Below are positions 1-24,000 of a stretch of 24,000 nucleotides of DNA, in pieces. Made by a program: the position numbers and the translations under genes. Origin of the DNA: Sediminivirga luteola (GTDB taxonomy: Bacteria > Actinomycetota > Actinomycetes > Actinomycetales > Brevibacteriaceae); the NCBI RefSeq assembly GCF_014639315.1, contig NZ_BMFY01000006.1:170510-194509 (forward strand), given 5' to 3'. The notes beneath the pieces are model-generated. The model ran no database searches. It saw only the letters and a list, made by a program, of their open reading frames with translations, and had not been told where the DNA came from. Numbering within the stretch: position 1 is the first letter of the stretch; each line of letters starts with the position of its first letter.

Positions 1-892
1 GGGGCACGGCGGCCGTGGTGGCCCGTGCCCGCTCCAGCAGGGTGCGCCGCAGTCCCGGGACCATCTGCTTGGAGCGTTCGAGCTGGTGAGCGAGGATCGC
101 CAGCCAGTTGCGGGTCGCTTTGGGCAGGAACAGCGCGGCGTCCCGGTCGGCGTGCACCAACCGGAAGACCTCGGCGAAGGCGTCGATGAACCACAGCTGG
201 CGCTCGTCGACGATCTGCGTCAGTGATCCGGCGACCTGGCGGCGGTAGCAGATGCCGGGGGCGTCGACCACCGCGAAGGATTCCGCGTTCAGGTGCAGGT
301 TCCAGATCCACGGGCGGTCCTCCGCGGTCATGTACCCCTCGGGGAAGCGCAGCAGGCCGGAGCCGTCCAGCAGCCGGCGGTGGAACGCGCCGGCCCAGGC
401 GAACGGGTAGTCCACCATGGTGCTCTGATCGGTGGGGAGCACACCCTTGCGCGGGTCGAGCGCCCGGCCGCGGACCGCCATCGGCGCCTTGGTCAGATCA
501 CGTCGGTCCCCGGTCACCTGGATGTGGTCGGTGCGCACGAAGTCCACCCCGAGATCCCGTACCGCCCGGCTGACGACGGCCAGATGGCCGGGCCGCAGCC
601 AGTCGTCGCCGTCGAGGAAGGCGATGACATCCGCGCTGGCGGCCGCCATGCCCTGGTTGCGCGCGCTGGCCAGACCCACCGGGCGCTCATTGCGCAGCAC
701 CGTGAACCGCGGGAAGCGGGCGGCCTGCTGCTCGAGCACCTCCTGGGTGCGGTCGCTGGACCCGTCGTCCACGAACACCACATCCATCCGGCCGGGCTCG
801 TCGAACTGCTTCGCGAGCGTGGCGAACATGGTGCTCAGGTACGGGGACGCGTCCTTGGCAGGGATGACGACGGAGATCTCGGGGTGGCTCAT
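1..892 (-). CDS. Family 2 glycosyltransferase (N-terminal ~297 codons; C-terminus runs off the left edge)
   Basis: Absent from the ORF track because it has no stop in the window. My reverse translation from ATG 892-890 reads MSHPEISVVIPAKDASPYLSTMFATLAKQ...VVFVDDGSSDRT...LASARNQGM...VIAFLDGDDWLRPGH. This is a GT-A/GT2 fold with a DxD motif (DGDD). I checked the frame for tca/cta/tta in phase and it stays open to position 1. The start lies 11 nt downstream of the stop of the NeuA/NeuB-like ORF. Confidence 0.8.
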   Translation of the reverse strand, partial: MSHPEISVVIPAKDASPYLSTMFATLAKQFDEPGRMDVVFVDDGSSDRTQEVLEQQAARFPRFTVLRNERPVGLASARNQGMAAASADVIAFLDGDDWLRPGHLAVVSRAVRDLGVDFVRTDHIQVTGDRRDLTKAPMAVRGRALDPRKGVLPTDQSTMVDYPFAWAGAFHRRLLDGSGLLRFPEGYMTAEDRPWIWNLHLNAESFAVVDAPGICYRRQVAGSLTQIVDERQLWFIDAFAEVFRLVHADRDAALFLPKATRNWLAILAHQLERSKQMVPGLRRTLLERARATTAAVP

Positions 893-903
893 CGGGAGTG
901 TCT

Positions 904-2487
<1,584 letters not shown>

Positions 2488-2626
2488 GGGCTCCAGACTA
2501 ACCCGGACGCCTGAGAAGTCGGTAAACGTCAGGTGTCGTGTCGGCGTCCACATGGCCGCCGGCGTGACGGGCTCTGCGGCCGGCGTTCGCGTTGCGAGAG
2601 GCTCTGCGGTCGCAGGCCGGCGCCGG

Positions 2627-4219
2627 TCAGATCCAGGACGGCAGCCACATCCGCGCCCGCCAGGAGTCCATCGGGATCCACTCCGCGACGTGCAGCGGCC
2701 AGAACCAGAAGAACACGGCGACCGCGACCGCCAGGAAGGCGCCCACCGCCAGCCGCCGGGCGGCGAGACCTGCGGGCAGCGCCCGGCCCGGCGGGGCATC
2801 GGCGGGAGCCCGCCCCCACAGCAGGCCGAGGGCGTAGACCACAGCAAGGACCACGAAGGGGAGCATCACGATCGTGTAGAAGGTGAAGATGGTGCGGTCG
2901 GCGTAGCTGAACCAGGGGAGCCAGGTGGCCGCCAGCCCGGCCAGGATGGCTCCGGCGCGCCAGTCGCGGTGGGCGATCCACGCCACCAGGCACAGCAGGA
3001 CCGCCGCCGCGCCGGCCCACCAGATGACGGGGTTGCCCACCGAGGTGATCGCCGCGGCGCAGGTGTCGGCGGCGCACTGCGCGCCCTCGTCGTCGCGGCG
3101 GAAGTAGAACGAGGTGGGCCGCCACTGCACGATCCAGCCCCAGGGGTGGGACATGTACGGGTGCTCGCTCTCCACGCCGACGTGGAAGCGGTAGGCCTGC
3201 CAGTGGTGATACGCCAGGGACACCAGCCAGTCCGGCAGCACGTCCCACCAGCCGGAGTGCTCGGCGGCCCACTGCCGGTTGTAGGCGCCGCGGCTGCTGA
3301 TCCACCCGGCCCAGGTGGACAGGTACACCACGAAGGCGATGGGCACCAGCGTGAAGAACGACGGCACGATGTCCCGGCGGACGGTGCTGCGCAGCGGCGT
3401 GCGGGCCCCGGCGCGCCGCCGCATGCCGAGCGTCCAGAGCACGGCGGCGAGGCCGAACGCCGCGAGCGGGTAGACGCCGGACCACTTGGTGCCCAGCGCC
3501 AGGCCGAAGCACACGCCCGCCACCAGCAGCCACGGCCGGAAACCCACTGGACCGTCCGGGCCGCCGGGTCTGGCGGCGAGCGCCGCGATCCGCGCGCCGG
3601 TGCGGTCCCGGTCGATCAGCACGGCGCCGAAACCGGCCAGGATCCAGAACATCAGGAAGATGTCCAGCAGGCTCGTGCGCGAGTGCACCAGATGCGAGCC
3701 GTCGACGGCCAGCAGCACCGCGGCGGCGGTGCCCAGGAACGTGGAGGAGAACAGGCGCCGGGCGATGAGGCCGATCATCAGGATCGAGACGGCGCCGACG
3801 AGCGCCGCGGTGAACCGCCAGCCGAAGGCGGAGTCGTGCCCGAACAGCTGCAGACCCAGCGCGATCAGCCACTTCCCTGCGGGCGGATGCACCACGAAGC
3901 CCGGATCCGTGCGCAGCATGCTGGCATCGCCCTGGTTGAAGGCGTCGTCCGAGCCTTCGGGCCACTGCCGTTCGTAGCCGGACTGCAGCAGGGAGTAGGC
4001 GTCCTTGACGTAATAGGTCTCGTCGAACACGAGGGTGCCCGGCTCGCCGAGCCGCCAGAACCGCATCACGCCGCCGGCGACGGCCACCGCCAGGGGGAGC
4101 AGCCAGCCGAGAATCCGCCGATGCGTCACGAGGGCTGAGGCCAGCCGCGCCGCCGGACCGGGGGAGGGCGCCGAGGCGGGGCTGGGCGTGCCGTGTTGCA
4201 GCTCCGAGACATGGGTCAC
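2627..4219 (-). CDS. pmt: Protein O-mannosyltransferase (PMT/GT39 family, polyprenol-phosphate-mannose dependent)
   Basis: 530 aa with a GTG start at 4219. It is a multi-pass membrane protein. The first loop carries VFDETYYVKDAYS (the PMT 'DE' motif), followed by HPPAGKWLIALG. The gene sits next to rsmI, as the M. tuberculosis Rv1002c/Rv1003 pair does. Confidence 0.85.
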   Translation of the reverse strand: MTHVSELQHGTPSPASAPSPGPAARLASALVTHRRILGWLLPLAVAVAGGVMRFWRLGEPGTLVFDETYYVKDAYSLLQSGYERQWPEGSDDAFNQGDASMLRTDPGFVVHPPAGKWLIALGLQLFGHDSAFGWRFTAALVGAVSILMIGLIARRLFSSTFLGTAAAVLLAVDGSHLVHSRTSLLDIFLMFWILAGFGAVLIDRDRTGARIAALAARPGGPDGPVGFRPWLLVAGVCFGLALGTKWSGVYPLAAFGLAAVLWTLGMRRRAGARTPLRSTVRRDIVPSFFTLVPIAFVVYLSTWAGWISSRGAYNRQWAAEHSGWWDVLPDWLVSLAYHHWQAYRFHVGVESEHPYMSHPWGWIVQWRPTSFYFRRDDEGAQCAADTCAAAITSVGNPVIWWAGAAAVLLCLVAWIAHRDWRAGAILAGLAATWLPWFSYADRTIFTFYTIVMLPFVVLAVVYALGLLWGRAPADAPPGRALPAGLAARRLAVGAFLAVAVAVFFWFWPLHVAEWIPMDSWRARMWLPSWI

Positions 4220-4316
4220 GGGCCTTAGTCTACGAGCGGGTGAGGCGGTAACGTGGGCTTCCGACGAGGATCACGGTCGCAAGAGACGAGCAGACGAGCT
4301 TCAGGAGACGGCAGCC

Positions 4317-4853
4317 ATGTCCACCAATCCCGAGTACGGAGACCAGCCAGGGTCGCAGCCGGCGCCGCAGGATCCCTACAGCTCCTACGGCGGCCAGAGC
4401 GCCTACGACGCCCAGGGCGGGCAGGGCGGATACGGCGGGCAGGACACCACCGCCTACGGCAGCGGCTACCCGGCTCAGCCGTCCTATGCCCAGACCAACT
4501 ACGGGCAGGACTCCATGGCTTACGGGCAGGGCGCCCAGCCCGGCTACGGCCAGCCCGCCTATGACTACAACCAGGGCTACGCCGTGCAGCCGCGGACCAA
4601 TACGATGGCGACCCTGTCGCTCATCATGTCGCTGGTGGGCCTGATCACCGGCATCACCGCGGTGCTCGGCATCATCTTCGGCCACATCGGGCGCAAGCAG
4701 ATCCGCGAGACCGGTGAGGGCGGCGACGGCATGGCGCTGGCCGGCCTCATCGTCGGCTACGTCATCTGCGGCCTGTGGGTGCTGGGCATCCTGGCGTACA
4801 TCGCGCTGGTGGTCTTCATGTTCGGCGCCGCGGGCATGGCGGGAGCGTTCTGA
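4317..4853 (+). CDS. DUF4190-type membrane protein with Gln/Gly/Tyr-rich N-terminal low-complexity region
   Basis: ATG 4317 is preceded by AGGAGACG 8 nt upstream. The N-terminal ~95 aa read YGGQSAYDAQGGQGGYGGQ...GYGQPAYDYNQGY. The C-terminus has two TM helices (TMATLSLIMSLVGLITGITAVLGIIFGHIGRKQI...ALAGLIVGYVICGLWVLGILAYIALVV), typical of DUF4190. The track ORF start at 4035 is an upstream extension lacking coding character. Confidence 0.75.
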   Translation: MSTNPEYGDQPGSQPAPQDPYSSYGGQSAYDAQGGQGGYGGQDTTAYGSGYPAQPSYAQTNYGQDSMAYGQGAQPGYGQPAYDYNQGYAVQPRTNTMATLSLIMSLVGLITGITAVLGIIFGHIGRKQIRETGEGGDGMALAGLIVGYVICGLWVLGILAYIALVVFMFGAAGMAGAF

Positions 4854-4858
4854 CGCCG

Positions 4859-5767
4859 GTGCCCTCGGGTGCCCGGGAGGAGGGCGCGGCCGCCTCGGGG
4901 GAGGGTGGCCGGCTCATCCTCCTGGGCACGCCCATCGGCAACATCGCCGACGCCTCCCCGCGGCTGACGGCCACGCTGGCGTCCCTCGACGAGGACGATC
5001 TGATCGCCGCCGAGGACACCCGCGTGCTGCGGAAGCTGGCCACGGCGCTCGGGGTGGAGCTGCGGGCCCGGCTGCTCAGCGCTCACGAGCACAACGAGGC
5101 GTCCCGCGCCGGGGAGATCCTGCAGCGGCTCCGCGAGGGCCGCACCGTGGCCCTGGTGACCGACGCGGGCATGCCCGCGATCTCCGATCCCGGCTTCCGG
5201 ATCGTCCAGCACTGCGCCGAAGCCGGCGTCCCGGTCATCGCCGTGCCCGGTCCTTCCGCGGTGCCCACCGCGCTCGCGCTGTCCGGCCTGCCGAGCGACC
5301 GGTTCTGCTTCGAGGGCTTCCCGCCGCGCAAGCCCGGCGAGCTGCGCGCCGCGCTCGACGCCCTGGCCCGGGAGCCGAGGACCCTGGTGTTCTTCGAGTC
5401 GCCGCACCGCATCGCCGCGACGCTGGCGGCGATGGCCCAGGCGTTCGGGTCCGGGCGCCGGGCCTCGGTCAGCCGCGAACTGACCAAGACCTGGGAGGAG
5501 ACCCGCCGCGGCACGCTCGCCGATCTGGCCGCGCACGCGCAGACGGAAGGCTTCCGCGGCGAGCTGACCGTGGTCGTGGCCGGGGCGTCTGAGGAGACTC
5601 CCGAGGCCGGGGCCCGCGAGGCCGAGCACGCGAGCGAGGTGCTGCGCCTGGCGGGCATGGGACTGCGGCTCAAGGACGCTGCCGGCTATCTGGCCGAGCG
5701 GGAGGGCCTGAGCCGCCGCGAGCTGTACCAGGCGGCGCTGCGGGCCCGTGAGGGGTCCCCGGACTGA
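4859..5767 (+). CDS. rsmI: 16S rRNA (cytidine1402-2'-O)-methyltransferase RsmI
   Basis: Motifs LILLGTPIGNIADASPR, VALVTDAGMPAISDPG, VIAVPGPSA and LVFFESPHR indicate a tetrapyrrole-methylase-fold RsmI. The start is uncertain. I chose GTG 4859, 6 nt after the DUF4190 stop and with GGGAG about 11 nt upstream. The track ORF start at 4775 would overlap the upstream gene by 79 nt. Confidence 0.8.
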   Translation: MPSGAREEGAAASGEGGRLILLGTPIGNIADASPRLTATLASLDEDDLIAAEDTRVLRKLATALGVELRARLLSAHEHNEASRAGEILQRLREGRTVALVTDAGMPAISDPGFRIVQHCAEAGVPVIAVPGPSAVPTALALSGLPSDRFCFEGFPPRKPGELRAALDALAREPRTLVFFESPHRIAATLAAMAQAFGSGRRASVSRELTKTWEETRRGTLADLAAHAQTEGFRGELTVVVAGASEETPEAGAREAEHASEVLRLAGMGLRLKDAAGYLAEREGLSRRELYQAALRAREGSPD

Positions 5768-5807
5768 GCCGCCGGGTGCCGGGCCGGCGGGCTAAGCTAG
5801 TCGCATC

Positions 5808-7334
5808 ATGAGCGCCTTCTACATCACGACCGCGATCGCCTACCCCAACGGCACCCCGCACATCGGTCACGCCTACGAGTACATCGCCGCCGACGCCTTC
5901 GCGCGGTTCAAGCGGCTGGACGGCTACGACGTCCGGTTCCTCACCGGCACCGACGAGCACGGCCTGAAGATGCAGCAGACCGCTCAGAAGGAGGGCATCA
6001 CCCCGCGGGAACTGGCCGACCGGAACGCGGCCGGCTTCAAGCGGCTGCAGGACGCCCTGGGCAGCTCCTATGACCGGTTCATCCGCACCACCGATGCGGA
6101 CCACTACGAGGCGAGCCAGGAGCTCTGGCGTCGCATGGCCGATGCCGGCGACATCTATCTGGGCTCCTATTCGGGTTGGTACTCGGTCCGCGACGAGGCG
6201 TACTTCGCCGAGGACGAGACCGAGGTGGACGCCGAGGGCGTCCGCCGGGCCGTCTCCACCGGCGCCGAGGTGACCTGGACCGAGGAGGAGTCGTATTTCT
6301 TCCGGCTCTCGGCCTACCAGGACCGGCTGCTGAAGCTCTACGAGGAGCATCCCGGGTTCATCGGCCCCGACGTCCGCCGCAATGAGATCGCCAGCTTCGT
6401 GGCTCAGGGGCTCAAGGACCTGTCCATCTCCCGGGCGACCTTCGACTGGGGCGTACCGGTCCCCGGCGACGAACGCCACGTCATGTACGTCTGGGTGGAT
6501 GCGCTGACGAACTACCTCACCGGCATCGGGTTCCCGCACGATGAGGCCAGCGTAGCGAAGTACTGGCCCGCGGACGTGCACATCATCGGCAAGGACATCG
6601 CCCGCTTCCACGCCGTGTACTGGCCGGCGTTCCTGATGTCCGCGGGGCTGGACGTGCCCACCCGGGTCCACGCGCACGGCTTCCTGTTCAACAAGGGCGC
6701 CAAGATGTCCAAGTCGGTCGGCAATGTGGTGGACCCGTTCGAGCTCGTCGACGAGTACGGTCTCGACACCCTCCGGTTCTTCCTGCTGCGAGAGATCTCC
6801 TACGGCCAGGACGGCTCCTACTCGCACGAGGCGATCGTCACCCGCCGCAACGCGGACCTGGCCAATGAGTACGGCAACCTGGCGCAGCGTTCGCTGAGCA
6901 TGGTGGCCAAGAACCTCGGCGGCATCGTCCCGGAGCCCGGCGCGTACACCGCCGAGGACGAGGAACTGCTGGCGCTGGCCGACGGTCTCGTCGACCGGAT
7001 GCGCCCGGAGATGGACCGGCAGAACGTGCACCTGGCCCTGGAGGCCGCCTGGCAGGTGCTCAGCCGGACCAACCGGTACTTCTCCGCGCAGGAGCCCTGG
7101 GTGCTGCGCAAGACCGATCCGGCCAGGATGGGCACGGTGCTCTACGTGACCCTGGAGGTGCTGCGGATCGTCACGCTGCTGGTGCAGCCGGTCATCCCCG
7201 GCTCGGCCGCCGCGATCCTCGACCAGCTCGGTGTGCCCGGGGACGGCAGGGACTTCTCCGCCCTGCCCGAACGCCTCGCGGCCGGCACCCGGCTGCCGGC
7301 GCCGGCGCCCGTCTTCCCCAAGTACGAGGCATGA
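5808..7334 (+). CDS. metG: Methionine--tRNA ligase
   Basis: 508 aa. The HIGH motif (PHIGHAYEY) and the KMSKS motif ([10 protein letters not shown]) are both present, and the N-terminus [12 protein letters not shown] is typical of short-form MetRS. Confidence 0.95.
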
Positions 7335-8242
7335 GCAGGGCCAAGGGGGAGCTGCCGCCGGTCCCGGAGCCGCTGCCGCATCCGGTGGCCGACACGCACA
7401 CCCATCTCGACATCTCCACGGGGGCGCGGCTGCCGCTCGCCGAGAAGGACCTGCCACCGGAGTATGAGGCCGAGCAGGACGCCGATGCCCCCGCGCTGCC
7501 GGACGTGGACGAGTTCCGCTCCCGGGCCCTGGCCTCCGGGGTGACCCGCGCGGTGCAGATCGGCTGCGAGCTGCCCTCGGCTCGCTGGACCGCGCAGCTG
7601 GTGGCGGGTGATGACAGCGGCTGGCTCGTCGGCGGCGGTGCGCTGCACCCGAACGAGGCGCCCCGGCTGGCTGCGGCGGGACTGCTGGAGGACGCGCTGA
7701 GCGAGATCGACCGGCTCGTCGCCGGCCCGCGGATGCGCGTGGTGGGGGAGACCGGCCTGGACTACTTCCGCACCGGTGACGAGGGCCGGCCGGCCCAGGA
7801 GGAGTCGTTCCGGGCGCATATCGAGATCGCCAAGCGCCGCGGGCTCGCCCTGCAGATCCACGACCGGGAGGCCCACGCCGATGTGCTCCGCGTCCTGGAC
7901 GACGCCGGGGCGCCCGACCGCGTCATCCTGCACTGCTTCTCCGGCGACGCGGCGTTCGCCGCCGAGTGCGCCGCGCGGGGGTTCTACATGAGCTTCGCCG
8001 GGAACATCACCTTCAAGAACGCCGAGCCGCTCCGGCAGGCGCTGCGCGAGGTGCCGGACGAACTGCTGCTGCTGGAGACCGATGCGCCGTTTCTGACCCC
8101 GGTGCCGTACCGCGGCGCTCCCGGCGGCTCGTATCTGACCGCGCTCACCGCACGGGCGGCGGCGGCGGTCCGGGGTGAGGAGCTGGAGGCGCTGTGCCGT
8201 AGGGCGTGGCACAACGCCGAGACCGCCATCGGCGGCTGGTGA
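7331..8242 (+). CDS. tatD: TatD-family metal-dependent hydrolase/DNase
   Basis: 303 aa. Motifs are DTHTHLD (HxH), [21 protein letters not shown] and [12 protein letters not shown]. An ATGA start/stop overlap with metG (7331-7334) suggests translational coupling. Confidence 0.9.
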
Positions 8243-8411
8243 CGGCGTTTCCATTACAGTATTGCCGCATTGATAACGAAGCGGTTACACTGAAACGCGT
8301 TTGGACGTCCACGCCGTCATCCAGCCCCCGTGCACCGCAGACCAGCGGTGTCGGGACGCCGTACGGCACGAACGTCTCCCATGACCGTATACGTCTTCCC
8401 CGCAGATCCGA
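8243..8411 (+). promoter_or_regulatory. rpfB promoter region and ~120-nt structured 5' leader (candidate)
   Basis: A locally AT-rich stretch holds TTGCCG (8262-8267), an 18-nt spacer and TACACT (8286-8291). Downstream, GGACGT (8303-8308) can pair with ACGTCT (8372-8377). That helix would enclose the hairpin CACCGC-agacca-GCGGTG (8333-8350) and the palindrome GCCGTACGGC (8358-8367). Confidence 0.35.
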
Positions 8412-9593
8412 TTGGAACCACCCTTGCCAGCAATCCTGAGGAACCGCAAGGTCCAGATCGCCGGACAGGCCGTCGTCATCACCGCCCTCCTGGGCGGCAC
8501 CGCGGCCTTCGTCGGACTCAACAAGCCCGTCACGGTGACGGTGGACGGCGAGGCGCAGCAGGTGCGCTCCTTCGGCCACGACGTCGCCGATGTGCTCGAC
8601 TCGCAGGGCATCGAGGTCTCCGGGGCCGATGAGGTGCAGCCCGCTCTGAGCACGCCGATCGAGCGCGGATCCGAGATCGTGGTGAACACGGAGAAGGACG
8701 TGCAGGTCGTCCTGGACGGACGCCACCTGGAGGAGACCACCTACGGCAACACGGTGGCGCAGGCGCTCGCGGATCTGGGCATCGACGCACGCGGCGCGGA
8801 CCTCTCGCTGCCGGTCGACGCCCCGGTGGAATCCGGCGAGACCGTGATCGAGGTGGCCACCGACAAGGCCATCCAGGTGCTCGCCGACGGTGAGGCGCAC
8901 CCGGTCGAGGGCACCACCGTGACGGTGAGCGAGGCGCTCACCGCCGCCGGCGTCGAGGTGGGCGAGGACGACATCGTCTCCGCTCCGCTGAACGCCCACG
9001 TCGTCGACGGCCAGAAGGTCCGCGTGCTCCGGGTGGTCGAAGAGACCGTCACGGAGGACGAGGAGATCGACTACGAGACCGAGACCAAGGACAGCGACGA
9101 CCTCTACAAGGGCGAGACCCGCGTGGAGACCGAGGGCAAGAAGGGCAGCAAGAAGGTCACCTACGACGTCCGCAAGGTGGACGGCAAGGAGACCCGCAAG
9201 GAGAAGCTCGAAGAAGAGGTGACCGAGGAGCCGGTCACCCGCGTGGTCCTGGAAGGCACCAAGGAGCGCTCCTCGTCCGGCTCGGGAAGCTCGTCCGGGT
9301 CCAGCGGCGGCGGCAACACCGGCCGTGAGGCGCCCTCCGTGGAGGACAACAGCGTCTGGGACCGCCTCGCGCAGTGCGAGTCCGGCGGCAACTGGTCCAT
9401 CAACACCGGAAACGGCTTCTACGGCGGGCTGCAGTTCATGAAGCAGACCTGGGACGCGATGGGCGGTGGGCAGTACGCCGAGTACCCGCACCAGGCGACC
9501 CGCGAGCAGCAGATCGACATCGGCAAGAAGCTGCAGCGCCAGGCCGGCTGGGGCCAGTGGCCCTCCTGCTCCCGCCAGCTGGGTCTGCGCTGA
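8412..9593 (+). CDS. rpfB: Resuscitation-promoting factor RpfB (DUF348 x3 - G5 - Rpf transglycosylase-like domain)
   Basis: 393 aa. An N-terminal TM helix (IAGQAVVITALLGGTAAFVGL) is followed by three repeats of VTVxVDGE...V-type DUF348 modules. A G5-like block follows (ETETKDSDDLYKGETRVETEGKKGSKKVTYDV). A Ser/Gly linker leads to the Rpf core WDRLAQCESGGNWSINTGNGFYGGLQF. The start is a TTG at 8412 with no good SD, so the exact N-terminus is uncertain. Confidence 0.9.
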   Translation: MEPPLPAILRNRKVQIAGQAVVITALLGGTAAFVGLNKPVTVTVDGEAQQVRSFGHDVADVLDSQGIEVSGADEVQPALSTPIERGSEIVVNTEKDVQVVLDGRHLEETTYGNTVAQALADLGIDARGADLSLPVDAPVESGETVIEVATDKAIQVLADGEAHPVEGTTVTVSEALTAAGVEVGEDDIVSAPLNAHVVDGQKVRVLRVVEETVTEDEEIDYETETKDSDDLYKGETRVETEGKKGSKKVTYDVRKVDGKETRKEKLEEEVTEEPVTRVVLEGTKERSSSGSGSSSGSSGGGNTGREAPSVEDNSVWDRLAQCESGGNWSINTGNGFYGGLQFMKQTWDAMGGGQYAEYPHQATREQQIDIGKKLQRQAGWGQWPSCSRQLGLR

Positions 9594-9618
9594 GCGGCTG
9601 AAGCCGGCACCGCCGCTG

Positions 9619-9676
9619 AGCGCGCGCCGGCCTGCGCGCTGCGGCCCGGAAGGCCTCCGCGGGCAGATGCCCGCGG
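9619..9676 (+). terminator. Two GC-rich hairpins directly after the rpfB stop (candidate terminators without U-tract)
   Basis: Hairpin 1 is AGCGCGC-gccggcct-GCGCGCT (9619-9640). Hairpin 2 is CCGCGGGC-agat-GCCCGCGG (9657-9676). They lie 26 and 64 nt after the TGA at 9591-9593. Neither is followed by a T-run. Confidence 0.4.
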
Positions 9677-9692
9677 GCTATGATCCAGCGCG

Positions 9693-9731
9693 CATGAGAC
9701 CGGTCCCCGTTACCCAGGGGCCGGTCTCATG
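9693..9731 (+). other. Long imperfect hairpin (15 bp with one bulge)
   Basis: CATGAGACCGG-t-CCCC / gttaccca / GGGG-CCGGTCTCATG. The 5' part of the upper stem (TCCCCGT, 9704-9710) can alternatively pair with ACGGGGA (9737-9743). Confidence 0.5.
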
Positions 9732-10121
9732 GCGTTACGGGGACGGTCGCGGAGAATCCGCCCGCCGGGCGGCGGTCGGCTCGCTCGGGCGGGAAGCCGT
9801 GCTCAGTCGAACCAGGCGTCCGGCCGGCTCATGGAAAACTCATGGAGATCAGCTCGCGCGTGCGGGAGGGGTTCGTCTCATTCGATCCCTGTCATTCACC
9901 CCTGTGATCCCCTGCACTGGCAGGGGAGACGGATCTGCTGGCCCGCTGGTTGTGCGGCCATGATCGCTGGGGGCTGCCCCGCGTGCCGGGGCGACGCTAA
10001 CTGGGACGAGCGGAGGATCATGGGCACCGCGGGCAGGGGGGGGCGAGGGGGAAGTGCACACGCGCGCCTCGGTATGGTGAGGGACACGTACGATCGCCGA
10101 CGACGCACCGGAGGTGCAGTC

Positions 10122-11573
10122 ATGACACGTACCGCCCGCCCCGCTCCCGCCCACGTGCAGAACCCCTTGCCGCGCGCCACCGCCCTGGAAACCGCTCAGG
10201 TGCTGCGCGACGTGCAGGCGCCGATGATCGCCAAGGGCCCCATCATCCGCCGGCCGCGCGTGGTCGGCGTGATCGAGCGCTTCGGCCTGGAAGGCCGCGC
10301 CGTCGCCCGCATGCAGGCGCTCTCGGACCGCTACGGCAGCGGCCCCCTCATGCTCGCGGTTCCCGGCCGTGATATAGCCCTGGTCCTCGATCCCGAGCAT
10401 GTGCACCGGGTGCTCGCCGAGACCCCGGAGCCGTTCGCACCGGGTGAGATGCTCAAGCGGAACGCCCTGAAGCACTTCGAGCCGGAGGTCGCGCTCGTCT
10501 CGCATGGTACCGAGCGTGCCCAGCGCAGGCGCCTGAACGAGCAGGTGCTCGATGACGGCCACCCGGTGCACCGCATGGCCGGGGACTTCCTGCCGGTGGT
10601 CGAACAGGAGGCCGTCGCCCTGCTGGAGACTGCGGACAGGGCCGGCAGTGTACTGGCGTGGGACGAGTTCAAAGCGGCCTGGTACCGGGTGGTGCGCCGC
10701 GTCGTCCTCGGGGACTCCGCTGCCGACGACACCGAGCTGACCGATCTGATGGAGAAGCTGCGCGCGGATGGCAACTGGGCGTTCTTCAAGCCGGTCGACA
10801 CCCGTGCCCGCGCCGAGCTGCACTCGCGGCTCCAGGCGGCGCTCGACCGCGCCGAGCCGGGCAGCCTGGCCGCGTTCATGGCGCGCGCCGACGCCGGTCC
10901 CGACGACTCCCCGATCAACCAGATCCCGCAGTGGCTGTTCGCCTTCGACCCGGCGGGGATGGCGACGTTCCGGGCGCTGGCGCTGCTGGCCGCCCACCCG
11001 GAGCGGATGGCGCAGGCTCGCCGGGAGGTGGCCGCTCGGGCCTCTGAGAGCGTCTCCGAGCAGGCCACCGGCCAAGCCTCCGGGCCCTCCGGCGGCGCTG
11101 CCGGCCGAGCCGCGGGATCCTCCGGCACCGCGCCGCTGAAACCCCTGGGCCTGCTGCGGGCCACGGTGCTGGAGTCGCTGCGGCTGTGGGCCACCACGCC
11201 GATGCTGCTGCGCCAGACCACCAGGGAGGTCGGCTTCGATCACGGTGTCCTGCCGGCCGGTGCCACTGTGCTGATCTTCGCGCCGTTCTTCCACCGCGAC
11301 GACCGCCATGTCGAGGTCGCGCACCGCTTCGCCCCCGAGCTGTGGGATCCGGATCGGACGGCCGAGGCCGGGGCGCCCGTCGGCTGGCCCCTCGTGCCGT
11401 TCAGCGCCGGGCCCGGCATCTGCCCCGGCCGGCACCTGGTCCTGCTGCTGACCAGTTCGTTCCTGGCCCGCCTCATCGGGGACCGCGAGATCGCGGTGGC
11501 CTCGCACCGGCTCGATCCCGAGCACCTGCCCTCGCTGCTGAGCAACTTCGCACTGGAGTTCCGGCTCAGCTGA
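10122..11573 (+). CDS. Cytochrome P450 (orphan, no adjacent redox partner)
   Basis: 483 aa. ATG 10122 has GGAGGTG 6 nt upstream. The heme-thiolate loop is PFSAGPGICPGRHL and the ExxR motif is VLESLRLW. The PERF-like region is HRFAPELWDP and the I-helix region is LFAFDPAGMATF. The in-frame upstream extension of the track ORF (9729-10121) has low GC3 and looks non-coding. Confidence 0.85.
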   Translation: MTRTARPAPAHVQNPLPRATALETAQVLRDVQAPMIAKGPIIRRPRVVGVIERFGLEGRAVARMQALSDRYGSGPLMLAVPGRDIALVLDPEHVHRVLAETPEPFAPGEMLKRNALKHFEPEVALVSHGTERAQRRRLNEQVLDDGHPVHRMAGDFLPVVEQEAVALLETADRAGSVLAWDEFKAAWYRVVRRVVLGDSAADDTELTDLMEKLRADGNWAFFKPVDTRARAELHSRLQAALDRAEPGSLAAFMARADAGPDDSPINQIPQWLFAFDPAGMATFRALALLAAHPERMAQARREVAARASESVSEQATGQASGPSGGAAGRAAGSSGTAPLKPLGLLRATVLESLRLWATTPMLLRQTTREVGFDHGVLPAGATVLIFAPFFHRDDRHVEVAHRFAPELWDPDRTAEAGAPVGWPLVPFSAGPGICPGRHLVLLLTSSFLARLIGDREIAVASHRLDPEHLPSLLSNFALEFRLS

Positions 11574-11624
11574 AGCGGGCGGCGCGCAGGCCGGGGGCGG
11601 GTTAGTCCCGGGGTGGTGCGCAAA

Positions 11625-11646
11625 TTCCGCGTGAGCTCACGCGGAA
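11625..11646. promoter_or_regulatory. 22-bp perfect palindrome TTCCGCGTGAGCTCACGCGGAA (terminator or operator)
   Basis: Read directly from the sequence. It lies 52 nt after the P450 stop in an AT-richer context (caaa...aatag). As RNA it would form a 9-11 bp hairpin. It lacks a convincing U-tract on the plus strand; the minus-strand reading is followed by TTTG. Confidence 0.4.
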
Positions 11647-11783
11647 ATAGTGCACAAGGCCGGACGTAACAGCGGCGCTGGGTCGGCTGCCCACGGAAGG
11701 CCTCCGCTGCTGACGGCTGTGCCTGTGGCTGCGCCGGTGCGAGGCGCCGCCGGAGCCTCGATGCAACCGTTCATGACGCGCTC

Positions 11784-11810
11784 CTGGCACTCAAGTTGAC
11801 CGAGTGCTAA
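11784..11810 (+). promoter_or_regulatory. CIRCE operator 1 (HrcA binding site)
   Basis: CTGGCACTC-aagttgacc-GAGTGCTAA, compared with the consensus TTAGCACTC-N9-GAGTGCTAA. It has the 9-9-9 architecture. Confidence 0.9.
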
Positions 11811-11824
11811 GCGCGTTCTAAAGT
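11796..11824 (+). promoter_or_regulatory. groES-groEL promoter (TTGACC - 17 nt - TAAAGT)
   Basis: The -35 TTGACC (11796-11801) lies inside the CIRCE-1 spacer. The -10 TAAAGT (11819-11824) lies between the two CIRCE elements. The spacer is 17 nt. Confidence 0.65.
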
Positions 11825-11828
11825 CGAA

Positions 11829-11855
11829 TTGGCAGTCGCTATGCGCGAGTGCTAA
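11829..11855 (+). promoter_or_regulatory. CIRCE operator 2 (HrcA binding site)
   Basis: TTGGCAGTC-gctatgcgc-GAGTGCTAA. It sits just downstream of the -10, so it would lie in the transcribed leader. Confidence 0.85.
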
Positions 11856-11957
11856 AGACCTGGAAGGGATCCGCTGTTCGCACACCCGCGACGGCGAGCG
11901 GCCGGGGAACTCCAGACCAGCATCGAGATTCTCTACCCAAGAAAGGGAGTGTCCGAA

Positions 11958-12251
11958 TTGTCGGTCTCCATCAAGCCTCTTGAAGATCGGATTGTCATCC
12001 GCCAGGTCGAAGCCGAGCAGACCACCGCTTCCGGCCTCGTCATCCCCGACACCGCCAAGGAGAAGCCGCAGGAGGGCGAGGTCGTCGCCGTCGGCCCGGG
12101 TCGCATCGACGACAAGGGCAACCGCGTGCCGCTCGATGTGAACGTGGGCGACAAGGTCATCTACTCCAAGTACGGCGGCACCGAGGTGAAGTACGGCGGC
12201 GAGGAGTACCTCGTGCTCTCCGCCCGCGACGTGCTCGCAGTCATCGCCTGA
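11958..12251 (+). CDS. groES: Co-chaperonin GroES
   Basis: The product reads [39 protein letters not shown]...[32 protein letters not shown] 11958 gives the usual [12 protein letters not shown]-terminus and has GAAAGGGAG 8 nt upstream. The track's GTG 11949 is an alternative start, 3 codons longer, but it overlaps the SD. Confidence 0.9.
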
Positions 12252-12271
12252 TCAGGCGCACTCGAACCTAG

Positions 12272-13879
<1,608 letters not shown>

Positions 13880-13956
13880 CCTCCTCGTGAGTCGACGGTG
13901 GCGGATGAACAGCCCTGCTGGGGCGGTTTCGTCCGGTAACGCCTGACAGGAGCGCC

Positions 13957-13999
13957 AGAACCGGCCCGCACAGGATGACTGTGCGGGCCGGTTCTTCTT
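13957..13999 (+). terminator. Rho-independent terminator of groEL
   Basis: A perfect 17-bp stem AGAACCGGCCCGCACAG / gatga / CTGTGCGGGCCGGTTCT is followed by TCTT. It lies between the convergent groEL and ECF ATPase genes. Confidence 0.85.
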
Positions 14000-14023
14000 G
14001 CGCGTGGACTCCCGCGGCTGCTT

Positions 14024-15751
14024 TTATGGCGCGTGTGATGGCGTCGTGTCCTCAGGCGGGCAGAGATGGACGGTGCGGTCGGCGATGCTGCTGGCCCAGT
14101 GCAGGTCGTGGGTGGCGACCAGCACCGTGCCGCCCGCGCCGGTGAAGTCGTTCAGCAGTGTGTTCAGCCGCTGCATGCCTGCCAGGTCCCGGCCGAGTGT
14201 CGGCTCGTCCAGGAGCAGCGCTGCGGGTTCGAGCAGCAGCGCGGAGGCGATCACGAGGTCCTTGCGCCGGGCGGGGGAGAGGTCGTAGGGATGCGTGGCG
14301 GCATCGTGTTGGAGGTCCAGCCGTTCCATGATGCCGTCCACCTGTTCGTGCCGGCGTGCCCGCAGGCGTGTGCGCTCCGTTCGGCGATGCCTGGCAAGCG
14401 GCACGGCGCCTTCCAGTTCCGCGCGCGCCGATGCCGCCGAAAGCTGCATACCGGGGTCCTGGCCCACCCAGGCCAGATGGCGGGCACGCGCATGGAGCGG
14501 CAGCGCGCCCAGCTCCGTGCCGGCACGATCGATGATGCTTCCGGCGACGTCGTCGACGGGTCTCTTGCCGCGCCGGCGACCCCGGGTGAGTCCACCCGTC
14601 CTGCGCCGGCCGGAGGCGGGGATGTCCTCGGGCGAGGTCCCCGGGCGGTCTGCCGGACGGTCTGCCGGGCGGTCTGCCGGACCGAGCAGCCCGGCCAGAG
14701 CTGCCAGCAGCGTGGACTTCCCGGACCCGTTCGCGCCCAGCAGCGCCGTGGTGGTCCCGGCGAGGAGATCGAGGTCCACGCCGTCGATGACGGTTCTGCC
14801 GCCGCGCCGCACCCGCAGTCCGCGGACGCGCAACAGGAGATCCTGCCCGGTGCCTTCTTCCCCGCCGTCACGTCCGGGCGCCTGTACGCCGGGCAGCCGG
14901 GAGGTGTCGTGGACGCAGGAGGAGCTTCCGGCCCGGAAAGGAGCGTCTTGTGGAGCAGAATGGGCTGAGCCCGGTACCGGACCTGCCGCCGGCCTGGTAT
15001 CCCAGACCCCGTAGCGGCTGAGCAGGGCAGGCTGGGCAGTCACGTTCCCGGTGCCGGTCAGACGGCCCCGGTCCAGGAGCAGCACGTGGTCGCAGGCGGC
15101 GCTGAGCTCATCGTGCTGATGGCCGGTCAGCAGTACCGCACCGCCGGCCTGGCGGTGCGCGTCCAGAGCGCGGAGCAGATGCGCGCGCGCCCGGGCATCG
15201 AGGGCCAGGCCCGGCTGGTCCAGGATCACCAGGGGCGGGGCGAGCACCAGCAGCCCGGCCAGCGCCGTCAGCTGGCGTTCCCCGCCGGAGAGCGTGCTGA
15301 CGTCCCGTCCGGCCAGATGCGCGATGCTGAGGGCGCTCATCGCTTGCCCGACGGCTCCCGGCAGGCTGTCCCGGAGCATGCCGGTGAGCCGAGCTGGCAG
15401 GGAGACCTCTTCCGCGGCGGATCTGCTCAGCCCGGTCAGCTGCGCCTCGGGATCGTCGCCAAGGAGCGCGGCGCGGGCGTTCCTGTTCACGGTGCCGCTG
15501 TGCTCCCCGCGGTCGCTCAGGAGCCCCGCGGCCAGCCGCGCGAGCGTCGACGTCCCGGAACCCTGAGGCCCCAGCACCGCGATGCCCTCGCCCGGCCGGA
15601 TGACCAGGTCGATGTCCCTCAGCGCCGCGGCGTCTGCGTCCCGGTAGCGGAAGCCTGCCTTCTGCAGCGTCAGTAGCGGGATGGGGTTGCCTGGCTCAGC
15701 GCGGATGCTCCGGCTACCGGGGCCAGCCGGCGGCAGGCCTGTGGCGTTCAT
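14024..15751 (-). CDS. Fused double ATPase of an ECF transporter (EcfA-EcfA'/YkoD-like), asymmetric nucleotide sites
   Basis: 575 aa with two ABC nucleotide-binding domains. NBD1 has GPQGSGTST, LSGGERQ and LVILDQP. NBD2 has GANGSGKST, LSPARRK, LLLDEPT and VATHD. An ATGA overlap with the upstream T-component gene spans 15748-15751. Confidence 0.85.
   Translation of the reverse strand: MNATGLPPAGPGSRSIRAEPGNPIPLLTLQKAGFRYRDADAAALRDIDLVIRPGEGIAVLGPQGSGTSTLARLAAGLLSDRGEHSGTVNRNARAALLGDDPEAQLTGLSRSAAEEVSLPARLTGMLRDSLPGAVGQAMSALSIAHLAGRDVSTLSGGERQLTALAGLLVLAPPLVILDQPGLALDARARAHLLRALDAHRQAGGAVLLTGHQHDELSAACDHVLLLDRGRLTGTGNVTAQPALLSRYGVWDTRPAAGPVPGSAHSAPQDAPFRAGSSSCVHDTSRLPGVQAPGRDGGEEGTGQDLLLRVRGLRVRRGGRTVIDGVDLDLLAGTTTALLGANGSGKSTLLAALAGLLGPADRPADRPADRPGTSPEDIPASGRRRTGGLTRGRRRGKRPVDDVAGSIIDRAGTELGALPLHARARHLAWVGQDPGMQLSAASARAELEGAVPLARHRRTERTRLRARRHEQVDGIMERLDLQHDAATHPYDLSPARRKDLVIASALLLEPAALLLDEPTLGRDLAGMQRLNTLLNDFTGAGGTVLVATHDLHWASSIADRTVHLCPPEDTTPSHAP
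14645..14680 (-). repeat. In-frame 12-bp x3 tandem repeat encoding (PADR)3 inside NBD2 of the ECF ATPase
   Basis: The plus strand reads gcggtctgccgg / acggtctgccgg / gcggtctgccgg. The minus-strand translation is PADRPADRPADR. It lies just after Walker A and is followed by a very basic insert (SGRRRTGGLTRGRRRGKRP). Confidence 0.9.
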
Positions 15752-16515
15752 GGGTGCTCACTCCCGGCCGCCAGGGCGGGGATCAGGTCACTTGCCGCGG
15801 GAAGTGGCAGCCAGCCGCCGATGGAGGCCGCGACCACGGCGAGGGAGAGGGCCGGCAGTGCCCAGCGCAGCGTCCGCTGCAGCCGTCCATCCGGATAGCG
15901 CCGCCAGGGCGCCGGCCGGCGGGCTGTGCCGAAGCCGCGCTGGACGAGGGCGTCGTGCCGCTGATCCAGATCGGTCAGGGAGGATAGCAGGAGCCCCGCG
16001 GCGATGCCGCCCAGAAGCCGCAGCCGCACGCCGAGCCGTCTGGTGTCATGGCCGCGCGCCGCGCGGGCGGCGAGCGTGTCACCGAGTCGCTGCCGCAGTC
16101 GCGGCACCATTCCCACCGCGGCGGCGCAGACGTATGCCAGGCCGAGCGGCAGCCGCAGGACGATCAGCGCGTCGAAGACGCGGCCGGCATCGGCGCTCAG
16201 GGCGAAGACCAGGCAGACGGAGACCATCGCCGCGACCCGCAGCCACAGCTGGGCGGCCACCGCGGCGCCCTCCGCCGTCAGCCGTGCCGGACCCCATGAC
16301 CACAGGACCTCGGCGGGGCCCGGGTAGAACAGCCCCTGGACCACGCCGACGACCAGCAGCATGGGACCGGCGAGGACAAGCATGCCCAGGAGCCAGCTGC
16401 GAAGTCTCACCCGCGGCGAGCAGAGGGCGGCCGCGGCGGAGAGCAACAGCACCGCCGCCGGCATCAGCGGGGAGGCCACCCCGTAGACGAGCAGCATCGC
16501 GCAGGCCAGCAGCAC
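15748..16515 (-). CDS. ecfT: ECF transporter transmembrane (T) component, EcfT/CbiQ family
   Basis: The protein is hydrophobic and multi-pass. It has two Ala-Arg-Gly coupling-helix motifs (LAARAARGHD and ALVQRGFG). The stop overlaps the ATPase start. The first canonical in-frame start after the S-component stop is GTG 16515. The N-terminus may extend further; see the finding on the EcfT start. Confidence 0.7.
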   Translation of the reverse strand: MLLACAMLLVYGVASPLMPAAVLLLSAAAALCSPRVRLRSWLLGMLVLAGPMLLVVGVVQGLFYPGPAEVLWSWGPARLTAEGAAVAAQLWLRVAAMVSVCLVFALSADAGRVFDALIVLRLPLGLAYVCAAAVGMVPRLRQRLGDTLAARAARGHDTRRLGVRLRLLGGIAAGLLLSSLTDLDQRHDALVQRGFGTARRPAPWRRYPDGRLQRTLRWALPALSLAVVAASIGGWLPLPAASDLIPALAAGSEHP

Positions 16516-16607
16516 GAGAGCCGTGGCCGGATGCAGGAGACCGGGTTCCTCCGGCTCCGGGACGACTATCGCGACCGTCCCGGAACCTGGGAGCCCGGAG
16601 CCGGCGG

Positions 16608-17486
16608 TCAGGGCAGGTCCTCCCCGGAACGGGTACCAGCGCCGGCGGACCGTCCGGGGACCTTCGGCGGGAGGGAGTGAGCCGTGAACGCGAACCGGCT
16701 GCGCAGACGCTGGGGCACGGCACGGAAGGCGAGGAAGGCCACCGCGAAGACGATCGCCTTGTCGATGATGTCCGAGGGGATGGCCTGCAGGGTCGTGGCG
16801 GCGAGCATCGAGGCGCCGGCGGCCTGGAACGCCGCGACCACGCCGCCGGTGCCGACCCCCAGACCGCCGCCGAAGACATAGGCGGCGACCGGCGCGCCGA
16901 GCAGACCAGCGGGAATGCCGGCCACGCCTCCGGCCAGGATGGCCGTCCAGAGGCGGCGGAATGCTCCGGCGCGGGCTGCCCAGCCGGCGGCCGCGCCGAT
17001 GAACGCCGCACCGGCGGAGAACGGGATGAGGCTCGGGTTGATGGTGACGCCCCAGATGAGGTTCGTCAGGACGCCGGTGAGGGCACCGGCCGCGGGACCG
17101 GCCAGGACGCCGATGAGCACGGTGCCGAGGGAGTCGAGGTAGAGCGGGATGGGGGTGAGCGTGCCGACGATCTGGCCGATGACGACGTTGAGCGCGATCA
17201 TGACCGGCAGCAGTGCCAGCACAGTGGCGGGGATGCGGGGCAGCGCCCCGGCGGCGATCAGGAGCGCGCCGGCCAGATAGCCGGCCATGACGGCGAGGGT
17301 GGTGTGGCCGAGGTCGGCGCCCAGGGTGGCCGGCTGGGTGGCGAGGATCCACAGGTAGGTGCCGGCGATGACGAGAGCCCCGGCGGCGATGAGCAGGGTG
17401 GACCACAGCGGCGCTGCGGGAGGTGTGGCTGCGGGGCCCGCCGGAGCGGCGGACCCCTGTCCAGATGCGGGATCGTTGCTGGTCAT
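16608..17486 (-). CDS. ECF transporter substrate-specific (S) component, specificity unknown
   Basis: 292 aa from ATG 17486, which has AAGGA 8 nt upstream. It is a Gly/Ala-rich multi-pass membrane protein. The segment LYLDSLGTVLIGVLAGPAAGALTGVLTNLIWG is typical of ECF S components. The gene lies immediately upstream of the T and A-A' genes. Confidence 0.7.
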   Translation of the reverse strand: MTSNDPASGQGSAAPAGPAATPPAAPLWSTLLIAAGALVIAGTYLWILATQPATLGADLGHTTLAVMAGYLAGALLIAAGALPRIPATVLALLPVMIALNVVIGQIVGTLTPIPLYLDSLGTVLIGVLAGPAAGALTGVLTNLIWGVTINPSLIPFSAGAAFIGAAAGWAARAGAFRRLWTAILAGGVAGIPAGLLGAPVAAYVFGGGLGVGTGGVVAAFQAAGASMLAATTLQAIPSDIIDKAIVFAVAFLAFRAVPQRLRSRFAFTAHSLPPKVPGRSAGAGTRSGEDLP

Positions 17487-17554
17487 GAGGTGTCCTTCGG
17501 GGCGAGATGGATGGATGGTGGCAGTGCGGTCGGCGCGGGTGTCAGCGCCCGGCC

Positions 17555-18466
17555 TCAGCCGTGCTGACGGTAGGTGGGCTCGTGCCGCTTGAGTGTGTTC
17601 ACCACCGCGTAGGTGACCGGCAGCAGCAGGAACTCGACGGCGCACTTGTACACGAAGCCGAAGAGCACATAGCTGATGAAGTCCGCGCCGGGGATGATCC
17701 CCGCGAACGCGACGGTGCAGAAGATGAGGGTGTCCAGGAACTGGCCCGCCACGGTGGAGCCGGACAGGCGCGCCCAGAGGTGGCGTTCGCCGAAGCGGCG
17801 TTTGATGCGCACGATGATGAACGAGTTCAGCAGCTGGCCGACCAGGAACCCGGCCACGCTGGCCAGCAGGATCCGGGGGTAGAAGCCCAGGACCGCCTCG
17901 AAGGCCGCTTGATGCTCATAGCCGGGGCCGGGTGGGGCGATCATCACGGCGTAGAAGGTCAGCGCGGCGACGATCTGCACGCCGAAGCCGACCAGGATGG
18001 CCTTGCGGGCGGCGGCGAAGCCGTAGATCTCGCTGATGACGCCGCCGGCGATGTAGGCCAGGGGGAAGAGGAACGCGCCGCCGTCGGTGACGATCGGACC
18101 GAAGGAGATCACCTTGGTCGCGGAGATGTTCGAGACGAGGAAGAAGGCGACCAGGAGGGCCATCAGGATCGCGTAGAAGCGGCCCTGGGAGGAGGCGAAG
18201 AGAGCCTCGCCTGCCGAGGGGCGGCGGGCCTCAGAGCCGGTGCCGGCGACCGGGGCTCCGGCCGGGGAACCGGCTGGAGCGGGCCGGTCCGTGGCGGTCG
18301 CGGTCGCTGTGGTGCCGGCTGCGGCGCGGCTGCCGGTGCTGCCGGGGTTGCCGCGCTCTCCGGGCGGTCCGGGCGCAGCATCGTGGTGCCGGGTGGTTTC
18401 GCTGGTGTCCGCGGGGCCCGCCGGGCTGGCGGACCCCTGCCCAGATGCGGGATCGGCGCTGGTCAT
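17555..18466 (-). CDS. yhhQ: COG1738/YhhQ (DUF165, VUT family) transporter, queuosine-precursor-transporter-like, with ~95-aa disordered N-terminal extension
   Basis: By eye the C-terminal ~205 aa align to E. coli YhhQ. Matching stretches are SNISATK...DGGAFLFPLAYIAGGVISEIYG, PRILLASVAGFLVGQLLNSFIIVRIK and STVAGQFLDTLIFCTVAF. ATG 18466 overlaps the nucleoside hydrolase stop (ATGA). Confidence 0.8.
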   Translation of the reverse strand: MTSADPASGQGSASPAGPADTSETTRHHDAAPGPPGERGNPGSTGSRAAAGTTATATATDRPAPAGSPAGAPVAGTGSEARRPSAGEALFASSQGRFYAILMALLVAFFLVSNISATKVISFGPIVTDGGAFLFPLAYIAGGVISEIYGFAAARKAILVGFGVQIVAALTFYAVMIAPPGPGYEHQAAFEAVLGFYPRILLASVAGFLVGQLLNSFIIVRIKRRFGERHLWARLSGSTVAGQFLDTLIFCTVAFAGIIPGADFISYVLFGFVYKCAVEFLLLPVTYAVVNTLKRHEPTYRQHG

Positions 18467-19578
18467 GATGTCGGTCCTCTCATCAGTACGGTCTGCAGGT
18501 GCTCCAGGAAGCCGCCGGCGTCGATGCGCCGGATCACTTCCGCGTTGGGCGTCCGGTTCCAGCGGCCGAGCCAGTCGGCCACGGTCTCGCCGCGGGTCAG
18601 GGTGCCGTGGAGCTCGACGTCGATGGCGACGCGTGCGGTCTCTGCCCAGGGGATTATCCCGTCTGCGCCGCGGTCAGGCGAATCGTCGGCGGTCCCGTCG
18701 TCGGCGGTCCCGCGGCCTGCCGCGTGCGCCCGCGCCCAGCCGATAGCGGCGGCCAGCACGTACGGATCGTGGATATGCGCCAGATAGCCGTGGCCGTCTG
18801 ATTCGTGGAACTCGAAGTAGAACCTCAGTGCCGCAGCGAGCTGTTCCAGCCAGTGCTGCCACCGGTCGTCGCGCGGTCCGGGCTCGCGGACCGCGTTTCC
18901 GGCCGCGTCGTGCCCGGTGCCGTCCCCGAGGATCGCGTCGAGCCGTTCCGGGGTCATCACGACGGCTTCCGTGGCCTCGAGCGGCCCGATGACCGGCAGG
19001 CTGTCCGCCCGGCCGAAAGCGGCGAAGACGCGGGCCGCGGCCTCGGGATCGCAGCTGATGTTCCACTCGGTGGTCGGCCGGGTGTTCCCGCGGTAGTTGA
19101 ACGCGCCGCCCATCACGAAGAGCCGCCGGATGAGCGCGGGCAGGCGCGGTTCGATCTCCAGGGCGAGCGCCAGGTTCGTGGCCGGTCCCAGCAGGACGCC
19201 GACGAGTTCACCCGGATGGGCTCGGGCGGCCTCCACCCAGGCGCGGGCGGCGTCGCGGGCATCGGGCACGGCGTCCTGCGGCAGGACCGCGTAGCCGGTT
19301 CCGGTGTCCCCGTGCGTGTCCTCGGCATACTCCGCCTCGCCGGAGAGCGGCAGGTCCGCGCCCGGATGCACCGGGACGTCGGCGCGGCCGGCCAGGGCGA
19401 GCCAGCCGAGCGCGTTGCGGACCACCTGCCCGGTGGGCACGTTCCCGCCGCTGGCGGCCACTCCGGTGATCAGCACGTCCTCCTGGCAGAGGGCGTAGCC
19501 GAGGGCGATGGCATCGTCGATGCCGGGGTCGCAGTCGATGAAGAGCGGGATCATGCTCCCCATTCTGCCGGTAGGCAC
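18463..19578 (-). CDS. Inosine/uridine-preferring-type nucleoside hydrolase (IUNH family)
   Basis: The N-terminal signature is LFIDCDPGIDDAIAL (DxDxxxDD). Further motifs are LLGPATNLALAL, HDPYVLAAA and FVMGGA. GTG 19578 is the longest ORF start. ATG 19563 or ATG 19554 (giving MIPLFIDCDPG) are equally plausible. Confidence 0.85.
   Translation of the reverse strand: MPTGRMGSMIPLFIDCDPGIDDAIALGYALCQEDVLITGVAASGGNVPTGQVVRNALGWLALAGRADVPVHPGADLPLSGEAEYAEDTHGDTGTGYAVLPQDAVPDARDAARAWVEAARAHPGELVGVLLGPATNLALALEIEPRLPALIRRLFVMGGAFNYRGNTRPTTEWNISCDPEAAARVFAAFGRADSLPVIGPLEATEAVVMTPERLDAILGDGTGHDAAGNAVREPGPRDDRWQHWLEQLAAALRFYFEFHESDGHGYLAHIHDPYVLAAAIGWARAHAAGRGTADDGTADDSPDRGADGIIPWAETARVAIDVELHGTLTRGETVADWLGRWNRTPNAEVIRRIDAGGFLEHLQTVLMRGPTS
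18682..18711 (-). repeat. In-frame 15-bp x2 tandem duplication encoding (GTADD)2 in the nucleoside hydrolase
   Basis: The plus strand reads atcgtcggcggtccc / gtcgtcggcggtccc. It lies within an apparent surface insertion (HAAGRGTADDGTADDSPDRGADG). Confidence 0.85.
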
Positions 19579-19590
19579 GGACAGGCGGCC

Positions 19591-20802
19591 TCAGCCGCTC
19601 CAGGCCGCGAGGCATCGGGCCATGACGCGGAAGGGCAGGCTCTGAGCATTCCGACCGCCGGCCTGGTCCACCGTCCCGGCGAGATCCACGCCGAGTTCCG
19701 GGCAGGAGAAGAGCCAGCTGCCGGTGGCACCGGAGTGTCCCACGAGGGTGACCGCGCGCAGCCGGCCCGCCACCGGGATCACGGTCCGGAAGATCATCGT
19801 GCCCATGCCATATCGCAGCACGGGGATGTTCCGCAGCCGGTTGCGCCGTTCGGTCAGCAGGGCCGCTGTGCGGGTGCTGCGGAAGAGATCACCGCGGCGC
19901 AGCGCGCGCTGAAAACGCAGGAGATCCCCGGTGGTGCTGATCAGATCGTTGCTGGAGGCGATCAGGGAACCGAGATTCACGGGATGACGTCCGGCGCAGA
20001 TGGTGGTGGGAGGCGGTGCCGGATCGTCGCCCGTGAGATGCGGGCCGGCCGCGCCGTGCCCGGGTGCGGCGCCGTGCCGTGGAGCTGGACTGTGCCCGGG
20101 GTGCCAGGTGTGGTGCAGTCCGGCCGGTCCGGTGATCCGTTCGGCCAGCAGCCCGGCGAAGTCCTGTCCCGTCACGGTCTCCAGGATGCGGATCAGCAAC
20201 TGGAAACCGGTGTCCGAATAGCGTGCTTTCTGGCGGGACGCGGAAAGGTCCTGCGGGGCGAAGTGCCCTCGCTGCTGCTCGCGGGTCGTCCTGATCATGT
20301 CCTCGAAACTCCAGGACGTGTCCTGGCCGGCGGCGAGCCGGGAGTAGAGGCTCGGGCCGTCGCTACGACGCTCGAAATGATCCGGCAGCCCGGAGGTGTG
20401 CGTGGCCAGGTGCCGCACCGTGACGGCGGGCGTGTGATCGGTTCCCCGCAGGGTGTGCAGCCCGGTGGTGACGTCCGGCGGCAGTACGCCGGTGATCGGA
20501 GCTGCCAGATCGACCTCGCCGCGCTCGTGCGCCTGCAGCAGCAGAGTCACGATGAATCGCTTGGTGACGGAGGCGATGAAGAAGGGGCGGCCCGGATCCG
20601 GAGGCCCCGCCTCATCGGCGGCACCTGCGGCGGCGGACCACCGGAGGCTCCCGTCGGCACTGGCGACGGCCACCGTCGCGTGGTGCAGGCGCTGCCCTCC
20701 CCGGCGCGCGATGAGCTTTTGCAGCACACGTTGCAGTCGTGCCTGCGCGTCCGGCCGGGCGGTGTTGTCGCCGGCGGGGACCACGAGCGGCGGCCTGTCC
20801 AT
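19591..20802 (-). CDS. Beta-lactamase-family (class C/PBP-like) serine hydrolase
   Basis: 403 aa. ATG 20802 has GAGGAAGGGAG upstream. The SxxK motif is FIASVTKRF, the YxN-like box is ARYSDTG, and the KTG-like box is VGHSGATG. The stop lies 12-36 nt before the nucleoside hydrolase start. Confidence 0.8.
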   Translation of the reverse strand: MDRPPLVVPAGDNTARPDAQARLQRVLQKLIARRGGQRLHHATVAVASADGSLRWSAAAGAADEAGPPDPGRPFFIASVTKRFIVTLLLQAHERGEVDLAAPITGVLPPDVTTGLHTLRGTDHTPAVTVRHLATHTSGLPDHFERRSDGPSLYSRLAAGQDTSWSFEDMIRTTREQQRGHFAPQDLSASRQKARYSDTGFQLLIRILETVTGQDFAGLLAERITGPAGLHHTWHPGHSPAPRHGAAPGHGAAGPHLTGDDPAPPPTTICAGRHPVNLGSLIASSNDLISTTGDLLRFQRALRRGDLFRSTRTAALLTERRNRLRNIPVLRYGMGTMIFRTVIPVAGRLRAVTLVGHSGATGSWLFSCPELGVDLAGTVDQAGGRNAQSLPFRVMARCLAAWSG

Positions 20803-20830
20803 GACGCTCCCTTCCTCACTAGATGTATGC

Positions 20831-20851
20831 GATATGTCTATTAGACATATC
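20831..20851. promoter_or_regulatory. 21-bp perfect palindrome GATATGTCTA-T-TAGACATATC, candidate PadR operator in divergent promoter region
   Basis: Read directly from the sequence. It sits in a ~40-bp island of roughly one-third GC within a ~70% GC genome. It lies between the operon start (20802, minus strand) and the padR start (20882, plus strand). It contains ATGT-N7-ACAT, close to the ATGT-N8-ACAT dyad described for PadR-family operators. Confidence 0.6.
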
Positions 20852-20881
20852 TATGAGAGTCAAGCCGCTAGGATTGCACCT

Positions 20882-21442
20882 GTGGCACATGTGATTCTGG
20901 GGCTCCTCCTGATCGCTCCGCGGAGCTTGTACGACCTGATCAAGGACTTCGAGGCCGGGGTGGGTCTCTTCTACAGCGCGAGCGCGGGGAGCATCAAGCG
21001 TGCCCTGGATGGACTCCTGCGGGAAGGGCGGATCGAGGTCGCGAGCACCGAGCGCTCCGGGCGAGGCCGCAAGACCTACCGCGTCACCGACTCCGGCAGG
21101 GAGGAGTTCCGCAGCTGGATGACCGGGGACGTGACCGGCACGGATCTGGAAACTGCGGCCCTCGCGCGGCTGCACTTCCTCGGCTTGCTGGAAGCGGGAG
21201 AACGGCCGCTCGTGCTGCGCCGCATCCAGGCGCGCTATGCCGCCGATCTCGCGCGTCTCACCGCCCTGGAGGAAGAACTCAGCACGGCGGAGGTGCCGCC
21301 GGAGTTCCACGACATCGCGGCATACCAGCAGGCGACTCTCGACTACGGCATCGCCACGCTCCGCTTCGCGCTGGACTGGTTCCAGCGTATTCCCGGCAGT
21401 GCCGAGCCGGCAGAACAGGCGCGAGAGAACCCAAGGGACTGA
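20882..21442 (+). CDS. PadR-family transcriptional regulator (two-domain PadR-1 type, ~186 aa)
   Basis: The product reads VAHVILGLLLIAPRSLYDLIKDFEAGVGLFYSASAGSIKRALDGLLREGRIEV...RKTYRVTDSGREEF, a winged-HTH of PadR type, followed by a helical C-terminal domain. I chose GTG 20882. TAGGAT at 20869-20874 would place a transcription start at about 20881, giving a leaderless mRNA. The upstream ATG 20834 would put the palindrome inside the CDS. Confidence 0.8.
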   Translation: MAHVILGLLLIAPRSLYDLIKDFEAGVGLFYSASAGSIKRALDGLLREGRIEVASTERSGRGRKTYRVTDSGREEFRSWMTGDVTGTDLETAALARLHFLGLLEAGERPLVLRRIQARYAADLARLTALEEELSTAEVPPEFHDIAAYQQATLDYGIATLRFALDWFQRIPGSAEPAEQARENPRD

Positions 21443-21540
21443 ACCTGCCGACGCACCCAGACGCTGTCCTGCTGTTCAGGCAGCCGGGAAATGAGGGAGG
21501 GTCTTCCGGGGTGCCCGTGGCCGGCTGCTAGCCTCCGCCC

Positions 21541-21781
21541 ATGAAGGCCTATGGGATCGATCCGCGGCTCTACACCACCGAACTCCATCATGTCCGGTAC
21601 CGCGTCAACTTCTGGGACAAGAACATGGCTTCCGATGAATGGGAGCTGGACGAGTCCGACGTCGATGAAGTCCTGGCATGGGTGGAGGACAACGCCAAGG
21701 GCCGGACGTACAGTGTGTGGGCGGTGGTGCCGGACGGCAACCGCACGTCGCCGATGATGGTTCGCCGAAGACCCGGCCTAA
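21541..21781 (+). CDS. Small acidic hypothetical protein (~79 aa) requiring a +1 frame change near 21757 to terminate; possible frameshifted gene
   Basis: The frame from ATG 21541 has good codon bias. It reads MKAYGIDPRLYTTELHHVRYRVNFWDKNMASDEWELDESDVDEVLAWVEDNAKGRTYSVWAVVPDGNRTSPM. That frame has no stop until 22836 and runs antisense through the convergent gene. The +1 frame from 21758 reads WFAEDPA-TAA (21779-21781). TAGCCT at 21529-21534 sits exactly 6 nt before A21541, a leaderless geometry. Confidence 0.45.
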
Positions 21782-22725
21782 CGCGTGCGGTGGCGCCCTG
21801 CAGCGTGTTCCGGCCGCCGGGCGAGCGCGTCCAGCCGGGCCTGCCACGTCACCCGGCGGCCGCTCAGATCCGGTGCGAGCGCCACGGGCTCGGACTGATC
21901 GGCGGCCCGCCCGTCCGTCCCGGCGTCGGCCACCCAGCCGGTCACCGTCTGCAGACCGCGCAGCGCGCTCATGCACCACGCCTCAGCGCCGTGCAGATCC
22001 GCGGGACGCACGCGCTCGTGGATCACCGGGATGCCGTCCTCGACGGCGAACCCCTCCATCAGAGCGCGAGTGACCGAGGGAAGCACGGGACCTGCCGGCA
22101 CGCCCAGATAGAGCCTGCCCCGGGCATCGTCCCGCCACCACACCAGCGCGCTGTAGGCGCCCTCCAGGACGCAGCCCTCCGCATCGAGCAGCACCGCTTC
22201 ATCGGCGCCGTGCTCCTGCGCCCGGGCCCGCAGCCGGCCCAGCGGCGCCAGGTCGGGGCCTTTGGTCTCCGGATGCCGCCGCGGATCCGGTCCGGGCACG
22301 CTCCACAGCGAAACGGCGCCACTCGTCGCCTCCGGTGCCGGCCGGAGATCCCACCGCAGGCGCTCATCGGCGCCCCAGTCGCAGACGATCCGGGGGAACC
22401 AGCGTCCCCGGCTGGGGAACCGTGCCGGAAGCCAGGCCAGGAACGCCGCGAGTTCCTCATCGGCAGGGTCGCCGGGGTGCGTGCGCAGTGCCCGCACCCC
22501 GGCGGAGAACCGCGCCAGATGATGTTCCAGGCCCCGGACCCGGCCGTCCTCGATCAGCCACGAGTCCTGCACCGGGCCGGGGCCATCGGCGTGCGTCCCG
22601 GCGCCCGGCCGCGGATCATGGAGCGCTCGCGTCTGGCCGCCCGGCCGTGGGTCCTTGGCCGGCGCCGGGCCCTTACCTGCAGCCCGCGCGCTCCGCTCCG
22701 GCCCGTCCTGCCCAGGCGCGCTCAT
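21778..22725 (-). CDS. Aminotransferase class IV family protein (aminodeoxychorismate lyase-like)
   Basis: 315 aa. Motifs are HHLARFSAG, RRHPETKGPDLAPL (putative PLP lysine region), ADEAVLLDAEGCVLEGAYSALVWW and LPSVTRALM. An ATGA overlap with the HAD gene spans 22722-22725. The gene lies downstream of pabB. Confidence 0.7.
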   Translation of the reverse strand: MSAPGQDGPERSARAAGKGPAPAKDPRPGGQTRALHDPRPGAGTHADGPGPVQDSWLIEDGRVRGLEHHLARFSAGVRALRTHPGDPADEELAAFLAWLPARFPSRGRWFPRIVCDWGADERLRWDLRPAPEATSGAVSLWSVPGPDPRRHPETKGPDLAPLGRLRARAQEHGADEAVLLDAEGCVLEGAYSALVWWRDDARGRLYLGVPAGPVLPSVTRALMEGFAVEDGIPVIHERVRPADLHGAEAWCMSALRGLQTVTGWVADAGTDGRAADQSEPVALAPDLSGRRVTWQARLDALARRPEHAAGRHRTR

Positions 22726-23621
22726 CGCGGCGCGCCGGGCTCCTCGGCCGGGACGTCCTCGGGTGAGCCGTCCGAGGAGCCGGATACGCTCGGATCCGCA
22801 GGCCGATCCTCCGTTCCGGCCGCGCCAGATTCGTGAACATCCCCGGAGGAGGGGCGAACCAGCTCGTGCACGCCGGAGATGATCTCGGAGGGACGGAACG
22901 GGTACTTGGCGATCTCGCTGTCATCGGAGATGCCCGTGAGCACCAGGATGGTGTGCAGGCCCGCCTCGATGCCGGCGATGACGTCGGTGTCCATCCGGTC
23001 GCCGATCATCGCCGTGGTCTCCGAGTGGGCGCCGATGCGGTTGAGCGCCGAGCGGAACATCATCGGGTTCGGCTTGCCCACCACGTAGGGGTGCCGGCCG
23101 GTCGCCTTGGTGATCAGCGCGGTGATCGCGCCGGTGGCCGGCAGCACGCCGTCCTGGCTGGGGCCGGTGGCGTCCGGGTTCGTCGCGATGAATCGCGAAC
23201 CGCCCAGGATCAGCCGGATCGCCTTCGTGATCGCCTCGAAGGAGTAGTTGCGGGTCTCACCCACCACGACATACTCCGGGTCGCTCTCAGTCATGATGAA
23301 GCCGGCCTCGTGCAGTGCCGTGGTGATGCCGGCCTCGCCGACGACGAACGCGGAGGCACCGGGGCTCTGCCGGGCCAGGAAGTCCGCCGTGGCCAGAGCC
23401 GAGGTCCAGATGCGCTCCTCGGGCACCACCAGCCCCGAGGCTCGCAGCCTGGCGGAGAGATCGCGCGCGGTAAAGATCGAGTTGTTCGTCAGCACCAGAT
23501 AGGGCGCGTCCTCGCGGCGCCATTGCTCCAGCAGTTCGGCGGCGCCGGGTAGCGCATGGTTCTCACGGACGAGGACGCCGTCCATATCGGTGAGCCAGCT
23601 GGTGATATGACTGCGATCCAT
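22722..23621 (-). CDS. HAD-IIA family hydrolase (NagD-like phosphatase) with acidic/Ser-rich C-terminal tail
   Basis: 299 aa. Motif I is LTDMDGVLV. Other motifs are LVLTNNS, GKPNPMMF and MIGDRMDTDVIAG. Confidence 0.85.
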   Translation of the reverse strand: MDRSHITSWLTDMDGVLVRENHALPGAAELLEQWRREDAPYLVLTNNSIFTARDLSARLRASGLVVPEERIWTSALATADFLARQSPGASAFVVGEAGITTALHEAGFIMTESDPEYVVVGETRNYSFEAITKAIRLILGGSRFIATNPDATGPSQDGVLPATGAITALITKATGRHPYVVGKPNPMMFRSALNRIGAHSETTAMIGDRMDTDVIAGIEAGLHTILVLTGISDDSEIAKYPFRPSEIISGVHELVRPSSGDVHESGAAGTEDRPADPSVSGSSDGSPEDVPAEEPGAPR

Positions 23622-23668
23622 CGCAACCTGCCTCTCGGTGTGGGGAAGGACCTGATCTCTCCTTCAGT

Positions 23669-24000
<332 letters not shown>

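Follow-up and report, generated by a model that had tools for sequence, protein, structure and literature searches.

Two adjacent modules in Sediminivirga luteola: a PadR–serine hydrolase pair and a nucleoside hydrolase–ECF importer cassette with a possible role in queuosine salvage

Six minus-strand genes packed closely together, with a PadR gene diverging from them, raise the question of whether the whole set acts on a single compound under a single regulator and, if not, what its transporters import. The genes lie in a 24,000-nucleotide stretch of DNA from Sediminivirga luteola (Brevibacteriaceae), here called the window, and the same gene set is annotated in three independent S. luteola assemblies. 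The initial annotation had interpreted them as one PadR-controlled operon, had raised queuosine as a substrate, and regarded the combination as not a described system. Its family assignments and its queuosine idea stand; the single operon, the argument that actinobacteria lack tgt and the claim of an undescribed system do not. All seven genes were found at or near the positions first proposed, each with a family match in profile searches, and the features of the locus are as follows.

20882-21442, plus strand: PadR-family regulator, 186 aa, GTG start, winged helix and C-terminal Vir_act_alpha_C domain (PF03551 2e-09, PF10400 8e-07); module 1
20831-20851, strand not applicable: predicted PadR operator, perfect 10+1+10 palindrome
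19591-20802, minus strand: cytoplasmic S12/beta-lactamase-fold serine hydrolase, 403 aa (PF00144 1e-41); module 1, outside the transporter cassette
19562-19567, minus strand: CAGAAT box 7 nt upstream of ATG 19554, candidate -10 element of a leaderless promoter
18463-19554 (alternative start 19578), minus strand: cytoplasmic nucleoside hydrolase, 363 aa from ATG 19554 (PF01156 1e-79)
18405-18471, minus strand: direct repeat copy 1, 67 nt, ribosome-binding site and first ~19 codons at the yhhQ start
17555-18466, minus strand: YhhQ/QPTR (COG1738) transporter, 303 aa (PF02592 8e-49; TIGR00697 126 bits, cutoff 51)
17425-17491, minus strand: direct repeat copy 2 (original), ribosome-binding site and first ~19 codons of the S gene
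16608-17486, minus strand: ECF S component, 292 aa (NF045596 'CD3073 family' 3e-32)
15748-16515, minus strand: ECF T component (CbiQ/EcfT family), 255 aa (PF02361 5e-14; TIGR02454 3e-14)
14024-15751, minus strand: fused double ABC ATPase (A-A'), 575 aa (PF00005, three matched stretches)

Direct reading confirmed two ATGA overlaps, at 18466-18463, where the yhhQ start overlaps the nucleoside hydrolase stop, and at 15751-15748, where the ATPase start overlaps the T stop. The spacings were also as first described: 68 nt from yhhQ to S, 92 nt from S to T with GTG 16515, and 12-36 nt between the two hydrolase genes. For the latter, comparison with orthologues favors ATG 19554 as the nucleoside hydrolase start, giving a gap of 36 nt. 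The start of T is ambiguous (GTG 16515 or CTG 16536), as previously noted, because Shine-Dalgarno spacing is better at CTG 16536; the NCBI annotation gives 255 aa. The PadR start codon is fixed by orthologues that open with M/V-AHVILGLLL, and the NCBI length is 186 aa.

The PadR protein is 66-70% identical to those encoded beside orthologous serine hydrolases in three other genera. The palindrome, GATATGTCTA-T-TAGACATATC, was confirmed as perfect; it sits in the 79 nt between the two divergent genes, with a conserved TTGACT box ahead of it, and its core has a single match in the window even with 3 mismatches allowed (chance expectation 0.03). The same palindrome (GAyATGTCTA-n-TAGACATrTC) lies between PadR and the serine hydrolase in Streptosporangium, Microbacterium and Micromonospora, at loci that contain neither nucleoside hydrolase nor ECF genes. 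Orthologues of the serine hydrolase (58-63% identity) always have a PadR partner and never nucleoside hydrolase or ECF genes. The enzyme carries the motifs S78-V-T-K, Y195-S-D and H356-S-G, and its nearest solved structures are alkaline D-peptidase and other S12 peptidases (D-peptidases, DD-carboxypeptidases). On these comparative grounds, PadR and the serine hydrolase form a widespread, independent and conserved two-gene module with its own conserved operator. The PadR repressor would bind the 21-bp palindrome and control both its own gene and the divergent hydrolase, whose substrate would be unrelated to the transporter. The arrangement resembles PadR/PadC and LmrR/LmrCD, in which a winged-helix PadR gene diverges from its target and a palindromic ATGT...ACAT operator overlaps the promoter; it differs in that the target is an S12 serine hydrolase and in a half-site spacing of 7 nt, against a consensus of 8 nt.

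Across actinobacteria, S is immediately preceded by a nucleoside hydrolase gene in 66 of 80 loci, and in another 10 that gene is found farther upstream on the strand of S; T is present in 56/71 loci and A in 68/71, and none of the 80 hydrolase-ECF loci contains a beta-lactamase-fold gene or PadR. Module 2 is a conserved actinobacterial cassette, comprising the nucleoside hydrolase and a dedicated (group I) ECF importer of S, T and fused AA', and the S. luteola locus is two units side by side, not one six-gene PadR operon. The nine closest loci (L001-L009: Nesterenkonia, Leucobacter, Brevibacterium and Pseudoclavibacter), which differ in their upstream genes, all have a box of the form CA[GC]AAT (CAsAAT) equally far from the start codon, and the conservation of this box suggests that module 2 has a promoter of its own.

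The S component consists of two extra N-terminal helices and a QrtT/CD3073-like six-helix core (residues ~90-265). Its AlphaFold2 model (mean pLDDT 81) places helices at 27-50 and 60-84, followed by the core. CD3073 is the only curated family it matches (NF045596, 111.6 bits over model positions 3-172 of 174, below the equivalog cutoff of 180). No Pfam match was found at E<=0.01, and PF12822 appeared in a relaxed scan only, at 16 bits against a threshold of 30.7. The S-family profile also matches FolT, an S component for folate, among PDB structures (4e-06), and the core shares 31-36% identity with short PF12822 S proteins, one of them from a Klebsiella S-T-A-A' locus. In the fused ATPase, the first nucleotide-binding domain is degenerate (Walker A GPQGSGTS, Walker B LVILDQP); the Walker A of the second is GANGSGKS. 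The nucleoside hydrolase retains the calcium-binding aspartate cluster DCDPGIDDA near its N-terminus, diverges in its C-terminal half, and scores 148-149 bits on the RihA/RihC models against cutoffs of 382-433; it is a QueK-like candidate and a divergent member of the IU-NH family.

YhhQ carries the footprint of a duplication, visible directly in the DNA. Residues 1-~19 are copied from S, followed by a ~70-residue low-complexity linker and the Vut_1 core from ~residue 95. Besides the annotated start there is no in-frame start codon before codon 102, and the orthologue in a Nesterenkonia MAG has no N-terminal extension. The two repeat copies are 87% identical, and their alignment has the common part GA(A/G)GGAC...TCATGACCAGC...GATCCCGCATCTGG. 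As S orthologues from other genera share the N-terminus of S (MT..D..SGQG), S is the donor of the repeat. The yhhQ gene was inserted between the nucleoside hydrolase and S genes, in a splice that duplicated the S translation-initiation region and fused yhhQ in frame to the copy. The gene has joined this operon in two lineages, ATGA-coupled both times, at different positions: after the nucleoside hydrolase in S. luteola and after the ATPase in the Nesterenkonia MAG (L002). Most relatives of the S. luteola protein are encoded beside tgt with no ECF genes nearby; the closest metagenomic ones (46-66% identity) adjoin tgt in 6/8 informative loci.

Salvage of queuosine or queuine by module 2 is the reading we favor, at about even probability. 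It is favored because CD3073, the sole curated match of S, is labeled QrtT in the de Crécy-Lagard datasets (listed as 'QrtT_CD3073' in Dataset S1; PMC11130926), because the hydrolase-then-S gene order is that of C. difficile queK-qrtT, because YhhQ passes the TIGR00697 precursor-transporter model and its nearest relatives and repeated recruitment are as described above, and because the S core is related to short S proteins that include one from the QrtTUVW-like Klebsiella locus. It is further favored by oral Micrococcales, which mostly have TGT without known queuosine transporters: of 208 genomes, 133, including a Brevibacterium, encode TGT, with zero encoding QueA or known queuosine transporters (PMC11130926). 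Those counts do not support the view that the substrate is probably different because actinobacteria lack tgt. The Propionibacteriales show the same gap, and the authors flag the missing transporters (PMC11130926).

A QueK-type hydrolase, a QrtT-type ECF transporter and YhhQ/QPTR are described salvage parts. As in C. difficile queK-qrtT-queL (CD1682-1684; paralogue QrtT_CD3073), a cytoplasmic IU-NH-family hydrolase gene precedes an ECF S gene, the proposed logic being to import queuosine and then release queuine, and S matches the CD3073 family. Unlike that system, the S. luteola locus has no QueL lyase or preQ1 riboswitch; its operon includes a dedicated T and fused AA', where C. difficile relies on a shared ECF core; and its S, longer by two N-terminal helices, does not reach the family cutoff and escapes Pfam detection. 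QrtTUVW (prototype Salmonella STY3230-3233; Rodionov et al.), predicted to transport queuosine precursors, shares the group I S-T-A-A' layout, and the S core is ~35% identical to S of the Klebsiella locus, which from its layout we infer to be the counterpart of STY3230-3233; the enterobacterial locus, by contrast, lacks an adjacent nucleoside hydrolase, and has separate ATPases and an S of ~190 aa with no extension. Like YhhQ/QPTR of E. coli and Chlamydia trachomatis, the S. luteola protein passes TIGR00697 and has orthologues clustered with tgt, as published for PF02592; it differs in being embedded in an ECF operon and in its ~90-aa N-terminal extension with first ~19 codons from S, and on the E. 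coli-type model, with its cutoff of 252, it reaches only 50 bits.

The main rival, less likely but a serious possibility, is that module 2 instead serves general ribonucleoside scavenging, with the ECF transporter importing common nucleosides such as uridine, cytidine or inosine, the hydrolase supplying routine salvage or catabolism with free base and ribose, and YhhQ being incidental or a carrier of another base. The operons of the short-S relatives resemble plain ribonucleoside catabolism: alongside an RbsR-like repressor and an amidohydrolase, they encode a hydrolase that comes close to RihA (394 bits, cutoff 433) and a PfkB kinase resembling ribokinase (226 bits). Genes for PfkB kinases are also found repeatedly in the neighborhood of the cassette in Brevibacterium and Propionibacteriaceae, and in the Arthrobacter clade the nucleoside hydrolase is coupled to an aldo-keto reductase amid housekeeping genes. 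Further points against queuosine are that tgt adjoins the cassette in 0/85 hydrolase/ECF loci, that no preQ1 riboswitch or other Rfam element was found in the window or 10 related loci, that S scores below the CD3073 equivalog cutoff, and that 18% of PF12822 genes clustering with hydrolases are in organisms without queuosine (Table S2, PMC11130926). RihA/RihC utilization clusters (hydrolase, ribokinase and RbsR-type repressor; L092, L093) likewise pair a same-fold hydrolase with an S-T-A-A' transporter of the same superfamily; their hydrolases are near-RihA (320-394 bits versus 148 bits in the window), and neither a ribokinase nor a LacI-type repressor is present in the S. luteola locus. Against scavenging, the window hydrolase is distant from RihA/RihC, diverges in its C-terminal half and is just 27% identical to a hydrolase adjoining a short S gene, which makes a changed specificity plausible. 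Low-capacity import of micronutrients is the typical role of ECF systems, and the QrtT label of the sole curated S match and the twofold recruitment of a tgt-linked YhhQ subfamily also argue for queuosine.

It is improbable that YhhQ is a second S component, giving two capture proteins on one T-AA' energizing module. Its translational coupling in ECF operons of two lineages, its N-terminus copied from S, and the database classification of COG1738 with ECF/VUT S components would fit, and, with yhhQ inside an ECF operon, this locus is a counter-example to Zallot et al. 2017, who saw no physical clustering of the two. However, E. coli YhhQ functions in a host without ECF modules (Zallot et al. 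2017), and most YhhQ relatives have tgt, not ECF genes, as neighbors. Furthermore, the copied segment amounts to a ribosome-binding site and a disordered tail (residues 1-20, pLDDT <50), and we know of no docking role for such a tail. Most improbable is that all six genes form one PadR operon for a single decorated nucleoside, such as a peptidyl-nucleoside antibiotic or esterified queuosine, from which the serine hydrolase strips an acyl or aminoacyl group before or after import. The arrangement is stable in the three assemblies, no terminator was found in the short gap between the hydrolase genes, and read-through across its 36 nt from the PadR-controlled promoter into module 2 may occur. Against this, the PadR/serine hydrolase pair is autonomous in three other orders, where its operator is conserved, is missing from 80/80 cassette loci, and includes an enzyme closest to D-peptidases and DD-carboxypeptidases; the nucleoside hydrolase keeps the conserved upstream box of loci that have no such neighbor.

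Under the favored queuosine reading, the QrtT-like S component would capture external queuosine, possibly queuine or preQ1, with import powered by the T-AA' module, and the cytoplasmic nucleoside hydrolase would cleave queuosine to queuine and ribose. A tgt gene, which we infer to be elsewhere in the genome, would place the base in tRNA, and in S. luteola the spliced YhhQ/QPTR, from the tgt-linked subfamily, would add uptake of the free base.

The locus in the high-GC, actinobacterial DNA of the window comprises six genes on the minus strand and a divergent one on the plus strand, each with a strong family match, and the same seven genes are annotated across three independent S. luteola assemblies:

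20882–21442, plus strand: PadR regulator (PF03551 and PF10400)
19591–20802, minus strand: S12/beta-lactamase-fold hydrolase (PF00144, 1e-41)
18463–19554, minus strand: IU-NH nucleoside hydrolase (PF01156, 1e-79)
17555–18466, minus strand: YhhQ (PF02592, 8e-49; TIGR00697, 126.4 bits vs a cutoff of 50.95)
16608–17486, minus strand: ECF S component (NF045596, 3e-32)
15748–16515, minus strand: ECF T component (PF02361, 5e-14)
14024–15751, minus strand: fused double ATPase of 575 aa (two PF00005 domains)

The gene spacing (two ATGA overlaps, a 68-nt gap and a ~92-nt gap) matches the initial annotation, and the 21-bp palindrome described there is perfect, with a core found nowhere else in the window. 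A pattern scan detected no terminator-like site between the genes, its four matches lying inside coding sequence or being that of the convergent groEL. Housekeeping genes occupy both flanks (12287–13879 and 21778–23621): groEL faces the ATPase gene in convergent orientation, genes for a class IV aminotransferase and for a HAD hydrolase lie past PadR, and the window contains no queuosine genes.

This compact arrangement had been taken as a single PadR-controlled six-gene system acting on one decorated nucleoside, with the beta-lactamase-fold enzyme as a processing step, a proposal that does not hold across genomes. Homologues of S were aligned, the alignment was used to obtain 80 loci from reference genomes, and each locus was scored with the window's seven proteins. 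The nucleoside hydrolase gene lies directly upstream of S in 66 of the 80 loci; in 10 others it shares the strand of S but lies farther upstream, three lack it, and one has too little flank to judge. Where the flank suffices (71 loci), T was found in 56 and the ATPase in 68. This cassette of nucleoside hydrolase, S, T and ATPase occurs in Nesterenkonia, Leucobacter, Brevibacterium, Pseudoclavibacter, the Arthrobacter group, Rothia and Corynebacterium, as well as in several Propionibacteriales (Micropruina, Propionicimonas, Arachnia and Propioniciclava). Neither the S12 hydrolase-fold gene (0/80) nor PadR (0/80) was found in any of the cassette loci, YhhQ was found in one (a Nesterenkonia MAG, placed after the ATPase gene), and the cassette is missing from all three PadR–hydrolase loci inspected. 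The core unit is the nucleoside hydrolase plus the ECF transporter; the hydrolase-fold gene and PadR stand outside it. A tight row of genes with a divergent regulator can thus be two unrelated modules, a point that stands whatever the substrate.

The PadR gene and the serine hydrolase form a module of their own. Most orthologues of the serine hydrolase (58–63% identity) come from Streptosporangiales, Micromonosporales and Nocardiopsis, and in the three loci inspected (Streptosporangium roseum, Microbacterium album and Micromonospora chokoriensis) a PadR gene of ~180 aa, 66–70% identical to that of the window, diverges from the hydrolase gene, the remaining flanks being unrelated to one another and free of nucleoside hydrolase and ECF genes. 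Their intergenic regions share the palindrome GAyATGTCTA-n-TAGACATrTC, which is thereby conserved across four genera, and a TTGACT box upstream of it is kept in the window and in Streptosporangium. PadR is of the long two-domain type (winged helix plus C-terminal domain), with the palindrome as a candidate operator in the divergent promoter. The enzyme retains intact motifs (SVTK at residue 78 for SxxK, YSD at 195 for Yxx and HSG at 356 for HxG), its nearest solved structures are D-stereospecific S12 peptidases and DD-carboxypeptidases, and nothing connects it to nucleosides.

The cassette, for its part, probably keeps a promoter of its own. In the nine closest loci, whose upstream genes vary, the sequence CA[GC]AAT occurs 7 ± 1 nt ahead of the nucleoside hydrolase start codon; in the window, CAGAAT at 19567–19562 lies 7 nt ahead of the ATG at 19554, in the 36-nt gap that follows the stop codon of the hydrolase-fold gene. 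We infer that this box is the putative −10 element of a leaderless promoter. Transcription from the PadR-controlled promoter possibly reads through into the cassette as well; a second PadR site beside the nucleoside hydrolase gene was ruled out, the window holding a single site. In ~25 loci of the Arthrobacter/Pseudarthrobacter clade (L020–L076 of the numbered loci), the nucleoside hydrolase start codon follows the end of an aldo-keto reductase gene by a few bases; these loci carry no CA[GC]AAT box, and in them the reductase gene and the cassette appear to share a transcript. Other conserved neighbours in the Arthrobacter clade (aconitase, DXS, RNase D and FadJ-like) were set aside as functional clues, representing housekeeping synteny.

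S belongs to the ECF-S superfamily, matching NF045596 (the "CD3073 family", named for a C. difficile QrtT paralogue) across the full model. This is the only curated family that it matches, and its 111.6 bits fall below the curated equivalog cutoff of 180, which places S as a homologue and not as an equivalog-level member. A full-length match to PF12822 scores 16 bits, below the threshold of 30.7, the S-family profile matches the folate S component FolT at 4e-06, and the predicted model of S is all-helical (pLDDT 81). Pfam and NCBIfam scans gave no match to QueT (PF06177/IPR010387), and distant relatives retrieved by cluster look-up were exclusively metagenome proteins without names. S shares one operon with T and two ABC ATPase domains, the T and ATPase genes overlapping by ATGA, an organization that identifies the predicted importer as a group I (dedicated-module) ECF system.

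The fused ATPase combines a degenerate first domain, with the Walker A motif GPQGSGTS at residue 61 (Lys to Thr) and the Walker B motif LVILDQP at residue 174 (Glu to Gln), and a canonical second one. Eight loci of the Nesterenkonia/Leucobacter/Brevibacterium/Pseudoclavibacter clade share the Lys-to-Thr change, whereas Lys is present in both domains of 38 Arthrobacter-type loci. The domains are joined by a linker that contains a 12-nt unit repeated three times in tandem (14641–14682), encoding ADRP-ADRP-ADRP. Among distant homologues, the S-like membrane domain also serves sensor histidine kinases as their N-terminal module, followed by DUF4118, PAS, HisKA and HATPase_c and in some by receiver domains; in one case each, its fusion partner is an nSTAND1 NTPase or CbiQ (S-homologue proteins with such fusions: P0145, P0146, P0151, P0155, P0156, P0163, P0167, P0169, P0187 and P0216). 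This may represent a ligand-sensing use of the ECF-S fold, and the occurrence of the domain in these kinases is why many actinobacterial S proteins are named "histidine kinase" by NCBI, an annotation often met in the family.

The position of yhhQ within the cassette has left a trace in the DNA. In both yhhQ and S, the Shine–Dalgarno region together with the first ~19 codons is covered by a 67-nt direct repeat whose copies are 87% identical, and S is identified as the donor because the peptide MT..D..SGQG is conserved at the S N-terminus in other genera. The first ~90 codons of yhhQ have an atypical GC pattern by codon position; a shorter YhhQ start was ruled out, since no other in-frame start codon precedes codon 102, which is inside the first membrane helix. 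The yhhQ orthologue of the Nesterenkonia MAG does not have the extension and is instead ATGA-coupled to the ATPase stop codon, so that YhhQ occurs inside the hydrolase/ECF operon in two lineages. The duplicated initiation region, the lack of any other start and the extension-free orthologue argue that yhhQ entered between the nucleoside hydrolase gene and S by duplication of the initiation region of S and in-frame fusion. The locus preserves a clear footprint of operon gene gain by duplication of the ribosome-binding site and opening codons of a neighbour, and this is independent of the substrate. At the same junction, loci L026, L031, L037, L045 and L071 (and L033) carry an opposite-strand gene of ~475 aa that, judged from sequence alone, looks pyridine-nucleotide-disulfide oxidoreductase-like; with yhhQ in the window as a further case, genes thus seem to have been inserted repeatedly at the hydrolase–S junction.

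The substrate of the cassette we infer from comparisons of its parts, and these give roughly an even chance that it serves queuosine/queuine salvage. The nucleoside hydrolase, a QueK-like candidate, has the calcium-dependent IU-NH fold with the N-terminal aspartate cluster (DCDPGIDDA) expected of QueK, and its gene precedes S just as queK precedes qrtT in the C. difficile operon. YhhQ passes the queuosine-precursor-transporter model TIGR00697, and in a metagenome scan its closest relatives (46–66% identity) are adjoined by a tgt homologue in six of the eight loci with enough flank (L095, L096, L097, L098, L099 and L104). Two of these tgt homologues, of actinobacterial type (L095, 7713–9023, and L097, 2206–3441), read GGALEKE by eye, as against GGLAVGE in E. 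coli, in the TGT segment that helps to set preQ1 versus queuine specificity.

Generic nucleoside import by the cassette strikes us as rather unlikely, although several observations favor it. As regards genomic association of S with queuosine genes, the nucleoside hydrolase is adjacent in 66/80 loci and YhhQ lies in the operon in two lineages, but a search with E. coli Tgt found tgt near the cassette in none of 85 loci, and Rfam scans of the window and 10 loci, one of them a permissive scan of the sequence preceding the Klebsiella S gene, returned no riboswitch. PfkB kinases recur near the cassette, and in two relatives with a short S (L092 and L093) the operon resembles ordinary ribonucleoside catabolism, a near-RihA hydrolase being accompanied by a ribokinase-like kinase, an amidohydrolase and an RbsR-like repressor. 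Against generic uptake, the window's nucleoside hydrolase is far from RihA/RihC (148–149 bits) and divergent in its C-terminal half, which makes a different base specificity plausible.

Published surveys bear on the queuosine/queuine reading. The de Crécy-Lagard datasets list CD3073 as a QrtT, beside QrtT_CD1683 and QueT_CD2097 (PMC11130926); in the main texts of papers, the only match to "CD3073" was in an unrelated paper. The same source counts, among 208 genomes of oral Micrococcales, TGT in 133, QueA in none, QueK-like proteins in 66 and a known transporter in none, and, among 113 genomes of Propionibacteriales, TGT in 106, QueA in none, QueK-like proteins in 94 and a known transporter in none (PMC11130926), a pattern that the survey authors term a missing-transporter problem (PMC11130926). 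In Dataset S2, Brevibacterium paucivorans and most Micrococcales are TGT-only (PMC11130926); neither S. luteola as a taxon nor any of its UniProt identifiers was found in the supplement parts examined. With its 16 bits on PF12822 and its frequent "histidine kinase" naming, S would not have been detected by such surveys.

None of the parts is of a new kind: the ECF transporter belongs to group I, S is QrtT-like, the nucleoside hydrolase is QueK-like, and YhhQ/QPTR, PadR and the S12 hydrolase are likewise familiar types. What is new is a Pfam-invisible eight-helix S subfamily that has a dedicated T-AA′ and is conserved, in two actinobacterial orders, beside a divergent nucleoside hydrolase; the placement of a yhhQ inside an ECF operon, earlier work having reported that no clustering of yhhQ and ECF genes was seen (Zallot et al. 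2017); and the duplication footprint left by the yhhQ insertion. The eight-helix S family occurs across Micrococcales and Propionibacteriales, and the 2024 survey of queuosine transporters explicitly reported the importer gap. We tentatively suggest, as an idea somewhat short of probable, that this S, with T-AA′ and the hydrolase, could be the "missing" queuosine/queuine importer of tgt-only Actinomycetota, to which S. luteola would have added YhhQ by duplication of a translation-initiation region; it would have been overlooked by sequence-based surveys because S scores under the thresholds of Pfam and BLAST and often carries a wrong name. Many actinobacteria, skin and oral genera among them, depend on scavenged queuine yet have no recognised importer, and, should the queuosine/queuine reading hold, the cassette would provide them with a concrete, widespread transporter candidate.

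Follow-up and report, generated by a model that had tools for sequence, protein, structure and literature searches.

PreQ1 riboswitches, the closest described counterparts of the RNA element reported here, most often act on translation initiation. The three classes preQ1-I, preQ1-II, and preQ1-III (RF00522, RF01054, and RF02680) control YhhQ/COG1738 genes, ECF S components for queuosine precursors, and queK-qrtT-queL, and in C. difficile it is a preQ1-I riboswitch that controls queK-qrtT-queL, a hydrolase together with an ECF S gene (PMC11477304). Actinomycetota are predicted to salvage queuine, and comparative genomics has reported a queuosine/queuine transporter to be missing in many of them (PMC11130926). 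The preQ1 literature that we checked does not place the known classes in Actinomycetota, and a literature search returned no ORF-embedded aptamer, no fourth preQ1 class, and no queuine riboswitch. To our knowledge, no natural riboswitch aptamer lies wholly within a translated region.

The element described here, found at the start of two importer genes of Sediminivirga luteola and its relatives, resembles the preQ1 classes in the genes that it accompanies and in being small, with an A-rich strand beside a G-C-rich helix. It differs from them in its apparent nested two-helix fold with an internal loop, which is not an H-type pseudoknot, and in its translated position after the start codon; aptamers of the preQ1 classes belong to the 5′ UTR and usually contain the Shine-Dalgarno sequence. 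It also differs in its occurrence in Micrococcales (Actinomycetota), where the salvaged compound is likely queuine rather than preQ1 (PMC11130926). The preQ1 families gave no match at E <= 10 in the window at 17300-18700 or in two related loci (L033, 2470-2680; L170, 2940-3140), with search spaces of 200-1400 nt. Rfam as a whole gave no match at gathering score in the window and none in three element-bearing regions or 17 related loci. With conventional 5′-UTR translational riboswitches the element shares a conserved sequence joined to a covarying helix, a place at the 5′ end of one pathway's genes in several genera, and several copies per genome on different transporter families. Unlike them, it lies wholly in an ORF, so that frame and fold are constrained together, and in many cases it lies where stop and start codons overlap within an operon; no expression platform was found.

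The window, by which we mean the whole 24,000-nt stretch of S. luteola DNA that was analysed, contains the following genes and spacer around the element:

18463..19578, minus strand: nucleoside hydrolase gene, IU_nuc_hydro (QueK-type family; Pfam E 1e-79)
17555..18466, minus strand: gene for a YhhQ/QPTR-type transporter whose N-terminal extension (~95 aa) is of low complexity (Pfam and NCBIfam matches)
17487..17554, minus strand: spacer between the YhhQ and S genes, 68 nt (26/60 identity to the sister lineage)
16608..17486, minus strand: ECF S-component gene, CD3073-type (NCBIfam match below cut-off)
15748..16515, minus strand: ECF T component gene, CbiQ family (Pfam; gene call in a near-identical Sediminivirga luteola contig)
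14024..15751, minus strand: ECF-module gene encoding two fused ABC ATPases (profile matches)

The hydrolase, whose TGA stop overlaps the YhhQ ATG (ATGA), matches IU_nuc_hydro with 268 bits and has RihA/YbeK-type hydrolases as its nearest solved structures; it is a candidate QueK-like queuosine hydrolase. The YhhQ-type protein matches Pfam Vut_1 at aa 128-288 (E 8e-49; 166.3 bits, cut-off 27.2) and TIGR00697, 'queuosine precursor transporter' (126.4 bits, cut-off 50.95). The S protein scores 111.6 bits against the NCBIfam CD3073-type S component NF045596, for which the cut-off is 180, and has no Pfam match, while some of its homologues carry PF12822. Its gene is followed directly by those for the CbiQ-type T component and the double ATPase. 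The original prediction that the two transporters belong to different families (Vut_1/TIGR00697 versus a CD3073-type ECF S component) is borne out, but a view of them as functionally unconnected needs correction, as gene context would place both importers in queuosine-precursor salvage. The spacer is poorly conserved except for its last ~15 nt, which carry an AGGAC ribosome-binding-like site. A scan of 13800-21500 found no promoter-like sites, and neither the element nor the YhhQ-S spacer has a terminator-like site.

The two transporter genes begin with the same module:

18404..18466, minus strand: repeat copy A, codons 1-21 of the YhhQ/QPTR-type gene (matches copy B at 54/63 nt; repeat family D2)
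17424..17486, minus strand: repeat copy B, codons 1-21 of the ECF S-component gene (alignment and repeat search)

Aligned without gaps (18466..18404 against 17486..17424), these 63-nt starts are identical at 54 nt and at 18 of 21 amino acids, exactly the figures first given for this repeat. A repeat search of the window returned the pair 17425-17491 / 18405-18471 (67 nt at 87%; family D2) as the longest high-identity repeat; the other listed families reach at most 51 nt, and none has a copy above 78% identity. The flanks of the two copies are unrelated, with 16/60 positions identical upstream and just 23/60 downstream, in agreement with the reported end of similarity after codon 21. The other edge had been placed exactly at the ATG, with only AGGAC shared further upstream. 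We find instead that similarity begins 5 nt earlier (AC-N-TC-ATG); the Shine-Dalgarno-like AGGAC is indeed present further upstream in both genes, at slightly different spacing. Nine differences separate the copies, of which three are single synonymous changes of the kind already noticed (GGG/GGA, GCG/GCA, and ACC/ACA) and six fall in three replaced codons (GCC/AAC, AGC/GCT, and GAC/GCC).

Comparison of 46 distinct copies from six Micrococcales genera resolves the module into a near-invariant core UCUGGGCAG, single-stranded and with the consensus UCUGGGCA, then a hairpin of 10-12 bp whose closing pair is an invariant G-C, and last an A/C-rich tail with the consensus G-S-N-N-A-A-A-C-C-C. In many copies the CCCAG of the tail can pair back with CUGGG of the core, which would leave an asymmetric internal loop. 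The parts of the element in the window are as follows:

18396..18451, minus strand: RNA element, YhhQ copy (covariance model R1, 55.6 bits, E 1e-10, partly by construction because both copies were model seeds)
17416..17471, minus strand: RNA element, S copy (covariance model R1, 48.8 bits, E 6e-9, partly by construction for the same reason)
18437..18445, minus strand: core UCUGGGCAG (codons Ser-Gly-Gln), YhhQ copy, near-invariant in the 46 distinct copies
17457..17465, minus strand: core UCUGGACAG, S copy, with G-to-A at core position 6
18413..18437, minus strand: hairpin P1, YhhQ copy, GGGGUCCGCC-AGCCC-GGCGGGCCCC, 10 bp (covariation across homologues)
17433..17457, minus strand: hairpin P1, S copy, GGGGUCCGCC(G)-CUC-(C)GGCGGGCCCC
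18402..18412, minus strand: 3′ tail, YhhQ copy, GCGGACACCAG, whose CCAG can pair with core CUGG (tentative helix P0)
17422..17432, minus strand: 3′ tail, S copy, GCAGCCACACC, degenerate and lacking an evident P0 partner

P1 of the S copy differs from that of the YhhQ copy in the loop. The variant at core position 6 is shared with two other copies (L054 and L088); none of the three has the consensus tail.

Constraint on the element acts on nucleotides. In the core, UCU is found in 45/46 copies, GGG in 43/46, and CAG in 44/46, against usages of 7.1%, 11.5%, and 81%, respectively, elsewhere in the same ORFs, and third codon positions are frozen, while the residues encoded by the hairpin vary freely (SAAPAG, SVTAAD, LVSTTS, PTTTVG, and PDRLSD). 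Hairpin cells are paired at 96.8%, versus 77.6 +/- 1.4% in shuffles and 25-63% in slid-register controls, and compensatory two-sided changes occur at 9/10 hairpin pairs. RNAalifold independently finds the same helix, with compensatory changes at 7/8 pairs. The base of the stem varies by lineage (GGGG/UCCC, GAGG/CCUC, and CCGG/CCGG). At one stem position 22 sequences have G-U, which would read as an A-C mismatch on the opposite strand; the fold is therefore that of the sense RNA. P0 pairing is enriched (17/39 copies versus 6.2 +/- 2.3, in a test that ignores relatedness), but since its 5′ strand is invariant the helix does not covary; conservation of the tail and of P0 is only moderate. Single-sequence folding energies of the window copies are unremarkable: in this GC-rich sequence they are not distinguishable from those of shuffles (z -1.67 and -0.54), the one exception being a Rothia copy of lower GC content (z -3.46). 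Energies of the window copies being uninformative, the comparative evidence is needed, and by that evidence the shared module is a conserved RNA structure at the nucleotide level and not a peptide-level tag. Among the explanations put forward with the original prediction, an mRNA 5′ element fits the frozen third positions, the covarying stem with its strand-specific G-U, and the free peptide.

The element is translated. There are no in-frame start codons between it and the first membrane helix, and in the S gene the next in-frame start after the element is at +177, inside the protein; a true 5′ UTR was rejected on the same ground. There is often a stop codon at -39 or -42, in which case translation can begin only at the ATG at -21. 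Hairpins fall into two length clusters, 22-23 and 25-26 nt, with the reading frame kept in every copy. The element is always found either where two genes meet within an operon, often with overlapping stop and start codons, or in a very short leader.

Across 789 kb the covariance model matches only the starts of S and YhhQ genes, so that the element-bearing families number two: ECF S genes in nucleoside-hydrolase/ECF operons, for which the ancestral order is hydrolase-S-T-ATPase, and YhhQ genes, which in Brevibacterium lie two genes from tRNA-guanine transglycosylase (TGT). In a metagenome scan with the YhhQ alignment the element was present in 6/80 loci (L087-L092), and the YhhQ-linked form is therefore narrowly distributed; the remaining loci of that scan are YhhQ genes with a short N-terminus from other actinobacterial lineages. 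More distant S and YhhQ homologues have no such N-terminus.

Alignment of orthologous loci shows the module to be conserved, with both copies present in a sister lineage (85% YhhQ identity) and the same two-copy layout in Nesterenkonia sedimenti. The sister-lineage copies are identical to those of the window at 62/63 and 63/63 nt, while its YhhQ-S spacer, of 172 nt, is just 26/60 (43%) identical to the window's, and the nine differences between copies are fixed and common to both lineages. The two window copies are thus, as these alignments have it, an old local duplication, both kept under purifying selection. The duplication or gene conversion first proposed holds as regards duplication, but the event is old and its products maintained. 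In relatives the hydrolase gene directly abuts the gene formed by element plus S; in this lineage a YhhQ body would have been inserted behind the ancestral element, leaving a second copy to head S, and selection would since have retained both.

What such an RNA does is a further question, to which our answer, held with slightly better than even credence, is that the first ~25 codons contain a structured cis-acting mRNA element serving as a riboswitch-type queuosine-precursor sensor that controls both importers. The covariation and conservation apply equally to a functional structured RNA that is not a metabolite sensor, such as a protein or sRNA site or a processing or stability determinant, which might uncouple the importers from the upstream operon gene. 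The invariable location at an internal operon junction or very short leader would suit that role, and the strongest conservation is a 9-nt single strand beside a plain hairpin, which is typical of protein-binding sites. A switching structure was also not found: the upstream leader is no more complementary to the element than shuffled sequence is (208 versus 205 +/- 6), and pairing of the leader codons with the core or the 5′ stem strand was dropped as a switch on the same figures. However, the element is not accompanied by any candidate regulator gene in the loci examined, its attachment to two transporter families that are unrelated yet serve one salvage pathway is a classic riboswitch signature, and its gene set mirrors the preQ1 riboswitch regulon (PMC11477304); we consider the non-sensor RNA an unlikely, though serious, alternative. 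A sensor of queuosine-tRNA status, in which Asp, Asn, His, and Tyr codons, decoded by Q-tRNAs and lying ahead of the hairpin, tune ribosome speed and so importer synthesis, would draw on the 16.6% share of such codons in leaders versus 7.4% in the bodies of the same genes, an unfair background because those bodies are hydrophobic membrane domains. Several lineages have no such leader codon (MTTKSRQ in L009), and neither has the conserved core, which leaves the invariant UCUGGGCAG unexplained and this mechanism barely plausible.

A selected N-terminal cytoplasmic peptide common to both importers, whether tag, docking motif, or targeting signal, is consistent with translation in a fixed frame and with the recurrence of the motifs SGQG...PGE and SGQP...PAE in the predicted proteins. 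It is very improbable given that synonymous sites are frozen (UCU 45/46 versus a 7% background), that the residues between the motifs show no chemical conservation while their codons keep base pairing, that the residue following P-G/A may be E, Q, K, V, or D, and that more distant homologues of both transporters work without such an N-terminus; the docking idea of the original prediction thus finds no support. The resemblance of the window copies even in their leader codons (19/21), and the lineage-specific stems common to copies within one genome (the window and L014), could also point to a functionless by-product of a recent strain-specific duplication or conversion. Yet the element occupies orthologous positions in six genera, which rules out a module confined to one strain, and its nine differences are fixed and shared with a lineage whose spacer has fallen to 43% identity, so we give the by-product scarcely any credence. 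Further candidates were rejected: a frameshift site, as there is no slippery heptamer; a G-quadruplex, as the G-tracts are not conserved in Rothia; and a TGT substrate mimic, as the loops have no UGU.

For the riboswitch-type sensor, function is probable from gene context, and the ligand and mechanism are candidates. The ECF S component would work with the adjacent QueK-like hydrolase and YhhQ/QPTR would import the free base, both importers thereby bringing in precursors of queuosine, a tRNA base. Bound ligand (queuine or preQ1) would stabilise a fold that lies ~22 nt beyond the AUG, where the footprint of the initiating ribosome has its edge, and the stabilised fold would lower translation of the importer gene, giving gene-specific feedback in operons that have no untranslated spacer for a conventional leader. 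That the element forms a new class of riboswitch for queuine or preQ1, with a wholly translated aptamer of ~55 nt doubling as N-terminal codons, is a more tentative step, on which we would not quite bet.

If correct, the sensor would be the first candidate of its kind for queuosine precursors in Actinomycetota, and the hydrolase-linked ECF S family would become a candidate for the queuosine/queuine transporter reported missing there (PMC11130926). A translated aptamer would allow gene-by-gene control in operons with overlapping stop and start codons, and would explain why searches restricted to intergenic regions missed the element. Regulatory RNA folds could more generally hide in annotated coding sequence, posing as a conserved "peptide motif" that intergenic-only discovery pipelines would miss. 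The joint constraint of frame and fold makes the element a tidy natural case of dual coding and a clean test system.

Arthrobacter-type S genes do not have the element and carry instead another conserved leader hairpin with covarying stems, for which Rfam gave no match. Like the element, this leader precedes orthologous hydrolase-linked ECF S genes and has an invariant single-stranded segment. Unlike the element, it is a true 5′ leader after a -10-like box, and its invariant part is a hairpin loop, GAGGUGACAU(A/UA), that bears no sequence resemblance to UCUGGGCAG. The two are mutually exclusive across 80 loci, and the Arthrobacter-type leader suggests that the hydrolase-linked ECF S family is generally RNA-regulated.

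The repeat claimed at the starts of two unrelated transporter genes was borne out. The two copies align without gaps (54/63 nt and 18/21 amino acids identical) between unrelated flanks (16/60 identical upstream, 23/60 downstream), and a repeat search recovered the pair as 67 nt at 87%, with no other repeat in the 24 kb coming near that. The first gene encodes a YhhQ/QPTR-type transporter (Vut_1 at aa 128-288; TIGR00697 "queuosine precursor transporter," 126 bits), and the second a CD3073-type ECF S component; next come genes for a CbiQ-type T component and a fused double ATPase. At the protein level, the window's YhhQ is 99% identical to that of Sediminivirga luteola. Upstream is a gene for a nucleoside hydrolase of the inosine-uridine type, whose TGA stop overlaps the YhhQ ATG. 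On one side the operon borders groES-groEL; the other side has a gene of the beta-lactamase family and, transcribed divergently, one for a PadR-family regulator.

18466..18404, minus strand: repeat copy at the start of the YhhQ gene
17486..17424, minus strand: repeat copy at the start of the S gene
18182-18403, minus strand: Ala/Pro/Gly/Thr-rich low-complexity linker of about 75 residues (YhhQ residues 22-95) between the element and the YhhQ core
18639-18650, minus strand: core-like CCUGGGCAGAGA in the hydrolase gene
about 12.0-13.9 kb and 20.8-21.5 kb: operon-flanking genes, with matching genes in locus L085

S-protein homologues at 47-70% identity from Nesterenkonia, Brevibacterium, Leucobacter, Pseudoclavibacter, and Rothia nearly all start M-T-x-x-D-x-x-S-G-Q-G-x6-P-G-E, and Brevibacterium YhhQ proteins carry A-S-G-Q-P ... 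P-A-E/Q-T/N. Many S homologues (P0003, P0010, P0029, P0031, and others) bear the name "histidine kinase" in NCBI and UniRef, which looks like a propagated misannotation. Comparison of the DNA of 80 S loci and several YhhQ loci revealed a nearly invariant core, UCUGGGCAG, followed by a hairpin of variable sequence (CCGACC-ACCAC-GGUCGG, CUCGUC-AGCAC-GACGAG, or UCCGCC-GCUCC-GGCGG, for example) and an A/C-rich tail such as GGAGAAAC, GGACAAAAC, GGUAAAAAC, or CGAAAC. Most S copies have GGGG/UCCC at the hairpin base; Rothia has GAGG/CCUC, and the Brevibacterium-type YhhQ copies have CCGG/CCGG. Among 46 distinct copies the core codons are UCU in 45, GGG in 43, and CAG in 44, while elsewhere in the same ORFs UCU makes up 7.1% of Ser, GGG 11.5% of Gly, and CAG 81% of Gln codons. 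Residues encoded by the stem show no conservation. The module is thus ancient and conserved at the nucleotide level, and this combination of frozen core codons, covarying hairpin, and variable stem-encoded residues supports the mRNA element, and not the N-terminal peptide tag, among the explanations first offered. A degenerate second core, GAGUCUGGGCG, occurs 18 nt upstream of the real one in L089, L091, and L092 (around 2490-2512), and P0143, a YhhQ protein of the Brevibacterium type, contains three ASGQPD repeats in tandem; together these suggest local tandem duplication of the core. The core-like CCUGGGCAGAGA in the hydrolase gene (also at 3818 in locus L012) was rejected as a chance look-alike; it has neither hairpin nor tail and encodes the conserved hydrolase segment PWAET.

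A covariance model built from 16 S-type copies, searched against 789 kb (the window plus 99 loci), matched only elements at S and YhhQ starts and a few sites with E > 0.2. In the model's alignment, standard pairs fill 96.8% of cells versus 77.6 +/- 1.4% after shuffling, both-sided changes occur at 9 of the 10 hairpin pairs, and pairing falls to 25-63% when the partner is shifted by 1-3 columns. The same helix came out of RNAalifold. One stem position is G-U in 22 sequences, so the fold is that of the sense transcript rather than of DNA or the antisense strand. A tentative outer helix may join the core CUGGG to a CCCAG(A) often found 6-9 nt past the hairpin; at least 5 bp form there in 17 of 39 copies versus 6.2 +/- 2.3 with shuffled tails, and the Rothia tail variants CCCGGA and CUCAGA keep the pairing through wobble. 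True covariation is not demonstrable for this helix because its 5' strand is invariant. All three copies with a core G-to-A change, including the window S copy, lack both the outer helix and the consensus tail.

The element is translated. Almost every locus has no in-frame ATG, GTG, or TTG in the stretch from the element to the first membrane helix, and many have a stop codon 39-42 nt upstream of the core, leaving the ATG 21 nt upstream as the only possible start. Of 39 distinct copies, 21 show this start-to-core distance of 21 nt; the hairpins tend to be 22-23 or 25-26 nt long, with the frame kept in all copies.

The order hydrolase-S-T-ATPase recurs across Micrococcales and Propionibacteriales and is the ancestral operon; the end of the hydrolase gene directly abuts the S start in Nesterenkonia, Leucobacter, and Brevibacterium. 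Element-bearing Brevibacterium YhhQ genes sit in a cluster of tRNA_edit (YbaK-like), YhhQ, GDSL lipase, and TGT genes. Five of these loci (L081, L082, L084, L169, and L170) contain some or all of a set made up of these and a peptidase M3 gene, with tRNA_edit overlapping the YhhQ start by 11-17 nt in 5/5; L167 lacks tRNA_edit, and its element lies in a true intergenic leader. In C. difficile, queK (queuosine hydrolase), qrtT (ECF S), and queL are under a preQ1-I riboswitch (PMC11477304). Actinomycetota are predicted queuine salvagers, many without a known transporter, and ECF S genes have been noted as neighbors of QueK-family genes (PMC11130926). Occurring at YhhQ and hydrolase-linked ECF S genes, the element marks the very genes that in other phyla are under preQ1-riboswitch control, and this context points to queuosine salvage. 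Rfam gave no family match to the element, even at E <= 10 in tiny search spaces, and the literature searched yielded neither a fourth preQ1 class nor a queuine riboswitch.

Comparison of the copies thus shows a conserved, covarying, and translated RNA specific to two importer families of one pathway, and we infer that a queuosine precursor is what it senses. When folded, the element would lower initiation or early elongation, since it begins about 22 nt past the AUG, on the border of the 30S footprint. A serious rival is that it serves as a protein-binding or processing site, since we looked for a switching structure and found none, and the folding energies of the window copies are unremarkable for their composition. 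The element is best described as a new, uncatalogued riboswitch-like motif, unusual in lying inside an ORF.

Only the window lineage and Nesterenkonia sedimenti (L014) have YhhQ placed between the hydrolase and S genes, and each has two elements. In L014, the element at the junction with the hydrolase gene is similar to the one on the S gene of N. sphaerica, leader codons included (17/21). It is therefore the ancestral S element, which has come to head YhhQ, and S received a second copy. The two L014 copies are identical at 40/42 positions of core plus hairpin and 11/21 of the leader, and the window's two copies at 35/42 and 19/21. Both copies persist in a sister lineage whose YhhQ is 85% identical (62/63 and 63/63 identical to the window), while the linker (78/117 nt ungapped, with indels) and the YhhQ-S spacer (68 nt in the window versus 172 nt, 26/60 identity) have diverged. 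The duplication therefore predates the split; the copies differ at nine fixed positions, and purifying selection acts on both. The original prediction had allowed for a recent conversion, with orthologues lacking the module; alignment of orthologous loci found it present in relatives and gave that reading no support. Most YhhQ homologues lack the low-complexity linker. In two Nesterenkonia genomes (L005 7354-8013 and L023 7451-8119), YhhQ follows the ATPase gene at the end of the operon with no element in front, so the point at which YhhQ joined this operon differs between lineages.

The ORF-embedded element is missing from the S genes of Arthrobacter, Pseudarthrobacter, Glutamicibacter, Paeniglutamicibacter, and Corynebacterium frankenforstense. 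Directly past a TAGAAT/TAGACT -10-like box, these genes have a hairpin whose loop, GAGGUGACAU(A/UA), is invariant and whose stems covary (GCUGCC/GGCAGC, GGGCC/GGCCC, GGGUC/GACCC, CCACC/GGUGG).

60-130 nt upstream of the S-gene ATG: Arthrobacter-type leader hairpin in L029 and L043-L080 (32 distinct loci), e.g., L069 3940-3990 and L060 3860-3895

This hairpin, which has no Rfam match, may represent another uncatalogued leader RNA, the second in this S-gene family. In L069, a GUUCC next to it could pair with the ribosome-binding site AAGGAAC.
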